In this document: piece by piece, positions 1-32,000 of the stretch
How the letters are laid out: each line of letters opens with the position of its first letter
How positions within the stretch are numbered: position 1 is the stretch's first letter
Source: Pirellula staleyi DSM 6068
Lineage (GTDB): Bacteria > Planctomycetota > Planctomycetia > Pirellulales > Pirellulaceae
Assembly (NCBI GenBank): GCA_000025185.1
Contig: CP001848.1
Coordinates: forward strand, 2,970,001-3,002,000
Direction of reading: 5' to 3'
DNA: 32,000 bases
Made by a program: the position numbers and the translations under genes
Notes under the pieces: generated by a model
Database searches by the model: none
What the model was told of the DNA's origin: nothing
Seen by the model: the letters and a program-made list of their open reading frames with translations, nothing else

Positions 1-618
1 AGCGACGAGCTCAATCCGCACGAGCTCAACATCGGCGGTAACGATACGCTGAGCGCGCTCGGCGGCAACGATCTCTTCTACGCCGGTGGCGGCAACGATA
101 GTGTGAGCCCTGGCGCGGGTGACGACTGGATCCACGGCGGCTACGGCAACGATCAGCTGAGTGGCAGCTCGGGCAACGACCGCATTTACGGCGCGCAGGG
201 GAACGACACGATCAGTGGCGATGTCGGCGACGACTTCCTCAGCGGCGGCGATGGCGACGATCGGCTGTACGGCCGCGATGGCAACGACGTACTGATCGGC
301 GGCGACGGCGTTGACCTGGTCGACGGCGGCAACGGCAACGACCTGGTGCTCGCGGCGATCACGACCTACCAAGGGACGAGCGATACGGCGACGAGCAACA
401 CCTACAATAGCGCGGTCGACGCCGCGATGCTCGCGCTGCTGGTGGCCTGGAACAGCGGCGGCCCGGTCGCCGCGAATCTCACGCACACCGACGACTTCGA
501 CCGCGACACCATCTACGGCGGCAGCGGCAACGACCTCTTCGGCACCCACACCAATGCCGACCCCCTCACCAGCGACATCCGCGGCGACTTCAACAACTCC
601 CAAGACACCAGCCTCTAA
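1..618 (+). CDS. RTX-type (hemolysin-type) calcium-binding repeat protein, 5'-truncated by the window edge
   Basis: Frame 1 is open from base 1 (SDELNPHELNIGGNDTLSALGGNDLFYAGGGND...). It carries at least 10 tandem GGxGxD/GxGND nonapeptide-like repeats (GGYGNDQLSGSSGNDRIYGAQGNDTISGDVGDDFLSGGDGDDRLYGRDGNDVLIGGDGVD) and ends at TAA 616-618. Confidence 0.85.
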   Translation, partial: SDELNPHELNIGGNDTLSALGGNDLFYAGGGNDSVSPGAGDDWIHGGYGNDQLSGSSGNDRIYGAQGNDTISGDVGDDFLSGGDGDDRLYGRDGNDVLIGGDGVDLVDGGNGNDLVLAAITTYQGTSDTATSNTYNSAVDAAMLALLVAWNSGGPVAANLTHTDDFDRDTIYGGSGNDLFGTHTNADPLTSDIRGDFNNSQDTSL

Positions 619-650
619 AGGGGGCAGAGAAGGCGAGAGGCGGGAGAATG

Positions 651-695
651 CAAAAAAGCCTGTATCGCAAGCGTTTGAAGCTCGAAATACAGGCT
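651..695 (-). terminator. Rho-independent terminator candidate for the minus-strand GH13 gene
   Basis: A 9-bp stem pairs agcctgtat (657-665) with atacaggct (687-695). On the minus strand it is followed directly by a T6 run (plus-strand A-run 652-657). It lies about 70 nt downstream of the GH13 stop at 764. Confidence 0.6.
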
Positions 696-709
696 CGTAG
701 ATTGTTTCG

Positions 710-740
710 CCGAGCAGCTGAAAAGAATTCAGCTGCTCGG
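710..740. repeat. Perfect 13-bp inverted repeat (hairpin) between convergent genes
   Basis: ccgagcagctgaa (710-722), loop aagaa, ttcagctgctcgg (728-740). No U-tract on either strand. It sits between the RTX stop (618) and the GH13 stop (764). Confidence 0.5.
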
Positions 741-763
741 GTGGGGTGAGCTGTTCGCCTCGG

Positions 764-2236
764 TTAGCTGGCGCTGAGGAGGAAGACGGAGACTTGCCAG
801 GGTTGTTGATCGAGGTAGAGACCGCGATTGAGCAAGTCGTCGCCTTGCCAATCGTAGACCTCGCCATTCATCTGATCGGCAAGTTTCCAGGATCGGTGGG
901 CGAGGCTGTTCCAGGGCAATCGTGCGTGACATTGGCTGGCGTGATCGGCGTAGTTTACTGCTATGACCATGAGCTGCTGATCAAGCTCCCAACCAAAAAC
1001 CACCATGCTCTCGTGCGTCGGATTTCCTTCCCAGGCCAGTGAGCTTTCGAGCAGCTGCCAGTTGCCTTCTCGTAGTGGTGCGAGCTTTAGTAGCTCCAGT
1101 ATCTTACGGTAAAACTCCTGAATCGCTGGATTCGTTGCTTCTTTGGGGCCGCGACCCAAGTGGGGAGAGATGCGTTTCTGTTTTCCCTCGAGCTGTCCTT
1201 GATGGAGGAAGCGAAGTCCAGGGGAAAAGAACGTGATGGCAGCGGCGGCGCGATGCATCTCGAGAGGAAACGTCGCAGCGACGCGAGGTTCATCGTGATT
1301 TTCGAGGAAGCGGGCCAGCTTGTCTTGAAAATCGAGGTCAGCCAGGAGATGCAGCCGCACAGCCAGCTGGTGATGATCGCGAAGTCGATCATAGAGACGT
1401 TTGTCGTAGGTGTAGTCGAAGCCCTGCTGTTGAAGTTCCCATTCGAGATCCCAGTAGACTTCGGCCATGAAGCAGAAGTTGGGAGTCTGCGAACGGACGA
1501 GCTCGGTCGTGTGAGGCCAGAAGAGTGGCGCGCGATGTCCCCACGTCCGTTCAAAAATTTCAGGTAGCACCAGCATCGCCATGTCGCAGCGCACACCATC
1601 GCACTGCCGTGATATGCGTAGCAATTCCTCGGTCATTGCTGCTTGCGTTGCGGGTTTGGAATAGTCGAGCTGAAGTGTATCGGGCCAGCCAGAAAAGTAG
1701 GGATCGCGGCCATAAGCCAGGATGCGATCGCCGCTGGCGGTGGTCAGTCGAAGGTAGTTCTGTGGCGCACTCTCGAGATCAGCCTCCGTTGCATCGATAT
1801 AAAACTCGGGATGCTCACTCACCCAGTGATGGTCGATGCCGGTATGGTTCGGAACAAAGTCGAGCATCAGCTTGAGGCCCCGCGCGGCGAGTCGTGCGCG
1901 GAGACGTGCGAGGGCTTCATCGCCTCCTAAATCATGGTGCACATGATAGGCGGTGATCGCAAAACCAGAGCCGGGAATATCGTCGTCGCACAGGTCGGGA
2001 AGTGTCTCTTCGAACTCGTGCCGCCACTGAGGATTCGTGCGCGAAACTTGCTGCCCAGCGAGTCCGGTTTGCCACACGCTCAGCATCCAAATCCAGTCGA
2101 AGCCTTGCGAGACAAACTCATCGAGTGCAGCGTCGGGAATATCGTCGAGCGTGGCGCGGCGACCGAGCGTGCGAGAAAGACTCGTGAGCCAAACACGCGT
2201 GTTCACTTGATACAGCAATGGATAGCGGGGGTGCAT
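764..2236 (-). CDS. Alpha-amylase family (GH13) glycoside hydrolase
   Basis: All four GH13 conserved regions are present: LMLDFVPNHTG, DGVRCDMAM (nucleophile Asp), FMAEVYW (acid/base Glu) and FLENHDEPR. The ATG at 2236 (MHPRYPLLYQVNTRVW) is preferred over the TTG at 2251 given in the ORF track. Confidence 0.85.
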   Translation of the reverse strand: MHPRYPLLYQVNTRVWLTSLSRTLGRRATLDDIPDAALDEFVSQGFDWIWMLSVWQTGLAGQQVSRTNPQWRHEFEETLPDLCDDDIPGSGFAITAYHVHHDLGGDEALARLRARLAARGLKLMLDFVPNHTGIDHHWVSEHPEFYIDATEADLESAPQNYLRLTTASGDRILAYGRDPYFSGWPDTLQLDYSKPATQAAMTEELLRISRQCDGVRCDMAMLVLPEIFERTWGHRAPLFWPHTTELVRSQTPNFCFMAEVYWDLEWELQQQGFDYTYDKRLYDRLRDHHQLAVRLHLLADLDFQDKLARFLENHDEPRVAATFPLEMHRAAAAITFFSPGLRFLHQGQLEGKQKRISPHLGRGPKEATNPAIQEFYRKILELLKLAPLREGNWQLLESSLAWEGNPTHESMVVFGWELDQQLMVIAVNYADHASQCHARLPWNSLAHRSWKLADQMNGEVYDWQGDDLLNRGLYLDQQPWQVSVFLLSAS

Positions 2237-2247
2237 CGGAGGATCTT

Positions 2248-3033
2248 TCAAGGTGTGGTCGCAGTGATGCTACGCTCGACATCGATCAGCGATTGTTGAC
2301 TGACACGCAGCAGACCCTCTTGACCGCGATCGAGGTCGGTAATCAGATTCAGCACAATCGAAAACGCAATCACCAGAGCGATGATCGCTGGCGATCGAGC
2401 GGTGCTTGAAATGCCCGATTGATAGCCGAGCGAGGCCATGCCAATCCAAGCGAGGCCGATCACTCCGATCCAGATGACAGCGGGAATTCGGCTGCGGATT
2501 CCGACCATGATGCGTTTGGCATGCAGCTCAATCACGCTATTCAAGGAGTCGACAAACAGAGCGGTGCTTTCCGAACTTGGAGCGAGTTCGATGGCTTCGG
2601 TTGCATGTCGCCAGAGCTCTCGCTGAATCGCTTCCGACCGCTCAATCTCATGCCCAGCAAGATGGTTGCGAACAGCCTCGAGTCGTATGGTCACATACTC
2701 GCGGAGCAGTTTTTTCACATCCACCTGTATCTGGGCGGGCAAAAAGTTGGCACGTAGGTAGGTGGTGTGAATGGCGGTAGCTTCTGCGTGGACTGCTTGC
2801 CGACGATCATCAAAACGTGAGGCCGCGAGGCTGAAGGTGAAGCCCAGTACGAGCGCTACGAGTCCCAGCACCGAACCGACCATCGCCCCGACAGGCTGAT
2901 CATTTTCAGCGCTCAAGTGCGCGCGGCGCCAAAGGCCAAAACGATGTCCCAGTTCGACAGCGATGGCGAGTATCGCTGCGGTTAGCAGAAAGATTCCCCA
3001 CAAGGGAATAGCGTCGAGGGGTTCGGAGTACAT
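2248..3033 (-). CDS. Membrane protein, DUF4239-like (bestrophin-like fold family); family name is tentative
   Basis: 261-aa ORF. It has N-terminal TM helices (IPLWGIFLLTAAILAIAVELG; VGSVLGLVALVLGFTFSLAA), a soluble helical middle and two C-terminal TM helices. The architecture and length match DUF4239 as I remember it. Its stop TGA (2250-2248) overlaps the TTG at 2251 of the next ORF. Confidence 0.65.
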   Translation of the reverse strand: MYSEPLDAIPLWGIFLLTAAILAIAVELGHRFGLWRRAHLSAENDQPVGAMVGSVLGLVALVLGFTFSLAASRFDDRRQAVHAEATAIHTTYLRANFLPAQIQVDVKKLLREYVTIRLEAVRNHLAGHEIERSEAIQRELWRHATEAIELAPSSESTALFVDSLNSVIELHAKRIMVGIRSRIPAVIWIGVIGLAWIGMASLGYQSGISSTARSPAIIALVIAFSIVLNLITDLDRGQEGLLRVSQQSLIDVERSITATTP

Positions 3034-3049
3034 GATGCGTTTCTAATGC

Positions 3050-5794
3050 TTAGCGCGAGCTGGCAAGTTCTTGAGGTGGTTTATCAGCGGTGAAGTACGA
3101 GTTTTTTCCTCCCGCGAGCACTTGCTCGGGAGTCATGGTGGCGAAGAGGTGCAGGCTGCGAGCAATCACACCGGTCCAGCCGGTTTGATGACTCGCGCCA
3201 AGTCCCGCGCCGTTGTCGCCGTGGAAGTACTCGTAGAACAGCAGGTGATCGCGCCACTCGGGATCTGTTTGAAAAACTGGCACGCCACCAAACACGGCGC
3301 GTTTACCTTCGGCATCGGCCAGGAAGATGTTGGAGAGTCGTCGACTAATCTCTTCCGCGACTTCGTACAGGTTCATCAGGTTGCCCGAACCGGTGGGACA
3401 TTCGATTTTGAATGAGTCGCCGTAGAAGCTGAAGTATTGCAGCAGAGCGCGAATGACAAGTGCGTTCATCGGCATCCAGATCGGTCCGCGCCAATTCGAA
3501 TTGCCGCCGAACATGCCGGTATCCGATTCAGCTGGCAAATAGCCGACCCGATACTCGTGGCCGTCGACATGCATCACGTAAGGATGATCGGCGTGAAAAC
3601 GCGAGAGTGAACGAAGGCCATAAGGACTCAGGAATTCGTTCTCGTCGAGCATTTTGGTGAGGACGCGGCGCAGGCGGTTTTCGTCGAGGATGGAAGTCAA
3701 TCGTCGTCCGTTGACACCAGTCTTCAGCGGATCGTGGATCGATTGCCGCAGCCCGGGACGCGCCTCGAGAAACCATTGCAAGCGTTTGGCAATGGCGGGG
3801 CGCGAGCGCATCAACTCGCCATCGAAACAAGTGGCGGCGCACAGCGGAAGCAGACCGACCATCGAACGAACCTTCAGCCGCTTCGCTTCGCCACTGGGAA
3901 GGCGGAGCACATCGTAGTAGAAGCCATCCTCTTCGTCCCACATCCCGGTCTCTTGACCGAGGTGCCCCATCGACGACGCGATCCACATGAAGTGTTCGCT
4001 GAACTTGAGGGCCATGTCTTCGTAATCGGGATCGGTGAGCGCAAGTTCGCTGGCAATCTCGAGCATGTTCTGACAGAAGAGCGCCATCCAGGCAGTGCCG
4101 TCGGCTTGTTCGAGATAGCCGCCTGTTGGCAGGGGAGCGCTACGATCGAACACACCGATGTTATCGAGCCCCAGAAAACCTCCTTCAAACACGTTCTTTC
4201 CCGATCGATCTTTGCGATTCACCCACCAGGTGAAGTTCAGCAGCAGCTTTTGAAAGCAGCTCTTGAGCCAATCTTTGTCCCCATCACCGCGCTGCGCTTT
4301 TTCGAGGCGATAGGTAAAGATCGTCGACCATGCATGCACCGGTGGATTCACGTCGCCGAAGTTCCATTCGTACGCGGGAATCTGTCCGTTGGGATGCATG
4401 TAACGCTCGCGGAGCATCAGCTTGAGTTGCTCTTTACCGAAGTCGGCATCGACCAGCGTGAGCGCGACGACATGGAACGCGAGATCCCACGCGGCATACC
4501 AGGGATATTCCCATTTGTCGGGCATCGAGATCACATCGCCGTTGTACATGTGATGCCAGTGCTCGTTGCGCGTTGCTTTGCTCGCCGGATTGAACGGTCC
4601 GCTGCCGCGCTCGTTGAGCCATTTGTCGACGTCGTAGTGATAAAACTGCTTGCTCCACATCATTCCCGCAAGTGCCTGGCGCATCACGCGGGCTTCGTCG
4701 TCGCTCAGTTTCGCTGGCGTAATCGATCGATAGAACTCGTCAGCTTCGTCACGGCGCGTTTGCAGCGTCGTGTCGAAATCGCTGTTCCAAGCGGTTTTGG
4801 TGGAGCCATTACGTTTGGGAACAAGTGGCGAAACATCGTTCAAGCGGAGCGGAATCTTTTCCGAGCCACCTGCGGCAATCGTCAGCTGAAAGTGTGCGGC
4901 GCACTTCGTTCCGGTGCGCTGCGGATTCACGGCCTCGGTTTGCTGATGGATCAGGAAGTTGTGGAATCCATCTTTCACAAACGGCGTGCGATTGGGAGTT
5001 CCAAACAGACGTTCGTTGTTGGTTTCGTTTTCGGTGAAGAGAAGATTCGCACTGCTCGAGCAGTAGAGATAGCGCTCGCCCAGTTCGGCATCGGAGGCTT
5101 TCACACATTGCATTTCGCTCGTCGCACTGATGGCATCGAGACGTGGTCGCATGCGGCCAGGTTTCCACGACCACTCGTTGCGAAACCAAAGCGTCGGCAG
5201 GAGATGAATCGTGGCACTCTCGGGACCTCGATTGTGCACCGTGATTTCTATCAGTAAGTCTTCGGGGTTCTGTTTGGCATATTCGACGACGACATCGAAG
5301 TAGCGATTCTCGGCAAAAACGCCGGTATCGATCAGCTCGTATTCCATCTCTTGACGGGTGCGTCTGCGGCTTGTGGTCACCAAATCGTCGTACGGAAATG
5401 CTGCTTGAGGATACTTGTAGAGGTACTTCATGTACGAGTGTGTGGGTGTGGAATCGAGGTAGTAGTAATACTCCTTCACATCCTCGCCATGATTACTCTC
5501 GCTGTTGGTGAGACCAAACAGCCGCTCTTTCAGAATGGGATCGTGGCCGTTCCACATCGCTAGGGCAAAGCAGAGTTGCTGCTTGTCATCGCTGATTCCC
5601 GCGATTCCATCTTCGCCCCAGCGATAGGCCCGCGAGCGTGCCTGGTCGTGCGTGAAGTAGTTCCAGGCGTCCCCCGATTCACTGGCATCTTCGCGCACAG
5701 TTCCCCATTGCCGCTCGCTGAGGTAGGGGCCCCATTTTTTCCAGGGGGATTCCTTGGTTCGGGACGCTTCGAGACGGAGTTCTTCGGCGTTCAT
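3050..5794 (-). CDS. Large GH63-related glucosidase (MGH1-like / (alpha/alpha)6-barrel glycoside hydrolase)
   Basis: 914-aa uninterrupted ORF starting [38 protein letters not shown]-like. The C-terminal half holds GH63/MGH1-type segments ([80 protein letters not shown]). Confidence 0.8.
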   Translation of the reverse strand: [914 protein letters not shown]

Positions 5795-6057
5795 AGGAGG
5801 TGACTTCAGGAATAGATGTCGGTCGAGCGTGTGAAATCCAAGTGGTGCAAACAGGGTGCCGTGCGAGCGATTGTCAGTCTCTCAATCGCACTATTGTGGT
5901 CTCGAGGGGGGACTCGTTGCCAACGAATTTCGGCGACGAAAGCCCGCTCGAACCGGCGTGCGTCAAGACACAATCGATAGCCTAAACGACTGCCGCGCAG
6001 AATTTCGCATGCCATTTACCGCATAGTTCAAACTCGCATGCCGCAGCTAGGCTGAGG

Positions 6058-6132
6058 TGTCACAGCTGCGCGAAAAGCTGTGACATTGCGTCACGCCTAA
6101 AGGAGTATGTCGCGCGTGACACGTCTGGTCAC
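6058..6132. promoter_or_regulatory. Cluster of GTCAC/GTGAC inverted repeats in a divergent intergenic region (operator or alternative RNA hairpins, function unknown)
   Basis: A perfect 10-bp inverted repeat pairs tgtcacagct (6058-6067) with agctgtgaca (6076-6085). Two more pairs follow: GTGAC-n5-GTCAC (6080-6094) and GTGAC-n7-GTCAC (6116-6132). That is five copies of the pentamer in 75 nt. Confidence 0.3.
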
Positions 6133-6407
6133 GGCGGAGCGCGCGAGGCGCTGTTTCCAGGCCGACTTGGGGCCCCAAAACATGCGCCCAGGGGCAAAAA
6201 ATCGCAACTTTCGCGCGATTTGCGCAAGGTGGCGCGCGCCCCTCCTCGCGCTCGGCTCTCTGCAATCGCGCGCGTCCAGGCATAGGAGTTGCATTGCTAA
6301 CCCGAGGCGGCATCGAGGCTTGGCGACCGGTCAGATGGTCGCAGACGGAGCTTCGCTGGTCGCCGCATCCCCGCCACATTCAGCACGCTGTTCTTGGAGC
6401 CAGCCCG

Positions 6408-7220
6408 ATGGCCAAAGCGAAACAGACTCCCCCCAAAAAATCGGTTCAGGCTTGGGAGCAAGCGTGGCAGCAGCACTGGGAGCAAGCTGGGTTCACGCCG
6501 TACGAGCTCAATCTTCCCGAGAATAGTTCGGTAGGACGTGAGCGGAACTTCCTCATGCAGCGGCGCACTCCGGAGCGGGAGAAAGCACGTCTGCAGCGCA
6601 TCTCGGCGGAGTTCGAGCGGGGCTTTCGTCAGCTCTCGCCACTCGGTCCGGCGGTCACGGTGTTTGGGTCGGCACGTTTTCAGCCGGGGCATCCCTACTA
6701 TCAACTGGCTCTTGAAGTCGGACGCGAGCTGGCCCTGGCCGGGTTCACTGTCATCACCGGTGGTGGCCCGGGAGCAATGGAAGCAGCCAATCGTGGCGCT
6801 CACGAAGCAGGGGGGCGATCGGTTGGACTGAACATCAAGCTACCCCACGAACAAGAGCCCAATCCCTACGTCGATCAAACGGTGGAGTTTCAGTATTTCT
6901 TCATTCGCAAAGTCATGCTGATGAAGTATTCGTGTGCCTACATCGTCCTTCCAGGGGGACTCGGCACGCTCGACGAATTGTTTGAAGCGGCCACCCTCAT
7001 TCAGTGCGGCAAAGTCGGGCCGTTTCCACTGGTGCTGCTGGGAGAGACCTTTTGGAGTGGCATGCGCGATTTCTTGTTCTACATGGTCGAGCAGGGAGTG
7101 TTTGCCCCGGAAGAGATCGGCTTTGGTCGCATCGTCGACTCACCAAAAGAGGCGGTAGAAATGGTGACCCGGAGTTTGCCCGCGTCGATTCTCGAGCATC
7201 TCACACCGCTCGACGCTTAA
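6408..7220 (+). CDS. LOG family / TIGR00730 Rossmann-fold protein (cytokinin riboside 5'-monophosphate phosphoribohydrolase-like; formerly annotated as 'lysine decarboxylase-like')
   Basis: Contains GGGPGAMEAANRGA and the PGGxGTxxE motif (LPGGLGTLDELFE). Start chosen at ATG 6408 (MAKAKQTPPKK), which has GGAG 8 nt upstream. The ORF-track start at 6294 adds an Arg/Trp-rich, non-protein-like extension. Confidence 0.85.
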   Translation: MAKAKQTPPKKSVQAWEQAWQQHWEQAGFTPYELNLPENSSVGRERNFLMQRRTPEREKARLQRISAEFERGFRQLSPLGPAVTVFGSARFQPGHPYYQLALEVGRELALAGFTVITGGGPGAMEAANRGAHEAGGRSVGLNIKLPHEQEPNPYVDQTVEFQYFFIRKVMLMKYSCAYIVLPGGLGTLDELFEAATLIQCGKVGPFPLVLLGETFWSGMRDFLFYMVEQGVFAPEEIGFGRIVDSPKEAVEMVTRSLPASILEHLTPLDA

Positions 7221-7223
7221 ATC

Positions 7224-7250
7224 GGCTCTCGCTGCGCTTGGGCGAGAGCC
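7224..7250 (+). terminator. Hairpin just downstream of the LOG gene (possible terminator, no U-tract)
   Basis: A 9-bp stem pairs ggctctcgc (7224-7232) with gcgagagcc (7242-7250), beginning 4 nt after the stop codon. It is followed by ccaggag rather than a T-run. Confidence 0.35.
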
Positions 7251-7425
7251 CCAGGAGTCGTCACCAATCCAGCTCCATGCATGCGTGAGTGGTACGTTGG
7301 GGTAGGGGATGGAGCTTCAAAGGATTTTGCGGAAGAATTAACTTGTGAGCGAAGTTGGTTTACTTCTAATAACGACATTCCACCGATCATTTTCACCTTG
7401 GGTTCGACAGATAGCGGAGGATGGT

Positions 7426-8361
7426 ATGCGAACACTCGCATGGTTTCTCGCAGCGGCATGGCTCGCTGCAACGGCATCGACAGTTTCGGCGCAAACGCGT
7501 CCACCAGTTCCTGTGCCGCGCCCGGCTAGTGCGACGATCTCGCCCGACGAACAGCAGATTCGCGAGGGGGTGGTGAAGTTTGTCGAACTCTATAACGCGA
7601 AGAAGGCCAAGGAACTCGCGGCGCTCTTTGCTCCCGAAGCGCGTGTGGTCTATCGCGATGGCACCGAGGTGAATGGCCGCGATGAGATTGCCAAGTCATT
7701 CGAGGCTGGCTTCGCTGCGAGCCCGAAAGCGGCGATCAGCGTGGTGGTCGACTCGATTCGCTTTTTGACCGCGGATGTAGCGGTGGAAGAAGGAGATTCG
7801 ATCAACTTTCCCGATGGAGAAACGCAAACATCCCGCAGCCGCTATACCGTGCTGCATGTCAAGCGCGACGGGGTGTGGCAGATGCAGGCGATTCGAACAG
7901 TGGAAGAAGAATCGCTCTCGGCCTATGGCGATTTACAGCCGCTCGAGTGGCTCATCGGCGACTGGATCGATGAGGGGCGAAGCGAGAATGTCGAATCGAC
8001 CTTTCGCTGGGATGTGAACAAGTCGTTTTTGATTGAAGAGTTCAAAGTGGTTCGCGAAGGGGCGGTGGTGCTGCAAGGTACGCAGCGGATCGGCTGGGAC
8101 CCGCAAGCCAAGCAAGTTCGCTCGTGGGTGTTTGATTCGGCCGGTGGTTTTGGGGAAGCGAGCTGGGTGATGGTCGGCGATGCCTGGGTCGTGAAGGCAA
8201 AAGGGGTGATGGCCGATGGAACTTCAAACTCTGCCACGCGGGTGCTGATTCCCGAAGGTGCATCGCGGGTGGTGTGGAGTTCGAAGGATCGTCTGCTGGG
8301 GAGTGAAGCACTTCCCGATATCACCGTGACGATGGTCCGCAAAGCGCCCGCCGCCAAATAG
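7426..8361 (+). CDS. Secreted protein with two NTF2-like (SnoaL/DUF4440, SgcJ/EcaC-type) domains
   Basis: Start at ATG 7426 gives a signal peptide, MRTLAWFLAAAWLAATASTVSAQ. The first domain (IREGVVKFVELYNAKKAKELAALFAPEARVVYRDGTEVNGRDEIAKSFEAGF...YTVLHVKRDGVWQMQAIR) has the typical DUF4440 pattern. The second half (LEWLIGDWIDEG...) looks like a related cone-shaped fold. Confidence 0.7.
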   Translation: MRTLAWFLAAAWLAATASTVSAQTRPPVPVPRPASATISPDEQQIREGVVKFVELYNAKKAKELAALFAPEARVVYRDGTEVNGRDEIAKSFEAGFAASPKAAISVVVDSIRFLTADVAVEEGDSINFPDGETQTSRSRYTVLHVKRDGVWQMQAIRTVEEESLSAYGDLQPLEWLIGDWIDEGRSENVESTFRWDVNKSFLIEEFKVVREGAVVLQGTQRIGWDPQAKQVRSWVFDSAGGFGEASWVMVGDAWVVKAKGVMADGTSNSATRVLIPEGASRVVWSSKDRLLGSEALPDITVTMVRKAPAAK

Positions 8362-8455
8362 CTGCAGAGCCCGCCGAAAAAAGCTGCAGCGCCGATCGCG
8401 CTGCGTAGCTCACACACATACAACCAACCGACTGAAGACGCGGAGTACTCGACCA

Positions 8456-10261
8456 ATGAACCGACGACTGAAAGCCACTGCGGTGGCCCTGGCATTTTTA
8501 TCGATGATGGCACCGACGCTCAACCTGCAAGCGCGGGGTGGCGGTGGTGGACGAGGCGGAGGAGGCGGGGGTGGAGGCCGCGTTGGTGGCGGAGGTGGCG
8601 GCATGTCGCGACCTTCCCCATCGATCAGCCGCTCGCCATCGATGAGCCGCCCGAGCCCATCGCGTCCCTCGGCGGGAATGTCGCGCCCCTCGACACCGTC
8701 GCGTCCATCGATTCCGACCACACGTCCTTCAACCGGTTTTTCTCCCGGAAGTCGGCCCGGTTCGGTCGATTTCGCGCGTCCTTCCACTCGACCGGGGATC
8801 AGCAATCCGGGGCTCACGCCAGGTACGCGTCCGGGCATTTCGCAGCTCCCCAGTTCGCCGCGCCCCGGCATCAGCACCCGTCCCGGTGTCGGTCCAGGCA
8901 TAGGTGGGCCAGGCATTGGCGCCCCTGGTATTAGTCAACTTCCGTCGACCCGCCCGGGGATTGGCTCGGGGGGCGTCGGGACTCGTCCTGGATTTCCTGG
9001 GAACAGCACGGCGCAGCTGCCAGGTCTCGGGAATCGTCCCGGGATCGATGGCACACGTCCGTCGCAGCTTCCCGGTCGTGGCACGCCGCAAGAGCGTCGC
9101 GGGGATCTTGAAAATCGTCTAGCGCAGCGTGATCAAAATCGTGATCAGTTTCAAAACAACCGCGATCAGATTCGTGAAGACTGGCACGATCATTACGACA
9201 ACTTCTACGATCGTCACGACGACTGGCATCACGGCTGCTGGAACGGCAACGCCAGCGATTGGTGGCATCACATGTGGGACGATCACACCGCCCTCATGGC
9301 GTTTGGAACGACGATGTGGGGGATCAATCGTTTAGCCTACGGTTTTGGATACTGGGGTTATTCGAATCCGTATTACACCGAGTCGTATCCGATTGGTGGT
9401 GGAGCTGCGATCGACTACTCGCAGCCGATGGCGATGGAACCTGAACCAACCACCGCCTCCGATGCGCCGCCGCCGGGGATGGAATATTTCGATGCAGCGC
9501 GGCTCGCCTTCTATCAAAAGGATTATGCCACCGCGCTTGCGCAAACCAACAAAGCGCTCGGCGCGATGCCCAACGATCCGATCATCCACGAATTCCGCGC
9601 GCTCGTGCTGTTTGCTCAGGGTGGCTATAAGGAATCGGCGGCAGGGCTGTATAGCGTCCTCTCGGCCGGACCGGGCTGGGACTGGACGACCCTCATCAGC
9701 CTCTATCCCGATCTCGATACCTACACCGCGCAGCTGCGGAAGCTGGAAGACTACGTGCGAGCCACGCCCGAGTCTCCCGACGGAAACTTCGTCCTCGCTT
9801 ATCACTACCTGACAGGTGGCAACAAAGATGCCGCCACCGCGCGGCTGAAGGTCCTCTACAAACTGATGCCGCAAGATAAGCTCGTGCAAGAGCTGCTGCT
9901 GATGACCGGTGGCCCGGCAGCGATCGGTGCCGAGGAAACGGTTGCCCCGACCCCCAGCACACCGGTTGCTGCGATCCCGCTGCAGTCGCTAGCTGGGAAG
10001 TGGACCGCAATGTCGGCCTCGAGCAAGTTTGTGCTCGAGATCACCGCCGATGGCAACTTCACCTGGAGCTATTCGCAAGGAACAGCAACGCAAACGGTGA
10101 AAGGGGTCGCTGCGATCGATGGCAACGTCCTGGCGCTCGAGCCTGAATCGGGGGGCGTGATGCTGGCGGAAGTCACCTCGCCCGCTGGCGGCAGTTTTGA
10201 CTTCCAGATGCTCGGCACACCGCCGGGTGATCCTGGACTCAAGTTCACACAAGCTCGCTAA
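8456..10261 (+). CDS. Secreted low-complexity (Gly/Arg, then Ser/Pro/Arg/Gly) protein with a TPR-like helical domain and a small C-terminal beta domain
   Basis: Signal peptide MNRRLKATAVALAFLSMMAPTLNLQA. It is followed by a poly-Gly/Arg run, about 200 aa of SRPS / TRPGI-type repeats, and a His/Trp/Asp-rich block (DWHDHYDNFYDRHDDWHHGCWNGNASDWWHHMWDDH). Next comes a TPR-like segment (FDAARLAFYQKDYATALAQTNKALGAMPNDPIIHEFRALVLFAQGGYKESA...) and the C-terminal GKWTA...FTWSY domain. Confidence 0.75.
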   Translation: MNRRLKATAVALAFLSMMAPTLNLQARGGGGGRGGGGGGGGRVGGGGGGMSRPSPSISRSPSMSRPSPSRPSAGMSRPSTPSRPSIPTTRPSTGFSPGSRPGSVDFARPSTRPGISNPGLTPGTRPGISQLPSSPRPGISTRPGVGPGIGGPGIGAPGISQLPSTRPGIGSGGVGTRPGFPGNSTAQLPGLGNRPGIDGTRPSQLPGRGTPQERRGDLENRLAQRDQNRDQFQNNRDQIREDWHDHYDNFYDRHDDWHHGCWNGNASDWWHHMWDDHTALMAFGTTMWGINRLAYGFGYWGYSNPYYTESYPIGGGAAIDYSQPMAMEPEPTTASDAPPPGMEYFDAARLAFYQKDYATALAQTNKALGAMPNDPIIHEFRALVLFAQGGYKESAAGLYSVLSAGPGWDWTTLISLYPDLDTYTAQLRKLEDYVRATPESPDGNFVLAYHYLTGGNKDAATARLKVLYKLMPQDKLVQELLLMTGGPAAIGAEETVAPTPSTPVAAIPLQSLAGKWTAMSASSKFVLEITADGNFTWSYSQGTATQTVKGVAAIDGNVLALEPESGGVMLAEVTSPAGGSFDFQMLGTPPGDPGLKFTQAR

Positions 10262-10300
10262 GGCGGCATGGCCGGTGCAGCCGGTCCGACGGAGTGTGTT

Positions 10301-12121
10301 CTATTCCGCCGAGTTGCTCTCGAGGTGTAACTCGGCGCGCTCGGCGGTGCTGGAAGCTCGCGGCGCGACGAACCGCAGATGGCGATACGACGTAGGAGGA
10401 AGTCGCAATATTCGTAGGACTTCCTCGCTCGCTTCGATTGTCCGGTGAACGTCGGCGTGGGGGGCGTTGATCGCCAGTTCACTTTCGACCCAGGGATGCG
10501 TGGCGCTACGTACCGACACCACTCCATCCGACGGACCATCGAGCGAAAATGGCTTCGCACAGCCGAGGATGCTGTGCAGTTTCACGTCGTGCTTGATCTG
10601 CATGCGCCGCATCACTTCGAGCAGCGGCGAGTGGGGCGAGAGCATATCGATGCTCGTCGGCAAGCGGCTTCCGATACGAGGATCGAAGGTCGCCGGATTG
10701 TCGCGTGTCAGTTGCTCGAGCATCGCCACTTGCTCGGGCGCAGGGTCGACCAGCAGCGAGGCTCCACGCCCCACCAGGGTGCTCGACATCAGCGAACCGG
10801 CATGGGGCGTCGCAATAAAAATGACGCGGCTGACATGTGGCGCGGGATCGAAAAAACAGTTCTCCGACAGGAACCTGCGAGCCCGATCGGTCGTCACAAT
10901 TTCTTCGAGCGGCCGATTGGCGAGCCGATTCCAGATCAGCTCTTCCGAGTGCGTGATCTGCAGCTTGGCGACCAAGCCACCCATGCTGTGCCCGACCAAA
11001 ATCATCTGCCGCAGCGCTGGGTCGGAGTGTTCGGGATCGAGCAGCTCGACAGCGGCGCGAAGTTCGCGACGCAGCGCCGTGGCCGACTGCAAAAATCCTT
11101 GTCCCGTGGGATAGCGAAACGTCCAGAGCTGATACTGGGCGTTGAACTCGGGAACGCTCCGCAAATCGTTCGACATATCGGCCCAGCTGAGCGGATCGGA
11201 ATAGAGTCCGTGGATCAGCACCACCGGAATTTTTCCCGGCTGATACGGCGTCACAAAATCGAGCTCTGCGCTCGAGACACCTCCGGCGGGCTCGACGAAA
11301 CCGGCGAAGTACGTTCGGGGCGAACTCTGCAGCTGAATCAACTGGGCCGCTGATAGATTCTGCGCAATGCGGGCCGGATCATCCGCTTCTCCCGCCGGAT
11401 GCTGGTGCGGGTTGTAGAACGTAAGTTCTGCCTGGGAGGCGAGCGTGCTGGCCCCTTCGCCCGCTGGCAGTTCGTGTGGCTCGCACGCGCGAAACCGGAG
11501 CACCGGTGTGGCGCTGAAGTACGATCGCTCGGGATAAAAACGTTCCTCGACCGGATCGAGATTGCAGCGGGCCCGCTCGACCACCAACGGAAAGCCGATG
11601 CCGTCGCACTGATAGCGCCGCCGCAGCAGCGGCTCGTAGCGGTGAGGTGGAAGGTGCCACCTCTGAAAATCGCTCGGATTCCAGGCAAAGCCTTCATAGT
11701 CGACCGGCACCATCGTCGACTGGTCTCCTTCCACAATCACGAGCCCGCGCTCGGGATCGAAGCGTCCCTGCTCGCAGGCTGCGGTCAGCAGTTTGCCGAG
11801 CGCGGCGTTATAGCCTCGCAGCAGCGCGCCACGCTCGTGAGAAGCTGGCAGCGACTGCAGGGCAAACCAGTACTGTGCACACTGCTCGAAATAGCGTTCG
11901 ACCGAGCCAGGGGGCGGCAAGCTTTGGGCGGGATCGGCTGTTGGCGCAGTAGCTTGCGCTGCGGAAAGAAAGGGCTCGCCTGGGGCCTTGCGCCACTTCT
12001 GGAGCGACGAACAGCCCGCCAGACCGATCGCCAGCGCGACGAAGAGAGCAGTCGAGATCGGGACCGCTGTGGGCCGCATGACAAGCCAGTGCAAAGGATC
12101 GACGCGTGGATGTTCCAGCAT
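10301..12121 (-). CDS. Lipoprotein alpha/beta-hydrolase (lipase/esterase, PGAP1/DUF676-like) with an N-terminal domain of about 300 aa and unknown function
   Basis: Nucleophile elbow GHSMGG (ILVGHSMGGLVA), preceded by VVLIHGLYSDPLSWADM. Lipobox LAGC in MRPTAVPISTALFVALAIGLAGCSS. The alternative ATG start at 12079 gives that signal peptide directly. Confidence 0.75.
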   Translation of the reverse strand: MLEHPRVDPLHWLVMRPTAVPISTALFVALAIGLAGCSSLQKWRKAPGEPFLSAAQATAPTADPAQSLPPPGSVERYFEQCAQYWFALQSLPASHERGALLRGYNAALGKLLTAACEQGRFDPERGLVIVEGDQSTMVPVDYEGFAWNPSDFQRWHLPPHRYEPLLRRRYQCDGIGFPLVVERARCNLDPVEERFYPERSYFSATPVLRFRACEPHELPAGEGASTLASQAELTFYNPHQHPAGEADDPARIAQNLSAAQLIQLQSSPRTYFAGFVEPAGGVSSAELDFVTPYQPGKIPVVLIHGLYSDPLSWADMSNDLRSVPEFNAQYQLWTFRYPTGQGFLQSATALRRELRAAVELLDPEHSDPALRQMILVGHSMGGLVAKLQITHSEELIWNRLANRPLEEIVTTDRARRFLSENCFFDPAPHVSRVIFIATPHAGSLMSSTLVGRGASLLVDPAPEQVAMLEQLTRDNPATFDPRIGSRLPTSIDMLSPHSPLLEVMRRMQIKHDVKLHSILGCAKPFSLDGPSDGVVSVRSATHPWVESELAINAPHADVHRTIEASEEVLRILRLPPTSYRHLRFVAPRASSTAERAELHLESNSAE

Positions 12122-12360
12122 CGTCCTGACGCGGTCGTCTGCCCCTCCAAGAGCTCTTACTCTTGGCTATCGGCAGATCGATCGCTTGCCACGCAGCGGG
12201 AGTGATCGCGCGCGGCTCAAACTTTCGCAAAAGGAGTTACACCGCAACCTACGATCGGCAGGAAAGCTAGAGCTTCACGCGCTATTTGCTGGCCGGTGGA
12301 ACCGGCCCTACGGATGACCCGCCGTACAGATGACGACGAGATCGGTCTAGCGGCTGGCGA

Positions 12361-15300
12361 CTAATGTCCCTTGCTTTCGGGTTTAGCGCTTTCAGGTTTG
12401 GCGACGGCGTGGTTGGCGGGCTTCCCGGCACCGGTGAGTTTAACCACCAGGTAATAGAACACAGGTGTGAGGAAAATGCCGAACAGAGTGACGCCGAGCA
12501 TCCCCGAGAAAACGGCGATGCCGAGGGTGCTCCGCATTTCAGCTCCTGCGCCGACGGCGATCGCCAGGGGAACCACCCCGAGGATGAATGCCAGCGAGGT
12601 CATGATGATCGGTCGCAAACGAAGTCGGCACGCTTCGACCGTGGCATCTGCGGGGCTTGCCCCTTGTGCTGTTTTTTCCTTCGCAAATTCGACGATCAGA
12701 ATCGCATTCTTACTCGCCAGACCCACCAGCACGACGAAGCCGATCTGCACAAAGATGTTGATGTCGAGCCCCGCCCAATCGACGCCGACGACCGAGCAGA
12801 GCAGACACATCGGCACGACCAGAATCACCGCCAGCGGCAGTGTGAGACTTTCGTACTGCGCGGCGAGCACCAGGAACACGAGCACCACCGCTAGCGCAAA
12901 CACGACGAGGGCAGTGTTTCCCGCGCGGATTTGCAGCAGGGTGAGTTCGGTCCATTGCAAGTTCATCCCTTGCGGCAAATTACTCTCGCCCACCTCTTCG
13001 ACAAACTTGACGACGGAGCCCGAACTGACGCCGGGGAGCGAGCCACCATTCACCGCCGCAGCGGTCACGCCGTTATAGCGAATCACGAGCGCGGGGCCGC
13101 CGAACTCGGTGACATTGCACACGCTGCCGAGCGGCACCATCTGCCCCGCTTGGTTCCGGACCTTCAGCTGCTGCACTTGTTTGGGAGTGAGACGGAAATC
13201 GGGATCCCCTTGCAAGTTCACTTGCCAGGTACGGCCGAACTGGTTGAAGTCGTTGGTGTAATAGCCACCCAGATAGAGCTGCAAGGTGAGAAAGACTTCG
13301 CTCAGTGGGATTCCCATCGCTTTGCAGCGTCGGCGATCGATATCGACATACATCTGCGGTGTTTGGGCGCGAAAACCGCTGAACATTCCGACGAGTCCCG
13401 GTTGTTTATTCCCTTCGCTCGCCAAGGTGTCGGCCGAGTCTTGCAGCGAATCGAGCCCGAGCGCTGCGGTGTCGCGGACCATCACCTTAAAACCACCGGC
13501 GCTCCCCAGACCATCGACCGCCGGTGCGCCGAACACTGCGACCGAAGCATCTTGTACTTCGGCGAAGCAGGCAGCCCGCAACTGTGCGGCGATATATTCG
13601 GCCCCCATCTTGTCGCCATGACGAAGATGGAAATCGTCGAGAATCACATAGACGGTGCCAAAGTTCGAGCCGATGGCGTTTTGCACAATCGATTGGCCCG
13701 AAATGGTGATGGTGTGCGCCACCCCCGGAATGCCGCCGCTTTTGCTTTCGCCATGCCCATGGTCGTGCGACTCGTCATGCGCATCGGCAGCAGCCCCTGC
13801 GCCACGCGCGATGCGCTCGACCTGCGCCATCACCTCCTTGGTCCGTTCGAGCGAAGCGGAGTCGGGAAGCCGAACGTCGACCAGCAAATATCCCTTGTCT
13901 TGCGACGGAATGAAGCCGGTCGGAACCGAGGTGAACTCGTAGTAGGTCAAGTACAGCAGACCACCGTACACCGCCAGCACAATCACGCTGACGCGGAGCA
14001 TCATGCCGACCGATTTGCTGTACCAATTGGCAGCCGAAGTGAACCCCAGATTAAAGAGCTTGAAGAACCATCCCAGCAGCAGGTTGATCAGCCGCGTGAG
14101 TGGGTCGCTTTGCTCGTGTTTTGGTTTCAGCAGCAGCCCGCAGAGCGCCGGGCTAAGGGTGAGCGAGTTGACGGCGGAGAAAAACGTGGAGACCGCAATC
14201 GTGAGGGCGAATTGCCGGAAGAATTGTCCGGTGATGCCCGAAATGAACGCGCACGGGATGAACACGCACATCAGCACCAGCGAAATGGCGATGATCGGTC
14301 CGGTCACCTCTTGCATCGCTTTGGTGGCAGCTTCTTTTGGCGAGAGGCCATGCTCTAGATGATGCTCGACCGCTTCGACCACCACGATGGCGTCGTCGAC
14401 CACGATGCCGATCGCCAGCACCAGTCCAAAGAGAGAGAGGTTATTGAGGCTAAATCCGAGCCCGAGCATCACCGCAAAGGTGCCGATGATCGCGACCGGA
14501 ACGGCAATCAGCGGAATGACCGTCGCGCGCCACGACTGCAGGAACGCCAGCACCACGATCGCTACCAGGATGATGGCATCGCGCAGCGCTTTGAACACTT
14601 CTTTGATCGACTCGTCGATGAACGGCGTGGTGTCGTAGACGATGGCGAAATCGAGTCCCTTGGGGAAGCTCTTTTTCAGTTCCTCCATCCGCTCGCGAAT
14701 CAGCGCTGCTGTCGTCAGGGCGTTCGAGCCGGGCTGCTGAAAAATCGCCAGACCAATCGACGGCTGCGCGTCGAGCGCGCACGAGGTATCTTCGTTCTTC
14801 GCGCCGAGCTGAATGCCGCCAAAGAGACGTTTGGTAGAATCTTCGCGCGGGTCGGTCACCAGATCGCGCATCCGGGTCAGCTGCCCATTTTCCCCGGTTT
14901 TGACGATGATATCGCCGAACTCTTCAGGCTGGGTCAAACGACCGAGCGTGCTAAGGGTGTACTGAAATGCCTGGCCGGCGGGAACCGGAGGACGCCCGAG
15001 CGCACCGGCAGCCACCTGCACGTTTTGCTCGCGGAGCGCCGCCACCACATCGCTTGCAGCCAAGTTGCGCGAGGCCATTTTGTTGGGATCGAGCCAGACC
15101 CGCATGCTGTAGTCGAGCTGACCTAGATACGTGACGTCACCCACCCCTTTGATCTGCGCCAGTTCGTCGCGAATCTGAATCGTGGCGTAGTTGCTCAAGT
15201 ACAGCTGATCGTAGTCGCCGGTCGGTGAAATCAGATTCACCACCAGCAGAATGTTGGGAGACTTCTTTTTCACACTCACGCCGGTCTGCTTCACTTCACT

Positions 15301-15657
15301 TGGGAGCGAAGGGAGCGCGAGGTTCACGCGGTTCTGCACCAGCACCTGCGCCATGTCGAGGTTGGTTCCCACTTCGAACGTCACGGTGAGGTTGTAGCCA
15401 CCGTCGTTCGTACTTTGGGAGCTCATGTAGAGCATGTTCTCGACACCAATCACCTGCTGTTCGATCGGCGAGGCGACCGTATCAGCCACCACTTTCGAGC
15501 TCGCTCCGGGATAGAAGCAGCTCACTTGCACCGTGGGTGGGGTGATCTCGGGATACTGCGCCACCGGCAGGATGAAGACCGCAATCCCGCCCGCCAGCGT
15601 GATGATGATCGAGATGACAGCGGCGAAAATCGGACGATGGATAAAGAAGCTGGCCAC
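12361..15657 (-). CDS. RND efflux transporter permease subunit (AcrB/HAE1-like)
   Basis: 1098 aa starting MASFFIHRPIFAAVISIIITLAGG. It shows the typical 12-TM, two-large-loop layout and AcrB-like segments (AIGIVVDDAIVVVE, NSLTLSPALCGLLLKP, LASKNAILIVEFA). Its start lies 3 nt after the adaptor stop. Confidence 0.95.
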   Translation of the reverse strand: MASFFIHRPIFAAVISIIITLAGGIAVFILPVAQYPEITPPTVQVSCFYPGASSKVVADTVASPIEQQVIGVENMLYMSSQSTNDGGYNLTVTFEVGTNLDMAQVLVQNRVNLALPSLPSEVKQTGVSVKKKSPNILLVVNLISPTGDYDQLYLSNYATIQIRDELAQIKGVGDVTYLGQLDYSMRVWLDPNKMASRNLAASDVVAALREQNVQVAAGALGRPPVPAGQAFQYTLSTLGRLTQPEEFGDIIVKTGENGQLTRMRDLVTDPREDSTKRLFGGIQLGAKNEDTSCALDAQPSIGLAIFQQPGSNALTTAALIRERMEELKKSFPKGLDFAIVYDTTPFIDESIKEVFKALRDAIILVAIVVLAFLQSWRATVIPLIAVPVAIIGTFAVMLGLGFSLNNLSLFGLVLAIGIVVDDAIVVVEAVEHHLEHGLSPKEAATKAMQEVTGPIIAISLVLMCVFIPCAFISGITGQFFRQFALTIAVSTFFSAVNSLTLSPALCGLLLKPKHEQSDPLTRLINLLLGWFFKLFNLGFTSAANWYSKSVGMMLRVSVIVLAVYGGLLYLTYYEFTSVPTGFIPSQDKGYLLVDVRLPDSASLERTKEVMAQVERIARGAGAAADAHDESHDHGHGESKSGGIPGVAHTITISGQSIVQNAIGSNFGTVYVILDDFHLRHGDKMGAEYIAAQLRAACFAEVQDASVAVFGAPAVDGLGSAGGFKVMVRDTAALGLDSLQDSADTLASEGNKQPGLVGMFSGFRAQTPQMYVDIDRRRCKAMGIPLSEVFLTLQLYLGGYYTNDFNQFGRTWQVNLQGDPDFRLTPKQVQQLKVRNQAGQMVPLGSVCNVTEFGGPALVIRYNGVTAAAVNGGSLPGVSSGSVVKFVEEVGESNLPQGMNLQWTELTLLQIRAGNTALVVFALAVVLVFLVLAAQYESLTLPLAVILVVPMCLLCSVVGVDWAGLDINIFVQIGFVVLVGLASKNAILIVEFAKEKTAQGASPADATVEACRLRLRPIIMTSLAFILGVVPLAIAVGAGAEMRSTLGIAVFSGMLGVTLFGIFLTPVFYYLVVKLTGAGKPANHAVAKPESAKPESKGH

Positions 15658-15659
15658 GT

Positions 15660-17024
15660 TTATTCACTCGCCTCCGCTGGGCTGTTGGTGCGCGATGTTG
15701 CGGGGGGAGGTGCTTCAGCTGAGGGGGACGCAGCTGCTGGCTCCACAGGACGTGGCGCAGGCTCCTCTGTAGGAGGTGGCGGAGCATCGGGCGCGGTGAG
15801 TTTAACTTCTTCGGCGTTCACTTTCATTCCAGGCTTCACGCGCTGAACACCACGCGTGATCACACGATCGGTCGGCTCGAGCCCTGACTTCACGATCCGC
15901 AGCCCCTCGCGAATTTCCCCCACTTCCACGTTCTTGCGCTCGACCGTGCCGTCGGCGGCGACGACATACACAAACTTGATGCTCTGATCGGTCGCCAGGC
16001 TTTGCTCGGGGATCATCAGCGCGGTGTAAGGTTCGCCAATCGGCACTCGCACCCGCACGAACAAACCACTCACTAGTTTGCGGTCGAGATTTTTGAACTC
16101 ACCGCGCACACGGGCGGTGCCGGTGTTGATGTCGACCTCGGCGGATGCAAAATCGAGCATCCCCTCGTGAAGAAACTCTTTCTCGTCGGCCAGTTGCACC
16201 TGGCATTTCATGTTCAGTTCGCGGAGACTTCCCGGCTCTGTTTCAGCACCCTTGTTGCCAATCCGTTTGCGATAGGCCAGCAGCGAGCGTTCGTCGATGT
16301 CGAAGTAGACATACATCGGCGATTCTTGCACGATCTTCGTCAGGAGTGTTCCCGAGCTCATGCCGCCGGTCAGCAGGTTCCCGGCCGTGACGTAGGCCCG
16401 ATCAATGCGCCCCGCAATGGGGGCCTTAATCGTGGTGTATTTCAGATCGAGGGCGGTTCGATTGGAGTCGGCAATCGCGGCACCGATGGTCGCTTCCGCT
16501 TCGGTAACAGCGGCGACACTCTCTTCGTATTCTTCGAGCGAGATTGCCTTTTCTTTGATCAGCAGCTGATTGCGGGCGAGCTTCGATTTCGCCAGCGTGA
16601 GCTTCGATTCGTTGAGCTTAATCCGGGCGAGCGACTGATCGTGAATCGCCTGGTATTCATCGGGCTCGATGGTGAAGAGCGTTTGCCCCTCTTTCACATA
16701 GTCGCCATCTTTGAACTCAACCGTTTTGAGGTAGCCAAACACACGGGCACGCAGCTCGACAATCGCCGATGCTTCGGTTTGCCCGGTGTACTCGTCGGCA
16801 TCGACCGTTGGTCGCGAGACCACCTGGGCCACGGTGACCGAGGTGACAGGTGCCTCGCCCGGAGGCGCTGAGGCTGAAGAACAGGCGCTCACAACGAAGC
16901 TGACGGCCGAGAGCGTGACGCAGAGCAGGGCGATCGACTGGCGGGATCGCTTGTTCCCTGCATGCGGTGCGAGATGCGTGGGCATACTCAAACTTTCGGA
17001 ATGACGGAGAAGACGAGGGGGCAT
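15660..17024 (-). CDS. RND efflux periplasmic adaptor (membrane fusion protein, AcrA/HlyD family), probable lipoprotein
   Basis: Lipobox VVSAC, a coiled-coil hairpin (EYQAIHDQSLARIKLNESKLTLAKSKLARNQLL...EATIGAAIADSNRTALDLKYTTIKAPIAGRI), beta-barrel/MPD segments and a Pro/Ala-rich tail. The alternative ATG start is at 16985. It is tightly coupled to the pump gene. Confidence 0.9.
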   Translation of the reverse strand: MPPRLLRHSESLSMPTHLAPHAGNKRSRQSIALLCVTLSAVSFVVSACSSASAPPGEAPVTSVTVAQVVSRPTVDADEYTGQTEASAIVELRARVFGYLKTVEFKDGDYVKEGQTLFTIEPDEYQAIHDQSLARIKLNESKLTLAKSKLARNQLLIKEKAISLEEYEESVAAVTEAEATIGAAIADSNRTALDLKYTTIKAPIAGRIDRAYVTAGNLLTGGMSSGTLLTKIVQESPMYVYFDIDERSLLAYRKRIGNKGAETEPGSLRELNMKCQVQLADEKEFLHEGMLDFASAEVDINTGTARVRGEFKNLDRKLVSGLFVRVRVPIGEPYTALMIPEQSLATDQSIKFVYVVAADGTVERKNVEVGEIREGLRIVKSGLEPTDRVITRGVQRVKPGMKVNAEEVKLTAPDAPPPPTEEPAPRPVEPAAASPSAEAPPPATSRTNSPAEASE

Positions 17025-17840
17025 CGCCGCTTGAGACGGGATAGCGTTGGCCGACTACAGGACGAAAACTCCAGCCGCACGCATCGCGCGACAGGTTCTC
17101 GCCCACGCATTTTGTAATACTGCTCGCTGCTCAATAAAAGCAGCAAAACGGCTGGAATTTCGAATCCACACCCCGCGAAGGTCGCTCCCTACCGTTTCTT
17201 TCCTACACGCTGAACCATCGGCACGCTCCACTTCTTCGCCCGGAAGTGATTGGCTCTGTAAAGGCCGCTCGCAGCTGCGCATCGCCGCACAGAACCAAAT
17301 CTCACGGAATTTCTCGCGTCCCATGGCGATCACCCACCGCTCAGCGCTTCGCCTCTCGCAGAGGCTTCCGCTCGTTTCCCTTGTCTGCCTGCCCCTTGAG
17401 GCGCGCGTATTTGACTCACATTGCCCGCCAACGCGCGCTAAAGTGCACGTTGGTGCTCACTCGGCCCAGTGCCGCTGAACAACGGTGATCGTCTATCGAA
17501 ATTGTGGCTGTCCTCTCGGCCGAGTCGGGATCTTCTCAGTCGCCAGCCACCCACGCTGCCGTAACTCGCTGCTGGTACGACGAAATCGGCCGCGCGGCTC
17601 TTTGCCACGATCAGTCGCTCGGCGATCGCTTGCCCGCCATTGCGACACATTCGCGCGCCGCGCGGCTGTGCGGTATGACGTTTGCAACTTGGTGGAGTGG
17701 TAATCAGCAGCGCCAAGCCTGGTGCTCGCGACTTCGCCTGCTGATAACCGCACGCGCTTTGCGCATCTGCGAATCGCGCGCGAAGCTGGCGCCTCTCCGC
17801 CGGTTCGACAGCCGCACTTGTCTAGGAAAGAAGGACTCCG

Positions 17841-19481
<1,641 letters not shown>

Positions 19482-19548
19482 CGCGCGCCGCGCTGTGAGC
19501 GTCGAACTGGGGCCGTGATTCTAGTAGCAACGAATATCGAGATATCCC

Positions 19549-19797
19549 ATGCAATTCATCGTCACCATCCAGCTGCAGCCGGGGCAGAAGAACCAGGCGG
19601 TCGAGACCTTTGAGCTCCGAGGGCCGAGCCGCTATCCGTCGGTGAAATTCGAGAACGCCTGGATCAGCAAGCATCACGACGTGATCTACGTTCTGGTCGA
19701 GAGCGTCGACGAAGCGCACGTCACCAACGCCTGCTCGGCCTGGGACAACTTTGGCCGCCACACCATCGACCCCGTCACCAGCTTCGAGCAGTTCTAG
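19549..19797 (+). CDS. DUF3303-like small protein
   Basis: 82 aa: MQFIVTIQLQPGQKNQAVETFELRGP...VIYVLVESVDEAHVTNACSAWDNFGRHTIDPV. The length and pattern resemble the DUF3303 family (ferredoxin-like small proteins). The family call is from memory. Confidence 0.6.
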   Translation: MQFIVTIQLQPGQKNQAVETFELRGPSRYPSVKFENAWISKHHDVIYVLVESVDEAHVTNACSAWDNFGRHTIDPVTSFEQF

Positions 19798-19905
19798 GCC
19801 CCAGCCATCCGTAGCGCTGCCGTTGCTCGCAAGGGAGCGGCCGGCGCTCTCTGGGTGCCTCTAGCTTGCGTTGCCATTGCTTCTCAACGATGCACCTTTG
19901 CGGGA

Positions 19906-20217
19906 ATGATGAAAACCATGGCACTCCCTAGTGACTCGCCGTCCGAACATTCGAAAGTCTCGACACGTGTGGACTCGGCTCATCTACGCGCCTTGGCCAT
20001 AGAAATGCTCGATGCCAGCCCACTGCTTCACGGCAGACTCCGCGACGGCTCGGTGCATGTCGAGTCCGATGGCACAACCTTACTGATTTACGGCCGAGTC
20101 CCCTCGTTCCATCTGAAACAGCTGGTGCAAGAATCGCTTCGCCGTCTCGAGGGAATCACACAGGTCGAGAACCATTTGATCGTCACCGATGCCCCCCGTC
20201 CCACAACGGTGAACTAG
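19906..20217 (+). CDS. BON domain-containing protein
   Basis: The C-terminal segment LLIYGRVPSFHLKQLVQESLRRLEGITQVENHLIV matches the BON pattern (G.V.s...k..a..ia..v.GV..V.N.l.V). Start placed at ATG 19906; a GTG at 19855 is possible. Confidence 0.6.
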   Translation: MMKTMALPSDSPSEHSKVSTRVDSAHLRALAIEMLDASPLLHGRLRDGSVHVESDGTTLLIYGRVPSFHLKQLVQESLRRLEGITQVENHLIVTDAPRPTTVN

Positions 20218-20294
20218 AGAGCAGTTCTGCGGGAGTTCGAAATCTCATCTCCCCTTCCCAGCCACCGCTCGGCAGCAGCCGGCGCCAAGAAACG

Positions 20295-20333
20295 AAAAAG
20301 CCCTCACAAGTGCGAGGGCTAAATGTGAGGGCT
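20295..20333 (-). terminator. Rho-independent terminator downstream of tRNA-Phe
   Basis: The minus-strand RNA reads AGCCCUCACA-n15-UGUGAGGGCU (10-bp stem, plus coordinates 20324-20333 with 20299-20308). An alternative inner 6-bp stem pairs 20314-20319 with 20300-20305. Both are followed by UUUUU (plus-strand A-run 20295-20299). Confidence 0.6.
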
Positions 20334-20337
20334 AAAG

Positions 20338-20410
20338 TGGTCAGGGCCGGAGTTGAACCGGCGACACATGGATTTTCAGTCCATTGCTCTACCAACTGAG
20401 CTACCTGACC
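20338..20410 (-). tRNA. tRNA-Phe (anticodon GAA)
   Basis: The reverse complement folds as a 73-nt cloverleaf. Acceptor GGTCAGG/CCTGACC, D-arm GCTC-AGTTGGTA-GAGC, anticodon arm ATGGA-CTGAAAA-TCCAT (GAA), variable loop GTGTC, T-arm GCCGG-TTCAACT-CCGGC, discriminator A. CCA is not encoded. Confidence 0.93.
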
Positions 20411-20983
20411 GGGCCATCCCGTTCCGATGGGCCTGCCTAGCGGCGAGCCTATCGGTGGGTGGGAAGCAACTTAGAATATTCACGATCCTGCAGGCTGTCA
20501 ATCGCGGGTGGCAGGTCGCGGGACAACGAGCAGGGCAAACAGCCCAGCGGCGCGCGGCGAAACGTCTCGCCAGGAGCTTTGTTCTGGCTGGTGCACGACT
20601 TGCGTCATGGGGTCTGACACGCCAATCGCCCGGGAAGTTCGCGGGGGTGGCTTGAAAAAAGGAGATCGCGCTGGCCTAGCGGGGCGTAATTCGGTCGGCT
20701 GATTCCCGGATCATCGCGGGCTGCTGTCAGGGCTGATCTGGCGAGAAAACTCTTGAAAATAGCGGCTCGGCGTTGAACGTTCCCCCGGTCCCACGCGACA
20801 TACTTCTCTAGGCCCACCTGCTATCGTTTCGCGCAAACTCTACCGGCGTCAGTCTTTAGAGTGCGAGGCTCTCCCATGGCTAGGTTGCCCCAGCCCGCTC
20901 GGAAGGCTACATTGCCGTTTGACTTACGGGGGCGGTATCCTTTCCCCCGGTTTCTCGCACGATCCACTCACCTGGGCTCCCTC

Positions 20984-22906
20984 ATGATGCGCGCCACTTC
21001 GCCAGCTGCGATGTTTGCCTGTGGATTTTTGTTCGTGATTGTCGCCGCCGGAGGCTGCGGATGTACGTCCTCCACAACCACCTCCGACGTCGATTTCAAG
21101 CTGGGGGATCTGATCGAGCCCTTCACCCCGCCGACGCTCGCCGAACTCGATGCGAATGCTAAGTGGGAAGATCAGCCGGTGGTGGATGCGATGGCGGTGG
21201 CCCGGTCGGAGCAGAAGAGCACCACAGCTCCGGTGACTGTCGATGAAGCGCTTGCTCTGAAGAACGATTCTCCCGAGGCGAACGAGAAGATTTTGAAAAC
21301 ACTCGGGCGTTTGGCCGAGTCGGATGACGAGGCTAATTGGGATGCGACTCTCAACCGGCATGTCCCCGGCGATGTGAAGAGCAGCAATCCGCTGCTGGCG
21401 AGTTCGACCACCGAGTTTGAAGTCAATTCGCTCCTCGGTTTTGGTCTGTTTGGATTCGATGCCAGCTTCAAGCCGTTTGCTTCGAGCGACGCGGTGGTGT
21501 CGTGGCAAACGAGTGCCGATCGGATGTACGACAAAGTGGTGATGCGGAAGGATCTAACGTGGTCTGACGGAAAGCCGATCACCGCGCACGATATCGTCTT
21601 CAGCTTTCAGCTGATCATGTCGGAAGCGGTTCCGGTTCCAGCGCAGCGCTCGGGGACCGACAAGATCAAGTGGATCGAAGCGTACGACGATCACACGCTC
21701 GTGATTTTCCACAAAGAATCGCTCCCAACGAACGTTTGGAACATCAATTTTTCGGTCGTACCTAAGCATGTGTATGAGAAGTCGGTCTACGAAGATCCTT
21801 CGCTGCAAGATAGCGACTATCACCGCTCGTTCGAGAACAATCCGGTGACGGGTGGCGCGTATGAAGTGGTCAAACGGGTGCCGCTGCAGCAGATTGTGGT
21901 GAAGCGTCGCGAGAGCTACTACATGCACGAAGGGAAGCAGGTCCGCGAGAAGCCCTACTTCGAAACGGTTCGGTTCAACGTCATCAACGATCCGAGCAAG
22001 GCTTTGCTGACGCTTAAGGCGGGCGATGTCGACGAAATGATCCTCACGCCGCAGCAGTGGACCACCGAAACCATCGGCCCCGATTTCTACCGGAACAACA
22101 CGAAGGCCTATGGGGTGGAATGGGTCTACTTCTTCTTTGGCTGGAACAACAAGAGCAAGTTTTTCAGCGACGCGCGGGTTCGCAAGGCCATGTCGTATGC
22201 CTTCGATCACGAAGAGCTGATCAAGAAGTTGCGATTTGGGATCGATGAACCTTGCAACGGCATTTTCCATCCCAACTCGATGTGGTCTCCCAAGGAGAAT
22301 GCTCCTAAGCCTTACCAGCGCGATCCCGAGCAAACTCGCAAGCTCCTCACCGAAGCAGGCTGGACCGACTCGAACGAGGATGGTGTGCTCGATAAAGAAA
22401 TCGGCGGCAAGCGTGTGAACTTCGAGTTCTCGATCCTGGTGTCGAACCGCGCGGATCGAATCGACATTTGCCGCTTACTTGCCCAAAATCTGCAGCAGTT
22501 TGGGATCGTGTGCAACGTGAAGCCGCTCGAGCCGACCGTGCTGCAGCAGAAATGCCTGGAGCACGAATTCGAGGCCTATTTTGGAGGCTGGGGAACGGGA
22601 ACCGATCCCGATACCTCGGAAAACCTGTGGGCGACCGATAAAGAACGGAACTTTGTCCAGTATTCCAACCCCACGATCGACAAGCTGTTCGAGGAGGGAC
22701 GCCGCGAATTCGATCTCGAAAAACGGCAGAAGATCTATGCCCAGATTCATCAGCTGATCTACGACGATCAGCCCTACACCTTCCTGTACTTCCAGAATGC
22801 GTTCTACGGATTCAACAAATCGCTGCGGGGCTATCAGTTCAGCCCGCGCGGCCCGTACTCGTATAGTCCTGGCTTCAGCAGCATCTATAAACCGGCGATG
22901 CAGTAG
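20984..22906 (+). CDS. ABC transporter substrate-binding lipoprotein, family 5 (OppA/DppA/GsiB-like peptide/oligomer binding)
   Basis: Start at ATG 20984 gives MMRATSPAAMFACGFLFVIVAAGGCGC (lipobox). The body has SBP_bac_5-type segments (WSDGKPITAHDIVFSF, GGAYEVVKR, and a YFGGWGTGTDPD-like tail). It is the first gene of a four-gene ABC operon. Confidence 0.9.
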   Translation: MMRATSPAAMFACGFLFVIVAAGGCGCTSSTTTSDVDFKLGDLIEPFTPPTLAELDANAKWEDQPVVDAMAVARSEQKSTTAPVTVDEALALKNDSPEANEKILKTLGRLAESDDEANWDATLNRHVPGDVKSSNPLLASSTTEFEVNSLLGFGLFGFDASFKPFASSDAVVSWQTSADRMYDKVVMRKDLTWSDGKPITAHDIVFSFQLIMSEAVPVPAQRSGTDKIKWIEAYDDHTLVIFHKESLPTNVWNINFSVVPKHVYEKSVYEDPSLQDSDYHRSFENNPVTGGAYEVVKRVPLQQIVVKRRESYYMHEGKQVREKPYFETVRFNVINDPSKALLTLKAGDVDEMILTPQQWTTETIGPDFYRNNTKAYGVEWVYFFFGWNNKSKFFSDARVRKAMSYAFDHEELIKKLRFGIDEPCNGIFHPNSMWSPKENAPKPYQRDPEQTRKLLTEAGWTDSNEDGVLDKEIGGKRVNFEFSILVSNRADRIDICRLLAQNLQQFGIVCNVKPLEPTVLQQKCLEHEFEAYFGGWGTGTDPDTSENLWATDKERNFVQYSNPTIDKLFEEGRREFDLEKRQKIYAQIHQLIYDDQPYTFLYFQNAFYGFNKSLRGYQFSPRGPYSYSPGFSSIYKPAMQ

Positions 22907-22959
22907 TGCAAGATGCTTCGGTGGGGAATGAATCGAATTACATCGCTGGGATGCCTTGA

Positions 22960-23955
22960 ATGTTCACTTATCTAGTCCGGCGAGTGCTGCTGGGAAGTGT
23001 CACCCTGCTGCTGATTACGATGCTGGTCTATCTGCTGATCCGCAGTATGCCCGGTTCGCCGCTGGATACCGATCCGGCGATGATGAATCCCGAGAAGCAG
23101 GTGAGCAAAGCGGACCGCGACCGGATGATGAAGAACTACGGGCTCGATAAGCCGCCGATTGTGGGCTACGGCCAGTGGATGGGAAACGTGCTGCTGCGAG
23201 CCGACTTGGGGCGAAGCTTCACCCACAAGCGGCCGGTGATTCTGCTGCTCCGCGAGCGGCTGTGGCCCACGATTTTGCTCGCCACGGTGTCGCTCGTCTT
23301 GTCGCTGGTACTGGCGGTTCCGCTGGGTCTGTACTCGACGGCACAGGCCGGTAAGCCGGTCGAGCGGGGGATCAGCATCGTGCTCTACGGGCTTTATGCC
23401 TTGCCCTCCTTCGTCACCGGTTTGCTGCTGCTGATTCTCTTTTATGTCTACCTGCAAGGGACTATTTTTCAGCTCCCGCGCGGCGGCATGGTGAGTCAGG
23501 AATACGCCAGCTTTACCTTCTTGGGGAAGGTCTGGGATCTCTTCGTGCACATGATCTTGCCGGTGATTTGCTACTCCTATGGGAGCCTGGCCTACTACAG
23601 CCGCTTTGTGAAATCGAACATGGAAGAGGCGATTCGTCAGGACTATTGCCGCACCGCTCGCGCCAAAGGGGCGAGCTCGCGCGTGGTGCTGATTCGTCAC
23701 GCCTTTCGCAACACGCTGGTGCCATGGGTCACTTCGCTCGGCATGATGTTGCCGGGACTCGTGAGTGGTTCGATCATCCTCGAACAGCTGTTCGACTGGC
23801 CCGGCATGGGCTACCTCTTTTTCGAGGCGATCACTGCTCGCGACTATCCGGTGATCATGGCCGAGGCGCTGTTGTTCTCGGTCCTGACGCTGCTCGGGCA
23901 GTTGCTGGCCGATATCGGGATCGCGATGGTTGATCCGCGTGTTTCGTACAACTAA
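22960..23955 (+). CDS. ABC transporter permease (DppB/OppB/GsiC-like)
   Basis: Starts MFTYLVRRVLLGSVTLLLITMLVYLLIRSMPGSP, the typical family N-terminus. Contains the EAA-like loop (EEAIRQDYCRTARAKGASSRVVLIRHAFRN) and six predicted TM segments. Confidence 0.9.
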   Translation: MFTYLVRRVLLGSVTLLLITMLVYLLIRSMPGSPLDTDPAMMNPEKQVSKADRDRMMKNYGLDKPPIVGYGQWMGNVLLRADLGRSFTHKRPVILLLRERLWPTILLATVSLVLSLVLAVPLGLYSTAQAGKPVERGISIVLYGLYALPSFVTGLLLLILFYVYLQGTIFQLPRGGMVSQEYASFTFLGKVWDLFVHMILPVICYSYGSLAYYSRFVKSNMEEAIRQDYCRTARAKGASSRVVLIRHAFRNTLVPWVTSLGMMLPGLVSGSIILEQLFDWPGMGYLFFEAITARDYPVIMAEALLFSVLTLLGQLLADIGIAMVDPRVSYN

Positions 23956-23979
23956 ATCAACGAACAACTACTCAGCCGA

Positions 23980-25092
23980 TTGAGCGGAAGAAGGACCACC
24001 GACGTGACTGCTGCTGCGGCTAGCGCCCCACCACCCAAGCTTGGACGAGGTTTCTTTGGAGAAGCCTGGTTGCGCTATCGTCGTCGTCCGGTGGCGATGC
24101 TGGGGCTCGGGTTTTTGATCTTCCTAGCGATTGTCGCCCTCACTTCGCCGGCGATTGTCGGAACCCGGCCGATCGTTTGCAAATACAAGGGAAAGCTCCA
24201 CTTTCCATGCCTGCAGTATTTTCGGAGCAACTGGCAGTTTGTGCCGTTTTTCAAAGATCAGTTTGCGGACGACTATCCCACGGCGCTCAAAAAGAACGAC
24301 CCCAATAGCTGGGCGATTTGGCCCCTGGTGTATCAAGATCCTTATCGCCGCGTACGACAGGATGAATGGCCCGGGATGCCCGAGAATTTGGTCGGAGCGG
24401 CACCGAATCGCTACAACCTGATGGGGACCGATCAAACCGGCACCGACGTTTTTGCGCAGCTGGTGCATGGGAGCCGCATCGCGCTGTTTGTCGGCTTCAT
24501 TTCGACCGGGCTCTCGGCGCTGATTGGGATCGTGCTGGGCGCGATTGCGGGCTATTTCGGCGGCATTGTCGATATGCTGGTCAGCCGCTTGTTCGAAGTG
24601 GTGGCCTGCATTCCGCCGCTGATTTTGATTCTCGCGCTCCTGAGTGTGCTCGAGAAGCCGACGATTTGGCACGTGATGGTGGTGATCGGCTGTACGGGTT
24701 GGACCAGCATCGCGCGGCTCACGCGCAGCGAGTTCCTGAAGCTGCGGTCGGTCGAGTATGTGACAGCCGCCCGCGCGCTGGGGGCAGGACGAGTGCGGGT
24801 GATGTTTTTGCATGTCCTCCCCAATGCGCTCGCCCCGGTGCTGGTGCCCATTACGTTTGGCGTGGCGTCGGCCATCATGGTCGAGAGTGGTCTCAAATTC
24901 CTCGGCTTTGGTATCGATCCTTCGGAACCGAGCTGGGGCTCGCTGCTGAATGCGGGACGCGGAAATCTGACGCAGTGGTGGCTGATTTTCTATCCCGGCC
25001 TGGCGATCTTTTTGACCGTGCTGGCCAACAATCTGATTGGCGAAGGGATTCAAGAAGCCACCGACCCGCGCTTGCGGGAAGCGGCTAAGTAG
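23980..25092 (+). CDS. ABC transporter permease (DppC/OppC/GsiD-like)
   Basis: Contains GTDQTGTDVFAQLVHGSR, an EAA loop (EYVTAARALGAGRVRVMFLHVLPN) and a C-terminal IGEGIQEATDPRL. The start is uncertain: TTG 23980 or GTG 24004. It must lie upstream of the RYRRRPVAMLGLGFLIF anchor helix. Confidence 0.88.
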   Translation: MSGRRTTDVTAAAASAPPPKLGRGFFGEAWLRYRRRPVAMLGLGFLIFLAIVALTSPAIVGTRPIVCKYKGKLHFPCLQYFRSNWQFVPFFKDQFADDYPTALKKNDPNSWAIWPLVYQDPYRRVRQDEWPGMPENLVGAAPNRYNLMGTDQTGTDVFAQLVHGSRIALFVGFISTGLSALIGIVLGAIAGYFGGIVDMLVSRLFEVVACIPPLILILALLSVLEKPTIWHVMVVIGCTGWTSIARLTRSEFLKLRSVEYVTAARALGAGRVRVMFLHVLPNALAPVLVPITFGVASAIMVESGLKFLGFGIDPSEPSWGSLLNAGRGNLTQWWLIFYPGLAIFLTVLANNLIGEGIQEATDPRLREAAK

Positions 25093-25186
25093 TCTCGAGT
25101 TTGGAAGCAGACAAGGTTGCCCGTTGATCAAGTGTGCTAGTGAGCTGGACCGGTAGTTGCTGGAATTCCCTCGCGCGATACGCCTC

Positions 25187-27061
<1,875 letters not shown>

Positions 27062-27091
27062 CCACTCAGCGGCAAGGTTGGACTACGACTC

Positions 27092-27262
27092 CCTTAGCAA
27101 TCGATGTCGGGTGGTCTTGGGTCACACTGGCAAGCTTGCCAGGACAGAAGCTGGGACCGATGTGGTGGGTGAAATCTGCCTGAAAGGTAGGGCTCATCGA
27201 CAATTCATTGGGTAGAGCTTAGTGGAACACACGCTTGAAGCCTGCTGGTTGCTGCCTGACAT
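27092..27262 (+). repeat. Copy A of a structured intergenic repeat element (candidate ncRNA, 3'-UTR element or REP/MITE-like element)
   Basis: By hand alignment it matches 29631-29819, with cores 27105-27260 and 29656-29811 about three-quarters identical. Four helices are shared. These are a closing helix (27104-27111 with 27255-27262) and three hairpins: 27127-27142, 27166-27182 and 27206-27224. It lies 31 nt after the ABC ATPase stop, in a convergent intergenic gap. Confidence 0.6.
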
Positions 27263-27293
27263 TCGTCGATAGACGGTCTACCACAGCATTCAT

Positions 27294-28160
27294 CTACAGT
27301 GGCCGCTGTGGCCGACGCTCGCGCGAAAACTGCTGCTCGATATCGTCGATCTCGTGCTGCTCGCCATCGATGTCGTCGAGCCGGATCAGGTCTTCAATCA
27401 TTCCGGCCGTATCGCTGGCAGTTTGCGACAGCCGATTGATCCAGAGCGATTGCAGGATGCCGGTCGAATCGAACAGCTCGTCCCGAAAACATCCGAGCAC
27501 ACTGGTGGCGATCCGTTCGTTGAGATCGGCGTTCGGAGTCGGCTCGGCCTGGAGCGAGCGGAACGAGGCCCGCAGCGAAGCAATCGCCAGTTGCTGCGAA
27601 AGATCGTTCATCGCGGGGGAACTGGCCAGTTCGAAATCGGCGGCGAATTCTTTCACGCGCGTCGGCTCGAAAGCGAGTGGCTCGATGTCGATCGACGAAG
27701 CGAAGTGGGCCAGCAGCATATCGCACCAGCGCTCGACGCGCCGCCGGAGCCGGTTGAGCGCCACCGCTTCCCCAAAATCGAAACCCCGTCCGAGAAGAAT
27801 CAAACTCAAGACCCGATTGCGCGCCTCCTGATGCCCCATCATCACGCTCCGCGCGATCGGTTCGACTTCCGCTTCCCCTTGCACTCGGTCGTAGGCAATC
27901 GCTGCTGCGGTGAAGGTGCGGGTGAGGAGTTCGCTCGCCAGCACTTCTTCGAGAATCACCCGCAGACGCTGATAGTCGTGCGGGATTATCGCCGTATCGG
28001 TCGAGCGCGGGATTATGCGCTGCCAGCGCTCGAGGCGACATTTCGAGGCGGTCCAGTACTGCTCGAGGGCACTCTTCGGAATCCGTCCCATGCCACTGGC
28101 GAGTACTTTGCCATGCAGGGCCACCAAGGCACCAATTTCCACCAGCTGGCGAGCATGCAT
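27294..28160 (-). CDS. Hypothetical protein (289 aa, predicted all-alpha, no recognisable motif)
   Basis: The ORF is open to 28460, but the ATG at 28160 (MHARQLVEIGALVALHG) is preceded by GAGGA with a 6-nt spacer. The in-frame upstream part is Arg/Cys/Trp-rich and not protein-like. The sequence has helical heptad-like composition and an acidic C-terminus (EDLIRLDDIDGEQHEIDDIEQQF). Confidence 0.6.
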   Translation of the reverse strand: MHARQLVEIGALVALHGKVLASGMGRIPKSALEQYWTASKCRLERWQRIIPRSTDTAIIPHDYQRLRVILEEVLASELLTRTFTAAAIAYDRVQGEAEVEPIARSVMMGHQEARNRVLSLILLGRGFDFGEAVALNRLRRRVERWCDMLLAHFASSIDIEPLAFEPTRVKEFAADFELASSPAMNDLSQQLAIASLRASFRSLQAEPTPNADLNERIATSVLGCFRDELFDSTGILQSLWINRLSQTASDTAGMIEDLIRLDDIDGEQHEIDDIEQQFSRERRPQRPL

Positions 28161-28203
28161 GACAAATCCTCGGTCGATCCTGGGAGAGAAGCGTGAACGA
28201 TAG

Positions 28204-28254
28204 ACGACGCTCATCCAAGAGCCCGAGGGGACAAGGGCTCTTGGACAACGTCGT
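28204..28254. promoter_or_regulatory. Composite 16-bp stem-loop or palindromic site in a divergent promoter region
   Basis: The inner perfect 10-bp stem pairs ccaagagccc (28215-28224) with gggctcttgg (28235-28244). The outer 6-bp stem pairs acgacg (28204-28209) with cgtcgt (28249-28254). It lies 44-94 nt upstream of the ATG at 28160 on the minus strand. Confidence 0.35.
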
Positions 28255-28462
28255 ACGGCGGCTCTGCGGCATCTTTTCCTGTGGCAGTCGATACCTGCAA
28301 AGCAACGTACCCGTCCCATTGCACGCCCCGTGCCAAGTGGCGGCTGGCCAGAGGAACTGGTCCCCCAGTTTCCGGCTGCTGAAGCAAGAAAAACTCGGAA
28401 AAAGAGCTTAGAATGGGGAAAAGAATTCCAAGCTACCGAAGTTCGAAGCGAATCCAACAACG

Positions 28463-28495
28463 ACGCCCGCGAAGTCGCGGGCGTTGCCTTTTCGC
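28463..28495 (+). terminator. Orphan rho-independent terminator-like hairpin (end of an sRNA, or a leader attenuator)
   Basis: A 9-bp GC-rich stem pairs acgcccgcg (28463-28471) with cgcgggcgt (28476-28484) around tetraloop aagt, followed by tgccTTTTc. No annotated plus-strand gene lies upstream. It is 170 nt before the phosphoesterase start. Confidence 0.5.
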
Positions 28496-28662
28496 AACAT
28501 CCTGAGGTACTCCCCTGGGGAAAGACTCCACGTGGGACGCGACTTTGCGAGCCCTGCCGAGCGGGAAGCTGCGAGGGCTGCGCCGGTCGGATGATCTCGA
28601 CCGATGCGCGATGAAATCATCGCTACCGATCCAAGGGATTTGTGCTCGACGGAGAAGATGCC

Positions 28663-29145
28663 ATGAAAATTGGGGTCGTCAGTGACACGCATGGGCACAC
28701 GCTCGGAACGCTTGCGGCTGCGCGGATGCTCGAATCGCTCGAACTCAAAACGGTGCTCCACTGCGGCGACATCGGGAGCACAGAAATACCCCAGCTGCTC
28801 GCTCAGTTCGACATGCACTATGTCACCGGGAATGTCGACTACGACCGGGCTGCCTTGGGAGAGGCGATCGAGCGTTTGGGGCAGCATTTTTACGGCCGGT
28901 TTGGCGAAATCGAACTCGCTGGACGCAAAATCGCGCTGCTGCATAGCGACGACCACCTCCGCTTTCGCGAAGTGCAGCTCTCGGGCCAGTACGATCTCGT
29001 TTGCTACGGCCACACGCATCAGCGACTGATTGAGTTCCAGGGTAAAACAATGGTCCTCAATCCAGGAGCGATCTACCGCGCGTCGCCCCACAGCATTGCG
29101 ATGGTCGATCTCGCCACGATGGAGGCCGAGATCATTCCGCTGTAG
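28663..29145 (+). CDS. YfcE/MJ0936-family metallophosphoesterase
   Basis: Starts MKIGVVSDTHGH (motif I). Also has HCGDIG (motif II), GNVD (motif III), LLHSDD and GHTH (motif V). GGAGAAG lies 5 nt upstream of ATG 28663. Confidence 0.85.
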   Translation: MKIGVVSDTHGHTLGTLAAARMLESLELKTVLHCGDIGSTEIPQLLAQFDMHYVTGNVDYDRAALGEAIERLGQHFYGRFGEIELAGRKIALLHSDDHLRFREVQLSGQYDLVCYGHTHQRLIEFQGKTMVLNPGAIYRASPHSIAMVDLATMEAEIIPL

Positions 29146-29238
29146 CACTGCGCGACTCGAAAAAATGAAGTGACGCACGCAGCGCCAGACAGCAAACTCA
29201 CTCCACAACCGTCCTGAATCTCCTCAGAAAATAGTGTA

Positions 29239-29580
29239 ATGGCCAAGTACCTGATCTCCTTTCCGAGCGCTGCGATGGTGGTCCCTGAAGGGGAGTGGGA
29301 CGCAGTGGTTCGCGACTCGCATGCCGTGATCGAAGAGGCAAAAGCTGCTGGGGTCTACGTCTTTGGGGGTGGCATCGACGCAAGTGTCCCCCCGGTTCTC
29401 GTCGCAGCCGACGGAGCAGTCGCCGAGGGGGGCTACCCCTGGGCACCTCCCCTCAACGGCGGCTTCACGGTGCTCGAAATACCGTCGCGCGAGCAGGCTA
29501 TCGCGTGGGCCGCGCGCCTTGCGAAGGCCTGTCGTTGTGACCAGGAGCTTCGTGTCTTCGGGTTCGACCCGCAGTCCTAA
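29239..29580 (+). CDS. YciI-like (YCII-related/DGPF) domain protein
   Basis: 113 aa: MAKYLISFPSAAM...VIEEAKAAGVYVFGGGI...GGFTVLEIPSREQAIAWAARLAKA. The length and the pattern of a C-terminal helix after a 'GGF.v.e..s.eeA' segment fit YCII-related proteins. Confidence 0.7.
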   Translation: MAKYLISFPSAAMVVPEGEWDAVVRDSHAVIEEAKAAGVYVFGGGIDASVPPVLVAADGAVAEGGYPWAPPLNGGFTVLEIPSREQAIAWAARLAKACRCDQELRVFGFDPQS

Positions 29581-29620
29581 TCGCGGCGCAGAAAGCGCGG
29601 CTTAGCACTTCATTCAAGCG

Positions 29621-29636
29621 CCAGGCGGAGCCTTAG
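29621..29636 (+). repeat. 16-nt direct repeat, left copy (ccaggcggagccttag)
   Basis: Identical to 29820-29835. A partial third copy (gcggcttagcacttc) lies at 29597-29611. Confidence 0.8.
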
Positions 29637-29819
29637 TACTTCGTCTATCGACCAATGTCAGGTGTTTTGGGGGCCACTGGCATTTTGCCAGTTCAGAAGC
29701 TGGAACCGATGTTTTGGGCAAAATCTGCCTGAAACATAGAGCCTATTTACACTTCTCACTGGGCAGAGCCCAGTGGCACTCTGGATGGAAGCCTGCTCAT
29801 TGCTGCCTGACTTTGATCT
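29631..29819 (+). repeat. Copy B of the structured intergenic repeat element
   Basis: Homologous to 27092-27262 in the same orientation. Its helices are 29657-29662 with 29806-29811, and hairpins 29677-29691, 29712-29734 and 29757-29775. It starts 51 nt after the YciI-like stop and ends 13 nt before the stop of the convergent oxidoreductase gene. Confidence 0.6.
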
Positions 29820-29835
29820 CCAGGCGGAGCCTTAG
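29820..29835 (+). repeat. 16-nt direct repeat, right copy (ccaggcggagccttag), overlapping the oxidoreductase stop codon
   Basis: Identical to 29621-29636. It contains tta (29832-29834), which is the TAA stop of the minus-strand gene 29832-30932. Confidence 0.8.
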
Positions 29836-30932
29836 GTCAGGAGCGTGAGAGGATTCACGCGCGAGGTGAGTGGAATCCCCACTCGCGCGCCGATGCGCTG
29901 CGACTCCATCACCGCGCTAATCATTTCCACGGTCGTGCGCCCTTCGTACATACTGCACTCGGGCTGCCGATCCTCTTCGATCGCTTGCATCAGGTCGGTG
30001 ACTGCCAGGATGTTGCCACCGGTTTGCCCTTCCTCTTTGATCGGTTCGGCCAGGCCGATTCCGGCAGAAGTGATTGGCTTCCAAGTCGCCTGACTGCGGC
30101 CAGCACTCCAGTTGGGATCGGCAACGAACCAGGCTTTCGGGAGATGGCCGGTGAGCACCTCGACAATCCCTTTGCTCCCGAAGATTTGCACCCCAAAGCG
30201 ATCGCCACGCGCCTCTTTTTGCGAACCGAAGTAGGCCGTGGCTCCCGACGCTAGGCCGAACATTGCATCGACGCGATCCCCCGCCAAAGGGCCGATCCCT
30301 TCAGCTCCTTCGCGCACGTTTTTCTTCGTGATCGGAGCGCCGTTCTCGCGAATCTGCGCAAAGCACCATTCAGGTTCGCCTCCAAAATGATGCACGAGGT
30401 TCAGCACGTGACTTCCCAAGACCCACAAATCTTCGACACCACCGCGCTGATCTTCTTTCCCGCGAGCGCGGTACTCGAGCACCGTCCCGAGCAGACCATC
30501 GCCGATCAGGTCGTGAATCGTTTGCAGCACCGGGCTATAGCGAGTCTGATGCGCGAGGGCCAGTTTGACGTCGGTTTTCTCGCACGCGGCGACAATCGCA
30601 TCCGCTTCCGCCGGGGTTCGGCAAAACGGCTTTTCCATGTAGATATGAATCCCGCGATCGGCCGCCGCGATCGCCATCTCGGCATGCTGATCGAGCCAGC
30701 GGGGACAGATCGCCACGATGTCGGGCTTCGTGGTGTCGAGCAGTTGACGGTAGTCGGCAAACGTTTTTGGAGCTTTCAGCCGCGCTGCTGCAGCGGCCAG
30801 CCCTTTCTCGTCCCGATCAGCCACCCCCACGATTTCGCAGTTCTCCATCCGGAGCCAGACCGTGTCGATGCCGTGGCCGTAGTTTCCACGCCCCGTTTCG
30901 CCGATCACCGCCACGCGATACTTGTGCAACAT
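29832..30932 (-). CDS. Gfo/Idh/MocA family oxidoreductase
   Basis: N-terminal Rossmann segment MLHKYRVAVIGETGRGNYGHG...IVGVADRD...DIVAICPR, then EKPF (MEKPFCRTPAEADAIV) and a C-terminal alpha/beta domain. ATG 30932 has GAGG 5 nt upstream. The ORF-track TTG at 31034 adds a non-typical extension. Confidence 0.8.
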   Translation of the reverse strand: MLHKYRVAVIGETGRGNYGHGIDTVWLRMENCEIVGVADRDEKGLAAAAARLKAPKTFADYRQLLDTTKPDIVAICPRWLDQHAEMAIAAADRGIHIYMEKPFCRTPAEADAIVAACEKTDVKLALAHQTRYSPVLQTIHDLIGDGLLGTVLEYRARGKEDQRGGVEDLWVLGSHVLNLVHHFGGEPEWCFAQIRENGAPITKKNVREGAEGIGPLAGDRVDAMFGLASGATAYFGSQKEARGDRFGVQIFGSKGIVEVLTGHLPKAWFVADPNWSAGRSQATWKPITSAGIGLAEPIKEEGQTGGNILAVTDLMQAIEEDRQPECSMYEGRTTVEMISAVMESQRIGARVGIPLTSRVNPLTLLT

Positions 30933-31168
30933 CGAAACCTCGACCTGGAGAGCGGGACTTACCGGATGAATAGCGGCTGTTTCTTCAAATGCCGCTAGGA
31001 TTGCGATCGCCCCGCACAAGCCATGCAGGGGCAAGCGATTGGCCCCTATTGTGACGCTGGACCTAAACGCTCGCTACTGTTTTAATCAGAGGCGGAGTTT
31101 CTGGTTCGATTCTTTTCGGGCAGCAACATTTCTGGCAGCGTCTCGGGCAGACAAGGTGACGGCAACTC

Positions 31169-31552
31169 ATGCGATCGGCTTTCTGGTTCGCAGCGGCACT
31201 CGCGATTTTCGCCGGCACTATGCGCACGACTGCTACCGCTGAAACGCGAGCCGAGAAGCCGCCGCAGTTCGAGACCGATGTGCTGCCGATTCTGAAAGCC
31301 AAATGCTTTGACTGTCACTCGACTACCGCCGACGAACTTCAGGGGGGACTGAAGCTCGACAACCTCGAGCTGATTCTCCAAGGTGGAACCAGCGGTGCGG
31401 CGATCGTCGAGGGTGATGTCGAGAACAGTCTGCTGCTGAAGGCGATTCGCTACGAAGTCGAGGATATGCAGATGCCCCCGAGTGGCAAACTCGACGACGA
31501 AAAAATCAGCCTCCTCGAAGCCTGGGTCAAATCCTTGAAGAGCGACGAGTGA
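31169..31552 (+). CDS. Small secreted c-type cytochrome domain protein (PSCyt1, 'planctomycete cytochrome C' domain only)
   Basis: Signal peptide MRSAFWFAAALAIFAGTMRTTATA. Then FETDVLPILKAKCFDCHS (CxxCH heme motif), GGLKLD, GG.SG.AIV.G....S.L...I and MPP, which is the PSCyt1 pattern. The ORF stops after 127 aa. Confidence 0.75.
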   Translation: MRSAFWFAAALAIFAGTMRTTATAETRAEKPPQFETDVLPILKAKCFDCHSTTADELQGGLKLDNLELILQGGTSGAAIVEGDVENSLLLKAIRYEVEDMQMPPSGKLDDEKISLLEAWVKSLKSDE

Positions 31553-31595
31553 TTGCAGCGCAGCAGCACTCCCGCGTTCCCTCAAGAAACCAGCA

Positions 31596-31640
31596 AAGGT
31601 GGAGCACTCGCTGGAAGTACTCCACCTTCGATGTTTTTTC
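31596..31640 (+). terminator. Rho-independent terminator after the PSCyt1 gene
   Basis: A 9-bp stem pairs aaggtggag (31596-31604) with ctccacctt (31620-31628), followed by cgatgTTTTTTc (T6 at 31634-31639). Confidence 0.7.
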
Positions 31641-31670
31641 GACAAAGTTTTTTAGTGGCCAGCGCTATCT

Positions 31671-32000
31671 CTAGCGGCTCAGGCGGCTGCTGACCGATTC
31701 GACCTCGCCGAAGCTGGTCGGGTGGAGATCGGTTTGGTGCGAAATGGGGCGAAGCGTGGGAGCGTAGTAGCCCATTTCTTCCTGGTACACAGGTTCTTCG
31801 GTGTACGGCTTGATCGGTGGGAAGCGCCAGGGGCTGTGGTAGTCGGTCATGCGGACCTGCTTGTACATGCCTGGCCAGTGATAGGTGTAGAGCGGGGGAA
31901 CGGGGTAGTTGTAGCTACCGTTGCATCCGCAGTTGAAGTAGCGGTCGAGTCCGTCGTAGTTGCTCTTGCAGCCTCGGCCGCAATGTCCGCCGCGACAGCC
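31671..32000 (-). CDS. Cys/Gly-rich hypothetical protein, 5'-truncated by the window edge
   Basis: The minus-strand frame is open from base 32000: GCRGGHCGRGCKSNYDGLDRYFNCGCNGSYNYPVPPLYTYHWPGMYKQVRMTDYHSPWRFPPIKPYTEEPVYQEEMGYYAPTLRPISHQ...SRLSR*. The ORF track lists only the part from the internal Met at 31868. Confidence 0.55.
   Translation of the reverse strand, partial: GCRGGHCGRGCKSNYDGLDRYFNCGCNGSYNYPVPPLYTYHWPGMYKQVRMTDYHSPWRFPPIKPYTEEPVYQEEMGYYAPTLRPISHQTDLHPTSFGEVESVSSRLSR

Follow-up and report, generated by a model that had tools for sequence, protein, structure and literature searches.

Two similar non-coding stretches of Pirellula staleyi DNA, here called copy A and copy B, lie ~2.5 kb apart and, as direct repeats, bracket 2.3 kb of sequence, raising the question of whether they are structured RNAs, the borders of a gene cassette or a mobile repeat. 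To our knowledge, almost no RNA elements have been characterised in the planctomycete phylum. The answer that we favour, with a probability of about 60%, is that the copies are two old, decayed members of a ~195-bp non-coding, palindromic, MITE-like mobile element. Coordinates below refer to the window, that is, the whole 32-kb stretch of DNA that was analysed.

Two related copies in gaps between convergent genes

The similarity of the copies is genuine, and in itself a fairly ordinary finding. Positions 27095-27276 and 29646-29827 align on the same strand with 73.4% identity over 184 nt (BLASTN with sensitive settings, E 4e-29), a MAFFT alignment of copy A with copy B agrees, and BLASTN returned no match in the 32-kb window beyond this pair. 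The preliminary description, which had reported two similar intergenic stretches in the same orientation, is therefore borne out, and the significance of the similarity is upheld by a computed alignment. Both of the cores that it quoted are indeed 156 nt long, but the homologous unit extends further, to ~194-195 nt with terminal inverted repeats. Copy A spans 27087-27280 on the plus strand (194 nt here and 195 nt in other strains, as delimited by BLASTN and nhmmer against copy B and by comparison of the termini), and copy B spans 29637-29831 on the plus strand, which gives 195 nt if its right terminal repeat reaches GGAGCC and 183 nt if that repeat stops before the second direct repeat. Three blocks common to both copies, CAGAAGCTGGNACCGATGT, AAATCTGCCTGAAA and GAAGCCTGCTNNTTGCTGCCTGAC, were each found exactly two times in the 32 kb, where shuffled sequence gives an expectation of 0-0.16 occurrences. 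Identical runs between the copies reach 10-14 bases, where the longest run expected by chance at 73% identity over 184 nt is ~12; the blocks are thus of chance length and alone are no evidence of constraint.

Copy A lies between an ABC ATPase gene (25187-27061, plus strand) and a convergent gene for a 288-aa protein (27294-28160, minus strand), and copy B between a YciI-like gene (29239-29580, plus strand) and a convergent Gfo/Idh/MocA oxidoreductase gene (29832-30932, minus strand). These gene coordinates confirm that the copies fill gaps between convergent genes, and both follow directly, in the same orientation, after plus-strand stop codons. The first of the bracketed genes, earlier listed as a 289-aa orphan, turned out to be no orphan: it is Psta_2297, with 394 homologues across Pirellulales and Thermoguttaceae. 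Neither element holds an open reading frame of more than 45 aa, and the longest (44-45 aa) lie in frames that differ between the copies. With a unit of ~195 bp and no coding capacity, the element has the small size and the non-coding character of a MITE.

Terminal inverted repeats, nested palindromes and junction repeats

Each copy carries terminal inverted repeats of 22-26 nt with the core CCGTCTAKC..AATGTCAGG, and all four termini are homologous. The left repeat of copy A (27087-27111, plus strand) is decayed and has a 1-nt deletion here (CCGTCTAG to CC-CTTAG) relative to strains L020 and L021, whereas the right repeat (27255-27280, plus strand) is well preserved. In copy B the left repeat (TACTTCGTCTATCGACCAATGTCAGG, 29637-29662, plus strand) is well preserved, and the right one (29806-29831, plus strand) is partly decayed, its outer part overlapping the second direct repeat. 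The strongest inverted match joins the two copies: 27255-27275, at the right end of copy A, is the reverse complement of 29642-29662, at the left end of copy B, at 20 of 21 positions (p<0.0005). Within copy B, the left end matches the inverted right end at 17/24 (p 0.0005). For the left end of copy A in the window strain, the match to its own inverted right end is only 8 nt (p 0.19) and that to the inverted right end of copy B is weak (score 7, p 0.06); the left end of copy A from L021, GACTCCGTCTAGCAATCGATGTCGGG, pairs with the inverted right end of copy B from the same strain at 21/26 in an ungapped hand count. Terminal inverted repeats in the ~15-30 bp range of MITEs are thus present, though the left end of copy A has decayed in the window strain.

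Between the ends, the arms are nested. Copy B contains hairpin 1 (29676-29692; ACTGGCA TTT TGCCAGT), a central hairpin with 12-bp arms and an AAATC loop at the dyad centre of the whole element (29709-29737), and hairpin 2 (29757-29775; CACTGGGC AGA GCCCAGTG), an inverted counterpart of hairpin 1. The two numbered hairpins are imperfect palindromes of 17-20 nt, 75% complementary to each other and 65 nt apart. In copy A, hairpin 1 is the perfect 16-nt palindrome CTGGCAAGCTTGCCAG (27127-27142), the central hairpin at the dyad centre (27160-27188, plus strand; loop AAATC at 27172-27176) is weakened in the window strain, and hairpin 2 (CATTGGGTAGAGCTTAGTG, 27206-27224, plus strand) pairs only through G-U on the plus strand. 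Copy B is a global imperfect palindrome whose nested arms have one common centre, and in a profile search it also matches the family profile in reverse orientation (E 2.7e-10).

Direct repeats flank both copies. Those of copy A, GGACTACGAC on the left (27080-27089) and GGTCTACCAC on the right (27275-27284, the first two bases overlapping the end of the right terminal repeat), agree at 8/10 positions in the window (p 0.10) and at 9/10 in strain L022 (p 0.007). At copy B, the 16 nt of CCAGGCGGAGCCTTAG (29621-29636) recur exactly at 29820-29835, where they hold the stop codon of the Gfo/Idh/MocA gene (TTA on the plus strand); in strains L020 and L021 the repeat is 14 nt long. By hand alignment and count, 11/16 of its positions agree with GAAGGGGAAGTCTTAG, which the sister species L017 has once, at its site without the element. 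The outer 6-10 nt of the copy B repeat can also be aligned as the terminus of the right inverted repeat, which leaves the target duplication ambiguous: it may be 14-16 nt at face value or 8 nt (AGCCTTAG). A duplication of 14-16 nt is long for a transposase, and the 8-nt version requires a coincidence in the left flank.

This anatomy bears on the earlier suggestion of a REP/BIME-like repeat, which was closest in spirit: the element is a palindromic intergenic repeat, but its long terminal inverted repeats, junction direct repeats and ~195-bp size are the anatomy of a MITE rather than of a REP or BIME. An inverted pair of REP-like palindromes in a mosaic unit could owe its spread to a tyrosine transposase of the RAYT/IS200 type instead of a DDE transposase, as the inverted partnership of hairpins 1 and 2, the ability of the whole unit to fold back on itself (L021 copy B) and a CGTC motif in the terminal repeat (CGTCTATCGAC) would allow. 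CGTC-tagged and GTAG-tagged REP superfamilies have been described together with tyrosine-transposase-linked families that have long terminal inverted repeats, in an account that mentions planctomycetes but not Pirellula (PMC3733652). We nevertheless judge this origin very unlikely. REP and BIME families are made of short (20-40 nt) palindromes with a conserved GTAG or CGTC tag, scattered at high copy number through intergenic DNA. Such families are normally dense, whereas the CACTGG..CCAGTG hairpin motif occurs in the 32-kb window only inside the elements, with no other REP-like unit, and a relaxed form of the motif matched, across loci, only the elements and one unrelated site. CGTC is present, though not as a free-standing REP tag of a high-copy palindrome; both copies have junction repeats, whereas REPINs come without target duplication; and the window contains no RAYT gene.

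Empty sites in a sister species and divergence among strains

In the sister species L017, with flanking proteins 83-85% identical to those of P. staleyi, the two sites are gaps of 11 nt and 14 nt and neither contains an element, so that a related genome with an empty site, as known for MITEs, exists for both copies. There too, the ABC ATPase and Gfo/Idh/MocA genes enclose the genes for the 288-aa protein and the phosphoesterase, in unchanged order; the YciI-like gene and copy B are both missing. Both copies, and the segment between them, are present in each of the five P. staleyi-like strains.

The synteny in L017 refutes the proposal that the copies border a three-gene cassette, since two of the genes stand there without the elements, and this version is ruled out. 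More broadly, the copies might be recombination sites of a mobile gene cassette, with either the three genes between them or the YciI-like gene plus copy B forming an integron-like cassette with an attC site. The direct-repeat arrangement around 2.3 kb, the joint absence of the YciI-like gene and copy B from L017, the 85-90% identity of the YciI-like protein across phyla and its occurrence elsewhere in same-orientation runs of small unrelated genes resembling cassette arrays would all suit such a model, which we find hardly credible even so. The 16-nt junction repeat encloses only copy B and leaves the YciI-like gene outside, other YciI loci have no copy of the element, five of five strains keep the segment, and no integrase is encoded in the window. 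An attC site has R'' (RYYYAAC) at its 5' side and R' (GTTRRRY) at its 3' side, measures 57-141 bp and follows each cassette open reading frame, with an integron integrase nearby. The ends of our element, read from sequence as GTCRGG...CCTGAC, run in the inverse order to RYYYAAC...GTTRRRY of attC, and ~195 bp exceeds the usual attC size; strains L020 and L021 have a GTTAGGC in the right end, likewise a sequence reading, with no R'' partner.

Among the five near-identical strains, the copies evolve at an ordinary, unconstrained intergenic rate. Between the window and L020, divergence is 6.4% in the copy A gap and 4.5% in the copy B gap, compared with 0-9.7% in other intergenic DNA and 1.1% in genes; the length-weighted intergenic mean, which includes both of these gaps, is ~4.4%. 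Strain-level changes break predicted pairs in 10 of the 16 polymorphic pairs, and copy A of strains L021 and L022 contains B-like conversion tracts.

Plus-strand folding and the case for a structured RNA

The copies could instead be paralogous plus-strand structured RNAs, either acting in cis as 3'-UTR structures by which the messages of the ABC transporter and YciI are stabilised or terminated, or released from these 3' UTRs as small RNAs, in which case the terminal inverted repeats would be the closing helix of the RNA. Several folding results are consistent with this. The minimum free energy of the plus strand is -64 to -69 kcal/mol, with z-scores of -3.0 to -4.4 for the best copies, and the consensus fold is stronger on the plus strand (-55 kcal/mol, 58 pairs) than on the minus strand (-28 kcal/mol, 40 pairs). 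In the consensus structure 97% of cells are paired and three pairs have changed on both sides, a covariation that rests on effectively two independent lineages (A and B) and on a structure derived from the same sequences. Differences between the copies favour plus-strand pairing, with 12 G-U-making against 4 A-C-making transitions. Copy A is also far more stable on the plus strand than neutral simulations from a B-like ancestor would lead one to expect: its stability was reached in 1% of cases for the window copy (p about 0.01), 4% for L021 and 19% for L020. The enrichment in G and U is confined to the elements, since intergenic DNA elsewhere in the window has no overall GC skew, and both copies stand in the same orientation after plus-strand stop codons. 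A model of a pure DNA parasite does not predict this plus-strand pairing bias.

Other observations point away from an RNA, and we consider this origin unlikely. In strain L020 the folding excess of copy A is not significant (p 0.19). Both strands of copy B fold well (z -2.1 to -4.4), the minus strand nearly as well as the plus, as expected of a DNA palindrome. End complementarity is greater across copies (left end of B with right end of A, 20/21) than within copy A (8 nt, p 0.19), whereas selection on a closing helix should have left the reverse. The strain-level rates are typical of intergenic DNA, with most polymorphic pairs broken in some strain, and the elements are missing from the sister species that has the same genes.

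A covariance-model search of the whole window against Rfam 15 passed only a tRNA at 20338-20410. In 26900-30000, with E up to 10, the best match overlapping an element was mir-726, which scored 20.6 bits where the gathering score is 76 and is thus a chance hit; the earlier remark that the element is not a described RNA family holds for that database. No sigma-70-like promoter was found for either element and no intrinsic terminator, with a GC-rich hairpin and a U tract after it, in either, the only terminator-like site in 26800-30100 being at 29187-29171 on the minus strand. The earlier idea of a family of 3'-UTR-derived small RNAs is not supported: Rfam match, promoter and terminator are lacking, and strain divergence is at the neutral rate. 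The plus-strand folding bias speaks in its favour. A combined history, in which a MITE-derived or independently mobile structured RNA module has come under plus-strand RNA-level selection through G-U-compatible substitutions and protects or terminates the 3' ends of the convergent units, seems to us quite unlikely; we found no description of such 3'-end signals in planctomycetes in the literature.

A probable MITE-like element and comparable elements in other bacteria

We return to the MITE-like reading. Between its terminal repeats the element has a central hairpin on the dyad axis and, inverted with respect to each other, two short hairpins that are REP-like; the short direct repeats at the junctions would be host sequence. 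A transposase acting in trans may have recognised the terminal repeats and placed one insertion in each of two convergent-gene gaps, sites where insertion presumably does little harm, once the lineages of P. staleyi and its sister species had separated. Since then the copies would have drifted to 73% identity while still exchanging short gene-conversion tracts. Each has lost one good terminal repeat and is thus probably immobile. Lying directly 3' of plus-strand genes, both are probably transcribed by read-through; the read-through RNA is predicted to fold as a stable multi-hairpin (about -64 kcal/mol) and may secondarily have come to serve, weakly, as a structure that protects or terminates the 3' end.

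Profile searches with nhmmer found no further copy in the window or in the additional sequence of L020 and L021, together ~40 kb of P. staleyi DNA in which no other REP-like unit occurs either, and none in 21 kb of L017. Pattern scans gave chance matches only in 185,579 species-representative genomes, a scan that also failed to recover the two copies of the window, whose source genome apparently lies outside it; they likewise gave chance matches only in JGI metagenomes and no match in IMG/VR. None of the 15 window proteins scanned against Pfam has a transposase domain, and no partner IS with the same ends occurs in the window. That only two copies are known, with no partner transposase in the window, counts against the MITE-like reading.

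If the MITE-like reading is true, the consequence is mainly one of routine annotation: a small, apparently undescribed repeat of Pirellula staleyi, to be masked as a repeat and not annotated as an RNA gene or a cassette boundary. The element would mark recent insertions in the P. staleyi lineage, illustrate gene conversion between repeats that are 73% identical and lie 2.5 kb from each other, and caution that what looks like the closing helix of a 'multi-hairpin intergenic RNA' can be a pair of transposon ends. Only if transcripts showed a defined RNA would the plus-strand folding bias matter; a mobile element would then have been exapted as a 3'-UTR structure.

Each class of known element with which the copies might be compared has some features in common with them. 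Structured 3'-UTR elements and 3'-UTR-derived small RNAs also lie right after plus-strand stop codons and have a stable, G-U-rich plus-strand fold; unlike them, the element is without a defined terminator or promoter and without conservation beyond one species, diverges among strains at a neutral rate and, in copy B, has a dyad symmetry that folds on the opposite strand too. REPINs measure ~70-110 nt, have no long terminal inverted repeats outside their REP units and no target duplications, and occur in high copy near a RAYT gene. As in REPINs and BIMEs, two short inverted imperfect palindromes enclose a spacer, the unit can fold as one long hairpin and it sits in intergenic DNA between convergent genes; unlike REPINs, it is ~195 bp long, with long terminal inverted repeats, junction repeats, two known copies and no RAYT gene in the window.

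The bacterial MITEs Correia/NEMIS, ERIC/IRU, YPAL and RUP are non-coding imperfect palindromes of 100-300 bp with terminal inverted repeats of 15-30 bp. They form stable hairpins when co-transcribed, lie between genes, often just 3' of them, have short target duplications and differ in presence between close relatives; they number tens to hundreds of copies, and for some of them the partner transposase is known or the target is short and defined (TA in the case of Correia). Correia/NEMIS of Neisseria, ERIC/IRU and YPAL of enterobacteria and RUP of Streptococcus pneumoniae have been listed as a MITE group (PMC3733652). The P. staleyi element differs from them in its two known copies, the lack of a known partner and a junction repeat of 8-16 nt, and resembles them in its size, its non-coding character, its long terminal inverted repeats, its imperfect palindromic structure, its intergenic position 3' of genes and its empty sites in a close relative.

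Similarity and anatomy of the two elements

Two intergenic elements of about 195 bp, copy A (27087-27280) and copy B (29637-29831), are similar in the same orientation, as the preliminary description had proposed: sensitive BLASTN pairs 27095-27276 with 29646-29827 in a same-strand alignment of 184 nt (73.4% identity, E 4e-29), and MAFFT agrees. The flanking genes likewise confirm its placement of both copies in gaps between convergent genes, copy A lying between an ABC ATPase gene (+) and a gene for a 288-aa protein (27294-28160, -), and copy B between a YciI-like gene (29239-29580, +) and a Gfo/Idh/MocA oxidoreductase gene (-). The similarity it reported therefore stands, but the length it gave does not, since the homologous unit is longer and includes terminal inverted repeats. 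Each of the three longest blocks common to both copies is present twice, and no more, in the window (0-0.16 expected); because two 184-nt sequences that are 73% identical should by chance share a longest run of about 12 nt, shared blocks of 10-14 nt add no weight.

The same locus was recovered from other assemblies by exact-protein look-ups, at 98.3-98.6% identity or nearly identical to the window. These comprise L016/L018 (one Logan contig, four mismatches to the window in 2.5 kb), L020 (NCBI MAG GCA_002483025.1), and the further strains L021, L022 (strain ERR12155856) and L023. An exact search with a 914-aa protein of the window found no record. A sister species, L017, has flanking proteins 83-85% identical. 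Between the copies, 20 of 21 positions agree when the A right terminus (27255-27275) is aligned to the reverse complement of the B left terminus (29642-29662). The left end of A carries a 1-nt deletion in the window strain and is intact in L020 and L021 (GACTCCGTCTAGCAATCGATGTCGGG), the L021 form matching the inverted right end of B at 21 of 26 positions (ungapped hand count). Because of these two matches, all four termini are traced to a single ancestral terminal inverted repeat of 22-26 nt, with the core CCGTCTAKC..AATGTCAGG, and each copy has one decayed and one well-kept end. The motif CCTTAG before both copies was rejected as a common target motif, its occurrence at A being a corrupted form of the terminal repeat CCGTCTAG that is specific to the strain.

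Copy B as a whole is an imperfect palindrome, with nested arms around one centre near 29723-29734: an outer pair (29639-29662 / 29806-29829), a middle pair (29673-29692 / 29758-29777) and an inner pair (29709-29720 / 29726-29737). In reverse orientation it also matches the family profile (E 2.7e-10, in L021), and the inner hairpins CACTGGCA...TGCCAGTG and CACTGGGC...GCCCAGTG are mutual inverted partners. Neither copy has coding capacity; small ORFs that use the ATG within AATGTCRGG (MSG...) were rejected as coding, their frames lacking conservation.

Junctions, element-free sites and neighbouring genes

An exact 16-nt direct repeat, CCAGGCGGAGCCTTAG, brackets copy B (29621-29636 and 29820-29835), against a chance expectation of about 7e-5 for a 16-mer repeated within 800 nt (our estimate). 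Fourteen of its nucleotides are common to two other strains, and its right copy holds the oxidoreductase stop codon. At the element-free site of the sister species there is one homologous copy, GAAGGGGAAGTCTTAG, matching the 16-nt repeat at 11 of 16 positions by hand alignment, so that the junction repeat resembles a target duplication. By hand count, the first 6-10 nt of the right 16-nt repeat can also be read as the outermost part of the right terminal repeat, with 10 of 17 positions matching the inverted left end in L021. Given this overlap, the true duplication of copy B may be the 8-nt AGCCTTAG. The junction repeat of copy A, GG[A/T]CT[A/G]CGAC / GGTCTAC[C/G]AC, matches at 8 of 10 positions in the window (p about 0.1) and at 9 of 10 in L022 (p 0.007).

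In the sister species, the ABC ATPase gene and the homologue of the 288-aa gene are separated by 11 nt, and the phosphoesterase and oxidoreductase genes by 14 nt; the element was not found anywhere in the 21 kb read. The YciI-like gene is missing from this syntenic site. The two copies had earlier been suggested as possible borders of a three-gene cassette, but two of the three genes are syntenic in the sister species without the elements, which defeats that suggestion on the criterion given with it, and a cassette or attC reading is essentially excluded. Nor is the 288-aa protein an orphan, as first described (at 289 aa): it is 100% identical to Psta_2297 of P. staleyi DSM 6068 and has 394 homologues. 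The Psta_2297 family, which lacks a Pfam domain, counts at least 394 members across Pirellulales and Thermoguttaceae; its gene and that of a Metallophos_2 phosphoesterase form a divergent pair in P. staleyi as well as in the sister species.

The YciI-like protein (113 aa) has more than 6,400 homologues and shares 85-90% identity with proteins annotated from Noviherbaspirillum, Pseudoxanthomonas, Roseateles and Verrucomicrobiota, a remarkable conservation across phyla. In three other contigs (L024, L025, L026), its homologue stands in rows of small unrelated genes that all point the same way (acetyltransferases, glyoxalase, DinB, SDR) and resemble cassette arrays, and the gene is probably horizontally mobile. 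The element was not found beside YciI homologues of other phyla or at a 79%-identical YciI locus. A 7-nt repeat, TAGCACT (29143 and 29603), was rejected as flanking a YciI insertion, repeats of 7-9 nt being common by chance in this 800-nt stretch. In a Verrucomicrobiota MAG, the YciI homologue is followed by a spacer of about 190 nt (L025 3343-3622 / L026 2365-2644), bounded by the inverted repeat GGCTGTCTG ... AGACAGC, which could be another small palindromic element or recombination site; it has no sequence relation to the Pirellula element.

Strain divergence and RNA folding

Divergence of L020 from the window is 1.1% in genes; in intergenic regions it ranges over 0-9.7% and averages about 4.4% when weighted by length (our computation). 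The gaps with copy A (6.4%) and copy B (4.5%) fall inside this range, so the elements evolve like unconstrained intergenic DNA, and the proposal from a sliding-window comparison that they are mutation hot spots was withdrawn. Intergenic divergence is very uneven between these 98%-identical strains: it reaches 9.7% at 17025-17840, from an RND membrane-fusion gene to a PEPCK gene, and is only 1.0%, as low as coding sequence, at 28161-28641, the divergent-promoter region of the 288-aa and phosphoesterase genes. Copy A is a mosaic. In L021, the loop of hairpin 1 (the leftmost internal palindrome) reads ATCTT in both A and B, unlike both window copies, and in L022 copy A (L022 4977-5208) carries a tract of about 40 nt around hairpin 2, the rightmost, with B-specific states, a 2-nt insertion among them; a perfect 10-nt palindrome, CTCCGCGGAG, has newly arisen in the same copy. 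The mosaic pattern indicates gene conversion, whether between A and B or from unseen copies. The short-read contigs L016, L022 and L023 terminate at an element or within one, at places of strain polymorphism or palindromic sequence; the first 22 nt of L016 (AGCAAATTCCCAGGCACAATTG), which mismatch the window sequence preceding the hairpin-1 palindrome in copy A, are probably an assembly tip at that palindrome, where strains are polymorphic.

The main rival to a mobile-element origin is that the copies act as plus-strand RNA, in the form of a 3'-UTR structure or an sRNA. Such a role, which might also be a secondary exaptation of the same element, we consider unlikely. Good folding is seen for copy B on either strand (z -2.1 to -4.4) and for copy A on the plus strand only (-63.8 vs -35.3 kcal/mol in the window, z -3.0 vs +0.5), which favours such a role. 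The consensus fold of six sequences reaches -55 kcal/mol with 58 pairs on the plus strand, against -28 kcal/mol with 40 pairs on the minus strand. Paired cells make up 97% and three pairs have changed on both sides, in a structure derived from the same sequences, which amount to only two independent lineages. At the strand-neutral Watson-Crick pairs of copy B, copy A has 7-12 G-T states against 1-5 A-C states, with 7-11 pairs fully broken and almost no compensation from one Watson-Crick pair to another. Simulated neutral evolution of a B-like ancestor, in which substitutions were strand-symmetric or followed the observed spectrum at random positions, reached the plus-strand stability of copy A in about 1% (window), 4% (L021) and 19% (L020) of cases, and the other intergenic DNA of the window has no overall GC skew. 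The differences between A and B therefore show a real but modest plus-strand bias, without constraint at strain level, where 10 of 16 polymorphic predicted base pairs are broken in at least one strain. Lack of constraint among strains counts against an RNA role, as does the complementarity of the ends, which is weaker within a copy than across copies and so speaks against an RNA closing helix having been selected. Neither element contains a sigma-70-like promoter or a hairpin plus U-tract terminator. The earlier impression that they match no described RNA family holds for Rfam 15, which gave no family in the elements at the gathering threshold (only a tRNA elsewhere in the window) and chance-level matches only in a permissive scan of 26900-30000.

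Further copies and the nature of the element

A single scan of 185,579 representative genomes, with CAGAAGCTGGNACCGATGT as the pattern, gave 15 matches in unrelated phyla, where about 17 are expected by chance (our estimate); the window's own matches were not among them, and none of the 15 lies with another block of the element. One metagenome scan with the pattern AAATCTGCCTGAAA..GAAGCCTGC gave a single match, L019, rejected on reading as a chance match. Three pattern scans of IMG/VR and blastn against plasmids and phages gave no match, and the profile found no third copy in about 40 kb of P. staleyi sequence. The segment 17489-17540, which shares CGTCTATCGA, was rejected as a solo terminal repeat (score 14, null median 13, 90th percentile 15). 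No transposase or integrase domain was found in the 15 window proteins scanned. Repeats of other kinds in the window include an RTX calcium-binding repeat protein (HemolysinCabind, four repeats), inside which the window starts (103-618), and a Gly-rich coding repeat of GGNGGN type (8533-8600).

A REPIN- or BIME-like nature is very improbable, more so than the plus-strand RNA role. We favour, with a probability of roughly 0.6, a small MITE-like palindromic element of which two decayed copies persist in harmless gaps between convergent genes, because of the terminal inverted repeats, the junction duplications, the lack of coding capacity, the empty sites in a relative, and the near-neutral and concerted evolution of the copies. 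Literature on Pirellula or planctomycete MITEs and repeats yielded no description of this element. With no Rfam match and no trace in the searchable literature, the family appears undescribed; the kind of element to which it would belong is well known.

Follow-up and report, generated by a model that had tools for sequence, protein, structure and literature searches.

Bacterial MITEs measure less than 200 bp, carry no transposase gene, end in terminal inverted repeats, are flanked by direct repeats, occupy intergenic positions that differ in occupancy between close strains, and yield a transcript that can fold (PMC3184786). Among such repeats, bcr1, which is found in the Bacillus cereus group and measures about 155 bp, is transcribed, is flanked by direct repeats and has a distribution that varies among close strains; its RNA adopts a multi-hairpin ("cruciform-like") fold that is kept by base-pair-preserving changes, the stability of this fold having been repeatedly lost in some copies (PMC3184786). 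Long target duplications, of 16 to 28 bp, have been described for the bacterial DDE transposons of the IS1202 group (PMC10132070).

The stretch of Pirellula staleyi DNA that was analyzed here (32,000 nt, hereafter the window) contains exactly two copies, A and B, of a short sequence, located 2.5 kb apart. An earlier note had read the helices shared by these copies as the product of selection on a structured RNA of the plus strand. Our analysis leads us to consider A and B as copies of a non-autonomous MITE-like transposable element of about 185 nt, a reading to which we give a probability of roughly 0.6. Their small size (MITEs being under about 400 bp), their lack of a coding frame, their inverted-repeat ends, their target duplication and their presence/absence polymorphism correspond to the anatomy of a MITE as defined in PMC3184786. 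A and B are not a conserved structured-RNA gene, and neither of them looks like an independent RNA gene.

Two Diverged Copies between Convergent Genes

A and B are homologous (blastn, 76% identity over 162 nt, E = 1.5e-25; mean column identity of 83% in the MAFFT alignment). They are diverged copies that are 76–80% identical. Copy A (185 nt, positions 27090–27274, plus strand), which gives blastn and nhmmer matches in the loci of other strains (L016–L022), is kept in all seven strains examined and is missing from a sister species. Copy B, also on the plus strand, extends from 29637 to 29819 (183 nt) given a target duplication of 16 bp, and reaches 29825 (189 nt) if this duplication is 10 bp. 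It is polymorphic among strains: the window, L017 and L018 have it, and it is also found in L019 and L020, where it lies at contig ends.

The two copies have the same orientation, and each of them interrupts the very short interval that separates two convergent genes. To the left of A, the plus strand encodes an ABC-transporter ATPase, with its stop at 27061; to the right of A, the minus strand encodes a hypothetical protein of 288 aa, with its stop at 27294. To the left of B lies a YciI-family gene, which is on the plus strand and stops at 29580, and to the right of B lies a GFO/IDH/MocA oxidoreductase gene, which is on the minus strand and stops at 29832. The elements are in sense orientation relative to the upstream plus-strand genes, whose stop codons precede the element by 29 nt (A) and 57 nt (B) and the beginning of helix P1 (see below) by 43 nt (A) and 77 nt (B). 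The open reading frames that overlap A or B have only 44–45 codons, and the indels that distinguish A from B destroy any common frame. A and B are identical over long blocks, among which are CAGAAGCTGG, AAATCTGCCTGAAA and GAAGCCTGCT..TTGCTGCCTGAC; the complement of the conserved block GAAGCCTGCT, considered as a possible target, is not enriched in the window.

Empty Sites and Target Duplications

The loci of relatives, gathered via protein look-ups, come from six other P. staleyi strains (L016–L022), in which the neighboring gene is 98–99.9% identical, and from a sister species (L034), whose gene encoding the adjacent 288-aa protein shows 77% amino-acid identity and 74% DNA identity with that of the window. 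The gene order is kept in this sister species, in which the two convergent-pair spacers measure only 11 and 14 bp and in which neither blastn nor nhmmer finds any match to A or B in the locus. Within P. staleyi, strain L022 is devoid of B and shows a precise empty site, where a single CCAGGCGGAGCCTTAG directly abuts GTCAGG. At the filled sites, the same 16-mer (14 bp in L017 and L018) flanks an insert of about 183 nt on both sides. The left direct repeat of B in the window (CCAGGCGGAGCCTTAG, 29621–29636, with the 10-bp core GGAGCCTTAG at 29627–29636) is exactly repeated on the right (29820–29835), where it includes the stop codon of the oxidoreductase gene (29832–29834, minus strand). At A, the left direct repeat GGACTACGAC (27080–27089) matches its right partner GGTCTACCAC (27275–27284) at eight of 10 positions and constitutes a degenerate target-site duplication; the 10-bp repeats flanking A agree at nine of 10 positions in L019, and the intergenic spacer of the sister species, AACGGTCCGCA, is similar to the direct repeat of A.

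Since the sister locus is devoid of both copies, L022 has an empty site for B and direct repeats flank the copies, A and B are insertions that duplicated at least 10 bp of their target. A target duplication of 10 bp or more is long for most insertion-sequence families. Its length at B is ambiguous (10 versus 14–16 bp); if it is 10 bp at both loci, exactly 14 nt follow CCTGAC in each copy and A and B measure 185 and 189 nt, respectively.

Two other interpretations of these junctions were rejected: (i) a composite transposon with A and B at its two ends, the genes located between them being syntenic in the sister species that has neither A nor B, and (ii) a target motif CCTTAG, which is shared by both left junctions in the window but is read as CCGTCTAG in other A orthologues and belongs to the inverted-repeat arm.

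Inverted Repeats and Internal Symmetry

The ends of A and B read GTCTATCGAC..., and the family has a terminal inverted repeat of about 20 nt (GTCTATCGACSAATGTCAGG), whose inner part is helix P1. The right end of A (27255–27275) and the left end of B (29642–29662) are complementary at 20 of 21 positions. The former is the right arm of A (CCTGACATTCGTCGATAGACG, plus strand), which contains the 3′ strand of P1, and the latter is the left arm of B (CGTCTATCGACCAATGTCAGG, plus strand), which contains the 5′ strand of P1 (29657–29662). Neither of the two window copies has both long arms intact; within single copies, the inner 8–10 bp of the inverted repeat, i.e., P1, are intact. Some A orthologues also retain, outside P1, the 6–7 outer bp CCGTCTA...TAGACGG, which are missing from the A copy of the window.

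The interior of the element is pseudo-symmetric, the P2 and P4 hairpins mirroring each other around the central hairpin P3. B matches the family profile on the reverse strand (nhmmer, E = 9e-10), its alignment to its own reverse complement reaches a z-score of about 3.5 against shuffles and, in the B copy of L018, a 10-bp pairing is possible between P2 (5′ strand) and P4 (3′ strand).

Helices P1–P4 and Predicted Folds

When read again on the window, the coordinates and pairings that had been proposed for four helices, including every G:U pair of A and B, were found to be correct. All of these helices are on the plus strand. P1 pairs 27104–27111 with 27255–27262 in A and 29657–29662 with 29806–29811 (cctgac) in B, G27109:T27257 in A corresponding to A29660-T29808 in B; its pair probability is 0.90–0.98 in the A copies, and it is the only helix with a high pair probability across all copies. 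P2 is read on the window as the hairpin ctggca-agct-tgccag in A (27127–27132 with 27137–27142) and as ctggca-ttt-tgccag in B (29677–29682 with 29686–29691), its five counted pairs being all invariant. P3 is the hairpin tgggtg/tgcctg in A (27166–27171 with 27177–27182), where G:U accounts for four of the six pairs, and the central hairpin ttttgggca/tgcctgaaa in B (29712–29720 with 29726–29734), where its probability is 0.98; its pair probability is 0.00 in the A copy of the window and 0.76–0.92 in five other A copies. P4 is the hairpin cattggg/cttagtg in A (27206–27212 with 27218–27224), which includes three G:U pairs and has a predicted pair probability of about 0.03 in every A copy, and the hairpin cactggg/cccagtg in B (29757–29763 with 29769–29775), which is entirely Watson-Crick and is the mirror of P2. 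The pair probability of both P2 and P4 is 0.00 in two B orthologues; in the B copies of L017 and L018, P2 gives way to a 10-bp helix that involves the 3′ strand of P4.

The earlier note had proposed to fold both copies and had listed predicted folds without P1–P4 among the results that would tell against it. The minimum-free-energy fold of copy A holds P1 and P2 but misses P3 and P4, which is, for this copy, the outcome that the note had named as telling against it. Moreover, the consensus structure reaches only about half of the minimum free energy of each copy. For most copies, the four-helix fold is not the one predicted by thermodynamics.

Strand Asymmetry and Stem Variation

Pairs were counted on 10 copies, i.e., A and B from the window plus the orthologues from six other strains. 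Eight of the 29 pairs of P1–P4 are variable and each of them varies between Watson-Crick and G:U, without a single A-C cell, so the claim that the stem differences are exclusively of the G:U type on the plus strand, initially made from two copies, holds over the 10 copies. Overall, 96.5% of the cells are paired, compared to 29–51% with slid partners. If the consensus sequences of A and B are compared, the transitions that favor G:U and the opposite ones are distributed 6:0 inside the helices and 7:9 outside (one-sided Fisher test computed by hand, p about 0.02). Given this difference between stems and surrounding sequence, simple mutational bias is no explanation of the wobble-only pattern.

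The predicted stability is also asymmetric. With RNA parameters and dinucleotide-preserving shuffles as background, the minimum free energy of copy A is −66 kcal/mol on the plus strand (z = −2.9) versus −36.8 on the minus strand (z = +0.5), and that of copy B is −64.2 kcal/mol (z = −3.1) versus −54.7 (z = −2.2). The RNAalifold consensus of the 10 copies is likewise more stable on the plus strand (−47.8) than on the minus strand (−24.9). With DNA parameters, the plus strand of A is no better than shuffled sequences (z = +0.17). Since the plus-strand asymmetry is found with RNA but not with DNA parameters, it is an RNA-type (G:U) asymmetry and, if anything single-stranded is under constraint, it is plus-strand RNA. 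The claim of selection on a structured plus-strand RNA is thus supported only in part: the bias toward the plus strand is real, but the statistical power is weak and A and B are not a conserved RNA gene.

Changes affecting both sides of a P1–P4 pair are absent from the 10 copies, which represent about two lineages. RNAalifold adds two extra helices that carry three double changes (columns 30/69, from C-G to U-A; columns 112/151, from G-C to U-A; columns 114/149, from G-C to U-G), each of them being a single A-versus-B event. Five or six stem changes break pairs. In A, T is replaced by G at two outer pairs of P3; in the B copy of the window, T replaces A in P1; P1 of the B copy of L017 has lost 2 nt; and GG has become CC in P4 of the A copy of L019. 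Because these pair-breaking changes amount to half of the post-insertion stem changes, any RNA-level constraint is weak.

Sequence Variation and Gene Conversion

The seven A orthologues segregate at 37 of about 190 columns (19%), compared to 3.0% of the sites overall and 7.8% of the third positions in the gene adjoining A. The spacer beside B is almost invariant outside the element. Many of the minority alleles correspond to the state of the other copy, and the A copy of L019 has a B-like tract across P4; at the level of sequence comparison, exchanges between A and B by gene conversion since their insertion are thus shown. Gene conversion inflates the variation and makes the counted stem events non-independent. 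The wobble-only signature rests on about 10 non-independent events in effectively two lineages.

The implied identity of a structured RNA, with helices held by selection, is not supported by these comparisons: P1–P4 are devoid of double changes, the copies are insertions, and their variation is above that of third-codon positions.

Searches for Further Copies and Parent Elements

The pattern CAGAAGCTGGNACCGATGT, which is found exactly in seven of the 10 known copies, gave 15 matches in GTDB contigs (one genome per species) compared to about 17 expected by chance, the rest of the element being missing from these matches. No match to AATCTGCCTGAAA...GAAGCCTGCT was found in JGI metagenomes. The terminal-repeat pattern GTCTATCGACNAATGTCRGG had one chance match in metagenomes (L033) and none in viral contigs, and GAAGCCTGCTNNTTGCTGCC had one chance match in viral contigs (L035), within apparently coding sequence. 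The blastn searches against PLSDB plasmids and phage records found nothing. No third copy was detected in about 38 kb of P. staleyi sequence and roughly 390 kb of fetched loci, and walking outwards (loci L036–L038) did not reveal any additional copy; on the left side, the MAG contig stops where the window begins (L039). The contexts retrieved for the YciI cluster protein P0003 come from an organism that is unrelated, and the element is missing from them. No transposase gene was found in the window, nor was any autonomous insertion sequence with the same ends found there or, using GTCTATCGACNAATGTCRGG, in metagenomes and viral contigs.

A MITE family normally comprises many dispersed copies. 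It should be emphasized that only two copies have been seen here and that they are only 2.5 kb apart, which counts against their assignment to MITEs. The ambiguous and long duplication, the incomplete inverted-repeat arms of both window copies and the failure of the above searches to find an autonomous insertion sequence with matching ends weigh against it as well.

Alternative Explanations

A first alternative retains a mobile element but considers the G:U-only pattern as meaningless, i.e., as resulting from chance, from a G+T-rich plus strand, from conversion and from the comparison of an old, decaying A with a better-preserved B. The plus strand of A is indeed rich in G and T (G 60, T 47, C 42, A 42), and a strand-blind count of what the Watson-Crick stems of B become in A gives ratios of G:U to A-C outcomes of 27:7 and 18:10. 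The degenerate duplication and the decayed outer arms of A are those expected from an old copy. The existence of effectively two lineages with conversion tracts, the absence of double changes from P1–P4 and the five or six pair-breakers fit equally with such a view. However, it has to accommodate the contrast between 6:0 stem transitions and 7:9 outside stems, as well as eight variable pairs over 10 copies without any A-C. Furthermore, shuffles that control for dinucleotide composition still give z-scores of about −3, a value reached only on the plus strand. We consider this explanation as unlikely.

The explanation closest to the earlier note is that A and B are sibling small-RNA genes, i.e., paralogous and independently transcribed genes, possibly carried on a mobile element or derived from one, whose helices are under selection on the plus strand. 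The sister species, whose syntenic locus is devoid of both copies, and strain L022, in which B is dispensable, argue against this, as do the target duplications and inverted-repeat ends that bound the copies. A conserved RNA gene is expected to vary less than neutral sites; A and B show neither a slower-than-neutral evolution nor a syntenic conservation across species, and their variation exceeds that of the third-codon positions next door. The elements also lack any promoter-like or terminator-like site of their own: neither a sigma-70-like promoter nor a plus-strand terminator was found near A or B using generic consensus motifs, which may not suit planctomycetes. Nor do they have any Rfam relative. 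At the gathering score, Rfam 15 identified only a tRNA-Phe in the whole window and, with E-values up to 10 between 26900 and 30000, the sole match overlapping an element (mir-726) was at chance level (20.6 bits versus a gathering score of 76); ARAGORN did not find any likeness of the elements to tRNA or tmRNA. On the side of small-RNA genes stand the fold specific to the plus strand (z-scores of −2.9 and −3.1) with a consensus twice as stable as that of the minus strand, stem variation limited to wobbles, and the three compensatory A-versus-B changes of the extra helices. The long blocks that are 100% conserved between A and B, their common orientation and the retention of A in seven of seven strains would also be expected from such genes. 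However, the predictions do not include P4 of A, nor P2 and P4 of two B orthologues, and the consensus energy is only about half that of the minimum-free-energy fold of each copy. Taken as a whole, these data make the existence of sibling small-RNA genes quite improbable.

The only terminator-like site noted in this region is located on the minus strand (29187–29171) and is unrelated to the elements.

A third possibility is an RNA-mediated, SINE-like retroposon. Its transposition intermediate would be the structured plus-strand RNA, closed by a helix between its 5′ and 3′ ends, and a DNA copy of this RNA would be made at staggered nicks. Such a mechanism would explain the wobble-only plus-strand stems, the energy signal obtained with RNA but not with DNA parameters, and long duplications of unequal length (10 versus 14–16 bp). 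We nevertheless regard it as very improbable.

A transposon moving as single-stranded DNA, related to IS200/IS605 or to REP/RAYT, in which G:T-tolerant hairpins of the plus strand would be the recognition sites of the transposase, is hardly credible. The stability of the hairpins is strand-specific and the outer end CGTC is similar to the tag of one REP superfamily (PMC3733652), but A and B are far longer than the 20–40-bp REP units (PMC3733652). Moreover, with DNA parameters, the z-score of the plus strand of A is +0.17, and A and B have a target-site duplication and terminal inverted repeats. Elements of the IS200/IS605 and REP/RAYT families have neither of these two features.

Finally, repeats of diversity-generating retroelements, attC sites of integrons and bridge/seek RNAs of IS110 elements were rejected, since neither a reverse transcriptase nor an integrase nor a recombinase was found in the window and since the anatomy (intergenic multi-hairpin copies with long target duplications) is against all three.

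Discussion

If A and B are, as we propose, non-autonomous MITE-like elements, both are probably transcribed as 3′-UTR read-through, from the gene encoding the ABC-transporter ATPase for A and from the YciI-family gene for B. This putative origin is the most likely one because the elements lie in sense orientation downstream of plus-strand genes and because no promoter-like or terminator-like site was found. The resulting plus-strand RNA would be able to adopt a stable fold with several hairpins, closed by the helix of P1 and the inverted repeat. By analogy with what has been proposed for transcribed repeats of the MITE type such as bcr1, its likely role would be that of a 3′-end stabilizer or of a barrier affecting the end or the stability of the transcript. 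Weak selection on the RNA of A and B, or on the RNA of their source copies, may have generated the wobble-only pattern. The lack of A-C-type stem changes suggests a weak constraint on the plus-strand RNA, and an RNA-level constraint on this strand, most likely resulting from 3′-UTR co-transcription, is plausible.

If this reading is true, A and B belong to a previously undescribed small non-autonomous mobile element of Planctomycetota, with an unusually long target duplication. The presence or absence of B among P. staleyi strains provides a natural comparison for the effects of such an insert on the 3′-end stability or termination of convergent genes. The biological payoff would be modest unless the RNA-mediated reading is true. 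This work also calls for caution, since wobble-only differences between paralogues mimic the signature of an RNA gene but can equally arise in a transcribed inverted-repeat element that undergoes gene conversion. In this case, the comparison with empty sites reached the identity of the copies sooner than covariation could.

A and B share some features with sibling small RNAs, as a homologous pair of structured sequences of about 160–190 nt that have the same orientation, lie within a few kb and include conserved single-stranded blocks. They differ from them by the lack of any promoter or terminator found, by their target duplications, by their absence from the sister species and by their faster-than-neutral variation. 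Their size, their ends, their intergenic location and their strain polymorphism are rather those of MITEs, such as Correia/NEMIS from Neisseria or ERIC from enterobacteria. Unlike these MITEs, (i) they are two adjacent copies that are not dispersed, (ii) their duplication is at least 10 bp and possibly 14–16 bp, and (iii) they have no known parent insertion sequence and no similarity in Rfam, PLSDB or phage records. With bcr1, they share the status of a mobile repeat with direct repeats and a fold that is partly kept and partly lost. However, the direct repeats of bcr1 measure 5 bp, each genome contains many copies of it and its transcription is established by experiment, whereas A and B have 10–16-bp repeats and two copies, and are unrelated to bcr1 in sequence and in host phylum. 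The IS1202 group provides a precedent for a duplication of 14–16 bp such as that of B, and it is only in groups such as this one that a precedent for long duplications exists. Unlike A and B, whose ends read GTCTATCGAC..., the IS1202-group elements measure about 1.5 kb, encode a transposase and have 5′-TGT...ACA-3′ ends. Overall, A and B constitute a new family of MITE-like repeat with an RNA-foldable core, unusual by its low copy number, by the closeness of its copies and by its long duplication.

Sequence variation and exchange between the two insertions

Comparison of orthologous loci from other strains of the same species (L017-L022) showed that both MITE-like insertions, copy A (27090-27274) and copy B (29637-29825), are hypervariable: 19% of their columns segregate among strains, compared to 7.8% of the third-codon positions in the adjoining gene. 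Furthermore, A and B have alleles in common, and copy A of one strain (L019) carries a B-like tract (alignment columns 120-146). Taken together, the hypervariability, the alleles common to both copies and this tract point to an ongoing ectopic gene conversion between A and B, which lie 2.5 kb apart.

The junction of the right end of B with its duplicated target (29812-29819) also varies between strains by a 4-nt block (GATCTCC in the window compared to GATTGTT in L017 and L018), a difference that shortens the apparent target duplication from 16 to 14 bp.

Contig ends located at the insertions

The Logan contig of a near-identical strain (L016) begins within copy A, and its first 22-23 nt (L016:1-23; AGCAAATTCCCAGGCACAATTGG) match neither the window nor any fetched locus. 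Such a start may mean that the contig end is chimeric, that A is rearranged there or that the contig leads into a third copy. Three independent Logan contigs stop at or slightly within B (L016:2524-2545, L019:1-37 and L020:1-58), and these breaks could result from branching of the assembly graph due to the presence/absence polymorphism of B or from further copies.

Other features of the window

The only Rfam match at gathering score within the window is a tRNA-Phe (GAA) gene (20337-20410, minus strand). A G+C-rich hairpin (GGCAACGCCCGCGACTTCGCGGGCGT; 28459-28490) is located upstream of the gene encoding a 288-aa hypothetical protein; its Rfam matches to CRISPR-DR28 and STnc320 are weak and at chance level. 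In addition, direct repeats of 25 nt resembling TCGACGGCGGCAACGGCAACGACCT occur four times at 131-536, within an ORF whose third-position GC is 0.89; they look like DNA coding glycine/aspartate-rich nonapeptide repeats.

The YciI-family gene adjoining copy B

The YciI-family gene that adjoins B (29239-29580) is absent from the otherwise syntenic locus of the sister species (L034). Yet the protein belongs to a cluster of 433 members at 90% identity, one of them from Methylibium sp. and many on soil-metagenome contigs where the gene neighbourhood is wholly different (loci L023-L032). Its absence from the sister-species locus and the composition of this cluster suggest a recent horizontal acquisition of the gene.
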